Virus record (IMG/VR): IMGVR_UViG_3300033153_006571 | Location: 1-50,718 of that record | From: a virus | Lineage: Duplodnaviria; Caudoviricetes | Reading direction: 5' to 3' (one strand) | DNA: 50,718 bases | In this document: piece by piece, positions 1 to 50,718 of the stretch | Position numbering within the stretch: the first letter of the stretch is position 1 | How the letters are laid out: the number at the start of each line of letters is the position of its first letter | Translations under genes and position numbers: made by a program | Notes under the pieces: generated by a model | Told to the model about the DNA's origin: nothing | The model's database searches: none | What the model saw: only the letters and a program-made list of their open reading frames with translations

Positions 1-36
1 AGTTAGTGAAGAAATGGCTTCAAGAGGAATATTGAG
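1..36. repeat. Terminal overlap with 50683-50718 (circular assembly)
   Basis: AGTTAGTGAAGAAATGGCTTCAAGAGGAATATTGAG is present at both ends of the window. Confidence 0.95.
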
Positions 37-958
37 CAGTACTATAACGGCAGATAGGGCAGCTCAGGAAGCTGCTATACTTATACCTCAGTATAGGCAG
101 ATTGCTTTCAATGAATATATGAGTGAAACTGACAGACTAATGGACTATGGCAAGTTTTTGCAGGGTCTAGACCAACAATCATATAACAGAATAGCAGACC
201 AATGGGCTAGGGATTGGAAGCAAAAAGAATTCCAATATCAGCAGGCGCTTAATGAAATTGAAATATCACAGCAAAACATTGATAGAGCATGGGACAGAGT
301 AAATGAATTAGGATATGTGGACAATGAAGCTTCTCAGATACTTGGCGTACCTGCAGGAACACCATCGAGAAGAGCAAGAGAATTCATGGAACAGATAGAA
401 GCAGAAAACAGAGCTGCAGAAAGAGATTTGCAGGATAGAATCGCTCTTGAGAGGGAGCGTTTTCAAAATGAGCTTGATTTGTTCAGGGAAAAGCAGGAGA
501 TTTCGGGAGCTGCAGGAGAAGGTATTGCCGGCTATACTCAAGAAGATGTCAACAGATACAATCAATTACTTGATGCGTACTTGAATCCTCAATTTAGTGC
601 AGTTCAAAGAAGTCCAGAAGAAACATTAAGATACGCATTAAGTCCACAAGGTAGACTAAATGCTTTGAATTACCTCAATGGCAATGAAACGCTATACAAT
701 GAATTGATTAATGAATTGCAACGGAGAATGCCACAGGAGCAAGAAATTACTCCAGAACAAAAACTGAGTGCCATTACAAAAGATTTAGATGAATTAAGTG
801 CAGAAGAAGCGCTTGATGAACTTATACAGCATATTAATGACTATATAACAGAGATAGGTTCAGTTGAATACAACAGACTTGTAAATGCTTATGAGCGCAA
901 ACGTAATAATCCTCCGCTTGAAAAAGAAGAAAAGAAAAAAGAAGAAAAGGAGGAATAA
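14..958 (+). CDS. C-terminal part of a peptidoglycan-binding-domain virion/ejection protein that starts at 50198 and crosses the junction (about 480 aa in total)
   Basis: The ATG at 14 equals the ATG at 50696, which is in frame with ATG 50198 (498 nt apart); helical Q/E-rich sequence. Confidence 0.75.
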   Translation: MASRGILSSTITADRAAQEAAILIPQYRQIAFNEYMSETDRLMDYGKFLQGLDQQSYNRIADQWARDWKQKEFQYQQALNEIEISQQNIDRAWDRVNELGYVDNEASQILGVPAGTPSRRAREFMEQIEAENRAAERDLQDRIALERERFQNELDLFREKQEISGAAGEGIAGYTQEDVNRYNQLLDAYLNPQFSAVQRSPEETLRYALSPQGRLNALNYLNGNETLYNELINELQRRMPQEQEITPEQKLSAITKDLDELSAEEALDELIQHINDYITEIGSVEYNRLVNAYERKRNNPPLEKEEKKKEEKEE

Positions 959-961
959 TGT

Positions 962-3900
962 ATGGCTGAATATTTAACGCCTTTAGAGCGCAGGCGTAGT
1001 AAAAAAATAGAGGTCAAAGAAGAAAAAACCACAATCGAATATTTAACACCATTGGAAAGAAGAAGATTGCAAGAAGAGCAAGAGCCATCTCCTGAACAAG
1101 AGATAACGATTGAGCCAACAAGAGACAGAAGCACATTGCAAAAATTAATAACACCTTTTGAATTCCCTAAAACTATATTTTCATATTTTCAAAGGGAGGC
1201 CGAAAAGCCTATAGAGCAAAAGCAAGAGGAAATGAAAGAATTCGCCAGAACGCCAACAGGAGCTTTCGGTTACGGTTTGACCGGTGGTGTTTCAAAGTTT
1301 TTACTCCCAGGAGAAAGAGGAAGAGAATTATTTGACATAGCAAGGGAGTCACGCCCGGGAGCTTATACCGCTGGCAATATTGCTGGTACCGTAAGTAAAT
1401 ATGCGACCTTATATAATTTGGCAGGTCCAGCAATAGAAAAAGCTGTCTCTCCTATTACAGGGAAGATAGGAAGCGGTTTTTTAAAAGAATTGGCTGTTGA
1501 AGGTGCAAAAGACATTGCTATTGGCGGGCCTTTAGGTATAGCAGATGCATTGTCAGAAGGATTACCTGCAAAAGATATCCCAAAAGAAGCGGCAAAGAAC
1601 TTACTTTTTGATACTGCTGCTAATGCGGCATTTTATGGATTAGGAAAAGGATTAAAGGCATTATCTGAAAATATGAGAAGTCCTAATGCAATAAAGAATA
1701 TGACACAATTAAATGAAGTTTCAAAACCACAATCATTAACGCAAAGAATAAATAATGCTATAAAACAACAAGAAAATGTAATTGATGATTTGACATATCG
1801 AAAATATGAATATGGACTTAATTTTGATGATAGTATTAAAATAGCTAATGATTATTTGGAAATGTTACAGGATTATAAAAAAAGTGCAGATGCATTACCT
1901 TTTGCAAAAAAACATCTTGATACATTAGAAAAAAAACAAATGGATTTGTTTAATAGCGGAAAGTCCCTTACCCCTGAATTTGCAAACATAAGTCAAAATA
2001 TTAGTAAATTAAAAAATAGAATCAATGAATTGGAACTAATAGAAAAGACTATACCAAGCCAATTGACGGGTATAGAACAAATTAATAAAACTGTAATTAA
2101 CGCAGCAGAACAAACAAATAAAAACACTGAATCTTTTATGAAAAAGATTAACTATGACCCGAAAAAGCCTAAAGCAAGCTTTAGGGAAAAGTGGACTAAA
2201 GCACGTGAGCAGTTTATTGACAGATTTGCCGAATTAGAAGAACTTGAAAAAAGAGTCAAAGGCAAAATACCTTCAGCAGAAAAAAGTTTATATAAGCAAG
2301 CCAGGCTTTTTCAAGGTGTTCCTGAAAGGGCAAACAGAATTGTTGATGCTGATTTACGTCCGATTATAAAAAGTGTTGAGGATGCAGGATATAATTACAG
2401 GCAATTGGGAGCATATGCAGAAGCCGTACATGCAAAAGACGTAAACGCAGCAGGACTTCAAAGTGGGTTTACTGATGCAGAAATAGATGATGTTATAAAG
2501 AGTTTTGGTTCGCCTGAAATGGAAGAAGCAAGGAAACAATTAGTAAACTACAATAACAACCTATTGGCAAAACTGGTTGAAACACAAGTGATAAACCCTA
2601 CAGAAGCCACAGCAATGATGAGGAAATGGCCCAATTACATGCCTCTTAGCAGGAGTTTTGATGATGCTAAGGTGGAATTAGGCAAGGGATTAAGACAGTC
2701 ATTCGCAAATATAGGAAAACCGATTAAAAAACTTAAAGGAAGCGAACGTGAAATCGTTGATCCTATCGAGTCTATGGTAAGAAATACTTTTCAGATTGAA
2801 AATGTTGCCGGCAGAAGCAGAGTAGGGCTTGAACTGGGTGAAATTGCAAAGGCAGACGTTGAACATCAATTTGTACGCAGGCTTGAACCGGGAGAAGCAG
2901 TCGGCCGTAAAAATGTAGTAAATATATATGAGTTTGGCGAAAAAGTGCAATATGAAGTTGAGCCCGGCGTATATAAAGCTATGCTTAGCTTAAATTCTGA
3001 AATGTCGCCATTATGGATAAAAGCTTTATCTAAACCTGCAAGCCTCTTGAGAGCAGGAGCTACATTGACAGCCGAATTCGCTATAAGAAACCCTATACGT
3101 GATGTGCTTAATGCTTTTATCGTCAGCAGTTCAGGGTTTACGCCTTTAGATTTTGTGGCCGGACTTGCCAGTTATATAAAAAAAGGAGAGTTATACGATA
3201 AGTTTTTAAGGGCTAATGCTGGGTACGGAAACATTATATCAATGGATAGGACCTTGCATAGAGAGACCCTTGAAAAGATAGTAAAGCAGCCACCTTCAAA
3301 AAAGTTTATAAATGTTTTAAACCCTAAGTCATGGCTTGCGGTAATGAGAAACATAGCAGATGCTACAGAATCAGCTACAAAAATTGGGGAATTCGGAGCA
3401 GCTTTAAGAAAGGGAGCAACAGTTGAAGAAGCTGCATACAGAGCAAGAGACTTGATGGACTTTGCGAGAGCAGGAAGTTCAGTTAAAGAACTTAACAAAG
3501 TTGTGGCTTTCCTCAATGCAAATATTCAAGGCAAAAGCAAATTGATACGTGCCATAAAAGAAGATCCTATAAAGGTTTCAGCTAAACTGTTTAGCACGAT
3601 GACGGCTTCTTCGCTGGGCGCATATGCAGCATATCATTATTTGGCTAACGAAAATCAAAAGGCCACAATTGATGATGCGCCAGATTGGTTAAGAGATACA
3701 TTTTGGTTAATACCTGTGCCTGATACTGATATTGTGGCAAGAATACCTAAACCTTTTGATGTGGCTTTTGTTTCAAACGTAATGGAAAGATTTTTAAGAT
3801 TTGCTTTGAAGGAGGATAAGGACGCATTTGACGGTTTTATAAAGGCTACAGTTAAGGAGCAGTCAATACCTACTATGTTTACAGGGATATTGCCTATTAT

Positions 3901-4507
3901 TGAAGGTCTTACAAATTATTCCTTCTTTAGAGAAACACAAATAATCCCTCAAAGAGAGCAATATTACCCTAGGCGTTTTCAGGCAGATGTATACACATCA
4001 GAAGCAGCAAAAGCAGCAGCCGGATTGGTAGAAAAAACTTTTGGAGAAGAAACGCCGTTCTCATCACCGAGAATAATGGAAAACACAATACTTGGTTTGA
4101 CAGGAGGCTTGGGTAGATATGGGCTAAATGCGATAGATATTATTCTTGGGGATATGGATAAACCTTCTCTTAATGTATCGCAGTACCCTCTTTTACGTGC
4201 ATTTACCGTTAACGAGACTGCGACTGGTAGGTCAATGGACTTTGTTTATAGTGAAATGGATAGACTAAGAAGGTTAAAAAATGAAGCGAAGCTAACAAAA
4301 AGCAGATTTCTAGAGACAGCCCAGTATAATTACTTGAACAATATAACAAACAAAGTGGGAGAGTTGTCAAAGAGAATACGGCAAATTCAAGAAAGTAAAA
4401 TTTATTCAAAGGATGCCAAAAGGGATAAAATCAATAAGTTGAAAGCCGAAAGAAATGAACTAGTAAGAAAGGCTGAAAAGACATATAAGGATAAATGGAT
4501 TGATTAA
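962..4507 (+). CDS. Large internal virion/ejection protein with an LPD38-like C-terminal domain
   Basis: 1181 aa; DFARAG...FLNANIQG...RIPKPFD motifs resemble LPD38; lies after the podovirus-like tail genes on the circle. Confidence 0.65.
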   Translation: MAEYLTPLERRRSKKIEVKEEKTTIEYLTPLERRRLQEEQEPSPEQEITIEPTRDRSTLQKLITPFEFPKTIFSYFQREAEKPIEQKQEEMKEFARTPTGAFGYGLTGGVSKFLLPGERGRELFDIARESRPGAYTAGNIAGTVSKYATLYNLAGPAIEKAVSPITGKIGSGFLKELAVEGAKDIAIGGPLGIADALSEGLPAKDIPKEAAKNLLFDTAANAAFYGLGKGLKALSENMRSPNAIKNMTQLNEVSKPQSLTQRINNAIKQQENVIDDLTYRKYEYGLNFDDSIKIANDYLEMLQDYKKSADALPFAKKHLDTLEKKQMDLFNSGKSLTPEFANISQNISKLKNRINELELIEKTIPSQLTGIEQINKTVINAAEQTNKNTESFMKKINYDPKKPKASFREKWTKAREQFIDRFAELEELEKRVKGKIPSAEKSLYKQARLFQGVPERANRIVDADLRPIIKSVEDAGYNYRQLGAYAEAVHAKDVNAAGLQSGFTDAEIDDVIKSFGSPEMEEARKQLVNYNNNLLAKLVETQVINPTEATAMMRKWPNYMPLSRSFDDAKVELGKGLRQSFANIGKPIKKLKGSEREIVDPIESMVRNTFQIENVAGRSRVGLELGEIAKADVEHQFVRRLEPGEAVGRKNVVNIYEFGEKVQYEVEPGVYKAMLSLNSEMSPLWIKALSKPASLLRAGATLTAEFAIRNPIRDVLNAFIVSSSGFTPLDFVAGLASYIKKGELYDKFLRANAGYGNIISMDRTLHRETLEKIVKQPPSKKFINVLNPKSWLAVMRNIADATESATKIGEFGAALRKGATVEEAAYRARDLMDFARAGSSVKELNKVVAFLNANIQGKSKLIRAIKEDPIKVSAKLFSTMTASSLGAYAAYHYLANENQKATIDDAPDWLRDTFWLIPVPDTDIVARIPKPFDVAFVSNVMERFLRFALKEDKDAFDGFIKATVKEQSIPTMFTGILPIIEGLTNYSFFRETQIIPQREQYYPRRFQADVYTSEAAKAAAGLVEKTFGEETPFSSPRIMENTILGLTGGLGRYGLNAIDIILGDMDKPSLNVSQYPLLRAFTVNETATGRSMDFVYSEMDRLRRLKNEAKLTKSRFLETAQYNYLNNITNKVGELSKRIRQIQESKIYSKDAKRDKINKLKAERNELVRKAEKTYKDKWID

Positions 4508-4528
4508 TTTTGTATAGGCGGTGATTAA

Positions 4529-5245
4529 ATGAGCACTGTTTTTGTCGACAGGATAATAAGTGAGTTGGAGGATAAAAATTATAGAAGTGCCATAAATCGT
4601 AACGTAAGGAATTTAGTCGCTAAAGGTACAGTCGGAACAACAGAAATAACAATATGGGAAAGAGCCGAAAATTATACGTATTTATCGAGTGCTGCAACCA
4701 TAAGCATTCAATCTGATGATGAAAATGATACAATTGAAGGAACGGGAGCTAGGACTCTGACTGTGTTCGGTCTAAACGGAAGCTATGCAGAATTCGCAAC
4801 GACCATTAACATGGACGGCACTAATGCAGTTGAAATACCCAATGTATTAAGAATTTTCAATATGCGAGTAAGGACAGCGGGAACTGGCTGCAAAAACGCT
4901 GGTGTAATAACTGCCACATATGGCGGTACAATATATGCACAAATGAATGCCGGGAGAAACAGAACCTACATGGGTATTTATACTATACCTGCAGGAAGGA
5001 CGGGTTATTCACAGTTTTTCTATGTTAGTACTGCAGCGGGAAAAGACTGCACAGTTTGTGTCAATACTAGACGGTTTGGTGAAGTTTTTGTTTGCGACAT
5101 AGATATGCCGTCTTATGAGGATTTAAGGATATTTCACACGCCTGCACCTACCCCAATTGGGGAAAGAACAGACATAAAACTTTCGGCAGCAAGTTCTTTG
5201 TCAAGTGTTGATATAACAGCCGGTATGCAAATAATATTAAAATGA
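4529..5245 (+). CDS. Putative beta-rich virion structural protein
   Basis: 238 aa, T/G-rich; GGCGGTGA RBS; between ejection and lysis genes. Confidence 0.45.
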   Translation: MSTVFVDRIISELEDKNYRSAINRNVRNLVAKGTVGTTEITIWERAENYTYLSSAATISIQSDDENDTIEGTGARTLTVFGLNGSYAEFATTINMDGTNAVEIPNVLRIFNMRVRTAGTGCKNAGVITATYGGTIYAQMNAGRNRTYMGIYTIPAGRTGYSQFFYVSTAAGKDCTVCVNTRRFGEVFVCDIDMPSYEDLRIFHTPAPTPIGERTDIKLSAASSLSSVDITAGMQIILK

Positions 5246-5258
5246 AAGGAGTAAAATT

Positions 5259-5465
5259 ATGCAGCTATCAACAGAGTTTTGGATTCAGATTGTAGTCTAT
5301 AGTATCAGTATGGGGAGTCTGGCAGGTGCATTGCTCACCAAGCTGAGGTACCTTGAGAAAAAGCAGGACAAACACAATAACCTGATTGAAAGAATGGTTA
5401 TTGTAGAACAGTCAACTAAGTCAGCGCATCACAGGCTTGACGAGATAAGAGGAGGATTGAAATGA
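5259..5465 (+). CDS. Holin-like (XhlA-type) membrane protein
   Basis: One N-terminal hydrophobic segment plus a KSAHHRLDE coiled tail; directly upstream of the amidase. Confidence 0.6.
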   Translation: MQLSTEFWIQIVVYSISMGSLAGALLTKLRYLEKKQDKHNNLIERMVIVEQSTKSAHHRLDEIRGGLK

Positions 5466-6100
5466 AAAAAATATTTATAGATATTGGACATGGCGGCAAG
5501 GAACCGGGAGCTTTAGCAGTTGATGGAACAGAAGAAAAATGGATAAATTTAAAGGTTGGCAAATATTTAATTCCTTTTTTGCGCCAGTTTTTTGAAGTAA
5601 AGGCTTCACGGGAAACTGATAAATACTTGTCTTTAAGAGAACGTGCGGACATGGCTAATGAATGGGGCGCAGATGTATTTATATCAATTCATCATAATGC
5701 ATCTTTAAGTCAGGCAAAAGGGGCGGAATTAATTCATACCATATGGACAGACAAAAGCCAGGGTGATGAAATTGCTGAAATGATAGCAGAGGAATTTAAA
5801 GCTATCGGGCAAAACATAAGAAGAATATTTTCTAAAGAAAACAGCACAGGTGAAGATTGGTATGGGGTTGTGAGGTACACAAAAATGCCAGCCATAATAA
5901 CTGAATTTGCTTTTATTGACAATCCGGAAGACTACAAAAAAATTGATGAACCTGCAGATTGCGAAGCTGAGGCAAAAGCCATATATAAAGCTTTATGCAA
6001 ATATTATGATATTAAAATTCCTTTGACGGACTGGGAATTGGAATATAAAAATCTATTAAAAAATTTAAAGGAGCTGATTAGTTATGCAGAACAGGCTTAA
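5462..6100 (+). CDS. Endolysin, N-acetylmuramoyl-L-alanine amidase (Amidase_3)
   Basis: IDIGHGGKEPGA, E, FISIHHNA and ITEFAFIDN motifs. Confidence 0.92.
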   Translation: MKKIFIDIGHGGKEPGALAVDGTEEKWINLKVGKYLIPFLRQFFEVKASRETDKYLSLRERADMANEWGADVFISIHHNASLSQAKGAELIHTIWTDKSQGDEIAEMIAEEFKAIGQNIRRIFSKENSTGEDWYGVVRYTKMPAIITEFAFIDNPEDYKKIDEPADCEAEAKAIYKALCKYYDIKIPLTDWELEYKNLLKNLKELISYAEQA

Positions 6101-6263
6101 AAGCAAAGTGGTGTGGATGTCAGTGTTGGCGCAAATCTTATTGATTATCGGCTTATGCTTGCCCGACATTGCCAATGAGGTTAAGGTAATTGCAACTGCT
6201 GTCATAGAAATTTTGACACTGTTTGGGATTTTAAACAATCCTACTAACCCGACAAAGTTTTAA
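6084..6263 (+). CDS. Phage holin (59 aa, not in ORF track)
   Basis: MQNRLKSKVVWMSVLAQILLIIGL...ILTLFGILNNPT: two hydrophobic segments and the GILNNPT motif; AAGGAG RBS. Confidence 0.8.
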   Translation: MQNRLKSKVVWMSVLAQILLIIGLCLPDIANEVKVIATAVIEILTLFGILNNPTNPTKF

Positions 6264-6277
6264 GATAGCTTTACAGC

Positions 6278-6309
6278 AAAAAGCCCCGACTATATATCGG
6301 GGCCTTTTT
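6278..6309. terminator. Bidirectional intrinsic terminator
   Basis: AAAAA-GCCCCGA-loop-TCGGGGC-CTTTTT between convergent lysis and integrase genes. Confidence 0.85.
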
Positions 6310-6321
6310 ATTTATATATTC

Positions 6322-6371
6322 AGCATTCCAAATTAATTAATAGCAAGGACTATTGTTATTTTAGGTATGCT
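6322..6371. other. Candidate attP site
   Basis: Imperfect 22-bp inverted arms (15/22 matches by eye) around CAAGGA, abutting the integrase stop codon. Confidence 0.55.
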
Positions 6372-7767
6372 ATACGTAAAACACAATATCTGTGTGCGTT
6401 TCAAAGACTGTAATTTTTTCAACCACTTCCATTAAAGCCTCTTTTTTTTGCTTCGGAGTGTTTGCCGCTTGGTATTGTTCCCACATATTTTTTATTTTGT
6501 TTTTTAACTTTTCTCGGTTCAACTTGCTTTTATTTTTGTCGTCCTTTACTTCTTCAAACTCTATGATTTTAAGATCAGTTTCAAGTTTTTCTTTAACTTT
6601 TTTGTACTCATCAAGACTAAAAACTTCTGCTAAATAGGCTTGTTTTGCACGTTCAAGTTCGGATAGTATCTTGTTTTTTCTATCAGAAAGATAGTCATTG
6701 ATGTTTACAGGCTTTAATTCGTTAATATTAATATGAGTCGGCATTTCCTTAAGTATGCCCTTGAGTTCGTTTATTACCTGTTTTTCAATGAGCTTGTATT
6801 GATACAGTTTTGAAAATCTACATTCTTTTTTATTATATCTAGCAAGCCTGCAAGTATAATAAAAATACTCTTTGCTTCCCTTCCCTCCGTTAGAACGCAT
6901 TTTTGATATACGCATAGGCGACCCGCAGTTGCCGCAATAAAGCAAACCCAATAAAAGAAATTGATTATAGTATATATGCCTTCTCGGACGTGGGCCAGCA
7001 CTTTGCCATTGTGTTTGTGCCTTTATGAATAATTCTTTGTCTATTATTGCAGGGAACACGTCAGGATAAATTTTTTTGCCCCATTTTAAATTTCCTATAT
7101 ATGTCGAATTTCTTAAAATATAAGTAATTTGACTGCTGTTCCATATCCCTATGCCTGTATATGTTGGCACATTATTATCATTCAGCCAGTTTGCTATCTT
7201 GGTAGTACCTTCTCCGCAAATGTACATGTTATAAATTTTCTGCACAATTGCAGCTTGACTTTTAACAACTTCTACTTTGCCACCTTTATTCTTATACCCA
7301 TACGCAACACGATTTAAAGCATAGCCCTGAGAAGCTTTTTCTTTTTGACCTTTTTTAACTTCTGCGGATAAATTTCTTATATAATACTCTCCTAAAAGTT
7401 CCAGCATTCCTTCCTGAAAAAATCCTATAGGAGAATCTTCTATCGGCTCAGTTATGCTTATAACATTAATATTTGCCTTTCTGAGCTGGTTTTTTATTCT
7501 CTGAGACAATTCTACCTTCCTTGCGAATCTATCGAATTTATGCACAAGAATGGCGTTAAAAGAACTCCTTTTTGCGTCGGATAACATTCTTTGAAATTCG
7601 GGCCTATCCTCTTTGGCTCCCGAAATTCCTTCGTCAATGTATTCATCATATATGGCTATTCTGTTTTGTTTACAATATTGTCGTAAAGCTTTAAGCTGCG
7701 CCGGAATGGAAAAACCTTCCCTGCTCTGCTCTTCGGTTGATACTCTTATATATATAGCCGCTTTCAT
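6370..7767 (-). CDS. Large serine recombinase (phage integrase)
   Basis: YIRVSTEEQ catalytic motif, DRFAR, recombinase domain, CGNCG...C...C zinc ribbon and coiled coil. Confidence 0.95.
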   Translation of the reverse strand: MKAAIYIRVSTEEQSREGFSIPAQLKALRQYCKQNRIAIYDEYIDEGISGAKEDRPEFQRMLSDAKRSSFNAILVHKFDRFARKVELSQRIKNQLRKANINVISITEPIEDSPIGFFQEGMLELLGEYYIRNLSAEVKKGQKEKASQGYALNRVAYGYKNKGGKVEVVKSQAAIVQKIYNMYICGEGTTKIANWLNDNNVPTYTGIGIWNSSQITYILRNSTYIGNLKWGKKIYPDVFPAIIDKELFIKAQTQWQSAGPRPRRHIYYNQFLLLGLLYCGNCGSPMRISKMRSNGGKGSKEYFYYTCRLARYNKKECRFSKLYQYKLIEKQVINELKGILKEMPTHININELKPVNINDYLSDRKNKILSELERAKQAYLAEVFSLDEYKKVKEKLETDLKIIEFEEVKDDKNKSKLNREKLKNKIKNMWEQYQAANTPKQKKEALMEVVEKITVFETHTDIVFYV

Positions 7768-7813
7768 TTTGCCTCATGCCTCCGTATTCCTAAAATTCAA
7801 ATATATAACATTG

Positions 7814-8188
7814 TTAAGCATTTTTTAAAATTCTTCTCGTAGCAGTTACTTCATTGTAAGCTTTATCCTTTAAAACAAGTGCGTTAGCCATGTCAATAAG
7901 TATGTCTACGTTTGCATTAGATAAATTCATTGCTATATCCGCAAGTCGCTTTACTTTACTTGTATACTTTTCTTCTGTTTCTCCTATAAGTTCAGACACT
8001 GTCATGTTGAGCGCTTTGGCTACTTTGATAACAAAGTCTAATGCAGGGCTTTTGGATTTGCCTTTTTTAACATCATTTATTGTGTTTTGAGGTATGCCTG
8101 TAATTTTTGCCAACTTATATCCTGAAACACCTTTAGCTTCGAGCACTTCTTTAAGTCTGTCACCAAATAACCTATTTTCATTAAACAA
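7814..8188 (-). CDS. CI-like XRE/HTH repressor
   Basis: N-terminal HTH_3 (YKLAKITGIPQNTINDVKKGK); co-oriented with the integrase. Confidence 0.85.
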   Translation of the reverse strand: MFNENRLFGDRLKEVLEAKGVSGYKLAKITGIPQNTINDVKKGKSKSPALDFVIKVAKALNMTVSELIGETEEKYTSKVKRLADIAMNLSNANVDILIDMANALVLKDKAYNEVTATRRILKNA

Positions 8189-8226
8189 AATTCCACCTCC
8201 GTGTAATATAACGAAATACCGTATAT

Positions 8227-8354
8227 ATGATAATGGAGATACTACGTAATGTCAAGATAATTAAAGAAAAAACAATGATAAATGAGATAATTTATTACAA
8301 TGCACCGAAATAACAGTTTAAAAATTTTACATTAAACTGGAATTCCGGTATAAT
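8227..8354. promoter_or_regulatory. Divergent lysis/lysogeny promoters with operator-like palindromes
   Basis: Leftward TTGACA-17-TATCAT (8255 to 8227); rightward TTTACA-17-TATAAT (8326-8354) with ACTGGAATTCCGGT across the spacer; related ACCGAAATAACAGT at 8304. Confidence 0.7.
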
Positions 8355-8378
8355 GTAAAACAAGGGAGGAGATAAACT

Positions 8379-9029
8379 ATGGAAAAGCTAGTATTCTTAG
8401 AGCCTGATGACGTTCAGGAGGTACCATTTACCACATCAGAAGTTATTGCGGAGCATGGAAAGGTTGCTCATGATACTGTACAAAGATTGATAAGAAATTA
8501 TCGAAAGGACATTGAGGAATTTGGAATAATCGGATTTGAAATCCGTAAAACAAAATCTGGAAGAGGAAGACCTGAAAAAATATATCGTCTGAATGAAGAA
8601 CAGGCAACACTACTCATAACTTATATGCAAAATACATTACCTGTCCGCAAGTTTAAAAAGGCACTTGTCAAACAATTCTATATCATGCAAAAGGAATTAA
8701 CATCAAGGAAAGTTACCCGGGAAATAGGAAAGGAAGCACGGGAAGCCTTGACAAATGCAATTCAAGCATTACCCGAAAGTCCTCACAAGTCTATGAAATA
8801 TAAGCATTATACTGACTTGGCGTATAAAGTAGTGTTCGGCAAGAACGCAAAACAGCTTAGAGAGGAATACGGGCTTGGAAAGAATGACAACTTACGTAAT
8901 AGATTTTCCGCTTCTGAACTTGATAAGGTGCTGAAAGTTGAAAGACAGATAAGCGTACTCATTGAACTTGGGTACAGCTATCATGATATAAAGGCAGAGA
9001 TAAGCAGGAAGTATTTAATTTCTGCATAA
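8379..9029 (+). CDS. rha: Rha family phage regulatory protein
   Basis: TTSEVIAE, HDTVQRLIR, YRLNEEQATLL and FKKALVKQF motifs. Confidence 0.85.
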   Translation: MEKLVFLEPDDVQEVPFTTSEVIAEHGKVAHDTVQRLIRNYRKDIEEFGIIGFEIRKTKSGRGRPEKIYRLNEEQATLLITYMQNTLPVRKFKKALVKQFYIMQKELTSRKVTREIGKEAREALTNAIQALPESPHKSMKYKHYTDLAYKVVFGKNAKQLREEYGLGKNDNLRNRFSASELDKVLKVERQISVLIELGYSYHDIKAEISRKYLISA

Positions 9030-9062
9030 GACGGAGGGCACTGTTAAAAGTACCCTCCCGTC
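9030..9062. terminator. Hairpin between convergent rha and a small ORF
   Basis: GACGGAGGGCAC...GTACCCTCCCGTC imperfect stem. Confidence 0.55.
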
Positions 9063-9180
9063 ATTCAGGTGTCGAACGTCTGTGGCGCCGAACTTTTTTG
9101 CCATTGGCTTTACGGTAGCCTTTGACAACAACGATTTTTTTACGTTGCTTGCCGCTCACAGATGTTTTAGTTTTAGCCAT
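9061..9180 (-). CDS. Small very basic protein (39 aa, not in ORF track)
   Basis: MAKTKTSVSGKQRKKIVVVKGYRKANGKKVRRHRRSTPE; GGAGGTGA RBS; upstream TTGACA-17-TATACT promoter (9258 to 9230). Confidence 0.7.
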   Translation of the reverse strand: MAKTKTSVSGKQRKKIVVVKGYRKANGKKVRRHRRSTPE

Positions 9181-9272
9181 GTTATCACCTCCGTGCCATC
9201 AGGAGACACATGGCGCTGCACCTGACAATAGTATAACGGAAATACAATAATATGTCAAGGAGGCATGAAAAT

Positions 9273-9467
9273 ATGTTGGTCGGAGAGAAAATCAAGAAAT
9301 TAAGAGAGCTAAAGGAAATATCAAGATATAGGCTAAGCAAAGACACCGGAATCCCATATACAACATTAACGGATATCGAAAGTGGGAAAGTCAAGACTAT
9401 CAATAATGTTAATTTAAAGCTTGTATCGAATGCTTTGGGCATACCTGTATCAGAATTATTAGATTAG
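9273..9467 (+). CDS. Cro-like HTH regulator
   Basis: HTH_3 YRLSKDTGIPYTTLTDIESGK; AGGAGG RBS favours ATG 9273. Confidence 0.85.
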   Translation: MLVGEKIKKLRELKEISRYRLSKDTGIPYTTLTDIESGKVKTINNVNLKLVSNALGIPVSELLD

Positions 9468-9532
9468 GCAAGATGGGATTGGCATGTTTGTAAAGAAGTT
9501 TCATTAGATGAAGTTGATTGGAGGTGAATGCC

Positions 9533-9643
9533 ATGAACAAACTACCACCATTCAGATTCAAGATTAAGGGACAGGAAGGTTACAAAACAAAAGAGGAAAT
9601 TATTGCAGCTATAAAGGCCAAAAGGGAGCGTGATAAAAAGTAA
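9533..9643 (+). CDS. Small hypothetical protein (36 aa)
   Basis: GGAGGTGA RBS; MNKLPPFRFKIKGQEGYKTKEEIIAAIKAKRERDKK. Confidence 0.5.
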   Translation: MNKLPPFRFKIKGQEGYKTKEEIIAAIKAKRERDKK

Positions 9644-9690
9644 ATTGTTATGACGCTTGGGCATATAAGCTATATTCGTGAAGGTCTTGA

Positions 9691-9880
9691 AAGCTAACCA
9701 AAAGTCATGAGAGTACCATGATTTGAGAGTGAGCCATTGTATTAGAACGTAACAAAGAGTTGGAGTGAGCCATCGTTCTTGAGAGTACCACGCAAGCTGA
9801 GTGAATCATTGCACCCGAGAGTGCCAAGTGTCTAGAGTGAACCATATAACAAAGGAATACCATATGCCAGAAGCCAAATA
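9691..9880 (+). ncRNA. TIGR-like dual-repeat guide array, 5 x 36-nt units (upstream)
   Basis: Alternating GAGTGA(G/A)CCA-type and GAGAGTACCA-type 10-mers every 18 nt with unique 8-nt spacers; adjacent to a Nop-like gene. Confidence 0.85.
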
Positions 9881-9899
9881 AAAAAACAGGAGGTATATC

Positions 9900-10781
9900 A
9901 TGGAAAAGCAAATTTTAAACAATCTTATCAAGGATTTAAAGAAAGCGCGGACCGAATTAACAGACAAGGAAGCAAGATACTTTGTAGACTTGTATTATCA
10001 GGTGCAGGAATTTAGAAAGGCAATAGACAACCAGATACGCAGTATTGTTGAGCCTGTGTACTATGACGAGGACGGCAAAAAGCGTAAGCCCACAGAAGAA
10101 GAAAAAGAGAGTTATGTACCCGAGCCACACGATAACCTAAATGTATTATCGGACATCATACATACTTTTGAAACACGGATAAAGGTAATGCTTGATGTTT
10201 ACACAAACAATCATATAGTAGGAAGATGGGCTAAGTCCATATGTGGGATAGGTCCTGTAATAGCAGCTGGCTTGTTGGCACACATTGACATTGAGAAAGC
10301 ACCGACAGCAGGGCATATATGGAGCTACGCAGGGCTGAACCCACAGCAGAAGTGGGCGAAGGGGCAAAAAAGACCATGGAATGCTTCATTGAAAGTCCTT
10401 TGCTGGAAAATAGGAGATTCCTTTAAGAAGCAAAAGTCAAGAGAAAACGATATATACGGGAAAATCCTTGATGAAAGAAAAACATATGAACAGCAGAGGA
10501 ATGAGAACGGCGAATATGCGGAACAGGCAAAAAGCATATTGCAGAAAAAAAATATAGGTAAAAGCACAGACGCCTATAAATGGTATTCACAAGGCATGTT
10601 GCCACCTGCGCACATACAGCAGAGAGCAGAAAGATATGCAACTAAGATATTTCTTTCTCATCTTCATACTTTTTGGTATACATATCATTATCAAACAAGA
10701 CCACCGAAGCCTTTTGCAATCAGTATATTAGGCCATGCACATGAAATTGAGCCGCCAAATATGCACATGCTTGCAGAATGA
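9900..10781 (+). CDS. tasA: TasA-like Nop-domain RNA-guided binding protein (IS110 C-terminal-related, no nuclease domain seen)
   Basis: N-terminal coiled coil, then SICGIGPVIAAGLLAHI...IWSYAGLNP...WNASLK. No N-terminal DEDD RuvC, no IS110 SG motif and no HNH recognised. Flanked by 36-nt arrays. Confidence 0.8.
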   Translation: MEKQILNNLIKDLKKARTELTDKEARYFVDLYYQVQEFRKAIDNQIRSIVEPVYYDEDGKKRKPTEEEKESYVPEPHDNLNVLSDIIHTFETRIKVMLDVYTNNHIVGRWAKSICGIGPVIAAGLLAHIDIEKAPTAGHIWSYAGLNPQQKWAKGQKRPWNASLKVLCWKIGDSFKKQKSRENDIYGKILDERKTYEQQRNENGEYAEQAKSILQKKNIGKSTDAYKWYSQGMLPPAHIQQRAERYATKIFLSHLHTFWYTYHYQTRPPKPFAISILGHAHEIEPPNMHMLAE

Positions 10782-10788
10782 TAGTTTT

Positions 10789-10906
10789 GAGTGAGCCACG
10801 GGGAATGAGAGTACCACAACTCGAGAGTGAACCATGTTACCAGATGGTTTCATCGAAAGCGAGTGAACCAATATTTGAGGAAGTTTCATAAGTGCCGAGC
10901 TAAAAA
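10789..10906 (+). ncRNA. TIGR-like dual-repeat guide array, 3 x 36-nt units (downstream)
   Basis: GAGTGAGCCA-cggggaat-GAGAGTACCA-caactcga-GAGTGAACCA-tgttacca-GATGGTTTCA-tcgaaagc-GAGTGAACCA-atatttga-GGAAGTTTCA-taagtgcc-GAGCTAAAAA. Confidence 0.85.
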
Positions 10907-10986
10907 TCAAAAAAAAGGGGGGATATCATGCGCAATTACATAAGTACAGCAAAAACATAACGGAAGTAAAAGAAAGGAGAATAGAT

Positions 10987-11328
10987 ATGAGAAACAAAAA
11001 TCACTTTAGACAAGGAGATGTAGGCATCACTAAGACGAACAAAAAATTCGATAGCAAAAAGATGAAAAAAGTAAAGCCTGTAAACAATAGAGTGATATTA
11101 GCTTACGGTGAAGCAACTGGACATCATCATAGTATAGCATTAGCTGATTATCCCGAAACAGAATTATTTGAAATCGTAGGTGAGGCAGAAAAATTATTGA
11201 AAGTGGCTGAACCTGGTACTAAAATAACACATCAAGAACATGGAGCAATTTGGTTGTCGCCAGGCTGGTACGAAATTCATCATCAGGTTGAGTATGACCC
11301 GGAAGGCGAAAGGAGGGTAATGGATTGA
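10987..11328 (+). CDS. His-motif phage protein (usual partner of DUF6745 proteins)
   Basis: RQGDV, GEATGHHH and HQEH motifs; its stop overlaps the next start. Confidence 0.65.
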   Translation: MRNKNHFRQGDVGITKTNKKFDSKKMKKVKPVNNRVILAYGEATGHHHSIALADYPETELFEIVGEAEKLLKVAEPGTKITHQEHGAIWLSPGWYEIHHQVEYDPEGERRVMD

Positions 11329-12611
11329 TCACACATCTAACCGCAGAACAGGAAGCAAAATTTCCTGAATATGTGAAAAAGTGGACTGAGATAGGTGGAT
11401 GCACAAAGCCTGCTGATAGAGTTAATGCAGAAAAAGCTATTAATGTAATGTATAAAATAGCGGGCCTATATCCGCCTAAAATAATCTGGTGTGGAAGTCC
11501 TTTAGGAAACGCTTTGACAAGAGCGATTGTAATCAAAATAGCTTCGGTCGGGGATTCGGTATGGGCTTCGGTCAGAGATTCGGTCGTGGCTTCGGTCAGA
11601 GATTCGGTCGTGGCTTCGGTCGTAGCTTCGGTCGTAGCTTCGGTCGTGGATTCGGTCTGGGCTTCGGTCAGGGCTTCGGTCGGGGATTCGGTCTGGGCTT
11701 CGGTCGGGGATTCGGTCGGGGATTCGGTCGGGGCTTCGGTCGGGGATTCGGTATGGGCTTCGGTCAGAGATTCGGTCGTGGCTTCGGTCAGAGATTCGGT
11801 CGTGGCTTCGGCCTATGAATCGGTCGGGGCTTCGGTCATGGCTTCGGTCGTGGATTCGGTCTGGGCTTCGGTCAGGGCTTCGGTCGGGGATTCGGTCAGG
11901 GCTTCGGTCGGGGATTCGGTCTGGGCTTCGGTCGGGGATTCGGTCGGGGATTCGGTCTGGGCTTCGGTCAGAGATTCGGTCGGGATGTCAGTATATGGGC
12001 AACATGATGCGAATTGGTTAAGTTTTTTCGATTATTTTAGCAATGAACTTAGTATCAACCTTTCTCAACTTAGGGGATTATGGTTATTGTGCAAATCTGC
12101 AGGATGGGCACTGCCGCACAAAAATATTTGTTGGGTATCCGAGCGGCATAATATTTTAAGAAAAGACGAACAAGGGAGATTACATTGTGAAAATGGTGTA
12201 GCCTTACAATACCCTGATGGATGGAGTCTATATTATTATCATGGGGTAAAGGTGCCTGAATGGGTAATAGAAAAGCCTCATACTATAACACCTAATACAA
12301 TTTTTACGGAAAAAAATGCAGAAATAAGACGTGTTATGATTGAGAAGTTTGGACGGGAAAAGTTTTTGTCTTTACCTACTTGCAAAAAGATTCATACAGA
12401 CGAATGGGGCACGTTATACAGGAACGAGGCAATACGAGACATTAATAGCGAACCATACTGTTTCGTAAAAGTTGTAAATAGTACTCCGGAACCGGATGGA
12501 ACATTTAGGGATTATATCCTGCGCGTCAGTCCGCGTTGTAAAACTGCGCAAGAAGCTGTACAAAGCACTTTCCCTCGTATAGAAAATTTTATGCCTATAG
12601 TTGAAAAATAG
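11325..12611 (+). CDS. DUF6745-like protein with SVxx tetrapeptide repeats
   Basis: YGQHDANWL, GRLHCENG, NAEIRRVMIE and VVNSTPEPDG motifs. Confidence 0.75.
   Translation: MITHLTAEQEAKFPEYVKKWTEIGGCTKPADRVNAEKAINVMYKIAGLYPPKIIWCGSPLGNALTRAIVIKIASVGDSVWASVRDSVVASVRDSVVASVVASVVASVVDSVWASVRASVGDSVWASVGDSVGDSVGASVGDSVWASVRDSVVASVRDSVVASAYESVGASVMASVVDSVWASVRASVGDSVRASVGDSVWASVGDSVGDSVWASVRDSVGMSVYGQHDANWLSFFDYFSNELSINLSQLRGLWLLCKSAGWALPHKNICWVSERHNILRKDEQGRLHCENGVALQYPDGWSLYYYHGVKVPEWVIEKPHTITPNTIFTEKNAEIRRVMIEKFGREKFLSLPTCKKIHTDEWGTLYRNEAIRDINSEPYCFVKVVNSTPEPDGTFRDYILRVSPRCKTAQEAVQSTFPRIENFMPIVEK
11541..11987 (+). repeat. Coding 12-bp tandem repeat G(C/A)TTCGGTnnnn
   Basis: More than 30 visible units encoding (A/D)SVx. 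Confidence 0.95.
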
Positions 12612-12642
12612 ATAATATAGAATTGGGGAAAGGAGGGGGTAA

Positions 12643-12825
12643 ATGATGGCATCAGAATTACAGAGGGCAATCTTAATATTGGCTTGCGTTATTACGCTCA
12701 TGGCTGTCGGATGGGGGATGCACGACATGTGGCTAGAGTGGAAAAAGCTTATAAGCGAGTCCAGAAACGTAAGATTAAATATTTTAAACTCAACGGCTTC
12801 AAATGATGATGAAAATTTCAGATAA
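12643..12825 (+). CDS. Small membrane protein
   Basis: Strong RBS; one hydrophobic segment. Confidence 0.5.
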   Translation: MMASELQRAILILACVITLMAVGWGMHDMWLEWKKLISESRNVRLNILNSTASNDDENFR

Positions 12826-12990
12826 GTACAACAAAAACATTACGTCTGTGACTGATTATGAATGGAATAGCTGCATTAATTTTGCTTTTAATAATTTTAT
12901 GAACTTTTAACTAGCTTTGAAAGAGTTGACATTGACACATTTGTCGAAGAAGTCGTAAAGGCTATATATTTTTTGAAGGAGGTGTAGAGG

Positions 12991-13467
12991 GTGGATAGAC
13001 AGAAACTTGATAAAATATTGCGGGAGCATAAGAAATGGGTAAACAATGAAGGCGGGAGGAAAGCAGACCTGAGAGGGGCAGACCTGAGAGGAGCAGGCCT
13101 GAGAGGAGCAGACCTGAGAAAAGCAGACCTGAGAAAAGCAGACCTGAGAGAAGCAGACCTGAGAGAAGCAGACCTGAGAGAAGCAGACCTGAGAATGGCA
13201 GTCCTGAGAATGGCAGTCCTGAGAGAAGCAGACCTGAGAGAAGCAGACCTGAGAAAAGCAGACCTGAGAGAAGCAGACATTGATTTTTCAGCTTGGCCTT
13301 TATGGTGCTGCAGTTTCGATGTGGTAGTTGACAAAAGGATAGCTGCGCAGTTAGCATATCATTTTTGCAGGCTTGTCTGTGATGATGATGAAGTCAAGAA
13401 CGCCCAGAAAGCACTTAAGAAAATTGCAAACCAGTTTCACAGAGTCGATGAATGCGGGGAGGTTTAG
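12991..13467 (+). CDS. Pentapeptide repeat protein
   Basis: [15 protein letters not shown] repeats from a 15-bp tandem unit at about 13063-13278. Confidence 0.9.
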
Positions 13468-13980
13468 ATGAACAGAGCAAAAATATCTGAAATGTGCGAA
13501 AAGAATCAGGGGCTTGTAAGGTATTTTGCAAATAAATACCTTCGCTTTGTGCCTCAAAAGTGGCACGACGACATAATTTCAGAAGCTCAATTCGCACTTT
13601 ACAGGTCCTGTGTGCATTTCGATAAAAACAAAGACATTAAGTTTTCTACATATGCAGGGTTCAGCATATCGAGGGATCTTCAAAAGTTATATAACAGGAA
13701 AATTAAGAAATATTATTCAAATGAAATTTCTATGCAGGAAACAGCTTATGCCGATGATGAAGGAGTGGAACTTGAACTTGGTGAAAGAATAGGATACGAG
13801 CAGGATTTTGACAGCATGGACATTTTGAGGGAAGCAAAGGAAAACAAGTACCTGAGAGGCGTAATGTTAGGCTATACGCAGAAAGAAATCGCAAAAATGG
13901 ACAACGTGTCGCAGGCACATGTTAGCAGGAAGGTAAGAAAGGCATGTAAAGAGCTTAAAAAAGAGTTCTCAATTAATTAG
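13468..13980 (+). CDS. Sigma-70 family RNA polymerase sigma factor
   Basis: NQGLVRYFA, FDKNKDIKFSTYA (region 2) and C-terminal HTH TQKEIAKMDNVSQAHVSR. Confidence 0.85.
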   Translation: MNRAKISEMCEKNQGLVRYFANKYLRFVPQKWHDDIISEAQFALYRSCVHFDKNKDIKFSTYAGFSISRDLQKLYNRKIKKYYSNEISMQETAYADDEGVELELGERIGYEQDFDSMDILREAKENKYLRGVMLGYTQKEIAKMDNVSQAHVSRKVRKACKELKKEFSIN

Positions 13981-13996
13981 AGAGGGGAAATGTGAA

Positions 13997-14293
13997 ATGC
14001 CATCAGTTTTAGAGGCATATATTAGGGAAAAGGCAAAGAAGGAAATACAGTCTGCCCAAAAGGATCTTCTTGATATTTTGTATGCAAAAGTGGAGAGATG
14101 CGGCAAGGAAAAGGCTTTAATGGTAGGTTCTGCCAAGAGTGCTTTAATGTTAATCGAGGCTATTCATAATCACGGGCTTTATAATCTTGACATGGAGTAT
14201 TTCAAGGACACAGGGTACGGTTTAGGATCTATTGTAAAAGTTATTGAAACCAGAGAAGAGAACGAAAGGAGAAAAGCTAATGAAGCTAAATAG
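13997..14293 (+). CDS. Hypothetical protein
   Basis: 98-aa ORF with RBS inside the early operon. Confidence 0.55.
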   Translation: MPSVLEAYIREKAKKEIQSAQKDLLDILYAKVERCGKEKALMVGSAKSALMLIEAIHNHGLYNLDMEYFKDTGYGLGSIVKVIETREENERRKANEAK

Positions 14294-16226
14294 CTTATCT
14301 ATAAAAAATTTCAAGGGTATTAAGTCGTTTGAATTTATTGCAAATGGGAAGTACACAACAATTTACGGAAACAACGGCACAGGTAAGACCACAGTGTTTG
14401 ACGCCTTTACATGGCTTTTGTTCGACAAAGACAGCATGAACAAAAGCAACTTTGAGATAAAGCCTTTGGCCGAGAATAACGAGCCTATTCATGGGCTTGA
14501 AAGCGAGGTTGAGGCCGTGTTAGATATAGACGGCATGGAGCTCATTTTAAAGAAGGTGTTTAAAGAAAAATGGACAAAGGCGAGAGGCGCGGCAAAACAG
14601 GTCTTTTCAGGACATACAACAGATTATTATATAGATGAAGTCCCCGTAAAGAAAAAAGACTTCACGGACAAAATCTCTGAACTTGCTGATGAATCAGTGT
14701 TTAAGCTGCTCACAAATCCTTTCTACTTTAACGAACACCTCCACTGGAAAGAGCAGAGGGACATTCTTGTTAAGGTATGCGGCGACATATCGGACAATGA
14801 AGTTGTAAGCAAAAATGACAAACTTGCAAAGTTGGCTGACGTAATCGGCAAAAGAACGATTGAACAGCACAAGGCGGTAATCAAGGAAAAGCAGAAAAAA
14901 ATCAATGGCAGGCTTGAATCTATTCCCGACAGGATAGATGAAGTCAATCGGGGGAAACCAGACATTTCAGGGATGGACTTTGAGGATTTGAGAATACGCA
15001 TACAAGGCTACACGGAAGGGATAGAGCAATCAAGACAGCAATTGAGCGACATCAAGAATAATATCGACGTGGCAAAAAAACAGAGAGAAATCGTACAAAT
15101 TGAAACAGAGCTTATCAAGCTTGAGAATGAACACGGGAAAAAGTTAAAGAAAGAACTTGCGGAGTTGGGGAAAAAGAAGGGGAATATCGAGGATGACATT
15201 TGCAAGAAAGACAGAGCCATTGCACGAATACAGGAGGACATTGACGAGCTGGAAGCAAGTATCAAAACCATAGAAAAAGACAAGAAAGAGCTTCTTGAAA
15301 AATATCACGAGCTTGATAAAAGTGAATTTGTGTCTCCCGAAGCTAAAACCATTTGTTCTTCATGCGGGCAGGAGTTACCAGAGGAACAAATTGAGGAAGC
15401 CAGACGTAAATCCCTTGAAAACTTCAATCTTGAGAAGTCTGAAAAGATTAAAAAAATCAAGACCGAGGGTTTAGACAAAAAGACTAAGCTTGAAAACAAA
15501 AAAGCCGAACTCGATAAACTTAAAACAAAAAAGACAGACTTGTCAACAGAAGTAAGCCAGCTCAACTCAAAACTGGATGGCATTATTGCGGAAATCGAAG
15601 AACTGAGCGAATCTATAGGCGACGTGAAGGAATCAAAAACTTATAAGGAAAAGCTTGCGGCAAAAGAAAAGCTTAAGTCAGAGATAGTGTTCATAAGAGA
15701 AAGCAGAGCAAATGAAACTAAGGCACTTGAAGAATCAATCGAAGCTGTTGAAAAGGAGATTGAAAAGCTTCAGATTGAGGTTGCAAAAGAACAACAATTC
15801 AAGGACGCAAACAGTCGAATTAAAGAACTTAGAGAAGAAGAACGCAAGCTAGCGGCTGAGATTGAAAAGCTTGAGGAAGAATTATACCTTTGTGAAGAAT
15901 TTGAAAGAACTCAGGCTGAAATGCTAGAGTCAAAAGTCAACAACAGGTTTCAAATAGCAAACTTCAAACTTTTTAAAAATTTTGTAAACGGCGGTAATGA
16001 TCTGTGTTGCGAAATGACAATCAATGGCGTTCCTTACAACAGCTTAAACCATGGGTCCAAGGTTAACGGGGGATTGGACATTATTAATGTGCTATCGGAA
16101 TTTTATAGTTTTGAGGCTCCAATATTCATTGATTTTGCCGAGTCGGTCACAAGCTTATTACCGACAAAGGCACAGACCATAAAGCTTGTTGTGTCAGAAA
16201 AAGACAAGAAATTAAGGGTTGAGTAA
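14280..16226 (+). CDS. Rad50/SbcC-like AAA ATPase
   Basis: NFKGIK, Walker A GNNGTGKT, long coiled coil with CSSC hook, C-terminal PIFIDFAES. Confidence 0.85.
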   Translation: MKLNSLSIKNFKGIKSFEFIANGKYTTIYGNNGTGKTTVFDAFTWLLFDKDSMNKSNFEIKPLAENNEPIHGLESEVEAVLDIDGMELILKKVFKEKWTKARGAAKQVFSGHTTDYYIDEVPVKKKDFTDKISELADESVFKLLTNPFYFNEHLHWKEQRDILVKVCGDISDNEVVSKNDKLAKLADVIGKRTIEQHKAVIKEKQKKINGRLESIPDRIDEVNRGKPDISGMDFEDLRIRIQGYTEGIEQSRQQLSDIKNNIDVAKKQREIVQIETELIKLENEHGKKLKKELAELGKKKGNIEDDICKKDRAIARIQEDIDELEASIKTIEKDKKELLEKYHELDKSEFVSPEAKTICSSCGQELPEEQIEEARRKSLENFNLEKSEKIKKIKTEGLDKKTKLENKKAELDKLKTKKTDLSTEVSQLNSKLDGIIAEIEELSESIGDVKESKTYKEKLAAKEKLKSEIVFIRESRANETKALEESIEAVEKEIEKLQIEVAKEQQFKDANSRIKELREEERKLAAEIEKLEEELYLCEEFERTQAEMLESKVNNRFQIANFKLFKNFVNGGNDLCCEMTINGVPYNSLNHGSKVNGGLDIINVLSEFYSFEAPIFIDFAESVTSLLPTKAQTIKLVVSEKDKKLRVE

Positions 16227-16269
16227 TTTAATGCGTGCTGTCTAAAAAAATAAACAGGAGGTAATTGTT

Positions 16270-17163
16270 ATGGCAAATCAATTAGCATTAATTAAGCGTG
16301 ACACCGTTGATGTGGTGGCCGCAAAGGTAAGAGAGTTTCAGGAGAAGGGAGAGCTTCATTTTCCCCCGAACTATTCACCTGAAAATGCAATGAAATCAGC
16401 ATGGTTGACATTACAGGAAACAGTTGACAGGAACAAAAAGCCCGCACTGGAAGTTTGCACAAAAGACAGTATTGCAAATGCATTACTGGACATGGTTATT
16501 CAAGGCCTTTCCCCTGCAAAGAAACAATGTTACTTCATTGTGTACGGAAACAAACTACAGCTTCAACGGTCATATTTCGGCACAGAGTCAGCAGTCAAAA
16601 GGATTCTAAAAGATTGCGAAATCTTTTCTCAGGTAGTTTATAAGGGGGATGTGTTTGAGTATGAGATAAGAGGGGCTAACAAGTTTATAACCAAGCACGG
16701 TCAGAAACTCGAGAATGTAAATGGGAAAAACATTCTAGCTGCGTATTGTGTAATTATGTATGACAGTGGCAATAAGCAGTATACAGAGATTATGACATTT
16801 GATGAGATTAAGCAAGCCTGGAAACAAAGCAAGGTGGCGCCTATTGATGCAAGTGGGAACGTTAAGGCAGACAGCACTCATGGGAAATTCACTCAGGAAA
16901 TGGCAAAGAAAACCGTCATAAACAGGGCTTGCAAGAACTTCATCAACACTTCTGATGATAGCGACCTTGTTATATCTACTTTCAATAGAACTACAGAGAA
17001 CGAGTACATTGAGGAAGAAGATGTACAGGCTGAGATTGAAGAAAATGCGAATAGTGAAGTTATTGACGTTACGTCTGAGCCTGAGCCTGAGCCAGAGACA
17101 GATACAGCATATGAAGCACCGAGCCCAACTGATACTGCGACTAAATCAGGTGATCCGTTCTAA
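16270..17163 (+). CDS. recT: RecT family single-strand annealing recombinase
   Basis: SIANALLDMVIQGLSPAKKQCYFIVYG, EMAKKTVINR and an acidic tail. Confidence 0.9.
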   Translation: MANQLALIKRDTVDVVAAKVREFQEKGELHFPPNYSPENAMKSAWLTLQETVDRNKKPALEVCTKDSIANALLDMVIQGLSPAKKQCYFIVYGNKLQLQRSYFGTESAVKRILKDCEIFSQVVYKGDVFEYEIRGANKFITKHGQKLENVNGKNILAAYCVIMYDSGNKQYTEIMTFDEIKQAWKQSKVAPIDASGNVKADSTHGKFTQEMAKKTVINRACKNFINTSDDSDLVISTFNRTTENEYIEEEDVQAEIEENANSEVIDVTSEPEPEPETDTAYEAPSPTDTATKSGDPF

Positions 17164-17185
17164 TAATTTGAGGAGGTTTGCTTAA

Positions 17186-17926
17186 ATGAAAATAACAAAG
17201 GAATTACTTCAAAAAAAAGGTGCTTGCAAGAGAGGTATAGAGTGGTTTAAGGAACGCTTTCCGAATGGCACTACTATTGAAGAAGCAGTAAAAGAACTGG
17301 CGGAAGGAAATATTGATACTGATTTTGTGTGGTGGTTTTATGAACATGTGCAACAAGACGCTAGATTGTATGTTCTATGTGGCGTAATTAATTCATTCGG
17401 CGTGAATGGGTCTTATGGCGTGAATGGGTCTTATGGCGTGAGTTGGTCTAATGGCGTGAATGTGTCTTATGGCGTGAATAGGTCTGATGGCGTGAATGGG
17501 TCTTATGGCGTGAGTTGGTCTAATGGCGTGAGTTGGTCTAATGGCGTGAATGGGTCTGATGGCGTGAGTTGGTCTTATGGCGTGAATGGGTCTTATGGGG
17601 TAATTAACAGCTATGGAGTCGACGCCGCTTTATTTTTGGCGAATAAGCCACGCACTTACAGCATATTTGGCAATGAAGTGTCGGAAGAAAGGTTTATTGA
17701 GGTTAGAAAGAGTTTTTTTGAAAAACTTAATAACTGGAAGCCGACATTTAACAATATTAAGACGAAACATGGTTCAGACTGGAAAGAAGCGCCCATAAAA
17801 AACGCAAAAGCACTATCAAAAGATGAGGCATGGAAGGATATGCCGAAAGAAGCCATAGAATACCTTAAGTCATTGCCCGAATTTGATTCTGACATATTCT
17901 ATGAAGTGACAGGGATAAGAGCGTAA
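17186..17926 (+). CDS. Hexapeptide-repeat (GVNGSY/GVSWSN) protein
   Basis: 18-bp tandem repeats at about 17381-17620; C-terminal LPEFDSDIFYEVTGI. Confidence 0.7.
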   Translation: MKITKELLQKKGACKRGIEWFKERFPNGTTIEEAVKELAEGNIDTDFVWWFYEHVQQDARLYVLCGVINSFGVNGSYGVNGSYGVSWSNGVNVSYGVNRSDGVNGSYGVSWSNGVSWSNGVNGSDGVSWSYGVNGSYGVINSYGVDAALFLANKPRTYSIFGNEVSEERFIEVRKSFFEKLNNWKPTFNNIKTKHGSDWKEAPIKNAKALSKDEAWKDMPKEAIEYLKSLPEFDSDIFYEVTGIRA

Positions 17927-18627
17927 TGGACATTCAGGTAATCGCTTCTGGCAGCAGAGGAAATTGCTATCGAGTATCAGACGGCAAGACTTCCCTGCTG
18001 CTGGAAGCAGGCATAAATATAGCGAGAATTAAAAGAGCCTTGAATTTTAGACTGTCAGACATAGCCGGTGTGCTTGTAAGCCATGAGCACAAAGACCACT
18101 CAAAGGCTTGCGGCGACTTGATAAGGGCAGGAATTGACATATACACAAGCAGAGGTACAGCAGATGTCATGGAACTTGCAGGGCACAGGGTACACGCAAT
18201 TGAAAGCAAGAAACAATTTGTTATTAGGACATTCACAGTGTTACCTTTTGACACGCGGCATGACGCAGCAGAGCCATTGGGGTTTTTGCTGTACAGCAAG
18301 ACCACAGGCGAAAAACTCCTGTTTGCTACAGACACTTACTATGTCAAGTACAAGTTTAAGGGTTTGACTCATGTTATGGTTGAGTGCAATTATTCGGCTG
18401 ATATTTTGGATTTAAATATTGCAGAAGGTAATATATCTCCTGCGCTCAAAAAACGCTTAATACAGTCACATTTTTCGCTAGAGAACGTGAAGGAATTTTT
18501 GAGGGCAAATGACTTGTCAAAGGTGAAGGAAATATACTTGCTTCACCATTCGGCACAGAACATTGACATAGAGCAGGCAAAGAAAGAGATTCAAGGCATT
18601 ACGGGTAAGGTGGTAATTATAGCATAA
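17926..18627 (+). CDS. MBL-fold metallo-hydrolase (probable exonuclease)
   Basis: ASGSRGNC, SHEHKDH, HDAAEP and ATDT motifs. Confidence 0.9.
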   Translation: MDIQVIASGSRGNCYRVSDGKTSLLLEAGINIARIKRALNFRLSDIAGVLVSHEHKDHSKACGDLIRAGIDIYTSRGTADVMELAGHRVHAIESKKQFVIRTFTVLPFDTRHDAAEPLGFLLYSKTTGEKLLFATDTYYVKYKFKGLTHVMVECNYSADILDLNIAEGNISPALKKRLIQSHFSLENVKEFLRANDLSKVKEIYLLHHSAQNIDIEQAKKEIQGITGKVVIIA

Positions 18628-18640
18628 AGGACGTGGGTTA

Positions 18641-19366
18641 ATGCAAGGCTGGGTAAAGTTGCACAGACAGATAATAGAAAATCCTATATTTAGAAAACCC
18701 CATATGCTACAGCTTTTTGTTTATTGTGTTTTAAAAGCTAACCATGAACAAGGAAAAGCATTTTGGGGAAAGGATGAAATCACTGTTGAGAGAGGGCAGT
18801 TTGTTGCCGGTAGATTTGAAATTGCACTGGCTTTAAACCAAAATCCAAACACGACATATGCGAGATTAAAACGTCTTGAAAGTGGCGGATTTCTCAACAT
18901 CAAAAGCAACAACAAATATTCTCTTATAAATGTTGTAAATTATGAATTGTACCAATCTGATGAACAAAAAAGTAACAGCAAAATGAATAAGAAAATAACA
19001 ACAAATGAACAACAAAATAACACAAACAAGAATGTAAGAATGAAAGAATGTAAGAAAAAAGATAGTAGGGGGAAAAAATTCATTCCCCCCTCTCTTGAAG
19101 AAGTTAAATCTTATTGCAAGGAACGAGGAAACAAGGTTGATCCTGCAAAGTGGCATGATTTTTACACAGCAAAAAACTGGATGATAGGCAAAAACAAAAT
19201 GAAAGACTGGAAAGCTGCGGTAAGGACATGGGAGAAAAGAGGGAACGACAACAGCAAAATTCCGCAGGCCGGCAATTTTGAGCAGAGGAACTATGACGAC
19301 GATTTTTTTGACAATCTCTACAAGAGGAAGGGAGCGAAGTCAAATGAAGAAAAAAAAGGACATTGA
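18641..19366 (+). CDS. Phage replication initiator; probable internal origin
   Basis: GWVKLHR N-terminus, PPSLEEV...KMKDWKAAVRTWE C-terminus; A/C-rich AACAACAAA-like repeats at about 18900-19030. Confidence 0.75.
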   Translation: MQGWVKLHRQIIENPIFRKPHMLQLFVYCVLKANHEQGKAFWGKDEITVERGQFVAGRFEIALALNQNPNTTYARLKRLESGGFLNIKSNNKYSLINVVNYELYQSDEQKSNSKMNKKITTNEQQNNTNKNVRMKECKKKDSRGKKFIPPSLEEVKSYCKERGNKVDPAKWHDFYTAKNWMIGKNKMKDWKAAVRTWEKRGNDNSKIPQAGNFEQRNYDDDFFDNLYKRKGAKSNEEKKGH

Positions 19367-19481
19367 TGGGAACTTGTTTTTATTCGGTCACATATTGTTT
19401 TTGATATTTGTAATCATAGCTGAGTACTGGATGAGAGGGAAGCGGAGTTTAGTGAGAGTTTGAAGGGAGGCGGCGAATAAG

Positions 19482-20201
19482 GTGGTACATGTAGTAAGTT
19501 TTTCAGGAGGGAAGGATTCAACAGCTATGTTGCTGATGATGATAGAAAAAGGTATGCGAGTTGATGAAATAGTGTTCTGTGATACAGGGATGGAATTCCC
19601 TGACATGTACACTCATATTGACAAAGTAGAAAAGCATATTGGCAGGGAAGCAACGAGGCTGAAATCAGACAAAACATTTGAGTATTACATGTTTGAGCAC
19701 AAGAAGAAGAATGGACAGCAAGGGTACGCATGGCCAGATTTTCGCAACAGGTGGTGTACACAGATATTCAAAAAACAGCAGATAAGCAAGCATTTGAAAC
19801 AATTTGATGATGTGATTGAGTATCACGGTATAGCAGCAGACGAACTACGTAGAGCAGAAAAGAACAATGAAAAGAAGGTCATGTACCCGCTTATAGAATG
19901 GGGAATAGTAGAAAGCCAGGCATTAAAGTATTGCTATGACAAAGGGTTTGACTGGAACGGCTTATACGAAAGATTTGACAGGGTGAGTTGTTGGTGTTGC
20001 CCGTTGAAGAATTTGAAAGAACTGAAAAGCCTATACAGGTATTACCCTGAATTATGGAAAAAAAAAAAAAAAATGGATGAAAAAAGCAGGAATAGATTCA
20101 GGCTAGATTACAAATTCGAACAACTTGAAAAAAGATTTGAGAGTGAAATATGGTGGGCCGGACACCAAATAAGCATTTGGGAGGCACGAACTAATGCCTA
20201 A
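19482..20201 (+). CDS. PAPS reductase family protein
   Basis: SFSGGKDSTA, DTGMEFP, RWCT and RVSCWCCP motifs. Confidence 0.85.
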   Translation: MVHVVSFSGGKDSTAMLLMMIEKGMRVDEIVFCDTGMEFPDMYTHIDKVEKHIGREATRLKSDKTFEYYMFEHKKKNGQQGYAWPDFRNRWCTQIFKKQQISKHLKQFDDVIEYHGIAADELRRAEKNNEKKVMYPLIEWGIVESQALKYCYDKGFDWNGLYERFDRVSCWCCPLKNLKELKSLYRYYPELWKKKKKMDEKSRNRFRLDYKFEQLEKRFESEIWWAGHQISIWEARTNA

Positions 20202-20679
20202 GAACGAAGGAAAGAAGTTCGAGGACGACTGGAAAAATTCAGTACCGGAATGGGTTTACTACTACAGATTTAGGGATGGGACAGCTAACTTTGCAGGAGA
20301 AAAGAATGAGAACGTGAGATTCCAGGCAAGGAATATGTGCGACTGTATGCTATTTTATGACGGCAAACTGTTTCTGTTAGAACTTAAGAGCTATAGGGGC
20401 AAAAGTATTCCATTTTCAGCTATAACAGGCGGGAAAAAGCTTGAGGAAATGTCGAAGGCAGGAACGTACAGACGGATAATTTCAGGGTACGTATTTAATT
20501 TTCGGGATATAGTGAAGACGTTTTTCGTCAAGGCCAACGACGTTGAGCATTATATCTATCACGCAGACAGAAAGAGTATACCTATTGACTGGACCGAGTC
20601 AAAGGGTGTTGAAATTGAAAGCAGAAAACTAATTTCGAGATACAGGTATGACATCAAAAAGTTTTTGGAGGGGATATAA
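20194..20679 (+). CDS. recU: RecU-like Holliday junction resolvase
   Basis: NEGKKFE, CDC...LLELKS and RKSIP motifs. Confidence 0.75.
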   Translation: MPKNEGKKFEDDWKNSVPEWVYYYRFRDGTANFAGEKNENVRFQARNMCDCMLFYDGKLFLLELKSYRGKSIPFSAITGGKKLEEMSKAGTYRRIISGYVFNFRDIVKTFFVKANDVEHYIYHADRKSIPIDWTESKGVEIESRKLISRYRYDIKKFLEGI

Positions 20680-20680
20680 T

Positions 20681-20875
20681 GTGCAGGATTCAAAAAATTT
20701 GCGGTGTTCTTTGTGTTTTCGGCAAGCAGTAAGGTCAATTTATTATGCGGATAAGAAAACGAAAATTAGGGCACTTTTTTGCCCTTCCTGTGGGCAATTA
20801 GAAACAGAACAGGGAATAAGAATTTGGAGAGGGAGAGTGAAGAGAAATGAAAAAAGAGAACGGATATTGGGTTGA
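20681..20875 (+). CDS. Small zinc-ribbon protein
   Basis: CSLC...CPSC; GTG start after a GGAGGG RBS. Confidence 0.55.
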   Translation: MQDSKNLRCSLCFRQAVRSIYYADKKTKIRALFCPSCGQLETEQGIRIWRGRVKRNEKRERILG

Positions 20876-21359
20876 CGGAAATGATAATAGATGGAATATA
20901 AATAAATACACTAAGCACAGAGCAGAAGAATTAAGCAAATCATTAATTAATTGTACTAACTGCAGTGATTGCAGTGATTGCAGGGGATGCAGGGGTTGCA
21001 TTGGTTGCATTGATTGCATTGGTTGCAATGATTGCAGGGGTTGCAGTGATTGCAGGAGTTGCAGTGATTGTCTTGATTGCAGGAGTTGCAGTGATTGCCT
21101 TGATTGCATTGGTTGCAGGGGATATACTGGATTTTCACATATGGCATACGGAACACAACCAATCGGCCCTCGGTCTGACGTTGCGCATTTTTATTACTAC
21201 AACAAAAAAATATATGCGAAGTGCGGATGCTTTTGGGGAACTATAGATGAATTTGAAGAAAAAGTTAATAGTACACATGGCACAAATCAATATGCCAAAC
21301 AATATTTTGCAGAAATTGAAAAGGTAAGAGAATTATTTAAGGAGAGTGTAGGGGAATGA
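20847..21359 (+). CDS. Cys-rich Cxx-repeat protein
   Basis: 9-bp tandem unit TGCxxxxxx at about 20951-21120; C-terminal CGCFWGTIDEFEEKV. Confidence 0.7.
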   Translation: MKKENGYWVDGNDNRWNINKYTKHRAEELSKSLINCTNCSDCSDCRGCRGCIGCIDCIGCNDCRGCSDCRSCSDCLDCRSCSDCLDCIGCRGYTGFSHMAYGTQPIGPRSDVAHFYYYNKKIYAKCGCFWGTIDEFEEKVNSTHGTNQYAKQYFAEIEKVRELFKESVGE

Positions 21360-21544
21360 AGCGTAAAGTAGCCAAAGGGTATGACGTAAAACGTAAAAGG
21401 ATAATAAACATTGAAAAAATGAAAGGGGATGCTATAGTGATATATAGCTTGCCTGAAAAGCCTGGAATATGGTTCTACCCACTCATAGTAGACGGGAAAA
21501 ATGTTGAGCCATATGAACTACTAGAAACAGACGCAATTGACTAA
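21356..21544 (+). CDS. Hypothetical protein
   Basis: 62 aa; start overlaps the previous stop. Confidence 0.5.
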   Translation: MKRKVAKGYDVKRKRIINIEKMKGDAIVIYSLPEKPGIWFYPLIVDGKNVEPYELLETDAID

Positions 21545-21572
21545 TGTTTTATCGAAAGGGAGAGTGAATAGG

Positions 21573-22022
21573 ATGGACTATAAGAAAGAAGCGGAGATGT
21601 ACTTGAAAAATTACAACCTGCTGAAAAAAGCAGTCGAAAACCTGGACTATGAAATTAATGCAATTGTCGCCGCCTCAGCCCCAAACGAAATAAAACCTGC
21701 GAGTATAAGCGAAACAGGCATAAAGGGTAGCAGGATAGAGGACGATACACTTAACAAGCTTTACAGGCTTACGGAGCTCAAGAGGAAAAAAGCAAAAACA
21801 GAGGATAAAATAAGGCATATTGACTATAATCTTAAGATAATCAGTCTTGATGAAGGCTGCGAAAATTACGGAGAACTGCTAATACGGTTTTATCTGAGAA
21901 AAGATAAGATAGTCGATATATCAGAGGACATGCATATATCAGTACCAAGAGTGTACCAAGTCCGAGACATGGCATTACAGAAATTTGCAGTAGCGCTGTT
22001 CGGGCTGGACGCACTTGTGTAA
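21573..22022 (+). CDS. ArpU/RinA-like late transcriptional activator
   Basis: YLKNY N-terminus, coiled coil, C-terminal HTH ending ALQKFAVALFG; near the end of the early operon. Confidence 0.7.
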   Translation: MDYKKEAEMYLKNYNLLKKAVENLDYEINAIVAASAPNEIKPASISETGIKGSRIEDDTLNKLYRLTELKRKKAKTEDKIRHIDYNLKIISLDEGCENYGELLIRFYLRKDKIVDISEDMHISVPRVYQVRDMALQKFAVALFGLDALV

Positions 22023-22081
22023 GCAAAAAGCGGGACTCATGAGTTGTTTGGAAGATGTGTGGATGAGGAGAGTGAAGAGAA

Positions 22082-22267
22082 ATGATTGCTAAAGAATACG
22101 GCAGGTACAATTTAATATGTGATATATGCGGGATGTATGCAGAAGATGGTTTTGATACATTCCAAAATGCAGTTGATTATGGGAAAGAAAATGAATGGGA
22201 AAGAAATTTAATAATAACGGGAACAGAAAAAGTATGGCAAAATATATGTCCTGAATGCAAGGATTAA
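22082..22267 (+). CDS. Small zinc-finger protein
   Basis: CDICG...CPECK. Confidence 0.6.
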   Translation: MIAKEYGRYNLICDICGMYAEDGFDTFQNAVDYGKENEWERNLIITGTEKVWQNICPECKD

Positions 22268-22286
22268 GAACACAGAAAAGCCCTGT

Positions 22287-22583
22287 TTAAAGGGCTTTTT
22301 CTCTTGATACCAGCCTTTGGAAGTATTCCTTATACGACTGGCACCCTGTTACCTTTGACCTTGTGCATACAAGCCTTTTGAAGCTTTCATTGCAGTCAAA
22401 GTTGACCCTGGCGGTTCTGCCGGATTCAAATAAGTCCGGTCCGAGAGTCAGAAGACCTTTAGCTTCCGACTGTGCCAGATGGACCAAGTAGTCTTTGTAT
22501 GAGGAAAACCCGAGAAGCCGGGTTCTTTCGAGCACGGTCTCACGGAATTCCTGCGAGCAGTCTATTATTATTCTCATAATCAA
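22287..22583 (-). CDS. Tandem ribbon-helix-helix-like DNA-binding protein
   Basis: Internal duplication: RIIIDCSQEFRETV...GFSSYKDYLVHL versus RVNFDCNESFKRLV...GCQSYKEYFQRL. Confidence 0.55.
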   Translation of the reverse strand: MIMRIIIDCSQEFRETVLERTRLLGFSSYKDYLVHLAQSEAKGLLTLGPDLFESGRTARVNFDCNESFKRLVCTRSKVTGCQSYKEYFQRLVSREKAL

Positions 22584-22696
22584 GCCTCCTCTAACAAATC
22601 TTTGTTGGATGCCTTAGCTTAAAATCTACATCATCCCAGTATTTCTTATAATATTCTTTGCTAGCGGTAGGTCGCCACCCTATTTTTGGGCCGGAC

Positions 22697-22897
22697 TCAT
22701 AGCTCCGGCGGGCTGTTGTCTGCAACTATAGAAAAATATACACTATACTCAGAGTAATGTTTAGTGAATATTTGCGTGCCGTCCTCATTTGTGAAATACT
22801 CACTCCATCCCTCCGCTTTTGCCTCTCGTACTGTTTTAAAAACAGCCTTAATGTTTAAGTTTCCCCTAGGCGTTTTTAAGGTTTTTATAGTTTCCAT
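22697..22897 (-). CDS. Small hypothetical protein
   Basis: 66 aa; AAGGAGGT RBS; stop codon falls inside a repeat copy. Confidence 0.65.
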   Translation of the reverse strand: METIKTLKTPRGNLNIKAVFKTVREAKAEGWSEYFTNEDGTQIFTKHYSEYSVYFSIVADNSPPEL

Positions 22898-22998
22898 AAC
22901 GACCTCCTTCTTTTTACCTGCCTACTTATATTCGCCGGCAGAGGCGATAATGTTGGGGCGCATTTAAGCCTGCGCCGGGGCTTTATTGCAACATTGGC

Positions 22999-23154
22999 TC
23001 AATATTGCATTTCAAATTTTTCGGGGTCCCAAACAGGGATTCCGCCTTCTTCTTCCTCAATGTCTATCCCCAGAAGCTCAAAGCACTCTTCTAGGTGCAT
23101 GCTTCTATTTGTCATGATTTCTCCTACAACTTCTCCTTCGTATAATAGTTTCAT
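22999..23154 (-). CDS. Small acidic protein (51 aa, not in ORF track)
   Basis: MKLLYEGEVVGEIMTNRSMHLEECFELLGIDIEEEEGGIPVWDPEKFEMQY; AAGGAGGT RBS. Confidence 0.7.
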   Translation of the reverse strand: MKLLYEGEVVGEIMTNRSMHLEECFELLGIDIEEEEGGIPVWDPEKFEMQY

Positions 23155-23252
23155 GATTACCTCCTTTTATTGCACCGTATTTCTATTCCCCCGGTGCGGG
23201 GATAATTTTGGCGCGGGACTCGCAGCTCCCGCGGGCTGGGGGGATTTTAGTG

Positions 23253-23402
23253 CTATTCTTCCACCTCCCCAAATTCCATTACCTCCTGGTAGTCGTCAGA
23301 ATCCATTCCTACCAAATCTGACTCCGTATAGACGTATCCGTCCGGAGTCTTAATCCTATTGGGATTACATCCATATTTTTTCAAAAATTCTAAGCCTGTC
23401 AT
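23253..23402 (-). CDS. Small acidic protein (49 aa, not in ORF track)
   Basis: MTGLEFLKKYGCNPNRIKTPDGYVYTESDLVGMDSDDYQEVMEFGEVEE; GGAGGT RBS. Confidence 0.65.
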   Translation of the reverse strand: MTGLEFLKKYGCNPNRIKTPDGYVYTESDLVGMDSDDYQEVMEFGEVEE

Positions 23403-23516
23403 AATTACCTCCATTAATTCAGCGGTAGGTCGCCACCCTATTTTTGGGCCGGACTCTCAGCTCCGGCGGGCTGTTGTCTTATTATGCTACAAGTGGTTAC
23501 CGCTTGTCAACCGGGG

Positions 23517-24116
23517 CTATAAAAGCCCCTTTTCGGCAAGACTTGTTGACTCCTTAGTGCCAGCGCCAACTATGATATGGTCCATTACCTGTATGCCGAC
23601 AGCTTCAAGGGCTTGTTTAACCCTCCTGGTAGAGCGCACGTCAGCATCAGACGGCCTGGAGATGCCTCCGGGGTGGTTATGCGCCAAAATAACGCTTTTT
23701 GAGTCGTGGTCAAGCGCTGTCTTAACAAGTTCCCGGACGTATACTGGGGCTTCGTTAAGCGTTCCTTCAGCAATTACGACAGTCGCAATTAGCCTGTTTT
23801 GCATGTTCAGCAAGGCCACTTCGTAGCATTCTTTGTCAAACTTGTTATTTAGGCGATTTACAAAATATTCAGCTGCTTTTGAGCTGCTATTCAAAACCGT
23901 TTCCTCCTGCACAAACACAAGCTCATTGAGCTGTGATACAAAGGATTTTAGCACTTCTAATTTCCTAACTTGCATCGGGCTAATTCCTATTGCCTTTGGA
24001 TGCTCCAAAGAAAACTTGATTCCCTTCTCTCTAATTTTTTTGCTGCTTACGCCGATAAGCTCCTCGATTTTATCGGCTAAATCGCTTTTTAATACCTGCT
24101 CGTACTTCATGTCCAA
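23517..24116 (-). CDS. radC: RadC-like JAB/MPN domain protein
   Basis: E...VILAHNHPGG..RPSDAD...VMDHIIVG. Confidence 0.9.
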   Translation of the reverse strand: MDMKYEQVLKSDLADKIEELIGVSSKKIREKGIKFSLEHPKAIGISPMQVRKLEVLKSFVSQLNELVFVQEETVLNSSSKAAEYFVNRLNNKFDKECYEVALLNMQNRLIATVVIAEGTLNEAPVYVRELVKTALDHDSKSVILAHNHPGGISRPSDADVRSTRRVKQALEAVGIQVMDHIIVGAGTKESTSLAEKGLL

Positions 24117-24227
24117 CCCCCCTTGATTTTTGAGGCCGCTACATGTATAATGTATTTACAGCGACCTGTGCTGTGCTTACAGTCCCGGCGTTACTTTGGC
24201 GAGTGCTCCGGGACTATCCTATTCTCT

Positions 24228-24407
24228 TTAATATCCATATCTGCTTACATCTTCGATGTAAGTATTGCAGATATCTGCGATATCCTTCTCTCTACGTTGC
24301 ATCTCTTCGTAGAGAGTGTCGCAATGGGAGTCTTCCCACTGTTCCAGGATGTCGATGTATTCGTCGACTTCCTGTTTTATTTTTTTAATTACATTTATTC
24401 TGTTCAT
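24228..24407 (-). CDS. Small acidic helical protein (59 aa, not in ORF track)
   Basis: MNRINVIKKIKQEVDEYIDILEQWEDSHCDTLYEEMQRREKDIADICNTYIEDVSRYGY; AAGGAG RBS. Confidence 0.65.
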   Translation of the reverse strand: MNRINVIKKIKQEVDEYIDILEQWEDSHCDTLYEEMQRREKDIADICNTYIEDVSRYGY

Positions 24408-24493
24408 AATTTAATCTCCTTTAATTCAGCGATAGGTCGCCACCCTATTTTTGGGCCGGACTCTCAGCTCCGGCGGGCTTGGGGGGACAACGG

Positions 24494-24682
24494 CTAAAAG
24501 TTCCTGTCTTGCCTCCATAAGTAGGAGGCCGGTACCTTAACCTCCCTTACAATATCTGCATGGTGTGTCATGCAGGCGGGACAGTATATCCGTCCCTTGA
24601 TATATCTAACAATAGCGTTGCCTTTGTGGTCAAAGGCAACCTCTCGGCTGATTCCGTACTTTTCCAATTTCAATAATTTCAT
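24494..24682 (-). CDS. Small protein with a CxxC..HH motif
   Basis: 62 aa; GAGGAGGT RBS; first gene after the leftward promoter. Confidence 0.65.
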   Translation of the reverse strand: MKLLKLEKYGISREVAFDHKGNAIVRYIKGRIYCPACMTHHADIVREVKVPASYLWRQDRNF

Positions 24683-24757
24683 AATTACCTCCTCATATCT
24701 CAGCGGTAGGTCGCCACCCTATTTTTTTGTGTCGGCGTCCCCGCCGTCCACACTAAC

Positions 24758-24787
24758 ATTATAGCACGGGTGGCAACCGTATGTCTA
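24758..24787 (-). promoter_or_regulatory. Sigma-A promoter of the reverse-strand cluster
   Basis: TAGACA-18-TATAAT with an extended TGn -10; near-palindrome GGTTGCCACC in the spacer. Confidence 0.7.
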
Positions 24788-25012
24788 TAGGACTATGGTC
24801 CTATTTTTTCTAAATACCACCAAATCCGCTTGGCTGTAAGAAAAATTTGTGATTTAGTGGTGTGAGTCATGGGACCAAAGTCCTATTAAGTCCTATGTCG
24901 ATTATAAAAAGACTATAAGATTTTTTGGGTTATGAGTGGTATATTTGTTATATAGCGATTGCAACAGCAATTGCTATTTTTTTATGATTTCTTTTGGGTG
25001 GGAGGTGAGACT

Positions 25013-25441
25013 GTGGCAAGAGGCAAACGTACATCAGAGGCAACACGGGAGCAGATAAGAGCGCTCAAGGAGACAAATCCAGAGATGTCTAATAGGGATA
25101 TAGCAAAAATTGTAAATTTGCCTCCGTCGACAGTAGATACACTTATGCCTCAGCTCTTGGATGACGATACTTTTCTGCGACTTCGGGCAGCCAAAAAACA
25201 GGAGCACATTATACAAGCTCACAACATAGCATCTCAATATATGCAACACTTGCAAGAGCCGGACGTCATCGGCAAGGCCTCTGCCCGTGACAGTGCAATA
25301 GTCGCAGGTACCATGATTGACAAGGCGCAACTGTTGGCCGGTGAGCCAACTCAGATACAGGAGAGGCAGGACAGTCTGCCGGAGCTACTACACCAGTACG
25401 CAAGGGCATTGGCAAAATACAAGTCTATGGTGACGGGGTAG
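25013..25441 (+). CDS. Probable terminase small subunit (HTH)
   Basis: GTG start after GGAGGTGA; N-terminal HTH; IDKAQLLAGEPT; first late gene before terL. Confidence 0.6.
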   Translation: MARGKRTSEATREQIRALKETNPEMSNRDIAKIVNLPPSTVDTLMPQLLDDDTFLRLRAAKKQEHIIQAHNIASQYMQHLQEPDVIGKASARDSAIVAGTMIDKAQLLAGEPTQIQERQDSLPELLHQYARALAKYKSMVTG

Positions 25442-25843
25442 GGTTTTTTCATCATATTAATGTAGGGTTTTTTCATCATATGATTAGACAAAATCATCAT
25501 TTTGTATAATGTTGAGTCCCCGCGTGTTTAATTTGAGGACTCTCCATATCCCCCCCTGTTATATTTCCTCCCTCTTCCACAGCAGGGGTAGGTAAAAGGA
25601 ATCCATTAAGGAATCTATTATCTGCCAGGAGGTAATTTTATATGAGGCGGGTTCAACAAAAAGAGCTAAGTTTGCCCGAATTAAGAATAAGAGGGGCCAA
25701 ATGGGCAAAAACAAGCTTTAAAAGCTCTTATATCAACAGGTATAGGGATTTTTTATATGTAGTAAATTCTACCACAAAAACCCCTATTTTTGAGTAAATT
25801 TTACCACAAATGAGACTTATACAGACAAAAAAGAGGTGCGGTT

Positions 25844-26386
25844 TTGAGTGAAAAGAGAAAAAAAGATTATGTTGTTTGTTCTGAGACCGGAGAAATTGTA
25901 ACTGAAATAAATTCCGGTGATAGGATTTTAAGAAAAAAAAGCATAGATTCTTACAACGAAACTACCGTATGGAAGATGGAGAACTTTTATAAAGGGCATA
26001 CAGGAGAAATTGCAAAATGGAACATAGACCTCTCGCAAACAGAAAAGGCTTTTTTATTTTCTGTTGCTCCGTATATATCTTATGACGATTGTCATCTGCA
26101 GTTTAAAAACAACAGCCGCGATATTGGGACTGAGGATTTTGTTGAAATAACAAACATGAGTCGCAAAACGGTTTATGCGACTATCAAGAGTCTTATTGCC
26201 AAAGATATTCTGTACAAGGGAAGGAACAGCAAATCAAGGCAATATTTTGTAAATCCGTGGTTATTTGCAAAAGGTAGCAGAGTCAACAAGGTATTAAAGA
26301 CAATGTTTAAGAACTATAAAATCCGTGTGCTAAACGATGTAAAATGGGGGGACATAGATTCATCATGCATACTGAAACCGAAATAA
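25844..26386 (+). CDS. RepL-like winged-helix protein
   Basis: ETGEIV N-terminus, HTH MSRKTVYATIKSL, YFVNPWLF motif. Confidence 0.6.
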   Translation: MSEKRKKDYVVCSETGEIVTEINSGDRILRKKSIDSYNETTVWKMENFYKGHTGEIAKWNIDLSQTEKAFLFSVAPYISYDDCHLQFKNNSRDIGTEDFVEITNMSRKTVYATIKSLIAKDILYKGRNSKSRQYFVNPWLFAKGSRVNKVLKTMFKNYKIRVLNDVKWGDIDSSCILKPK

Positions 26387-27921
26387 AAAAACTTGCGAAA
26401 CACATAGAATCTTTAAAAAAGCAAATAGACCGGCAAATTAACGAAAACCGGATAGAGATATATAATTACGACCAGCCTATCCTTGGAAAAACTCCTAAAA
26501 TACATAAAAAACAAGTAGAGTTTCACAGGGATGCACACAGGATAAAAGCTTTGTTTGGCGGGAATAGGACCGGCAAAACGGTGGGTGGAGCGACAGAAGC
26601 AGTCTTTCATGCAACGGGAAATTGCAGATTCAGAGAACTAGAACCTTCTTCCGGGTGGGTTGTATCACTGTCTAATGAGGTACAGCGTGATGTAGCACAG
26701 AAAGAAATCCTGCACTGGCTGCCAAAGAAGGAAATCAGGGACATAATTATCCGGCATGGGAGGAAGGACGACCCGGAAAATTCGATACTTGACAAAATTA
26801 TACTAAAAAACGGAGAAACAATCGGTTTTAAGAGTTGCGAGCAGGGAAGGGAAAGCTTTCAGGGAACATCAAAGGGCTGGATATGGTTTGACGAGGAACC
26901 TCCGGAAGATATTTACCGAGAATGCAGAATGAGAGTTTTAGACACACAGGGCGATATATGGTTTACCATGACACCGCTCAAGGGCTTGACGTGGATATAC
27001 GATAATATATATCTAAACAAGTCAGATGACCCAAATATAAAATACTGGACAATGGCGTGGGATGATAACCCATGGCTAAGCAAAAATGAAATAAAAGTCC
27101 TTGAAAGTACTATGACAGAAGAAGAAAGGGAAGCAAGACAGTACGGACATTTTGTTGCACTATCAGGGCTTGTGTATAAAGAATTCAGGGACGACATTCA
27201 TGTAATAGAACCTTTTAAAGTGCCTGTAGATTGGTACGACAACATAAGCATAGACCCGGGTTACACAAACCCTTTAAGCTGCCATTTCTATGCAGTAGAC
27301 AATGACGGCAATATATTAGTGATAGCAGAGCATTATGAGGCTGAGAGAACGATAGAATATCATTCAAAAGAAATTAAGAAAATAGCCGATAGCTTGAATT
27401 GGCCTAGAAATGCAAATGGAAAGTTAAGAGCATTAATAGACAGTGCAGCAAACCAAAGGACGGCTGCATCTGAAAAATCTGTTGTTCAGTTATTACATGA
27501 ACATGGAATAGTGTGCAACTCAAAGGTAAACAAGGACGTATGGACAGGTATACAAAGAGTTAAGCAGTATTTAAGGCTGAGAGAGCATCCGGATAAAGAG
27601 GCGTGGCCGAGGGGCAAACCGAAATTATTTATTTTTGCAAACTGTACAAACATGATTAGAGAAATCAAGTCTTACAGATGGATGGAGCCCAAAGAGGGAG
27701 TAAACCCGGAGGAAAGGCCAAAGAAAACTAACGACCATAGTATGGACGAACTGAGGTATTACGCCATGACGAAACCGGACCCATACGAAGGGGCTGAAAC
27801 AGACGGTAGATACAAAGTAGGAGGAAACTATTTTATGTCTGAACTTCTTATGAGAGGACTTAATAAAAGAGAAATATTGTTACTTGAGAAGAAGGGTAAA
27901 ATCAAAATAATAGGAGGATAA
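26344..27921 (+). CDS. terL: Terminase large subunit (start may be ATG 26365)
   Basis: Walker A GGNRTGKT, Walker B IWFDEEP, TMTP, nuclease IDPG and NDHSMDELRY. Confidence 0.93.
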   Translation: MGGHRFIMHTETEIKKLAKHIESLKKQIDRQINENRIEIYNYDQPILGKTPKIHKKQVEFHRDAHRIKALFGGNRTGKTVGGATEAVFHATGNCRFRELEPSSGWVVSLSNEVQRDVAQKEILHWLPKKEIRDIIIRHGRKDDPENSILDKIILKNGETIGFKSCEQGRESFQGTSKGWIWFDEEPPEDIYRECRMRVLDTQGDIWFTMTPLKGLTWIYDNIYLNKSDDPNIKYWTMAWDDNPWLSKNEIKVLESTMTEEEREARQYGHFVALSGLVYKEFRDDIHVIEPFKVPVDWYDNISIDPGYTNPLSCHFYAVDNDGNILVIAEHYEAERTIEYHSKEIKKIADSLNWPRNANGKLRALIDSAANQRTAASEKSVVQLLHEHGIVCNSKVNKDVWTGIQRVKQYLRLREHPDKEAWPRGKPKLFIFANCTNMIREIKSYRWMEPKEGVNPEERPKKTNDHSMDELRYYAMTKPDPYEGAETDGRYKVGGNYFMSELLMRGLNKREILLLEKKGKIKIIGG

Positions 27922-28097
27922 TATGCCGATAGTATCAAGTTGGTTTGAGGTATTAGACATAACTTTATCTATAACAGCTTTTGCCATATCCATATGGGCG
28001 TTAAGGGTAGGTATTAGTGATAGACAAATCGACATAGACGACTTCAATCAGGATAACCCGAAAAGCAAGGGCAAATATGATAAATTGAGGTGATTGT

Positions 28098-28229
28098 ATG
28101 CCAAAGAAACTGGAAAAGAAACTGGAAAAGCAGGCAAGAAAAAAAGGATTGAAGGGTAAGCGAAAGAACGCATATATCTATGGAACTATGCGAAAAAAAG
28201 GGTGGAAGCCTAAAAAACGCAAAAAATAA
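28098..28229 (+). CDS. Small Lys-rich basic protein (43 aa, not in ORF track)
   Basis: MPKKLEKKLEKQARKKGLKGKRKNAYIYGTMRKKGWKPKKRKK; GAGGTGA RBS. Confidence 0.65.
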   Translation: MPKKLEKKLEKQARKKGLKGKRKNAYIYGTMRKKGWKPKKRKK

Positions 28230-28245
28230 AAGGAGAATGAGTCCA

Positions 28246-29025
28246 ATGAGACCAAGAATACTATTGCTTGACGAGCCACATTTGAAAGCACGAAATATAA
28301 TGGAGAGTGCGGCGTATTGTGATACTTCATGGCGCGGATACAATGAATGTTGTGGATATGATTATGTTTATACTCAATTCACACCAATTAAAATTGATGT
28401 TCCAGTATTCTGTCCATGCACAGGAGTTGATCACATAAAAGCCCCTAAAGTCATCTACCTTGATGCAGAATGGAAACGCACAGAAGGCCAAAAGGTTACA
28501 TCAACAGCAGAGCATACAATGTGGCTAATGCAAAGCCTAATAAAAAAAATACCTGCTCAACTATACAAAAAACGGCTTGGAATTATAGGATATGGAAGAA
28601 TAGGGATAATGGTAGCAGAAAGAGCAAAAGCTTACGGAATGGATATTTATACGTATGACACTAAAAATGACCCTGTTAAAGATAAACTTTATTATTTACT
28701 TAAAACAAGTGACATAATAAGTATTCATATACCACTTGACGATAATAAAAATTTCATAGGCAAAAAAGAACTTGAAATTATAAAGCCAAATACATTGATT
28801 ATTAACACATCAAGACAACAAGTTCTTGATATAAAAGCATTAATACCATATTTGAAAGATAAAATATTATATTATGCAGATGATTTTAAAAATGAAATTG
28901 ACATTACTCAGTACGGAGCTGCGCAAACCAACCATATTTCCGGAAACTGCAAAGAAGCAAGGGAAGCAACAGACATTTATATTGCAAACAAAATTGTTGA
29001 ATATATAAGAGCCCGAGGAGGCTGA
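28246..29025 (+). CDS. D-2-hydroxyacid dehydrogenase-like NAD-binding protein
   Basis: STAEHT, GIIGYGRIG, DIISIHIPL, INTSR and TNHISG motifs. Confidence 0.8.
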   Translation: MRPRILLLDEPHLKARNIMESAAYCDTSWRGYNECCGYDYVYTQFTPIKIDVPVFCPCTGVDHIKAPKVIYLDAEWKRTEGQKVTSTAEHTMWLMQSLIKKIPAQLYKKRLGIIGYGRIGIMVAERAKAYGMDIYTYDTKNDPVKDKLYYLLKTSDIISIHIPLDDNKNFIGKKELEIIKPNTLIINTSRQQVLDIKALIPYLKDKILYYADDFKNEIDITQYGAAQTNHISGNCKEAREATDIYIANKIVEYIRARGG

Positions 29026-29168
29026 TGTTAATGAGAAAATGCATAAAGTGCGGGTCTATAAATAATTTAACAACGATAGAAACGGGACCAGGCACATTTG
29101 ATTATGCTTATATATGTAAATCATGCAACGAAAATATTGACAAAGAATTTTATAAAAAAGTTTTTTAA
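29025..29168 (+). CDS. Small zinc-ribbon protein (47 aa)
   Basis: CIKCG...CKSC; GGAGG RBS. Confidence 0.5.
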   Translation: MLMRKCIKCGSINNLTTIETGPGTFDYAYICKSCNENIDKEFYKKVF

Positions 29169-29257
29169 TAAATTGCATACCTATATGCATTATATTATTA
29201 ATTTTATTAATAATGCTTTTTAATAAGAGTTAATTAAGAACCCAAGGAGGCCGATAA

Positions 29258-29659
29258 ATGGAAATTAAAGAGGATTTTCTCAAAGAACGTACAAAAAAGC
29301 GAAAAGAGTTTAAAAAATATTTAGGCGAAGCATTGCAAAAACGTAAAGCTATAAGAAAATGTAAAGGCATAAAAATTATATGTGAAGGGCACGCGTATGG
29401 ATGCGGACTTTACGCATGGTATCAATGTAAGCATCTCGATAGCAACTTAAGATGTAAAATAGACAAGAATAATAATTTGTGCGACAAAAACCATAAGTGG
29501 TTTTTGTTTTTCCCTTATTGTCCTTATAAAAGATATATAAAAATAAGGGATCCTATATATGGACGTTATGAAAAGTATTGCAAGGATTCTATATATGGAC
29601 GTTATGAAAAGTATTGCAAAGATAGAGATAAATATAAAAAACTATTAAGGGATATATAA
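29258..29659 (+). CDS. Basic Cys-rich hypothetical protein
   Basis: 133 aa with a 36-bp tandem duplication; flanked by 16-bp direct repeats. Confidence 0.55.
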   Translation: MEIKEDFLKERTKKRKEFKKYLGEALQKRKAIRKCKGIKIICEGHAYGCGLYAWYQCKHLDSNLRCKIDKNNNLCDKNHKWFLFFPYCPYKRYIKIRDPIYGRYEKYCKDSIYGRYEKYCKDRDKYKKLLRDI

Positions 29660-29678
29660 GAACCCAAGGAGGTCAATC

Positions 29679-30554
29679 ATGAAATGTGAATTGTGCGGGA
29701 ATACAGACTATACAGAAATATGGAACAAGACGGAGCGTGATAAAGAAAATAAATTATATAGCAAGGTGATAAGAGATGAAAATAACAGTATTATTAATGG
29801 GGGCAACGTTATTTGTAATAATTGCGGCCTCGTATATATTATTCCTAAGATGGATAGAGAAGGACTAAAAGATTTTTATGGAAAGCATTACAGGGAAACA
29901 TACAAATTAAACCCGAAAGCTGAAATGAATCATGCTAAAAATGCATTGGACTTTTTAATAGCGACAAAGACATTAGTTACTCCGTTCCTTGACATAGGAG
30001 CCAGCACAGGAAAGTTGGTTGACGCAGTAAAAGATATTGCAAAAATCAATAAAGTAGTAGCTCCTGTTATTGGCATAGATGCAGCTCAGGAAGCAAAAAA
30101 CGTTCAGAAAGTCGACATATTAGACTATGAAACTGACATAAAGTTTAGATGTATAACCATGCTGAATACATTAGAGCACATGCATTCTCCTGTTAAAGTA
30201 TTGAAAAAAATACACTCAATAATGGATGAAAAAGCTGCATTAATGGTAAGTGTTCCTGATTTGCTTAATACCAATATACAAATAACCATGGATGCATATT
30301 TAAGTAATGCACATTTATATAATTTTACAGAAAAAACATTGGCAGCCATGCTTGTGAAAACAGGTTTTAGACCGATATTTTCTAATTATATACCAGAAGA
30401 AATCGGAAACAAGCTGTATATTATTGCTTTGAGAGCAAAGCCACAGGAACCAGAGTATAAAAAGCCTGACATTGAAAAGCTCAAGGCATTTTTGAGTTGC
30501 GCAAACGATTTATGCATATTAAAAGCTATGATGACAGTCGGTGCCATGAGATGA
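29679..30554 (+). CDS. Class I SAM-dependent methyltransferase with N-terminal zinc finger
   Basis: CELCG...CNNCG, FLDIGASTG, LEHMHSP, VSVP and HLYNF motifs. Confidence 0.85.
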   Translation: MKCELCGNTDYTEIWNKTERDKENKLYSKVIRDENNSIINGGNVICNNCGLVYIIPKMDREGLKDFYGKHYRETYKLNPKAEMNHAKNALDFLIATKTLVTPFLDIGASTGKLVDAVKDIAKINKVVAPVIGIDAAQEAKNVQKVDILDYETDIKFRCITMLNTLEHMHSPVKVLKKIHSIMDEKAALMVSVPDLLNTNIQITMDAYLSNAHLYNFTEKTLAAMLVKTGFRPIFSNYIPEEIGNKLYIIALRAKPQEPEYKKPDIEKLKAFLSCANDLCILKAMMTVGAMR

Positions 30555-30653
30555 GTACACAGAAACACGTTAATTTAAAGCCTATTGAGTGGACGGATTA
30601 AGCCGAAGTTATATTTCTCAAATTAAAAATCACCGAACATGGAGGTGGTTAAC

Positions 30654-30770
30654 ATGACACGCGTAGTGGCTGACGCTTGCTGCAACCATAATGGTGAGCG
30701 TTTTTTAATGCAGAAATACATTGAAAAAGCTGCTGAAATAGGATGCATAAACATGTGTAATATGATATAA
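30654..30770 (+). pseudogene. Orphan 5' fragment of a neuB-like gene
   Basis: MTRVVADACCNHNGERFLMQKYIEKAAEIG aligns with MQTQIICDACCNHGGKRFLMEKFIKKASRIG at 31443; has its own GGAGGTG RBS. Confidence 0.8.
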
Positions 30771-30802
30771 TAACGCTTAAATAGTATATTAGAGGTGTTA
30801 TT

Positions 30803-31438
30803 ATGGGAAAACATAAAAATTTAACTGGTTTAAAATTTAACCGTCTATTAGTATTAAAACAAGCAAAAAGCAAAAACAATAAAAGGAGATGGTTATGTAA
30901 ATGCGATTGTGGAAAATTGGTTGAAGTTATAACTTATGACTTAACAAGAGGGCATACAAAAAGTTGTGGATGTTTAAATAAAGAAAAAATCCGCAAAGTG
31001 GGCAAAAGCAACACAACTCATAATATGAAAAAGACAAGGCAATACAATACTTGGTCTCATATGAAAAGTAGGTGCACAAACTTGAAAAACAAGAATTATT
31101 CAAAATATGGAGGCAGAGGAATTACCATATCAAAAAAATGGCTCACATTTGAAGGCTTTTGGGATGATATGAAAAAAGGTTATAATGACAACTTAACACT
31201 TGAAAGAATTGACAACAATAAAGGATATTGCAAAGAAAATTGCAAATGGGCAACAATGAAAATACAACAAAACAATAAAAGAAATAACAGAAAAATAACA
31301 TATAAAGGGCAAACAAGAGGTGTATATGAATGGGCAGAAATTATTAATATAAGCCCGCAGTTATTACACTGGAGATTAAAAAATAAATGGCCGTTAGAAA
31401 AAGCATTAAATAAAAGCAGTGGATATAAAAAGGAGTAA
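30803..31438 (+). mobile_element. Free-standing HNH-type homing endonuclease
   Basis: WLCKCDCG, TKSCGC, YGGRGI, LERIDNNKGYCKENCKWAT..QQNNKRNN. Confidence 0.85.
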
Positions 31439-31442
31439 AAAA

Positions 31443-32222
31443 ATGCAAACTCAAATTATTTGTGACGCTTGCTGTAATCATGGAGGCAAGCGTTTTTTGA
31501 TGGAAAAATTTATAAAAAAAGCAAGTAGAATAGGGGCAAGTTACATCAAATTTCAGCTTTTTGACGCAGAAAAGCTGAACAAAGACTGGCCTGACTATGA
31601 GAACGCATACAAGCATTACAAGCAATGCCAGTTAAGCGAAGAAGATTTATCATTCATAATTGATACTGCAAAGGGAAAAAGCATAATACCACTTGCTACT
31701 GCATTTGACATTCAAAGCGCGAAAATATGGCACAAATTTTCAGGTGGCAGTTCTGTGAAAATAGCTTCTCCTGACTGCAACAACTGGGAGCTACTTTACT
31801 ATTGCTTGACTAATTTTAGCAAAGTATTTATTTCACTGGGAATGCACCACGGGTATGAAGTAAAAAGATTATTGTTAGTGCCTATTGAGAAAGCGACAAA
31901 TGTAATACCGATGTATTGCAGGTCACTATACCCTGTAAAACAATACACAGTAGACGATTTCAGAGCAATGGAATATCTGAAAGAAAACTTTAAGGAGTGG
32001 GGGCTAAGTGACCATTCAGAGGATAGCACAAACGCCTTAACGATAATGAAGGGGCTTAAGCCTGGCTATATCGAACGTCACTTTACCCTTGAAAAAACAG
32101 GGAAAAAAGATGACATAGTAAGCAGTACGCCAGAGGACATGGCACGTTTAACAAGTTATCCATTCCCGACATTGTCGGATGAAGAGATAAAAAATAGAAA
32201 ATATATTAACAGATGGAGGTAG
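31443..32222 (+). CDS. neuB: NeuB-like nonulosonic acid synthase (no C-terminal SAF domain)
   Basis: CNHGG, IKFQ, KIAS, GLSDHS and IERHFTL motifs. Confidence 0.85.
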   Translation: MQTQIICDACCNHGGKRFLMEKFIKKASRIGASYIKFQLFDAEKLNKDWPDYENAYKHYKQCQLSEEDLSFIIDTAKGKSIIPLATAFDIQSAKIWHKFSGGSSVKIASPDCNNWELLYYCLTNFSKVFISLGMHHGYEVKRLLLVPIEKATNVIPMYCRSLYPVKQYTVDDFRAMEYLKENFKEWGLSDHSEDSTNALTIMKGLKPGYIERHFTLEKTGKKDDIVSSTPEDMARLTSYPFPTLSDEEIKNRKYINRWR

Positions 32223-32225
32223 GCG

Positions 32226-33392
32226 ATGAGTACAAAGATGCCAGAGAACAGCAAGAAGTTAACAGAAACAAAAAAGCTTTCAAAGACTGAAGAAGCAGAA
32301 ATCAAGAACAAAATCGATCAATTGAAAAGCAAAGAAAAAAACGAGGACATATTCGTTCCGCCAGAAGATGTTGTACGCATGTATAATGAGTTAATGGCAA
32401 GCCCTGAGGGCAGGAAGTATGCAGCAACTTCTAATGCTGATGCAGATAAAGACATTGATATTAACGACTTGATATCAGCAAACGAAGGAGAAAAACTGAC
32501 TAAAGAAAAAATGAAACAAATTGACGCATTCAAAAAAAGAGCGCTTAGCAACGAGGAATTTCAAAGAGCTTTAGCAATATGCAAACCTCAAACTAAGCCT
32601 GCAAAAAAAGTAAAGATAATGGGATTTGCACCAGGATGGATAGAGGCTTTCAAAGACAAAGACGGTAAATGGATTGATAACAGCGATTGTGAAATATGGT
32701 GTCTAAATGAATTTTACAAGTTTTTAGCTCAGTTGCCGCCTCAATACGCAAAGGCCACAAGGTGGTTTGAAATTCATTCTAGGTATAGCCCGACTAAAAA
32801 TATACCCGAGCATATAACATGGCTGCAGAGGGCTAAGATACCTGTGTATATGTGGGAGCATTACGATGACATGCCAACCAGTATTCCATTTCCTAAAGAT
32901 GAATTGTGTAAGCATTTTGGTTGGACCGATGGGAAAGGCGAAACTGTTCCGTTCAAGTATTTCTCTTGTCAGCCTGCGTGGATGTTGGCAATGGCAATAT
33001 ATGCAGGATTTGAACAGATTGAAATGTATGGTGTGAACATGGCAACTGATGGGGAATTCAACAAGCAGAGGCCATCATGTGAATACTGGCTTGGTGTGAT
33101 ATACGGTATTTATTATGCCAATAAATATAAGAACAGGAAAATGGAATGTCCTGTATTACCCGAACATTGTGACTTACTGACACCACCTGGAGGAAAGCTG
33201 TATGGGTTTGACACTGACAACAAGGCAAGGCTGCTTTGCAAGTCAAGAATTAATTCCGTGGATAGCAAGTTTAAGAAAAGCAATAGCCAATACAGCCAAG
33301 CCGTGCAAATAATGAACAAGAGTCAATTGGCAATGGCTGAAATGAGAGGAGCAAAATCAGCATATGTAGATATGCTGAATCACATACTATGA
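32226..33392 (+). CDS. Putative glycosyltransferase (sialyltransferase-like fold)
   Basis: IWCLN...RWFEIH...AMAIYAGFEQIEMYGVNM resembles GT29/GT42-type motifs; lies between neuB and neuC. Confidence 0.4.
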   Translation: MSTKMPENSKKLTETKKLSKTEEAEIKNKIDQLKSKEKNEDIFVPPEDVVRMYNELMASPEGRKYAATSNADADKDIDINDLISANEGEKLTKEKMKQIDAFKKRALSNEEFQRALAICKPQTKPAKKVKIMGFAPGWIEAFKDKDGKWIDNSDCEIWCLNEFYKFLAQLPPQYAKATRWFEIHSRYSPTKNIPEHITWLQRAKIPVYMWEHYDDMPTSIPFPKDELCKHFGWTDGKGETVPFKYFSCQPAWMLAMAIYAGFEQIEMYGVNMATDGEFNKQRPSCEYWLGVIYGIYYANKYKNRKMECPVLPEHCDLLTPPGGKLYGFDTDNKARLLCKSRINSVDSKFKKSNSQYSQAVQIMNKSQLAMAEMRGAKSAYVDMLNHIL

Positions 33393-34411
33393 GACTATGC
33401 GTATTTGTAGGTTCAAGAGCTAATTATGGTAGGCTTAAGTCTGTAATAAAGATAGCTCACGAGCACAAAGACATTGACCTGAAACTAATAATTGGAGCTT
33501 CAGGACTATGGACAAAAATAGATTACCCACATGAAACAGTAGAATGTCTTGTGAATGCAGATACAACAAGCGGAATGTGTTTAACTGCTGGATTACTTTT
33601 AACTCAAATAACAGGTATTTTAAAACGGATCCAGCCTGACTGTGTATTAATTCATGGCGACAGATACGAAGTGCTATCTGTCGCTATTGCTTCAAGTTAT
33701 CAGAATATAACTTTAGCTCATACAGAAGGTGGAGATGTTACCGGGACTATTGATGATAAAGTACGGGATGCTATAACGGCATTGGCTGACATACATTTTC
33801 CTGTTACAGATTATTCGGCAGACAGAATATATGACATTGTTTATGGTGAGTGTAATAAAGAGGTAATGCGAACAGCAAAATGCGGTTATATATATACGGT
33901 TGGCAGTACAGCACTTGATGGCTTAAACCCAATGAATAAGCCAGGTGACTACGTTGTAATACTTCATCATCCAAACACTACGGACCCGGAAGATATAAAT
34001 CCGCTTATTGAAGCCGTTAAGTCTATGCCGTATAAAAAAGTATGGGTAAATCCGAATGTGGACGCAGGGGCCAAGGCAATGTTGAAGCGTATACATTATG
34101 CTCCTGCAGAGTTTGTGAAAGACTTATCGCCTGATGAATATATTGACTTGATATACAATGCCAGATGTTGCATAGGGAATAGCTCAAGCTTCATAAAAGA
34201 AGGTGCATATTTAGGCATTCCGGCTGTTCTTGTTGGAAATCGGCAGGAGGGCAGGGAAACAGGAAATAATGTAATACAGGTTGACATGAACGAGTCAAAC
34301 ATACTAAGAGCTGCTTATTCGCAAATTGGACATGGCAGATATAAGCCTGATTACAGATTTGGAGATGGAACGGCAAGCGAAAAGATAATTAAAATATTAG
34401 CGGAGGGATAA
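33389..34411 (+). CDS. neuC: NeuC-like UDP-GlcNAc 2-epimerase
   Basis: GSRANYG, HGDRYE, HTEGG, IGNSSS, GNRQEGRE and FGDG motifs. Confidence 0.9.
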   Translation: MRLCVFVGSRANYGRLKSVIKIAHEHKDIDLKLIIGASGLWTKIDYPHETVECLVNADTTSGMCLTAGLLLTQITGILKRIQPDCVLIHGDRYEVLSVAIASSYQNITLAHTEGGDVTGTIDDKVRDAITALADIHFPVTDYSADRIYDIVYGECNKEVMRTAKCGYIYTVGSTALDGLNPMNKPGDYVVILHHPNTTDPEDINPLIEAVKSMPYKKVWVNPNVDAGAKAMLKRIHYAPAEFVKDLSPDEYIDLIYNARCCIGNSSSFIKEGAYLGIPAVLVGNRQEGRETGNNVIQVDMNESNILRAAYSQIGHGRYKPDYRFGDGTASEKIIKILAEG

Positions 34412-34414
34412 TAT

Positions 34415-34891
34415 ATGTTAAATAGAATCAAAAGAATAGTAAAGGCACATGGGAATGACTTAATAGACAGACTGGAAGAACCTAAGAAAATGTTAAGGCA
34501 GGCAGTAAGGGATATGGAGAAACAAAAGCTTGCATTAGGCGAAAAGATTGTACAGCTTGACACGAATATAAGAGGACTCAAACGGAAAGACATCGCGGAC
34601 GAAGTGTCAAAGGCTTACCTTGAACAGAACATAGAGAAGCTTGAGCAGGCACTTAAGAAGCTTGGCGACAAGTACGACTATGTAAGCGACAAAATCGAGC
34701 AGAGCAAGAGTAAAATAGCCGTACTGGAAGCAAGGGCGACTGTGGTAGAGGCTACAGAGGAAGCTATGGAACTGTTGAAGGATTTGGATATTGATATAGA
34801 CACTTCGACCTTTGCACGTATGGAAGAAAAGATTGCGGCCATGGAAGATAAGATGATGGCAAAGCAGGATTTCTATGGGATAGGGGAGTAA
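34415..34891 (+). CDS. PspA/IM30-like coiled-coil protein
   Basis: RIKRIVKAHGNDLIDRLEEPKKMLRQAVRDME...FARMEEKI. Confidence 0.75.
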   Translation: MLNRIKRIVKAHGNDLIDRLEEPKKMLRQAVRDMEKQKLALGEKIVQLDTNIRGLKRKDIADEVSKAYLEQNIEKLEQALKKLGDKYDYVSDKIEQSKSKIAVLEARATVVEATEEAMELLKDLDIDIDTSTFARMEEKIAAMEDKMMAKQDFYGIGE

Positions 34892-34915
34892 TCCCCTTCC
34901 TGCAAGGAGGGTATA

Positions 34916-35503
34916 ATGGATATATGTGAAGTACAAGAATATATAGATGGCAACAAGAAAAGCAAGTTTAAGCTAGACTTAAATCAGCGCAAATACGCCT
35001 TGTATGTATGTATAGCCATAACGATTGCGCTATGCTGTATATGTTTAACAGCTGGAATAATTGCAGGGGCTTTAATCATAACATGCGGAACGTTGTTCTC
35101 GATGAACGAAGATAGTAGTTTCGATGCAATAGATTATTTCTTGATTTGCATAGGTGCGTCTATTGTGGCGACTCATGTGGTATTACTGGCAGCTGCGATT
35201 ATTTCAAGTACTGCCCTGTCAAATATGACGGAATCAAAAACTCAAATAATAGACATAAGGCGGGCAGACAATTGTGTTTACTATTTCACAGAAGAACAAG
35301 AAAACTATAGCGGAGAAAAGCATGTGCAAAGTTCTTTTGTCAATGCTGTGTCAATAAGCAAAACAGGGGAAAATTATATTATTGAGCTTAAGGGCTATGA
35401 ATACAAAAACAAATTTTTGAATAGGCATTTTATTTACATGCCACAGATAAAATATAATCTCATATTAAGCAAAGAATATTATGGTAAGTATATAGGGGGA
35501 TAA
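34916..35503 (+). CDS. Membrane protein
   Basis: Two to three hydrophobic segments. Confidence 0.55.
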   Translation: MDICEVQEYIDGNKKSKFKLDLNQRKYALYVCIAITIALCCICLTAGIIAGALIITCGTLFSMNEDSSFDAIDYFLICIGASIVATHVVLLAAAIISSTALSNMTESKTQIIDIRRADNCVYYFTEEQENYSGEKHVQSSFVNAVSISKTGENYIIELKGYEYKNKFLNRHFIYMPQIKYNLILSKEYYGKYIGG

Positions 35504-35504
35504 T

Positions 35505-36125
35505 ATGTTTATACTTGGAATCATACCGGCCAGAGGGGATTCAAGGGGAATTCCGAATAAAAATATATATCCTTTATGTGGCAAGCCTATGATTGAATAT
35601 ACGATAGAAGCAGCAGAGGAAAGCATGCTTGACGACTGGCTTGTGTTCACTGACAAGTATTTTCAGTATAAAAATTATGGCATAACAGAGCCGAAAGAAT
35701 TTGCGTATAGCAGTTCATGGAAAATAGAATTTAGCCAATATTGTGTAAATGAATATGAAAAAAAATACAACAAAGTCGATGCTGTTATGCTTTTGCAGCC
35801 TACTTCACCGCTAAGGACTGCGGAGGATATTAACAAGGCCATAGCTTATTTCAAAAAATATCAATATTCTGGCTGGAATAGCTTGTATAGTGGTTATAAC
35901 ATGAGAATAAAGCATAAAGAAAAGTTAGACAGCAAAGAAAATGGAGATTTTCATTTTCAAAGAAACGGAGCTATTTTCATAACAAAGATTGACTTGCTAA
36001 ATAAAGGCAAGTTATGGGACAAAGTTATAGAATATCAGATGCCAAAAAGCAGAAGCATTGACGTGGACGATATGGACGATTTTTACATCGTGGAAAGCAT
36101 ATTAAAGAATCCCAGGAGGTCATAA
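35505..36125 (+). CDS. neuA: NeuA-like acylneuraminate cytidylyltransferase
   Basis: IIPARGDSRGIPNKN, LLQPTSPLR, NGAIF and SIDVDDMDDF motifs. Confidence 0.92.
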   Translation: MFILGIIPARGDSRGIPNKNIYPLCGKPMIEYTIEAAEESMLDDWLVFTDKYFQYKNYGITEPKEFAYSSSWKIEFSQYCVNEYEKKYNKVDAVMLLQPTSPLRTAEDINKAIAYFKKYQYSGWNSLYSGYNMRIKHKEKLDSKENGDFHFQRNGAIFITKIDLLNKGKLWDKVIEYQMPKSRSIDVDDMDDFYIVESILKNPRRS

Positions 36126-36127
36126 AA

Positions 36128-36841
36128 ATGAATGCGATATTGATAGGTTATGGTGAAGTTGGAAAAGGAATATATGGAGTTTTTGCACCGCATCACAATA
36201 TAGATTTATATGATGTGAATGGTTATATTAATAAAAAGCATTGTAAAATATATGATGTAATGCTTATATGTATTCCGTATTCCAAGGATTTTATTAAGAT
36301 TGTAAAGGATTATCAGAAACAATTTAATCCCAAAGCGACTGTTATTTTTAGTACTGTGGCAATAGGAACAACATCGCAAATAGAAAATGCCGTACATTCA
36401 CCGATTGAAGGGAAACACAATGATAAAACCATTCATATGGCAGATTATTTAAAGGAATGGAAATTCCTTATGGGAGGTTATAACGAAACCGTAAATGAGT
36501 TTTCCAAGGAAGCCGGTAACTTTGCATATATAGTAAAAAAGCCTGAACATACGGAAGCATTGAAGTTGTTGTCAACTACTTTTTATGGTGTAATGATTGA
36601 ATATACAAGATACGCAAAACAAGTATGTGATGACATTGATATGAATTTTAATGATTATAAGGGGTACAATCTTTGCTATAATGCATTGTATAAGGCTTTG
36701 GGAGGCGGAAAATACACAAGGCCGATACTTGACCCGCCAGAAGGTAAAATTGGCGGGCATTGTGTTGTGCCAAACGCAAAGATACTTAACGAACAATATC
36801 CAAATGAATTAGTAGAGCAGGTGATAAAATGGAACTCATAA
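36128..36841 (+). CDS. UDP-sugar dehydrogenase-like protein (short)
   Basis: IGYGEVG, STVAIGTT, EALKL and IGGHCVVPN motifs. Confidence 0.75.
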   Translation: MNAILIGYGEVGKGIYGVFAPHHNIDLYDVNGYINKKHCKIYDVMLICIPYSKDFIKIVKDYQKQFNPKATVIFSTVAIGTTSQIENAVHSPIEGKHNDKTIHMADYLKEWKFLMGGYNETVNEFSKEAGNFAYIVKKPEHTEALKLLSTTFYGVMIEYTRYAKQVCDDIDMNFNDYKGYNLCYNALYKALGGGKYTRPILDPPEGKIGGHCVVPNAKILNEQYPNELVEQVIKWNS

Positions 36842-36980
36842 TATCTACAATATCCATATGCTTGTCTGTATTTAATCTTTTAGTGGTTACAGGCGTTATT
36901 ATAGTTAAGAAGCCTGCTAAAGACAAATACAAAGAATTTAGAGACCCAGTAACAGGGTTGCTTGGGAGGAAAAGAAAATA

Positions 36981-37178
36981 ATGGACATAAGATGTTTTAC
37001 ATGCAGCAAAATGTTCGGAGAGCTGAAAAATGGTTCAGTATTAATAACTCCGAGTACTGAGATTGATTTTAATGACAGGCGATTAAACATCGAAATAAAA
37101 TGCCCGAGATGCAAAAAAAAGACTTCAATACTTCTTGATTCCGCAGATTCTACAGGAATTGATGATGATATAATTTAA
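36981..37178 (+). CDS. Com-family zinc-ribbon regulator
   Basis: DIRCFTCSKMFG...IEIKCPRCKK. Confidence 0.7.
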   Translation: MDIRCFTCSKMFGELKNGSVLITPSTEIDFNDRRLNIEIKCPRCKKKTSILLDSADSTGIDDDII

Positions 37179-37187
37179 GAGCCCAAC

Positions 37188-37230
37188 AGAGGCCTATCCA
37201 CATTAACAATGGATGGGCCTCTATTTTTTT
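37188..37230 (+). terminator. Terminator-like hairpin before the portal gene
   Basis: AGAGGCCTATCCA / TGGATGGGCCTCT 13-bp stem followed by ATTTTTTT. Confidence 0.75.
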
Positions 37231-37260
37231 GTGCCAATAAGAAGTAAAGGATGTGATTAT

Positions 37261-39165
37261 ATGCCTTATTCAAAGGCTGAGATTCAGGAACGAGCCTTAA
37301 TGCGCAAAGATTTTATGACGCAAGAAGAGGAGATACGAATAAAAGACTATATTTCAAAACTTAGAAATAATCAAGGCAGTTTGTCATCAATATATGATGA
37401 ATACTCAGAGATAGAGAAATATTACGAGAATGAGCAAGATGAAGTTGTGAACATGCCTAACACTAAAGTAAATATACTTAATGCTAACATAGAAGGACAA
37501 GTATCGATGATGGCAGAGCAGGAAATGGCTATTATGACAAGCGGAGAATCTTCCGAAGACCAAGAATATGCTGAGGACGCAAGAATCGGCCTTGAATGGA
37601 CATTCAAGAAAAATTACTTTAAAAGGCCATTTAAACAATTTGCCAGAAGGTTCATAAAGTTCGGTGTGGGAGATTTTACCGTCCAGTTCAATCCGGATGC
37701 ATTGAATAAATTTGGACTTGTTGAAATATATTCCTTGCCGCTCACTCAGATATTTATAGACGGAAAAATAAAAGACCCTATAAGATATCAAGATGGCGAG
37801 TATGTGGCATTTGCACAATGGATGTCAAAAACTCAATTTAAGGATATTTATGGAGAAGAAAAGGCTAATGCCATTATTTACGGTGACAAAAATTTTCTTG
37901 ACAGTAATAGCATATTCACGCTTGATTCTTCAAGTGAAGATGACGAAGCGGCAACGCTTGTAAAGTTTTGGTCTAGGCACGAAGGGAAATTAAGGTTGGA
38001 GGAATTTTCAGGATGCGGAATGTTGCTATACGATTCACACAAGGGAGATAGCAGAAAAAGCAACCAGAAGGAGTCGGAATACAATCACAAGCCGTATTAC
38101 AAATATGTCGATAATAAATATCCGCTATTTTTAGCTTCTCTTTACGAAAGGGAGGGAAACTTCTGGAGCTTTGGAGATGGCAAGTTGATTCTACCTCTTC
38201 AAAAACTTATAAATGAGCTGTATGACAAAATAAGAATATGCGCAAGGCCAAACCTGATTTTGTATGACATAAATGCTGAAATAGATTTAAGCGACTATGA
38301 CGATAATTCTCTTGAGCCGAGACCATACGACGGGACTACGGGGGATAAGCCTGTTTATGTTGTGGAATGGGGGAGGATAAATGAGTCTTGGTGGCGTTTA
38401 CTAGGTTCTATACAGTCCGAAGTACAGAACATAACAAGGTTTTATAATATTATGACAGGTGGTGGAGGCGACGCAGATTCGGCAACTGAGTCTGCCCTGC
38501 AGCATCAACAAGGAAGCTTGTCTACTGATGACAAGAAAAGCATAATACAAGATACTTTGATAGAAATGTCAACTTATATACTTGGGATTATGATTGAGAA
38601 ATACACCGAAGGAAAATCATTCAGAGTCGGCAAAAATGATAACGATTATAGGTGGATAGATTTCAGGGAAATGAGGGATATCCCAGTAAGGAAGCCCGCT
38701 ACTCAAAACTATATAGACAATTTCAAAAGCAAAAACTCTGACAAGAAAGCACCTAAGTGGGAAATCCTGACCGGAGACGACGGCAAAGCATTAACCAAAA
38801 ACATTGACCTTGACATAGAGATAACGATTGGAGCAGGACTACCGAAAAACAAGGCATTTATAACACGGTTTATGCAGGACATATCTCAACTAGCACTTAT
38901 AGATAAAGACGGCCAACCTAAGCCTGCAGTATTTTGGGATGAATTCAGGAGATTTCTTAAAAAGTTTGTCGGGCTTCCCATAAGCGACAATGAGCTCGAC
39001 AATATAATGAAGCGGCCAATGCCTCAAAACCCTCCAAATATTCCAATGTCTCAGCCTACAGGCGAAATGCAACCATTACAGAGCGCACAAGGGCAGGGGT
39101 TAACTTCAAACAGTAGGCCTACAATGTCTAATTTAGCTAAGATAAGGAGTGGCGCCGGTGGCTGA
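37261..39165 (+). CDS. Portal protein (podovirus-like)
   Basis: About 634 aa, first head gene, SATES motif, Q/P-rich C-terminus. Confidence 0.75.
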   Translation: MPYSKAEIQERALMRKDFMTQEEEIRIKDYISKLRNNQGSLSSIYDEYSEIEKYYENEQDEVVNMPNTKVNILNANIEGQVSMMAEQEMAIMTSGESSEDQEYAEDARIGLEWTFKKNYFKRPFKQFARRFIKFGVGDFTVQFNPDALNKFGLVEIYSLPLTQIFIDGKIKDPIRYQDGEYVAFAQWMSKTQFKDIYGEEKANAIIYGDKNFLDSNSIFTLDSSSEDDEAATLVKFWSRHEGKLRLEEFSGCGMLLYDSHKGDSRKSNQKESEYNHKPYYKYVDNKYPLFLASLYEREGNFWSFGDGKLILPLQKLINELYDKIRICARPNLILYDINAEIDLSDYDDNSLEPRPYDGTTGDKPVYVVEWGRINESWWRLLGSIQSEVQNITRFYNIMTGGGGDADSATESALQHQQGSLSTDDKKSIIQDTLIEMSTYILGIMIEKYTEGKSFRVGKNDNDYRWIDFREMRDIPVRKPATQNYIDNFKSKNSDKKAPKWEILTGDDGKALTKNIDLDIEITIGAGLPKNKAFITRFMQDISQLALIDKDGQPKPAVFWDEFRRFLKKFVGLPISDNELDNIMKRPMPQNPPNIPMSQPTGEMQPLQSAQGQGLTSNSRPTMSNLAKIRSGAGG

Positions 39166-39499
39166 CATTAAAACACATAATAACCTGATAAAAGTTGTAT
39201 TTGATGGCAATAAGCACTTAAAGCATGTAATGAGTTCTAAACAGATAAAAAAGATTACCGTATACGAAAACAGCTATCCATTAACAAGATTGCCAGTATG
39301 CGGTCACTGTGAAAAGCTGGCCTACTGGAATAAAGGCGGGACAGCATATTGCCCTACATGCGGGACGTATACAAAGAAACCAATAACATATGCAACATAT
39401 CTGGCAAGCGGCTATGATATAGACGAAACGACTTGCAGATGGATGTTGCAGCAAGAAAAAGAAAAACGGAAAAAAGCATTGCCAGCATATGGCGAATAG
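39158..39499 (+). CDS. Zinc-ribbon hypothetical protein
   Basis: CGHC...CPTC. Confidence 0.55.
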   Translation: MADIKTHNNLIKVVFDGNKHLKHVMSSKQIKKITVYENSYPLTRLPVCGHCEKLAYWNKGGTAYCPTCGTYTKKPITYATYLASGYDIDETTCRWMLQQEKEKRKKALPAYGE

Positions 39500-39510
39500 G
39501 AGGGAAAAGG

Positions 39511-39867
39511 ATGTTTATACTTAATACAAAAATAGTTGACAATGACTATTCTCGGCTAAATGTAGCTATTCAGCTTATTCCTATTGAAAAATATGAGGGA
39601 TATAATCTCAATGACAATTTCTATGGCGGGAGAGTTCAGTGCATAGGCAAGATGAAAGATTCACCAGTTTTACTTTTGATAAACAATCAAATTGACGGAT
39701 TGCAGGTTGTTGATACTGCAATTAATGAGCTTGAAGATTTAAGCCTAACTGTTCTAAAGAAAATTGCCAAGGGTAGAAAGCTTAAATTAGATTATAGACA
39801 TGCAACAAAGATAGATGTTGTAAAAGCTTTAAAAGAATCATTGCACGAAGTAAAAAAAGCTGCATAG
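39511..39867 (+). CDS. Hypothetical protein
   Basis: AGGAGG RBS; short helical C-terminal domain. Confidence 0.55.
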   Translation: MFILNTKIVDNDYSRLNVAIQLIPIEKYEGYNLNDNFYGGRVQCIGKMKDSPVLLLINNQIDGLQVVDTAINELEDLSLTVLKKIAKGRKLKLDYRHATKIDVVKALKESLHEVKKAA

Positions 39868-39978
39868 AGCTAATCTATGTAATTTCGGGAAGGATACCCG
39901 TAAAAACCTTTTTCGAGTGTTTATGACTAAACGCTTTTTATTATGCCTGAGAAGGTTAAATCGAAAGGAGAAATAACT

Positions 39979-40767
39979 ATGTTGTCAAACATTGATTTGC
40001 AATTATTTGGCGAAGTAGAAAACGAAGAGGTTAATGAAAACACAGACGCAAATAAGGCTGCTGAAAATACAGAAGTAACAGAAGCGAACAAAGATTCAAA
40101 GGAAGTCAATGAATCGAAAGTTTCAGATGCGGAAGTAGACAAGGACAAATATATTCCTAAAGAAGTAGCCTTAAAGTGGAAAAGAAATTCAAGAGAATTG
40201 CAAAGGGAATTACGAAGATTGAAAGAAAGCGAATTTGAGCGTGAGAATAAAAGCCGGCTTGAAAAGATACGTTCTCGTGCCAAAGAAAGAGGCCTTGACG
40301 ATGATGTCGCCGAGATATTCGGCGAAATTGCAGGAGAGCTTATTTCACTTATCCCTAAGCAAGACGCGGAAGAAACTGAAATACTTGAGGATTTTAATGA
40401 TTTTTTGGAAGAGTATCCAGAAGCAAAGAGCTACAAAAAAGAAATAATTGAAAAGGTTAAGCTTTATCGTAAAGCTGACCCTGATTTCACAATCGAGGAT
40501 GCTTACAGGTTAATGTCCCCGAGTAAAAGTACAAGAGAAATGCAGCTTGAAGCAGAACAAAGAGCTGCCATAGCCAGAAGGTCAGGAGATAAGGAGCCGA
40601 CTCCTTCAGTGTCCTCTCAGTCTGGCAGCAAATACCCTTTGACAGATGACGAGAAGCGAATAGTTAAACTGCTTCAGCAAGCACATCCCGAAAAAGGGTG
40701 GACGAATAAAAAGTATTACGAAACAGTAGTAAAACCTAAGAGAGATATTGAAACAAAAATAAGATAA
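39979..40767 (+). CDS. Capsid scaffolding protein
   Basis: MLSNIDLQLFGE start, acidic N-terminus, coiled coil; upstream of capsid genes. Confidence 0.75.
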   Translation: MLSNIDLQLFGEVENEEVNENTDANKAAENTEVTEANKDSKEVNESKVSDAEVDKDKYIPKEVALKWKRNSRELQRELRRLKESEFERENKSRLEKIRSRAKERGLDDDVAEIFGEIAGELISLIPKQDAEETEILEDFNDFLEEYPEAKSYKKEIIEKVKLYRKADPDFTIEDAYRLMSPSKSTREMQLEAEQRAAIARRSGDKEPTPSVSSQSGSKYPLTDDEKRIVKLLQQAHPEKGWTNKKYYETVVKPKRDIETKIR

Positions 40768-40780
40768 GGAGTTGATTTAA

Positions 40781-41344
40781 ATGGCATTTAGACTATTAAA
40801 CGGAGCATTGCAGGGCAAATATTGCCCGTATATACCTTCAAACGCAAGCAGTGATTATCTGCCGGTGTCATCTGATGCAGGCAAGCTGGTAATGGCGTCG
40901 TCAAACACTGTACATGCAATGAGCTCAACGACAATAAGTTTTTTATCAACGGATGGTTCAGTGGTACTGGCTGGAATATTTGTTAAGCCGGAGTATGAGC
41001 TTGACGAATCCAGCTGTTCAACATTCGGTTCTACTTCATGCAAATTGTGGGTACAGCCTATTTTACCAGGGGACATACTGGAAGTCGACTATACGACTGC
41101 AACTTACACAAGCGGCAGTTCCGGGGACTTGCATACAACGAATATCGGTATGTTTTATAGGCCCGGGTTCAGTTCAGATTCGACAAATGTTACTCAGCAG
41201 GCAGTAGGACGTTCATACTTGAATGTATCTACAGGGACAAACGTTTCTGATTGGAGCACAGGAAATGTGTTCAGACTGAATTCGTACTCAACTGTCCATA
41301 AAACCGCAGAAGTAGTGTATGATCCTGGTGTAATAACCAGCTAA
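40781..41344 (+). CDS. Putative capsid decoration protein, Ser/Thr-rich
   Basis: Between scaffold and major capsid genes. Confidence 0.5.
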   Translation: MAFRLLNGALQGKYCPYIPSNASSDYLPVSSDAGKLVMASSNTVHAMSSTTISFLSTDGSVVLAGIFVKPEYELDESSCSTFGSTSCKLWVQPILPGDILEVDYTTATYTSGSSGDLHTTNIGMFYRPGFSSDSTNVTQQAVGRSYLNVSTGTNVSDWSTGNVFRLNSYSTVHKTAEVVYDPGVITS

Positions 41345-41372
41345 ATTTAAATAATGGAGGGAGTTGATTTAT

Positions 41373-42275
41373 ATGGCAGTAACATTAACAAGTGATATAT
41401 CAAGAATGTTAGAAGCAGGAATAACCGAAGTTTTCACCGAAAACTTTGAAGCGTATCCTATTGAATGGCCGGGGTACTGCAAAAAGAAAACTGCTGACAA
41501 AGAAGTCATGAAATATGATAGCATGGGTAATATTTCAGGGGCAAGTATAAAAACAGAAGGAGATAAAATAACCTACAGGGAAATAACCCAAGCATACCAA
41601 ACCACTGTTACCATGAAAACAATCACAAATGGTATTTCTTTTAGCATCGAGGCTAAGTCATATGATTTGTACAAGGGTACTTCCGAGGCCCAGGCTTTGG
41701 AATTGGCAAGGACTATGAGGGAATTTGAGGAAAACAGGGCAATAAGATGGTTTGATAATGCAGAAAGCACAGCTTACAATCTTGCAGACGGCGTTCCATT
41801 GGCATCAAATTCACATCCGCTAATAAATTCAGGATTGCTCAATGAAACATTGGCAACTGCGAGTTCATTAACGGACCCGGAAAATCATAAGACAATGATT
41901 AAGATGTTTGCAGATTTTAAAAACCATGCCGGCGGTCCTATGAAGTTTTATCCGACCGATGGGTTGACACACAGGTATAACATGGCAGATATTGAGGAAA
42001 TTTATTTTTCCGATAAGAAAGCTAATGAGTTCTCTAACACGAAGAATGTACTTCCCACAATTAAGTGGAACTATTCAACTTATTGTTCATCTACTACAGC
42101 ATGGATGATGTGGGATAGAAGGTACGACCATATAAGGCTTGATATGTTCAGGGATGTTTATCACAATGCTTACGAAGATATAAAGGATACATTGAATTTC
42201 TATTACAATACTGTAAGTATGTATGAAACGTATTGCTTGCCGAACGCGGGAATAATTTACAATGCAGGCGCATAG
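41373..42275 (+). CDS. Major capsid protein
   Basis: About 300 aa; KTEG...LARTMREFEE...ADGVPLASNSHP...TTAWMM pattern. Confidence 0.75.
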   Translation: MAVTLTSDISRMLEAGITEVFTENFEAYPIEWPGYCKKKTADKEVMKYDSMGNISGASIKTEGDKITYREITQAYQTTVTMKTITNGISFSIEAKSYDLYKGTSEAQALELARTMREFEENRAIRWFDNAESTAYNLADGVPLASNSHPLINSGLLNETLATASSLTDPENHKTMIKMFADFKNHAGGPMKFYPTDGLTHRYNMADIEEIYFSDKKANEFSNTKNVLPTIKWNYSTYCSSTTAWMMWDRRYDHIRLDMFRDVYHNAYEDIKDTLNFYYNTVSMYETYCLPNAGIIYNAGA

Positions 42276-42485
42276 CGCATTATAAGCATTTGCCTGTTGG
42301 CAATTATTGATATATGTTATGTAATATTTATATATAATGCAAAGGTGTATTAGAGGAATATATCAATAAGCAAACAAATAAACAAAAGTAATAGAACCGA
42401 AAAACTCTTTTACTTTTGTTTAATAACCTAGCCATGGGCGGGGTTAAAATCCCGCCTATAGCTTAAATGAGAGGAGTGATAACAC

Positions 42486-43046
42486 ATGGCTAAAAAATAT
42501 GTACTGGCTAATGGTGCGGATTTTTACGCACAAAATGGCTCAACTGAATTCAAAGTAATAACTTCTACCGGAGATGTTATAGCAGGCAGGGTTATGTATG
42601 GAAATTCTAGTGACAATGTGATTGTAAACAGCTCAGGCGAAATTCTGTATAGGGGATACGATATGAGGGCGGTTCAAACATTGACAAGTGGCTCGGACAG
42701 TACTGATACAGCTATAACAGGGTATGGAATAACTGTATTTCATGGTGACACTGGTTGTAGCCTTTCAATGTCTGCCCCCGTTTATGCAGGAGTCAGAAAA
42801 CAGATAATCTTTACACAGGGGAGCTCCGTTGCAAGGTCTATCAATTCATCTGAAACAACAGGCTCGACGGATAATGATTTAGGCTTTTCGTTTTGGAGCA
42901 CAGCAGCGACAAATAGTTCTGCAATTACACTTTCCACAGGCTCGACACTTGCATGCACAATAAATTTGCTTGGAATATCCACGCAGCAATGGCTATTACT
43001 GCATGAGGATTCTACATTGTCAAACGTGACAATCGCAACAACGTAA
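42486..43046 (+). CDS. Ser/Thr-rich virion protein
   Basis: Follows the capsid gene; very S/T/G-rich; hairpin terminator after the stop. Confidence 0.5.
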   Translation: MAKKYVLANGADFYAQNGSTEFKVITSTGDVIAGRVMYGNSSDNVIVNSSGEILYRGYDMRAVQTLTSGSDSTDTAITGYGITVFHGDTGCSLSMSAPVYAGVRKQIIFTQGSSVARSINSSETTGSTDNDLGFSFWSTAATNSSAITLSTGSTLACTINLLGISTQQWLLLHEDSTLSNVTIATT

Positions 43047-43093
43047 ATAAAGGGGCAGCAATGCCTCTTATCCTTTATTAAGAAGGTGATTTT

Positions 43094-43540
43094 ATGAGAT
43101 TAATAAATTATGCATTAGGAAATTATATATCAACAAGTGGAGACAGGGGTTCTACAATGATTTATGGAACTGTCAGGGCTTCTTCAAATTCAAGCGGAGC
43201 ATGCGCATCTTCTGATGAAGTTTATGTCGATTTTGCCGCACCGGATAACCCAAAGCTTGTTTATCAGGCCTTGCTTTATAATCCTTCAACCTATACTGTT
43301 GACGTACGGTATTATACTTATGAGCCGAGTCTGTCTACTATTGCCACTGACGCATATATGCTTTTAGGCAGCACAAGCATACCTCCTTCAACAGAACAGT
43401 ATACTCCTGGGCTTACTTATGACGAAATGAGCGGGGTGTTCAATCGCACTAATCTTAGGATTGGCTTTAATGCAAATACTACAGGGACAAGCAATTCAAC
43501 TGATGTATTGTATAGAGTTGCGATAAAAGAATGGTATTGA
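43094..43540 (+). CDS. Ser/Thr-rich virion protein
   Basis: Position and composition. Confidence 0.45.
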   Translation: MRLINYALGNYISTSGDRGSTMIYGTVRASSNSSGACASSDEVYVDFAAPDNPKLVYQALLYNPSTYTVDVRYYTYEPSLSTIATDAYMLLGSTSIPPSTEQYTPGLTYDEMSGVFNRTNLRIGFNANTTGTSNSTDVLYRVAIKEWY

Positions 43541-43549
43541 GGTGATATT

Positions 43550-44212
43550 ATGGCAACAGTGATACAATTATTAAATGATATAGATGCAAGATTACCAAAT
43601 TCTTTTACTGAAGAAACCAAACTTGCATGGATGAATGATGTTCAAAGAAAATTAACTAAATATTTTGATGATATAGAAACGGTATATGAATTTGTGGCAT
43701 CATCTTCTATGGCGTATACTTTGTCTACCTCTATACGTATGGACAGGATTACTCATGTATATACAGGAGATTCCACAGCTATAGAGGATATAACTTCAAC
43801 TACTGTTTGGACAGAACATGATTATTTAGGTGCTGATGATGTGCTTGAGGGATATAAATACTATACTCCCACAATAGAACATTACAATACTACCGGGTTT
43901 AATACGGATTTAGGATTATACCCTGAATCAACAGAAGTTAGAGTAGCGAGGGTATTTTACAAAACAAAACTCACGGATTTAACTACGGAGACGTCGGGAT
44001 GTACTCCTCTGTTTGATTCTGAGTATCATGACATATTAAAATATGGAACGCTTGAAATCATAGCAAAGAGTGGCAATGACCCTGACGTAGAGTTAGCCAA
44101 CAACTACTATTCGGACTATTTGGAAATTTTAAAAGAAATTAAAAAAGACGTGGCGCAAAAGAAAATGAAAACACCTAAATTTAAGCTGAGTTATAAAGAA
44201 TGGACGTGGTAA
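43550..44212 (+). CDS. Head-to-tail adaptor
   Basis: LAWMNDVQR...LYP...PLFDSEYHDILKYG pattern. Confidence 0.65.
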   Translation: MATVIQLLNDIDARLPNSFTEETKLAWMNDVQRKLTKYFDDIETVYEFVASSSMAYTLSTSIRMDRITHVYTGDSTAIEDITSTTVWTEHDYLGADDVLEGYKYYTPTIEHYNTTGFNTDLGLYPESTEVRVARVFYKTKLTDLTTETSGCTPLFDSEYHDILKYGTLEIIAKSGNDPDVELANNYYSDYLEILKEIKKDVAQKKMKTPKFKLSYKEWTW

Positions 44213-44213
44213 T

Positions 44214-45614
44214 ATGTATTGGAAGCCTTTAAAATTCAAAACAAGTGTGTATACGAATACTTTTGGCTCAGGCATAAACACATTCTTAACTTCTTTCGAG
44301 ATTCAAGACGGGGAATTGACTGACTGTTTAAATATGTGTTCGGATGATTTACCCGCAATCAGGACAAGAAATGATAGAGTACCTTTATCATCTGGGTTGG
44401 TAACTACAGAAATGAATGGGCTTGGAGAGTATAACAATACTTATATCCACGCGCTGGACGGGAAATATTGGAAATATTTTGATGATTCAAGTAATTGGGT
44501 AAATTTATCATCTTCGTTAAATAGTACAGAAGGATTTTTTGATGAATTTGTTCGCGGAACTGACCGTAGAGTAATTATGATGAATGGCACACAACAAAAA
44601 TACTGGATGAGTTCAGATTCTTCAGCTTTGGATTTTTCTGATACAAACATGCCCTTTACTAAATTGTTTTGTATTCATAAGTCAAGGATGTATGCTTTAG
44701 ATGATAATGATTTATGGTTTTCAGGATTAAATGATCCTACAGATTGGTCTTCTACTGGGGCAGGATATATTAGCATAGTTAATTCTGTAGGGTTGGGAAC
44801 AGCAATAAAGGCATATAATGATCATGTAATTGTATGGAGCGGTAATTCTATGCATGAATTATATGGAACAAATCCGGACAATTATGAATTAAAAGACATA
44901 ACTAATGATGTTGGGTGTGTTGGGCAAAAAACAGTAGCAGAAGTCAAAGGTAGATTGTTTTGGCTTGATTATACAGGAATTTATCTTTATACAGGGGGAC
45001 TTCCTCGTAAAGTATCAGATAAAGTTAAAAAATATATTGATGGCATAAATTGGGCATATGTAAATTTATGTGCAGCAGGTGTAAAAGATAATAAATATTT
45101 TTTATCAATTCCATATAATTCAACAGAATTAAACAGAATTTTGGTATATGACACATATGCAGAAACATGGACAGTACAAAGTGGAAATTTTAATCATTAT
45201 ATCAATATTCAAGATGTTTTATATGGCATGGAAACTACGACTTATAGAGTATGGAATATGGAAAGTACTTTACAAACAGGACAAGATAATAGCACAGATA
45301 TTTCATGGGAATTTGTAACTAAGGCATATAATGATAGAACAATATCTGGGAAAAAGACTTTATCGGATATGTATATGATAACCGAAGGTTCAAGTGGTGC
45401 AACAATAAAAATAGATTATTCCACTAATATAAATTCTACAAATGTAAATGCCTTGTATCCTTCGACAAATGTATCAACGGAAATAAGCTCAACTCAATTA
45501 AATATACCAACTACTGATTTACAAAATATTAATTGGTATAAATTGCAGTTTTCCGGTACTCGACATGTTAAGATACATTCTATTGAAAAAAAATTCAGAG
45601 TAAAAATGAGGTGA
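44214..45614 (+). CDS. Tail nozzle/stabilisation protein (P22 gp10-like)
   Basis: Beta-propeller-like: LWFSGLNDPTDW, VGCVG, GIYLYTG, ILVYD. Confidence 0.7.
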   Translation: MYWKPLKFKTSVYTNTFGSGINTFLTSFEIQDGELTDCLNMCSDDLPAIRTRNDRVPLSSGLVTTEMNGLGEYNNTYIHALDGKYWKYFDDSSNWVNLSSSLNSTEGFFDEFVRGTDRRVIMMNGTQQKYWMSSDSSALDFSDTNMPFTKLFCIHKSRMYALDDNDLWFSGLNDPTDWSSTGAGYISIVNSVGLGTAIKAYNDHVIVWSGNSMHELYGTNPDNYELKDITNDVGCVGQKTVAEVKGRLFWLDYTGIYLYTGGLPRKVSDKVKKYIDGINWAYVNLCAAGVKDNKYFLSIPYNSTELNRILVYDTYAETWTVQSGNFNHYINIQDVLYGMETTTYRVWNMESTLQTGQDNSTDISWEFVTKAYNDRTISGKKTLSDMYMITEGSSGATIKIDYSTNINSTNVNALYPSTNVSTEISSTQLNIPTTDLQNINWYKLQFSGTRHVKIHSIEKKFRVKMR

Positions 45615-45618
45615 TATT

Positions 45619-46176
45619 ATGCCGATAATTAATACACCTTTACCACACTTAAGTGGGGATGCAAAGAAAGACATAATTGAATTGTATGATAATAATATTA
45701 TGCTTCGCAAAGAACTGACTTATTTGTTATCTCATTTGAATCAAGATAATATATACCAAATAATAGGCAATAACGCAGCCGAAATGTGGGACAGGAACGG
45801 TATTAATCCTGCCTTTATCAAATGGTTTAAGAATATGTGCTATAATTCGTCATTTGAGGTATTCGACAGCAGCAGTGTGCCTGAAAGTTGGAGCGGGGGG
45901 GTAAGTAGTCCTGATAGCAATTTTTACGGTTCCTACAGTCTAAAATTAGTACCGACTGAAACATCAACAAGTGGGGCTAATCTAATCAATCCACAATGGT
46001 ATAATGATGTTGCGGTAAAAACAAGGGTGAGTTTCCACAAAAAAGGCGGTGCGGTGAAGATTTCCGTATTGGACGGGGATAATGCAGACACAGCTTACAC
46101 CCTGACGGATGAGAATGGAAATACGGGTACGTATATTGAGTACGCCTATAACGCAAATTGGGAGTCTGCCTCTTAG
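45619..46176 (+). CDS. N-terminal part of tail fibre, ending at an in-frame TAG
   Basis: NSSFE carbohydrate-binding-like start; the same frame stays open after the TAG until 48939. Confidence 0.6.
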   Translation: MPIINTPLPHLSGDAKKDIIELYDNNIMLRKELTYLLSHLNQDNIYQIIGNNAAEMWDRNGINPAFIKWFKNMCYNSSFEVFDSSSVPESWSGGVSSPDSNFYGSYSLKLVPTETSTSGANLINPQWYNDVAVKTRVSFHKKGGAVKISVLDGDNADTAYTLTDENGNTGTYIEYAYNANWESAS

Positions 46177-46419
46177 GATGCTTATATTGACGGTGTAATA
46201 ATAGAGCCGGATTATACAGAGAAATATCCTTCTTCATATACGGATGGCCCGAGAAGTGTTGGTAATGGCTATGGTGAAGCAATAGAAGAATCTTCAAATG
46301 ACTATTATTATCAGACATCACACACATCAGCTCAAGGGAAGCTTATTTTAACAACAACAGGTGATAATGATTATGCGACTATTCCGTCTATAGTAGGAGA
46401 TTTTTCAGAAAACTTTCAA

Positions 46420-48939
46420 TTGGATTTTGCTTTTGAAACAAGCGATGGAATAAATACCTCAGATATAATATTTCAAAAAACATCAGGCGGTAATGGATGG
46501 GCAATTCGATGGTCTAGTCCATCATGGCCTAATGATGACGGACCAAGATTGTATACTTATTCAGATTCAGGCAATGAAACATTTTGGTTTCATAAAAATA
46601 TGAGTAAGGACACAAAATATTGGTTGAGATTGGTAAGAGAAGGGAATACAGTTACAGGATATTATTCTACAAATGGGCAAAATTACACACAAGCATTTCA
46701 AACTTCAAGCTCAAATGTTCTTGAAGCTTTTGACGATTCCGCAGACGGTGAATATTTGCGGATGGAAACGGATTATGGCACGAAAACAATATATAACCTG
46801 AAAATTGTAAAAGGGATTACGACATATGAATATCTTTTTAATAATAATTTCGGTGTTGACAAGGAAATAATCGCAAATCAGGGCGGTGAGGATGGGCAAT
46901 GTTATAATGGTGCCGAACAAGCCTCAGATGGTACGGATATTTATTTATATACAGCTTTAACGCAAAGAGCTTTTAATTTTACGGATGGTGAAGTATTAAG
47001 AATAATACCAAGCGCAACTCAAACAGCAGGATTAACAGCATATGTCAGAGTTAATAGCTGGGGAACATATTATCCTGTTAGTAATATAGAATTAACGGCT
47101 GACGAATATTATGAATTAATATGGGACAATGCAAATGAGGAATGGAATGCTTTTAGAAACCTTGAGGCAAGTGATTTTACAGATTTAACGGATAGTGGAG
47201 ACTCAACATTACATTATCATGCATCCGATAGAGCAAGAAGTAATCATACAGGTACACAAGCGGCAAGTACAATAAGCGATTTTGATACTGAGGTAAGTAA
47301 CAATACAGATGTTGCAGCAAATACAACAGCAAGACATTCAAGGAAGCATGACATAAACGGTACCGATGACCATAACGGAGTAGGGGGAGCAACAGAAGAT
47401 AACTTTGTATCTTTTGATGCTAATGGGCTGCCGAAAGATTCAGGGCATAATGACACTGATTATGAGGACGCAGGAGCGGTTGCTACTCATGCGACACTAA
47501 CTGAAACACACGGAGCTACAGGGGCAATCATGGGCACAACTAATACACAAGAGGTATCAAACAAAACCTTGACGCCAAAAGCAACAGTCAAAGGTAACGC
47601 GGCTTCGGATGCCGCAACTTTAGGTAGTGAACTTGTCACAAACGGTACATTTGACAGTGACTTATCAGGTTGGACAATATCAGATACAGGCACAAAATGG
47701 ACATGGGATGCTACAGGTGCAGCTATCCATAATGGTGATGGTAACACTGAAACAATAAGTCAGAATGTAAATGTCACATTAGATGAGTATTATGTCTTAG
47801 CTTTTACTATATCAGGAAGAACAGCAGGAACATTGACACCTTCTCTGAATGGGGTAAATGGATATGCGCAAAGTACAGATAATACTTATTATTTCAGTTG
47901 GAAAGCTACTGCCACAGCAGCACATTCTCTGATGTTCACACCTTCGGGAACATTTAATGGTAAATTGGATGATATTTCATTCAAACAAGTTACGGCTGAT
48001 TTGGCAGCATTGATTGAATTAAAGGATTCTGGTGGGGCTGTAAGTGCAGAAATGCGGAGTGGAACTAATACTTTGTATAATTTCTTTATCGGTTATAATA
48101 GTGGGAAAAATAATTATAATGGACATTATAATGCGGCAATAGGCTATGCGACAATGCAGAATAATACAATAGGACATTATAATGCAGCAATAGGCTATGC
48201 GGCAATGCAGAATAACATAACTGGTTATGCTAATGCAGCAATAGGCTATGCGGCAATGCGCAGTAACATAACTGGTTCTGCTAATGTGGCTATAGGATAT
48301 ACAACAATGCATTATAACACAACTGGTTCTACTAACGCAGCTATAGGCTATGCGGCAATGTATCACAACACAACTGGTTCTACTAACGCAGCAATAGGCT
48401 TTACTGCAATGCGCAGTAACACAACTGGTTCTGCTAATGCGGCTATAGGTTCTTATGCAATGCGTCATTCACAGACTGGAAATAACAATATTAGCATAGG
48501 TGGTTATTCTTGTGGATATGGTACAGGTGCAGTCTTTACCGCAGCCTCAAACCACGTAGTTATCGGGCATCAGGCTGGATACAACATAGGCACTTCTGAT
48601 TCAGCAAATGTAATGATAGGCTATCAAGCAGGGTACAATGAAACTGGTAGTAATAAGCTCTACATTTCAAACACAAATACTGCAACACCGCTTATATATG
48701 GAGAGTTTGATAATGGTATATTGGGATTTACGGCACAAGTAGGCATAGGCACAAAAACACCTAACGCAAATGCCGCATTGGATATAGCAAGCACAACAAA
48801 GGCATTTATGCCACCAAGAATGACAACAGTACAAAAAAATGCAATAGGAACGCCTGCGGCAGGTATGGTTGTATATGATACAGATTTATCAAAACTATGT
48901 GTATATACAAACGCATGGGAAACTATAACAAGTTCATAA
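46420..48939 (+). CDS. Tail fibre/receptor-binding protein, C-terminal part
   Basis: Lectin/CBM-like segments (ELVTNGTFDSDLSGW), 14-aa NAAIGYAAM..N..G repeats at about 48100-48500, VGIGTKTP...PPRMTT end; only a weak TTG start. Confidence 0.75.
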   Translation: MDFAFETSDGINTSDIIFQKTSGGNGWAIRWSSPSWPNDDGPRLYTYSDSGNETFWFHKNMSKDTKYWLRLVREGNTVTGYYSTNGQNYTQAFQTSSSNVLEAFDDSADGEYLRMETDYGTKTIYNLKIVKGITTYEYLFNNNFGVDKEIIANQGGEDGQCYNGAEQASDGTDIYLYTALTQRAFNFTDGEVLRIIPSATQTAGLTAYVRVNSWGTYYPVSNIELTADEYYELIWDNANEEWNAFRNLEASDFTDLTDSGDSTLHYHASDRARSNHTGTQAASTISDFDTEVSNNTDVAANTTARHSRKHDINGTDDHNGVGGATEDNFVSFDANGLPKDSGHNDTDYEDAGAVATHATLTETHGATGAIMGTTNTQEVSNKTLTPKATVKGNAASDAATLGSELVTNGTFDSDLSGWTISDTGTKWTWDATGAAIHNGDGNTETISQNVNVTLDEYYVLAFTISGRTAGTLTPSLNGVNGYAQSTDNTYYFSWKATATAAHSLMFTPSGTFNGKLDDISFKQVTADLAALIELKDSGGAVSAEMRSGTNTLYNFFIGYNSGKNNYNGHYNAAIGYATMQNNTIGHYNAAIGYAAMQNNITGYANAAIGYAAMRSNITGSANVAIGYTTMHYNTTGSTNAAIGYAAMYHNTTGSTNAAIGFTAMRSNTTGSANAAIGSYAMRHSQTGNNNISIGGYSCGYGTGAVFTAASNHVVIGHQAGYNIGTSDSANVMIGYQAGYNETGSNKLYISNTNTATPLIYGEFDNGILGFTAQVGIGTKTPNANAALDIASTTKAFMPPRMTTVQKNAIGTPAAGMVVYDTDLSKLCVYTNAWETITSS

Positions 48940-48959
48940 AAATAAAGGAGAGTGATTAT

Positions 48960-49232
48960 ATGGCATTGCAAAAAGATAAGGAAATGAGTAGTGGATTTAT
49001 TGCAACATATCATAATATAGGCGTAATAGCATACGACTATAAAAGGAACAACGCAGAAGTTCAAATGCTTCAATACAAAGACGAATCTGCAAGGCGTGCA
49101 AATAAGCAGCATGTTGGTGTTATGCCTTTTCAATTTGAGAATGTAGAGATAGACCATACAAAAGATTTGAGAGCACAATTCTATGAATTAGTAAAACAGA
49201 AGGATGAATTTAAGGATTCGTTAGACTGTTGA
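48960..49232 (+). CDS. Small protein after the tail fibre (chaperone-like)
   Basis: AAGGAG RBS; position. Confidence 0.5.
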   Translation: MALQKDKEMSSGFIATYHNIGVIAYDYKRNNAEVQMLQYKDESARRANKQHVGVMPFQFENVEIDHTKDLRAQFYELVKQKDEFKDSLDC

Positions 49233-49273
49233 CGAAATTTTCAATATGGTATATATTTGTATAGGGGGATATT

Positions 49274-49603
49274 TTGAAAAACAAATGGTTATATATTCTC
49301 ATAATAATCCTTACTATATTTGACATATGTTTTACAACATGGGGATTGAAAGTAGGTCTTATTGAAGAAGCTAATCCACTATTTGCTTTTATCTATAACT
49401 ATTCTTATTTATTGGCTATAGTATTGGTTGCACTTATGACAGGTGGAGGATTATACATTATATTTAAGCTACAGAACAAGTCTAAGATTGCAAAAAGTGG
49501 GCTTATATTTGTATTAGGAATAAAGATTTATGTAATGATTATGCATTTGAACTGGTTTATTCCTTTAGTGCCTTTACTTGTTCGTAGATATGTAGGACTA
49601 TAG
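49274..49603 (+). CDS. DUF5658-like membrane protein
   Basis: LTIFDICFT..G....EANP motif; three hydrophobic segments; TTGACG-17-TATATT promoter upstream. Confidence 0.7.
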   Translation: MKNKWLYILIIILTIFDICFTTWGLKVGLIEEANPLFAFIYNYSYLLAIVLVALMTGGGLYIIFKLQNKSKIAKSGLIFVLGIKIYVMIMHLNWFIPLVPLLVRRYVGL

Positions 49604-49691
49604 TACTATTTTTATAGTAATTTAGTCCTATTTTTTAGAAAAACCTTCAAAAAATCATTTATAATGTAAGAAAAAAAAAGGGGGCTTGTTT

Positions 49692-50126
49692 ATGTTAAAC
49701 AAAGTATTAAAAAAAGCAAAGAGTAAGAAGGGATTTACGCTTATTGAATTGATTGTAGTAATTTCTATTTTGGCGATATTGGCACTTTTGATTGTGCCAA
49801 GAATTATGGGATTTATAGGAACTGCGAGACAAAATGCAACAAATTCTAATGCAAGATTACTTTATAACGCAGCAATATTAGCTATATCGGCTGATGAAAT
49901 TACTTTGCCTACGGAAACAAATGCTGAATGTACAACCTTAGCAGACGTAGATGCATTAGCAACAGGAGAGGACCAAGATGGATTATCGGGATTTTTGGAT
50001 GAATGGCCGAAGGATGGAGATGGAAAACCTTTAAGATTAGTTATCAGTCCAGATGGTGAAGTTGATGTGGAAGATTCAGAGGTTGCAACTGGAGAAGGTA
50101 ACAATTTAGCTGGTAAAGATTTATAA
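49692..50126 (+). CDS. Type IV pilin-like protein
   Basis: Class III signal peptide KKG/FTLIELIVVISILAILALLIVP. Confidence 0.9.
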   Translation: MLNKVLKKAKSKKGFTLIELIVVISILAILALLIVPRIMGFIGTARQNATNSNARLLYNAAILAISADEITLPTETNAECTTLADVDALATGEDQDGLSGFLDEWPKDGDGKPLRLVISPDGEVDVEDSEVATGEGNNLAGKDL

Positions 50127-50149
50127 ACAAAGCAAAATTTAAATTATTC

Positions 50150-50174
50150 AAAGCATCCTACGGGATGCTTTTTT
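50150..50174 (+). terminator. Intrinsic terminator after the pilin gene
   Basis: AAAGCATCC-TACG-GGATGCTTT followed by further Ts. Confidence 0.85.
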
Positions 50175-50197
50175 AATGCTCAAAACGAGGTGATAAT

Positions 50198-50718
50198 ATG
50201 GCTACAGTTCCCGGTTATGATACTTATTTAAGGGAAGGTATGACGGATAAAAGAGTAGGGCAGCTTCAAGGTGCATTGTCCGACTTAGGTTATGACGTTG
50301 GTCCTATAGACAATATATTTGGCCCAAAAACAGCCGGAGCATTAAGACAATTTCAAACAGAGCAAGATATACAGGCGGATGCTATATATGGGCCTGAAAC
50401 AGCTGGAGCATTGCAACAAGCACTCGCAGGAGTTCAACCGGCAACACAACCAACACAACAGCCTGTAACTCAACCTACGGCACAGCCTTTACAGCAAATT
50501 CAACAGCCGGTACAGCAGACACCGCAACAACCTGTGTTGCCACAAATGCCACAATTCAACTATCAGTCACCATATACCGGGCAAATACAGGACATAATAC
50601 AGCAGCTTCAAGGTAGGCAGTTCCAATATGACCCGGCCAAAGACATTGCATTGCAGCAGGCACAACAGCAGGCGATAAATAAAGTTAGTGAAGAAATGGC
50701 TTCAAGAGGAATATTGAG
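50198..50718 (+). CDS. N-terminal PG_binding_1 domain and Q/P/T linker of the junction-spanning protein
   Basis: LREGM...VGQLQGALSDLGY...DNIFGPKTAGALRQFQ...DAIYGPET; GAGGTGA RBS; no stop before the window end. Confidence 0.8.
   Translation, partial: MATVPGYDTYLREGMTDKRVGQLQGALSDLGYDVGPIDNIFGPKTAGALRQFQTEQDIQADAIYGPETAGALQQALAGVQPATQPTQQPVTQPTAQPLQQIQQPVQQTPQQPVLPQMPQFNYQSPYTGQIQDIIQQLQGRQFQYDPAKDIALQQAQQQAINKVSEEMASRGIL

Follow-up and report, generated by a model that had tools for sequence, protein, structure and literature searches.

Two tracts of short alternating repeats enclose a 293-residue open reading frame in a 50.7-kb temperate phage genome, directly behind a Cro-like gene in what appears to be the early rightward operon. 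What kind of system do these elements form, and what would a phage use it for? The sequence-only reading of this DNA (the window, that is, the whole stretch of 50,718 nt that was analysed) had proposed an RNA-guided system of the TIGR-Tas type. We find that the TIGR-Tas locus is genuine but not new: the family was published in 2025, and the identical protein sequence sits in Table S1 ('all TIGR systems') of PMC12045711. More specifically, the locus is very probably a dual-repeat TIGR-TasA system of a temperate phage that would act through the mechanism inferred below. TIGR-Tas systems are compact RNA-guided DNA binders that need no PAM, a class described only recently and now under active study.

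Both arrays lie on the + strand, on either side of the reading frame at 9900–10781. Array 1 (9691–9880) holds five 36-nt units (U1 9691, U2 9727, U3 9763, U4 9799, U5 9835), and array 2 (10789–10906) holds three (D1 10789, canonical; D2 10825; D3 10861) and begins 7 nt past the TGA stop codon of the gene (10779–10781). Both keep a strict 18-nt half-period with zero indels, in which two 10-nt repeats alternate, GAGTGARCCA (edge type) and GAGAGTACCA (loop type); each unit runs edge repeat, 8-nt spacer A, loop repeat, 8-nt spacer B. The sequence-only reading had described the region 9691–10906 identically, and its count of 16 different spacers holds as well (minimum pairwise distance 2). Edge and loop were named after the model of the SpTIGR array, whose last repeat, of the AAGCGAGCCA type, is truncated and precedes a terminator, and after the published rule on truncated edge repeats.

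Edge repeats of array 1 start at 9691 (degenerate in its 5' part), 9727, 9763, 9799 and 9835, with a degenerate copy at 9871–9880; those of array 2 start at 10789, 10825 and 10861, with a last copy at 10897–10906 that is degenerate in its 3' part (GAGCTAAAAA). Loop repeats start at 9709, 9745 (GAACGTAACA), 9781, 9817 and 9853 (AGGAATACCA) in array 1, and at 10807, 10843 (GATGGTTTCA, D2, diverged) and 10879 (GGAAGTTTCA, D3, diverged) in array 2. Canonical copies, edge and loop alike, begin with GAG and end with CCA, with box D as GA(G) at the 5' end and box C as CCA at the 3' end, and this sharing of both ends by the two repeats is what a symmetric dimer requires. Canonical repeats stand on both sides in U1, U3, U4 and D1, four of the eight units, whereas U2, U5, D2 and D3 each have a diverged repeat; 'up to 8 guides', as had been claimed, thus stands as an upper bound.

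The periodicity far exceeds what chance would give. Of the 11 exact matches to GAGWGWRCCA in the window, 10 lie on the + strand inside the two arrays, and allowing up to one mismatch raises the count to 26, where shuffles give 13.15 ± 3.45. Within 200 nt, seven matches share one phase modulo 18, where the shuffle maximum was 1 (196 of 200) or 2 (4 of 200). Tandem Repeats Finder returned 0 rows on the array region because just 20 of the 36 positions repeat, and Rfam gave no match at E ≤ 1 across 9000–11500. No terminator-like site was found past either array, between 9467 and 11325, whereas a terminator after the array is described as typical in published TIGR systems. We rejected a CRISPR array, since two different 10-nt repeats with 8-nt spacers stand here in place of a single repeat of ~25–36 nt with similar-sized spacers, a contrast to which the TIGR literature also points. 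The modulo-18 phase shared by the two arrays is taken as a coincidence, as none of the 9 other loci that have units to either side of the gene shows it. Spacer A of U4 and of D2 is, but for 2 mismatches, the reverse complement of the final 8 nt of the loop repeat that comes next; this too was treated as chance, because the family-wide count (7 of 890 guides) falls within the control range (1 to 11).

The enclosed gene, tasA, runs on the + strand from an ATG at 9900 and encodes 293 residues, a coiled coil (~2–103) followed by a Nop domain (~104–293); its ribosome-binding site, AGGAGG at 9889–9894 by direct reading, lies 5 nt 5' of the ATG and 8 nt past the degenerate last edge repeat. The protein scores 205.3 bits against NCBIfam NF052498 (TIGR_Tas_endo; E 1.1e-60), twice the cut-off of 100. 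At E ≤ 1 the sole Pfam match is Transposase_20 (residues 112–152, 28.8 bits), over the GIGPVIAAGLL...WSYAGL core that had been picked out from the sequence together with the coiled coil. An AF2 model (pLDDT 88.2, pTM 0.83) reproduces the latter, its N-terminal 103 residues folding into a helical coiled coil into which a small hairpin is inserted; a clade-specific insertion in the coiled coil occupies residues 51–75. Neither Pfam (E ≤ 1) nor the model, in which all 293 residues are assigned, contains an HNH or RuvC domain, in agreement with the earlier claim, and it is the lack of a nuclease domain that classes the protein as TasA.

Profile and structure comparison, which the sequence-only reading had put forward as the way to check its TasA assignment, bears that assignment out, with Tas proteins first, IS621 and ISCro4 next, and Nop56/58 weakly. 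In phmmer against PDB sequences the matches were TasR (9mty, E 4.5e-13) and TasH (E 5.4e-10), and a profile search gave 3.3e-23 and 2.4e-13, respectively. Solved TasH and TasR chains occupy Foldseek ranks 1–10 (probability 1.00, TM 0.50–0.68), followed by the IS621/ISCro4 recombinases, with Nop56/58 far behind (3nvi rank 48, E 2.2), and hhalign of the protein with the SpTasH Nop domain reached a probability of 97.5.

Adjoining arrays beside homologues, on which the same reading had staked its case, are the rule: 33–38-nt periodic arrays lie within 600 nt of the gene in 80 of 87 related loci, a set that includes redundant contigs and in which 38 of the 41 loci with full flanks are distinct. They lie upstream in 16 loci, downstream in 72 and on both sides in 8; arrays on both sides of tas had already been described in two TIGR-Tas papers. 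The repeat pair GAGAGTNCCA/GAGTGAACCA is common to several of these loci, and in L010, the nearest relative whose gene context matches, the last truncated edge abuts the ribosome-binding site of the next gene. Homologues are sparse among phage records, where tblastn with TasA gave 3 matches only, Salicola CGphi29 (twice) and Microcystis Mvi-JY20. Single-protein scans yielded 1 genome, 3 viral and 3 metagenome loci, all at ≤54% identity, while related proteins at 73% identity to TasA do exist.

The most serious alternative is a TIGR-TasA remnant that is decaying or inactive, with short and eroding arrays and a lost processing tyrosine, from which working guides are no longer made. Its arrays are small, 5 + 3 units against up to 40 parsed units in related loci; half of the units have a diverged repeat, as set out above, and D3 looks like the terminal remnant that is also found at the ends of related arrays. 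In addition, the processing-loop positions of the protein are F272 and H279, with H281, so that the catalytic Tyr289 of SpTasH aligns with Phe272 and His296 with the invariant His279; this C-terminal Tyr/His dyad (Y289/H296 of SpTasH in PMC13421893) serves tigRNA processing and is reported as conserved in dual-repeat systems. Yet the column of F272 holds Y in 85 and F in 35 (29%) of the 120 closest homologues, with His in 120 of 120 at H279, which makes Phe a common natural variant rather than a lone lesion. TaTasR even carries Trp at the Tyr position (W-x6-H), and its guides are nonetheless processed in a TasR-dependent manner. The reading frame is intact, all columns invariant in a 40-sequence alignment are retained, the fold is confidently predicted, and four units are fully canonical. 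We therefore consider decay unlikely, and prefer a functional TIGR-TasA system.

It is highly improbable that the 18-nt repeats, instead of being guide-RNA genes, act at the DNA level, as iterons or as operator arrays bound by a phage regulator, or are coding repeats on the minus strand. The arrays do adjoin regulator genes in the switch region, and minus-strand open reading frames pass through both of them (9705–9911, 68 aa; 10728–10910, 60 aa). Against this, the alternating two-repeat design, the CCA ends, the 8-nt spacers and the neighbouring Tas gene make up the published TIGR signature. Some spacers in related arrays have other lengths, breaking the phase, which would disrupt any reading frame, and it is with tasA, not with the neighbouring regulators, that the repeat pair recurs in unrelated phage backgrounds. 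That the gene is a fragment of an IS110-family transposase, flanked by transposon ends or by chance repeats, has next to no chance of being right: the Transposase_20 match, the name 'transposase' borne by PHROG 4285 and the public annotation of relatives as 'IS110 family transposase' point that way, but the IS110 equivalog NF033542 reaches 32.3 bits against a cut-off of 140 and matches at profile positions 121–264 of 343, so that the DEDD (RuvC-like) N-terminal catalytic domain is absent, the TIGR-Tas model scores far higher, solved Tas structures rank above the IS621 recombinase, and the periodic repeats recur beside homologues.

The genomic setting of the TIGR-TasA locus is that of a lysogeny switch. 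A large serine recombinase (integrase) gene at 6370–7767 (phrog_95, E 5e-111) and a CI-like repressor gene at 7814–8188 lie on the − strand, and the latter identifies a temperate phage in which tasA lies on the lytic side. A promoter-like site at 8326–8354 on the + strand (TTTACA-17-TATAAT, 11/12), faced by a divergent promoter-like site at 8255–8227, is presumed to be the early rightward promoter of the switch; the consensus match nearest upstream of the locus is at 9222–9251 on the + strand (CTGACA-18-AATAAT, 10/12). The Cro-like helix-turn-helix regulator gene (9252–9467, +; PHROG transcription-regulator and repressor families, E 4e-11 to 9e-06) is directly 5' of the locus, and a 36-aa + strand reading frame with no family match (9533–9643) sits between it and array 1. 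Expression from the early lytic operon, as the sequence-only reading had suggested, fits this gene order and the lack of a terminator-like site from 9467 to 11325. The phage has no close relative among those compared: megablast of 8300–11400 against 50,697 phage records gave no match, and its TerL finds at most 31% identity by tblastn.

How the system would act can be proposed from its characterized relatives. The arrays would be transcribed together with the early rightward operon, and TasA dimers would bind the precursor at the repeat ends, CCA (box C) and GA(G) (box D). Cleavage inside each edge repeat would then release 36-nt tigRNAs, RNAs of the size that co-purifies with TasA, TasR and TasH. 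Just as the two spacers of a tigRNA are known to target opposite strands in tandem, each ribonucleoprotein would recognize a contiguous 16-bp DNA site, with spacers A and B each pairing to a different strand, in the order 5'-spacer A and then the reverse complement of spacer B. Having no nuclease, the complex would be expected to bind and to block transcription or replication without cutting. Box D, which is GA(G) here, is UG in TasR arrays; according to published work, box motifs may diverge provided that edge and loop covary.

Binding without cutting by the phage protein is thus suggested by homology. The proposal that it binds DNA under the direction of a guide and thereby blocks transcription comes from work on MbTasA and catalytically dead TasR (Xu et al. 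2026, bioRxiv 10.64898/2026.09.09.750476); this preprint presents TasA as an RNA-guided repressor and reports that MbTasA, from a Minisyncoccota bacterium and assayed with its own tigRNA, bound and repressed DNA with no cleavage. We liken the phage protein to these nuclease-free effectors by their description. The type example of dual-repeat TIGR-TasA systems, FpTIGR-TasA of Flavonifractor plautii (Faure et al. 2025, PMC12045711), is likewise phage-borne and a solo coiled coil plus Nop domain with no nuclease, but it has 18 nt of variable sequence (PMC12045711) where this phage has 16 nt of guide (10-nt repeats, 8-nt spacers), and Y-x6-H at the processing dyad where this phage has F at the Tyr position; compared with that system, the phage arrays are very short and are followed by no terminator.

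SpTIGR-TasH of Salicola phage CGphi29 (NC_020844; PDB 9w03, 9w04, 21kl) shares the geometry of 10-nt repeats and 8-nt spacers. Both of its repeats end in CCA, as here, but begin with AAG rather than GAG, and its edge core is CGAGCCA against TGAGCCA. SpTasH has a homologous Nop domain and is the best structural match to the phage protein, from which it differs by an N-terminal HNH nuclease with which it cuts DNA and by Tyr289/His296 in place of Phe272/His279. More distantly, the IS110/IS621 bridge-RNA recombinases have the RNA-binding Nop-like domain (Transposase_20) in common with TasA, but combine a single bridge RNA with a DEDD domain, where we see arrays of short guides and no DEDD. Nop5 (Nop56/58) of archaeal and eukaryotic box C/D snoRNPs resembles TasA, according to published comparisons, in its coiled-coil dimer and Nop domain and in using guides with box C/D-like motifs on their flanks; its structural match to the phage protein is marginal, no fibrillarin or L7Ae partner is present here, and the target would be DNA rather than RNA.

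The geometry of target sites was checked on TaTIGR. Spacer B of TaTIGR unit 1 occurs once in E. coli wcaD, and of the 9 nt that follow it there, 5 agree with the reverse complement of spacer A, where the three other arrangements give 0–3 of 9. A search of the phage itself (≤2 mismatches, gaps of 0–2) gave no exact site; its best match, U2 at 39522 (1 mismatch, 1-nt gap), has a geometry that the TaTIGR/wcaD check shows to be wrong. Family-wide, 890 unique guides from 80 loci had 19 and 24 matches (≤2 mismatches) within ±4 kb of their own loci in the candidate geometries, against 15 and 32 in impossible ones. Compared with all 633 kb of loci, the same guides had 0 and 1 exact matches against 2 and 0 in control geometries, and 53 and 64 with one mismatch against 49 and 56. 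In IMG/VR, exact 16-mers in the correct geometry number 3 for D1, 1 for U4 and 17 for U3; 11 of the 17 U3 matches belong to one phage lineage, and the wrong geometry yields 19 U3 matches, so that there is no enrichment. For comparison, a genome of a few Mb should hold an exact 16-bp match ~0.002 times per guide. The searches of the phage, of the 87 related loci and of IMG/VR yielded no target. We consider DNA of the host or of rival mobile elements, bound as lytic growth sets in, to be the most likely target.

A further idea, conceivable although we doubt it, is that the guide arrays, rather than forming a cassette of their own, are parts of an early polycistronic transcript that lacks a terminator, one in the 5' leader of tasA and the other continuing into the gene that follows. 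As TasA matures its guides, the early mRNA would then be cut to either side of tasA, and the ribonucleoproteins would silence host or rival-prophage DNA only at lytic onset, while the Phe variant may mean another maturation chemistry in this clade (for example through His279/His281) or a host RNase. If this were true, guide production would be coupled to what becomes of the early messages on the cro side and further downstream.

The phage TasA exemplifies the Phe variant at the processing-tyrosine position and does not extend the family. The added value of the locus is modest and lies in its context: the genome of the temperate phage is complete, and its minimal TasA system, with at most 8 guides, directly follows the lysis-lysogeny switch. 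With the host in hand, it would make a small and tractable model for what phages use TasA for.

[quoted passage not shown] On the plus strand, two 10-nt repeat types alternate, one GAGTGARCCA and the other GAGAGTACCA or GAGAGTGCCA, with 8-nt spacers between them and no indels. Array 1 (9691-9880, plus strand) comprises five 36-nt units (U1-U5) and array 2 (10789-10906, plus strand) three (D1-D3), starting 7 nt past the stop codon of the ORF; all 16 spacers are distinct. The locus reads exactly as the sequence-only reading had described it. Canonical repeats lie on both sides in U1, U3, U4 and D1. The diverged repeat is the loop in U2 (GAACGTAACA) and D2 (GATGGTTTCA), while U5 joins a diverged loop (AGGAATACCA) to a degenerate last edge and D3 a diverged loop (GGAAGTTTCA) to a truncated one. 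Exact matches to GAGWGWRCCA number 11 in the 50,718-nt window, 10 of them within the two arrays on the plus strand. With at most one mismatch, seven matches within 200 nt share a single phase modulo 18; the maximum in shuffled windows (n=200) was one in-phase match in 196 shuffles and two in four. Tandem Repeats Finder did not detect the arrays.

The identity of the edge repeat follows from the array ends. The SpTIGR array has the same 10 + 8 design; its final repeat is a truncated one of the AAGCGAGCCA type, and a terminator hairpin comes after it. Truncated edge repeats are reported to mark array start and end (PMC12045711), so the AAGCGAGCCA type is the SpTIGR edge. Here GAGTGARCCA-type repeats occupy the array ends (9691, 9871, 10789, 10897) and are therefore the edges, which bears out the unit phase originally proposed.

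Antisense to the two arrays lie open frames of 68 and 60 aa (minus strand, 9705-9911 and 10728-10910) with reiterated MAHS/MVHS motifs produced by the repeats, which gene-calling software may take for protein genes. Four early-region ORFs (11325-12611, 12991-13467, 17186-17923 and 20847-21356), among them a pentapeptide-repeat protein and one with a Cys-rich CSDC/CRGC repeat, harbour long tandem repeats in frame, whose periods are 24/36, 15, 18/36 and 18 nt; these are unrelated to the TIGR arrays and would confuse a periodicity scan. In U4 (9809-9826) and D2 (10835-10852), spacer A is reverse-complementary, with 2 mismatches, to the 8 nt that close the loop repeat after it; such complementarity occurs in 7 of 890 guides family-wide, not above controls.

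Family searches assign the predicted 293-aa product to the Tas family. Its score lies above the cut-off of NCBIfam NF052498, 'TIGR-Tas system RNA-guided endonuclease' (205.3 bits, cut-off 100), and below that of the IS110 equivalog (32.3 bits, cut-off 140); its best matches among PDB sequences are TasR (9mty) and TasH, and PHROGs names its family 'transposase'. An AlphaFold2 model built with 40 homologues (pLDDT 88.2, pTM 0.83) retrieves TasH/TasR chains at all of Foldseek ranks 1-10 (probability 1.00, TM 0.50-0.68), followed by the IS621 and ISCro4 recombinases, with Nop56/58 not before rank 48. Profile and structure comparison thus agree with the Tas-like fold first suggested for this ORF. 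The claim that it lacks a nuclease also holds: Pfam reports only a Transposase_20 segment (residues 112-152), and the protein has neither an HNH/RuvC signature nor room for one in the model, and is therefore a TasA. Its N-terminal 103 residues are modelled as a helical coiled coil with a 25-residue insertion at the tip (residues 51-75, window 10050-10124), a small beta hairpin that only 18 of the 120 nearest homologues share.

SpTasH is reported to mature its own guides through Tyr289 and His296, both located on a flexible loop in the C-terminal part (PMC13421893). When SpTasH, from a Salicola phage record, was aligned to the TasA profile (hhalign probability 97.5), His296 corresponded to TasA His279, a histidine in 120/120 homologues, and Tyr289 to Phe272, in a column with Tyr in 85 and Phe in 35 of the 120; His281 is kept in 118/120. 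Confidence in the model is low only in this loop (block 271-280, mean pLDDT 50). Printed sequences show Y-x6-H in FpTasA, ParTasR and SpTasH and W-x6-H in TaTasR, whose guides are reported to be processed TasR-dependently (PMC12045711). Given the 35 homologues with Phe and the processing of TaTasR guides despite Trp, Phe272 is no proof of inactivity. Phe at the processing-Tyr position is a frequent natural variant.

The finding of the sequence-only reading is correct and well read, and it was already known. The publication of TIGR-Tas dates from 2025 (PMC12045711). That paper and a 2026 preprint (10.64898/2026.09.09.750476) both describe arrays placed upstream, downstream or on both sides, and the preprint shows TasA to be an RNA-guided repressor. 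Sheet 'ProteinInfo' of Table S1 ('all TIGR systems') of PMC12045711 has an entry with exactly this 293-aa sequence, named 'transposase', source NCBI bacteria.

Relatives are numerous: 5,167 of 5,815 candidate proteins reach E <= 1e-10 (the closest 73% identical), at least 537 are in IMG/VR, and only 3 of 50,697 deposited phage records hold one. Arrays accompany the homologues, as had been expected: 80 of the 87 related loci compared, a set with some redundant contigs, carry one of 33-38-nt period no farther than 600 nt from the gene (16 upstream, 72 downstream, 8 both sides); the window's repeat pair also occurs in several. Neighbours in 38 distinct loci are mostly early or DNA-metabolism genes. 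In seven of these (L065, L066, L067, L075, L079, L080, L083) a ParB-like gene directly follows the TIGR array and precedes a helicase or methyltransferase gene, an association already noted by Faure et al. (PMC12045711); the window has no ParB-like gene after its array. The nearest IMG/VR relative among the matches listed, locus L010 (59% identity), shares the window's gene context, with an Ant-like gene upstream and an SbcC-like gene downstream, and the truncated edge of its array leads straight into the ribosome-binding site of the next gene. Unit D3 (10871-10896), the degenerate last one of array 2, resembles, with a 2-nt shift, near-terminal array stretches of four related contigs (L029:2698, L030/L031:5748, L036:1767). 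It is also similar to a segment outside the array of a further locus, 1.4 kb downstream from its tasA (L001:8343-8368; 15/16 spacer positions, 6/10 between), and may be a conserved array-end remnant.

Target geometry was deduced from E. coli wcaD, the natural target reported to be cut by TaTasR with tigRNA1 (PMC12045711), and the TaTIGR array given in Table S1 of that paper. Within the 25-kb colanic-acid region, spacer B of the first TaTIGR unit has a single occurrence, which lies in wcaD. The 9 nt that come next on the strand resembling spacer B agree with spacer A's reverse complement at 5/9 positions plus two wobble pairs, against 0 to 3 of 9 for the other three arrangements. A target site is therefore read 5' to 3' as spacer A followed by the reverse complement of spacer B, a geometry in agreement with the reported 8-nt 3' overhangs (PMC12045711). 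Searches for targets of the guides yielded none. No exact match to a target site was found in the phage itself. Across 890 unique guides from 80 loci, the two candidate geometries did not exceed two impossible ones, either against the guides' own flanks or against one another's loci. Exact 16-mers of three canonical guides gave 3, 17 and 1 matches in IMG/VR, and a wrong geometry of the 17-match guide gave 19. TIGR-Tas papers, including PMC12045711, describe natural targets as mostly unknown. The unit that comes first after tasA in L065 (4799-4824) has nearly the spacer pair of U2 (window 9727-9772; 2 mismatches in 16), with order and array register kept. The TasA of that locus is only ~50% identical, and the repeats there belong to a different type. 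By rough estimate, the chance of such an in-register match is 0.002 to 0.03; the likeness could reflect an ancestral unit or conservation of the target.

The virus record is a temperate phage. Its minus strand carries a serine integrase (6370-7767) and a cI-like repressor (7814-8188), and a Rha/Ant-like regulator precedes a Cro-like helix-turn-helix gene (9252-9467) on the plus strand. There follow, on the plus strand, a 36-aa ORF, array 1, tasA and array 2, then early genes (sigma factor, SbcC-like, RecT, DnaD-like, RusA-like) and terminase, portal, structural and lysis genes. The N-terminal part of the record's last ORF (49686-50123) matches phage 'pilin' families (E 9.5e-08). Directly past array 2, ATG 10929 opens a 10-codon ORF within a region (10915-10961) bearing a purine-rich ribosome-binding-like run, AAGGGGGG; the next gene is at 10987. 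A weak promoter-like pair read by eye at 9648-9676 (TTATGA, 17 nt, TATATT; 8/12, under the scan threshold) would, if used, start transcription just ahead of the first truncated edge at 9691. Promoter-like sites are divergent at 8255-8227 and 8326-8354, and a further one occupies 9222-9251; there is a terminator-like site at 9068-9089, and none was found between 9467 and 11325. Given this gene order, the promoter-like sites and the terminator-free interval, the simplest reading is that the arrays and tasA are co-transcribed with the early rightward operon.

Follow-up and report, generated by a model that had tools for sequence, protein, structure and literature searches.

Pseudoknots and hairpins situated beside ribosome-binding sites are familiar from the T4 gene 32 operator, the IncI-alpha repZ activator and ribosome standby sites, and the radC RNA motif of Rfam is a metagenomic 5'-UTR motif that precedes radC and other phage-type DNA genes. 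Short repeated elements are found ahead of genes in Cluster K mycobacteriophages, where the SAS and ESAS are conserved asymmetric sequences that keep one orientation and are preceded, in about half of the cases, by an inverted repeat at a variable spacing; their function is given as unknown and a role in translation initiation is proposed (PMC3203893). The PeSL cassettes of T4-type phages are small repeated regulatory units located between non-essential ORFan genes (PMC2839356). The 44-nt xrRNA of the dianthovirus type is a small stem-loop, the loop of which pairs just downstream, and it has two alternative conformations; a flaviviral xrRNA stops the bacterial RNase J1 in vitro (10.1101/262683; PMC5760640). 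No xrRNAs are known outside eukaryotic viruses.

The window analyzed here, a stretch of 50,718 nucleotides, is the complete genome of a temperate phage (IMG/VR record IMGVR_UViG_3300033153_006571). It carries a minus-strand operon made of small orphan genes and one RadC-like gene, and all the features described below are on that strand. A predicted promoter, P1 (24758..24787; TAGACA-18-TATAAT, with a TG ahead of the -10 hexamer; 11 of 12 positions matched in a consensus scan), would drive the operon, and a terminator scan places a terminator-like hairpin with a T-rich tail at its end (22276..22299). A predicted internal promoter, P2 (23481..23510; TTGACA-18-CATAAT, again 11 matches out of 12), lies directly after the RadC-like gene. 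Five of the seven ORFs have a small repeated module directly upstream (copies A to E), a sixth module (copy F) lies 79 nt ahead of the last ORF, and the RadC-like gene is the only gene of the operon that has none. Within the window, these six modules, four copies with a common 20-nt motif and two variant copies, are confined to the operon, each ahead of an ORF. Operator-like TAGGAC...GTCCTA palindromes also occur near the modules. The reads of one DNA sequencing run covered only the two ends of the operon, not the modules.

The 20-nt core motif, UAGGGU-NRYG-ACCUAY-CRYU, is reached through the CCAAAAA linker of the near-identical copies. No other part of the module is as well conserved, and the motif is the sole part found in other phages, except that the related phage G001 also has copies of the upstream hairpin, element 1. 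A first-pass annotation of this DNA had overlooked the motif together with its fourth copy, which lies outside the range that it covered (24721-24702). This copy, A (24702..24721; UAGGGU-GGCG-ACCUAC-CGCU; 48.2 bits with model R1), has no element 1 and is found behind P1, 19 nt before a 62-aa ORF (24682-24497). Copy B (24428..24447; 48.4 bits) is 20 nt before a 59-aa ORF (24407-24231), copy C (23421..23440; 50.2 bits) is ahead of a 49/53-aa ORF (23414-23256), and copy F (22663..22682; 51.2 bits) has its next SD and start codon, those of a 96-aa ORF, 79 nt away. Model R1 gives four matches of at least 48 bits in the window, the next one scoring 12 bits, and 12 matches of at least 39.8 bits at other loci, the next one scoring 10.4 bits. 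The five intercistronic copies share one layout, in which a hairpin is followed by CCAAAAA, then by the folded element and then by the SD. In copy A, a GC hairpin near the start of the P1 transcript (24731..24748), present in both the MFE and the centroid fold, stands in for element 1. Copies A and C are directly behind sigma-70-type promoters (two of the six modules thus follow a promoter-like site), suggesting that the element also serves as a primary 5' UTR; P2 would put element 1 of copy C at the very 5' end of its transcript.

The first-pass annotation had drawn element 1 as a pseudoknot with two covarying stems, and the strings that it quoted are all present on the minus strand where it had located them. 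Copies B (24455..24480), C (23448..23473) and F (22690..22715) are near-identical, and copies D (23213..23238) and E (22957..22983) have diverged. The 6-bp hairpin is solid. Its stem, GCCGGA/UCCGGC with an 8-nt loop in copy B, GCGGGA/UCCCGC in D and GGCGCA/UGCGCC in E, is paired in 42 of 42 cells over seven copies (five from the window and two from G001), with three pairs changed on both sides, and all the substitutions that separate the near-identical copies fall outside it. By contrast, the pseudoknot stem, formed between an upstream segment and the loop, is weak, with 27 of 35 cells paired across the same seven copies. It amounts to 4 bp in C (CAGC/GCUG) and D, 5 bp in E (AAGCC/GGCUU) and, counting a wobble, 4 bp in the D-like copy of G001, but to only 3 bp in three of the seven (B, F and G001a), and the three pairs that are changed on both sides all derive from the single copy E. 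For the pairing that would knot the hairpin, the proposed covariation thus comes from that one copy. In copy F, the loop contains the stop codon of the 66-aa ORF, so that the final 8 residues are encoded by the module; the two homologues of this ORF terminate sooner, and a search of IMG/VR returned no relatives of it. The minus-strand hairpins lead into CCAAAAA rather than into a U-tract, unlike intrinsic terminators, and a terminator scan of the module region returned plus-strand look-alikes only, with weak stems.

In copies D and E, the place of the core motif is taken by a roomier element 2. That of copy D (23172..23202), UCCCC[GCACCG]GGGGA followed by a 9-nt A-rich spacer and CGGUGC, lies 7 nt ahead of the SD of a 51-aa ORF, and that of copy E (22918..22947), UCGCC[U CUGCC]GGCGA followed by the same 9-nt A-rich spacer and GGCAG, lies ahead of the SD of the 66-aa ORF. 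Both have the make-up of a candidate H-type pseudoknot, with stems of 5 and 6 bp in D and of 5 and 5 bp in E and a third loop of 9 nt, the first loop being tight at 0-1 nt. When mononucleotide shuffles of the same leader were searched for a hairpin and a loop-to-downstream pairing that together were as long, 1 of 3000 reached that of copy D and 16 of 3000 that of copy E. The second pseudoknot-like element that had been reported in the two diverged copies is thus beyond chance. The D-type knot is not conserved in G001, where the loop of the homologous module is 4 nt long and lacks a partner downstream. Since one gene of the G001 operon also lacks any module, the fold would not be required for expression. 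A pattern for the D/E type of element 2 found no match in IMG/VR, and a generic descriptor (hairpin, loop-downstream pairing, SD) proved too permissive, with 17 and 11 matches on the two strands of the window versus 0-9 in shuffles. The hairpins of D and E may bear some resemblance to CRISPR repeats.

The core motif consists of an invariant 5' flank, (A)UAGGG, a 5-bp stem, U-N-R-Y-G/C-R-Y-U-N, and an invariant loop, ACCUAY, within which CCUA is able to pair with UAGG of the flank. The evidence for this structure comes from alignment A4, which holds 17 distinct rows, and is accompanied by the following sequence line:

DISCRETENESS

At stem pair 8-19, 14 rows have G-C and three have A-U; at pair 9-18, 11 have C-G and six have U-A. 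Neither pair is mismatched in any of the 17 rows, though the search patterns permitted mismatches; over the whole stem, 92.9% of the cells are paired. The G-U wobbles at pairs 6-21 and 7-20 are compatible with this strand only, since they become C-A on the other one, and the pairings are therefore strand-specific. Eleven unpaired or flank positions are near-invariant while the stem positions covary, an invariance of flank and loop that is partly one of ascertainment, the search patterns having fixed most positions of the motif. A scan in which positions 3, 4, 12 and 13 were freed found no variant, so the flank-loop helix UAGG/CCUA is without covariation support. In the 20-nt form, moreover, the full pseudoknot would have a third loop of 1 nt across a 4-bp helix, which is too short by textbook pseudoknot geometry. 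Two other readings were considered and rejected. RNAfold prefers a nested 8-bp hairpin with a bulge in six of 15 rows, but this hairpin loses a pair in the three rows with A at position 8, with no compensatory change. Mimicry of an anticodon loop (GU-NRY-GA) and a codon (the downstream RYU) would place the triplet in frame with the start in six of 14 cases, about the chance level, and the D/E loops are of 6 nt. Whole-leader RNAfold z-scores, from -0.2 to -2.6, are unremarkable.

When IMG/VR, JGI metagenomes and 185,579 species genomes were scanned with patterns, the core motif came to light in another 12 non-coding contexts that differ in sequence: G001 (2 sites), L007/L075, L077, L068/70/73, L069/72/111/113, L071, L074, L076, L078, L081, L110/112 and L114. 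In these, it is always in the sense orientation, 6-38 nt ahead of an ORF of at least 30 aa, and a purine-rich, SD-like run, judged by eye, separates it from the start codon in 15 of the 17 distinct rows. There is one coding context, inside trpE (L079/80), which we take as a chance occurrence. The motif recurs in unrelated phages. Between two of its carriers, the window phage and G002, a blastp comparison at E<1e-4 revealed no shared trans factor, only two weak matches, one of a lysin-like ORF (27% identity) and one over 45 residues. The downstream proteins are unrelated orphans, none of the 11 non-trpE proteins matching a Pfam family above the curated cut-off. One copy in G001 closely matches that of the window through to the SD, between unrelated genes; in the other contexts, the flanks are wholly different and only the 20-nt core is common. 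The succession of hairpin, A/C-rich spacer and motif reappears in L007, L071 and L114, and no upstream hairpin is obvious by eye in many contexts, such as L078, L081 and L068. The contexts vary widely in G+C content and in SD use, the SD abutting the motif in L069 and L071. Like copies A and C of the window, those of L069 and L007 are in primary 5' UTRs, soon after promoters. A search with the RadC-like gene returned one distant locus and one with the neighboring HTH gene four (L105-L108); in L105, which is related to the window phage, the small genes are preceded by nothing more than plain GC hairpins, and neither motif nor module occurs in the examined part of L106.

No Rfam family accounts for these elements. 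At the gathering threshold, Rfam 15 has no match anywhere in the window; with E up to 10, the region 22400-24900 gives only two chance-level matches, elsewhere than on the motif, and with E up to 5, nine other motif loci give none on the motif. This search of 4227 families, which the first-pass annotation had called for, agrees with its description of a structured RNA module that it did not recognize, as do the strand-specific pairings and the sense placement just upstream of ORFs. Neither the operon nor one 76-nt module, used as a separate query, has a blastn match among 50,697 GenBank phage records, even with E up to 10, and 72,556 plasmids yielded two chance-level partial matches only. Among known classes of element, a riboswitch would call for a coherent function of the downstream genes, and these are unrelated orphans. 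A sigma-54 promoter would need a different spacing, and the AGUG and AAUG variants do not keep its GG; the core sites of an integron attC are absent; a nut-like antitermination site is at odds with the many copies and with a boxA-like tail that is not conserved; and an ops-like element is present on the template strand only.

From the strand bias of the pairings and the position of the modules we infer that they act as RNA, probably as a signal, so far uncatalogued, that affects translation or the stability of the messenger. Our tentative preference is for cis-acting mRNA leader modules, or cistron headers, in an accessory operon of the moron type. A GC-rich hairpin, an A-rich single-stranded spacer and a small folded element 6-38 nt before the start codon would together make up one module, the folded element being the 20-nt motif in four copies and, with the same layout, a roomier hairpin with a loop-downstream pseudoknot in two. 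It would give each cistron a structured 5' boundary directly ahead of an unpaired ribosome-binding site; such a boundary may protect the message from 5'-end-dependent decay, keep a 30S subunit on standby, or both, while the message segment that comes before would receive its cap from the upstream hairpin. As near-identical modules stand between genes that are otherwise different, a second role as homology patches for the swapping of gene cassettes is probable. Among the functions suggested in the first-pass annotation, the module may mark processing sites or stop exonucleases that work from 5' to 3'. Antitermination is unlikely because the element precedes nearly every cistron and sits in primary 5' UTRs behind promoters, an arrangement unlike that of nut- and put-type sites, and a role of the single-stranded DNA finds no support.

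The evidence was also weighed against other explanations. The near-invariance of the 11 unpaired or flank positions alongside covarying stem positions, the absence of motif variants with intermediate scores and the location just 5' of the SD would all suit an operator for a trans-acting regulator, with the T4 gene 32 and RegA operators as models: an RNA-binding protein or a small RNA, encoded by the host or the phage, would contact flank and loop and switch translation of the downstream gene. We regard this as somewhat unlikely, because contexts that differ so widely in G+C content and SD use would require a nearly universal partner, whereas no candidate was found, the downstream genes are unrelated and the window phage and G002 have no common protein beyond the two weak matches. 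The order of hairpin, CCAAAAA, folded element and SD in the five intercistronic copies, seen again in L007, L071 and L114, and the lack of U-tracts that would make the hairpins sense-strand terminators, could equally be the signature of processing punctuation comparable to the RNase III sites of T7 early mRNA, where a host endonuclease of the RNase Y or E type would cut the A-rich spacer, leaving the hairpin as a 3' cap upstream and the motif as a 5' cap downstream. A cut would be needless, however, in the primary 5' UTRs near promoters (A, C, L069, L007), and many contexts (L078, L081 and L068 among them) have no upstream hairpin obvious by eye, so that this explanation is unlikely. A bolder proposal is that the 20-nt motif is a portable, self-sufficient RNA device, kept near letter-for-letter in phages whose hosts belong to different phyla and acting on a universal machine. 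As a preformed helix, it might bind to the 30S platform and recruit ribosomes even without an SD (L078, L114), or it might be the first bacteriophage counterpart of an xrRNA, a hairpin/knot switch stalling 5'-3' or 5'-end-dependent RNases before each cistron; we consider this decidedly unlikely.

Two further explanations dispense with a role of the modules in the messenger. The inverted repeats that overlap within the motif, the location of the modules at junctions between shuffled genes and the TAGGAC...GTCCTA operator-like palindromes nearby could point to a site on the DNA at which a protein binds in a fixed orientation: a repressor site resembling a stoperator, say, or an alternative promoter, or a place where recombination captures cassettes. 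Yet two crossing, overlapping inverted repeats that are G-U-compatible on one strand fit RNA and not duplex DNA, all the non-coding instances have one orientation relative to the gene, and the spacing to the start, with the SD abutting the motif in L069 and L071, is too small for a promoter plus a leader. Neither the spacing nor the variants AGUG and AAUG suit a sigma-54 promoter, and no recombinase or regulator is common to the phages, which makes a DNA-level site highly unlikely. Hardly credible is a selfish or neutral repeat, a REP/MITE-like hitch-hiker or by-product of recombination with no role in expression, even though three near-identical copies are found in one operon and another in G001, and copy F overlaps the end of an ORF and has no adjacent SD. 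The spread of a mobile repeat would not leave only the 20-nt core common between wholly different flanks, and the position and strand of the motif relative to start codons are constant, with a stem kept by compensatory changes.

Phage accessory and anti-defense genes are usually tiny orphans, the expression signals of which are poorly understood. If the cistron-header reading is true, a reusable leader moving together with these genes would account for their remaining expressible once they have been shuffled from genome to genome. That the core is nearly invariant across differing G+C contents and ribosome-binding habits points to a conserved partner. The 20-nt motif and its covariance model would offer a search handle for new cassettes in metagenomes, and the module could supply a very small natural part for stabilizing or insulating cistrons in synthetic operons.

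How, then, do the modules compare with the systems described at the outset? With the pseudoknots that adjoin ribosome-binding sites, they have in common a compact H-type knot or hairpin shortly 5' of an unstructured SD; those are single sites serving one gene and one regulator, whereas the module serves repeatedly, in different phages and ahead of many unrelated genes. The radC RNA motif is likewise metagenomic, phage-like and located in a 5' UTR, and a RadC-like gene is found in the neighborhood here, but this is precisely the one gene of the operon without a module, and a cmscan with 4227 Rfam families of the region (E up to 10) and of nine other loci (E up to 5) gave no radC match. What the modules would share with xrRNAs of the dianthovirus type is a small stem-loop with loop-to-downstream pairing and a choice of two conformations; sequence similarity to xrRNAs is absent, and no ring around the 5' end is demonstrable. 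Like the PeSL cassettes, between which recombination shuffles genes, the modules are small repeated units located among ORFan genes; a PeSL, however, is a promoter plus a terminator stem-loop (PMC2839356), whereas here only two of six modules follow a promoter-like site, the hairpins have no U-tract and the conserved core is a leader element adjoining the SD. The likeness to SAS is that of a conserved, oriented repeat located immediately upstream of many gene starts in one phage. SAS, however, includes the SD, lies 3-7 bp from the start and is limited to one phage cluster, while the core motif is separate from the SD, lies 6-38 nt upstream of the start and occurs in phages of differing G+C content and SD usage (PMC3203893). 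Unlike SAS, the core motif also has a stem that covaries. Since its sequence and its distance from the start differ, the core-motif module is, on these two counts, an analogue of SAS and not a member. The best reading is that the module constitutes a new family of a known kind, the cis-acting mRNA leader.

The most notable feature of the window is a near-invariant 20-nt leader motif that is common to unrelated uncultured phages and new to Rfam and the collections searched. In the window it reads UAGGGU-GGCG-ACCUAY-CGCU and directly follows the A-rich 'linker' in four copies of the module (lettered in transcript order), all on the minus strand: A (24721-24702), B (24447-24428), C (23440-23421) and F (22682-22663). 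The first-pass annotation, which had described repeated pseudoknot candidates, overlooked this 20-mer, the module part that recurs in other loci. A loose pattern gave 62 loci in IMG/VR, of which just two contigs are real, and one with positions 8, 13 and 19 freed gave 7; the JGI metagenomes yielded 13 motif loci, and GTDB, at one genome per species, a single one in an Acutalibacteraceae MAG. With duplicates merged, there are 12 non-coding contexts beyond the window; one further occurrence, inside a trpE gene, is treated as chance. In every one of the 12, the motif lies on the coding strand, 6-38 nt ahead of an ORF with 30 or more codons; among the window copies only F, 79 nt before the next ORF, departs from this spacing. 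The flanks have nothing in common except an A- or CA-rich run, the proteins encoded downstream are orphans with no relation to one another, and the contigs range from 33% G+C without Shine-Dalgarno-type (SD) sites to GC-rich soil contigs. A covariance model sets members cleanly apart from all else, with zero intermediates (at least 48 bits against 12 for the next match in the window; at least 39.8 against 10.4 in other loci). The Acutalibacteraceae contig also carries, about 500 nt from the motif and on the opposite strand, a sub-threshold match to Gut-1 RNA (L081, 2532-2604, plus strand; 35.2 bits against a gathering score of 50, E 0.0014). A relative found via the neighbouring HTH gene (L105, 1900-3300, minus-strand reading) has a similar divergent operon in which a simple GC hairpin sits shortly 5' of the SD of each small gene, without the 20-nt motif.

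Because UAG and CUA are each present twice, three alternative pairings can be drawn within the motif. The alignment (17 distinct rows) favours the stem U6-N7-R8-Y9-G10/C17-R18-Y19-U20-N21, in which pairing holds in 92.9% of cells. At pair 8-19, 14 rows have G-C and 3 have A-U; at pair 9-18, 11 have C-G and 6 have U-A; neither is ever mismatched, though the search patterns permitted it. G-U wobbles at 6-21 and 7-20 are compatible with the motif strand only. A nested 8-bp bulged hairpin is thermodynamically just as good; the three A8 rows lack its pair 8-13 and show no compensation. The invariant flank UAGG and loop CCUA could pair with each other; freeing positions 3, 4, 12 and 13 in a scan turned up no variants of either, and their helix is a candidate only. 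With a third loop of 1 nt, a full knot looks too tight by textbook rules; the motif may form a partial knot or switch between two states.

The modules of copies D and E are laid out like the 20-nt motif: a flank starting with U is followed by a stem and by a loop opening with the flank's complement, and 9 extra loop bases remove the strain of the tight knot. Their element 2, the second folded part, is a 5-bp hairpin whose 6-nt loop is complementary to 6 or 5 bases located downstream across a spacer of exactly 9 A-rich bases, a pairing equalled in 1/3000 (D) and 16/3000 (E) shuffles of the same leaders. The predicted fold is a classical H-type knot in which the first loop is tight. This knot is not obligatory, since the homologous D-like module of the related phage G001, whose loop has 4 nt, lacks the downstream partner.

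Element 1, a GC hairpin, is near-identical in B, C and F, diverged in D and E, and occurs twice more in G001; every string quoted for it and for element 2 in the first-pass annotation is found in the window. Copy A lacks it and is preceded by a different GC hairpin right behind the operon promoter. Covariation had been claimed for both stems of element 1. It holds for the 6-bp stem, paired in 42/42 cells of a seven-row alignment with three pairs altered on both sides; among the near-identical copies, every substitution falls outside this stem. The proposed second stem, joining an upstream tetramer to the loop, is paired in 27/35 cells, and all its two-sided changes come from copy E; it spans 4-5 bp in C, D and E and in G001's D-like copy (there with a wobble), and just 3 bp in B and F and in G001's A-type copy. 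The alignment thus supports element 1 well as a hairpin and leaves the pseudoknot as no more than a possibility.

The record, 50,718 bases long with an exact 36-nt terminal direct repeat (1-36 and 50683-50718), is a complete or circularly permuted genome, and its genes (serine integrase, repressor, anti-repressor, DnaD-like loader, RecT, ArpU-like regulator, terminase) indicate a temperate phage of a Gram-positive host. The module operon occupies the minus strand from about 24,790 to 22,276, with regulator genes on one side and packaging genes on the other; apart from the integrase-repressor pair (6.4-8.2 kb) it is the only minus-strand block of any size. Its products are six small orphan proteins and a JAB protein of RadC-like type, and it resembles a moron-type accessory cluster. 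Strong sigma-70-type promoter matches lie at its start (P1, 24787-24758) and within it (P2, 23510-23481), each at 11/12 consensus positions, and a terminator-like site lies at its end (22299-22276), all on the minus strand. The RadC-like gene alone has no module and is flanked by two other hairpins (24182-24214 and 23513-23529). Operator-like palindromes TAGGAC-N4/5-GTCCTA (24780-24900) overlap and precede P1, and a 45-nt relative lies near the right genome end (49607-49651). In metagenome contig L076 the motif is likewise preceded by this palindrome (8-25), and the contig therefore probably derives from a relative. Elsewhere, a gene at 20847-21359 contains a cysteine-rich repeat array (CxxCxxC-type, period 9 nt) and has a homologue in G001 (54% identity); long in-frame tandem arrays (periods 12, 15, 18 and 51 nt) lie inside plus-strand genes, at 11469-12032, 13026-13308, 17344-17631 and 48078-48485, the one at 17.3 kb with weak collagen-like tail-fibre matches.

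The orientation and position of the motif, its strand-specific wobbles and the covariation of its stem all favour an RNA leader element and make a DNA-level site improbable. The earlier description, an unrecognised structured RNA, was right in kind, the observation being real but partly over-read. A riboswitch is ruled out by the lack of a common function downstream, a terminator by the absence of a U-tract, and a nut-type site by the occurrence of the motif in primary 5' UTRs and before almost every cistron. The mechanism we infer, somewhat short of an even chance, is that of a reusable 'cistron header', which would give each small gene a structured 5' boundary ahead of an open ribosome-binding site. 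This boundary might protect against 5'-end-dependent decay, provide ribosome standby, or both, while the hairpin before the motif would cap the upstream message. That the motif is instead an operator for some universal binder seems unlikely. It is also unlikely that all carriers share a phage-encoded partner, since the window phage and another motif-bearing phage, G002, have just two weak protein matches in common, one to a lysin-like ORF. Endonucleolytic punctuation within the A-rich spacer is slightly less probable still, and a selfish repeat is very improbable.

Whatever its mode of action, the module behaves as a cassette. G001 shares with the window phage a 59-aa protein (75% identity) and a few others, and its modules lie at gene junctions unlike those of the window, one matching a window module closely up to the SD. 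In addition, a 66-aa ORF ends in the loop of module F (22697-22725), which codes its last 8 residues, and two database homologues (60 and 64 aa) stop earlier. The modules recall the SAS/ESAS repeats of Cluster K mycobacteriophages, for which no function is known either (PMC3203893). Such cassette behaviour has been described for the PeSL cassettes of T4-type phages (PMC2839356).
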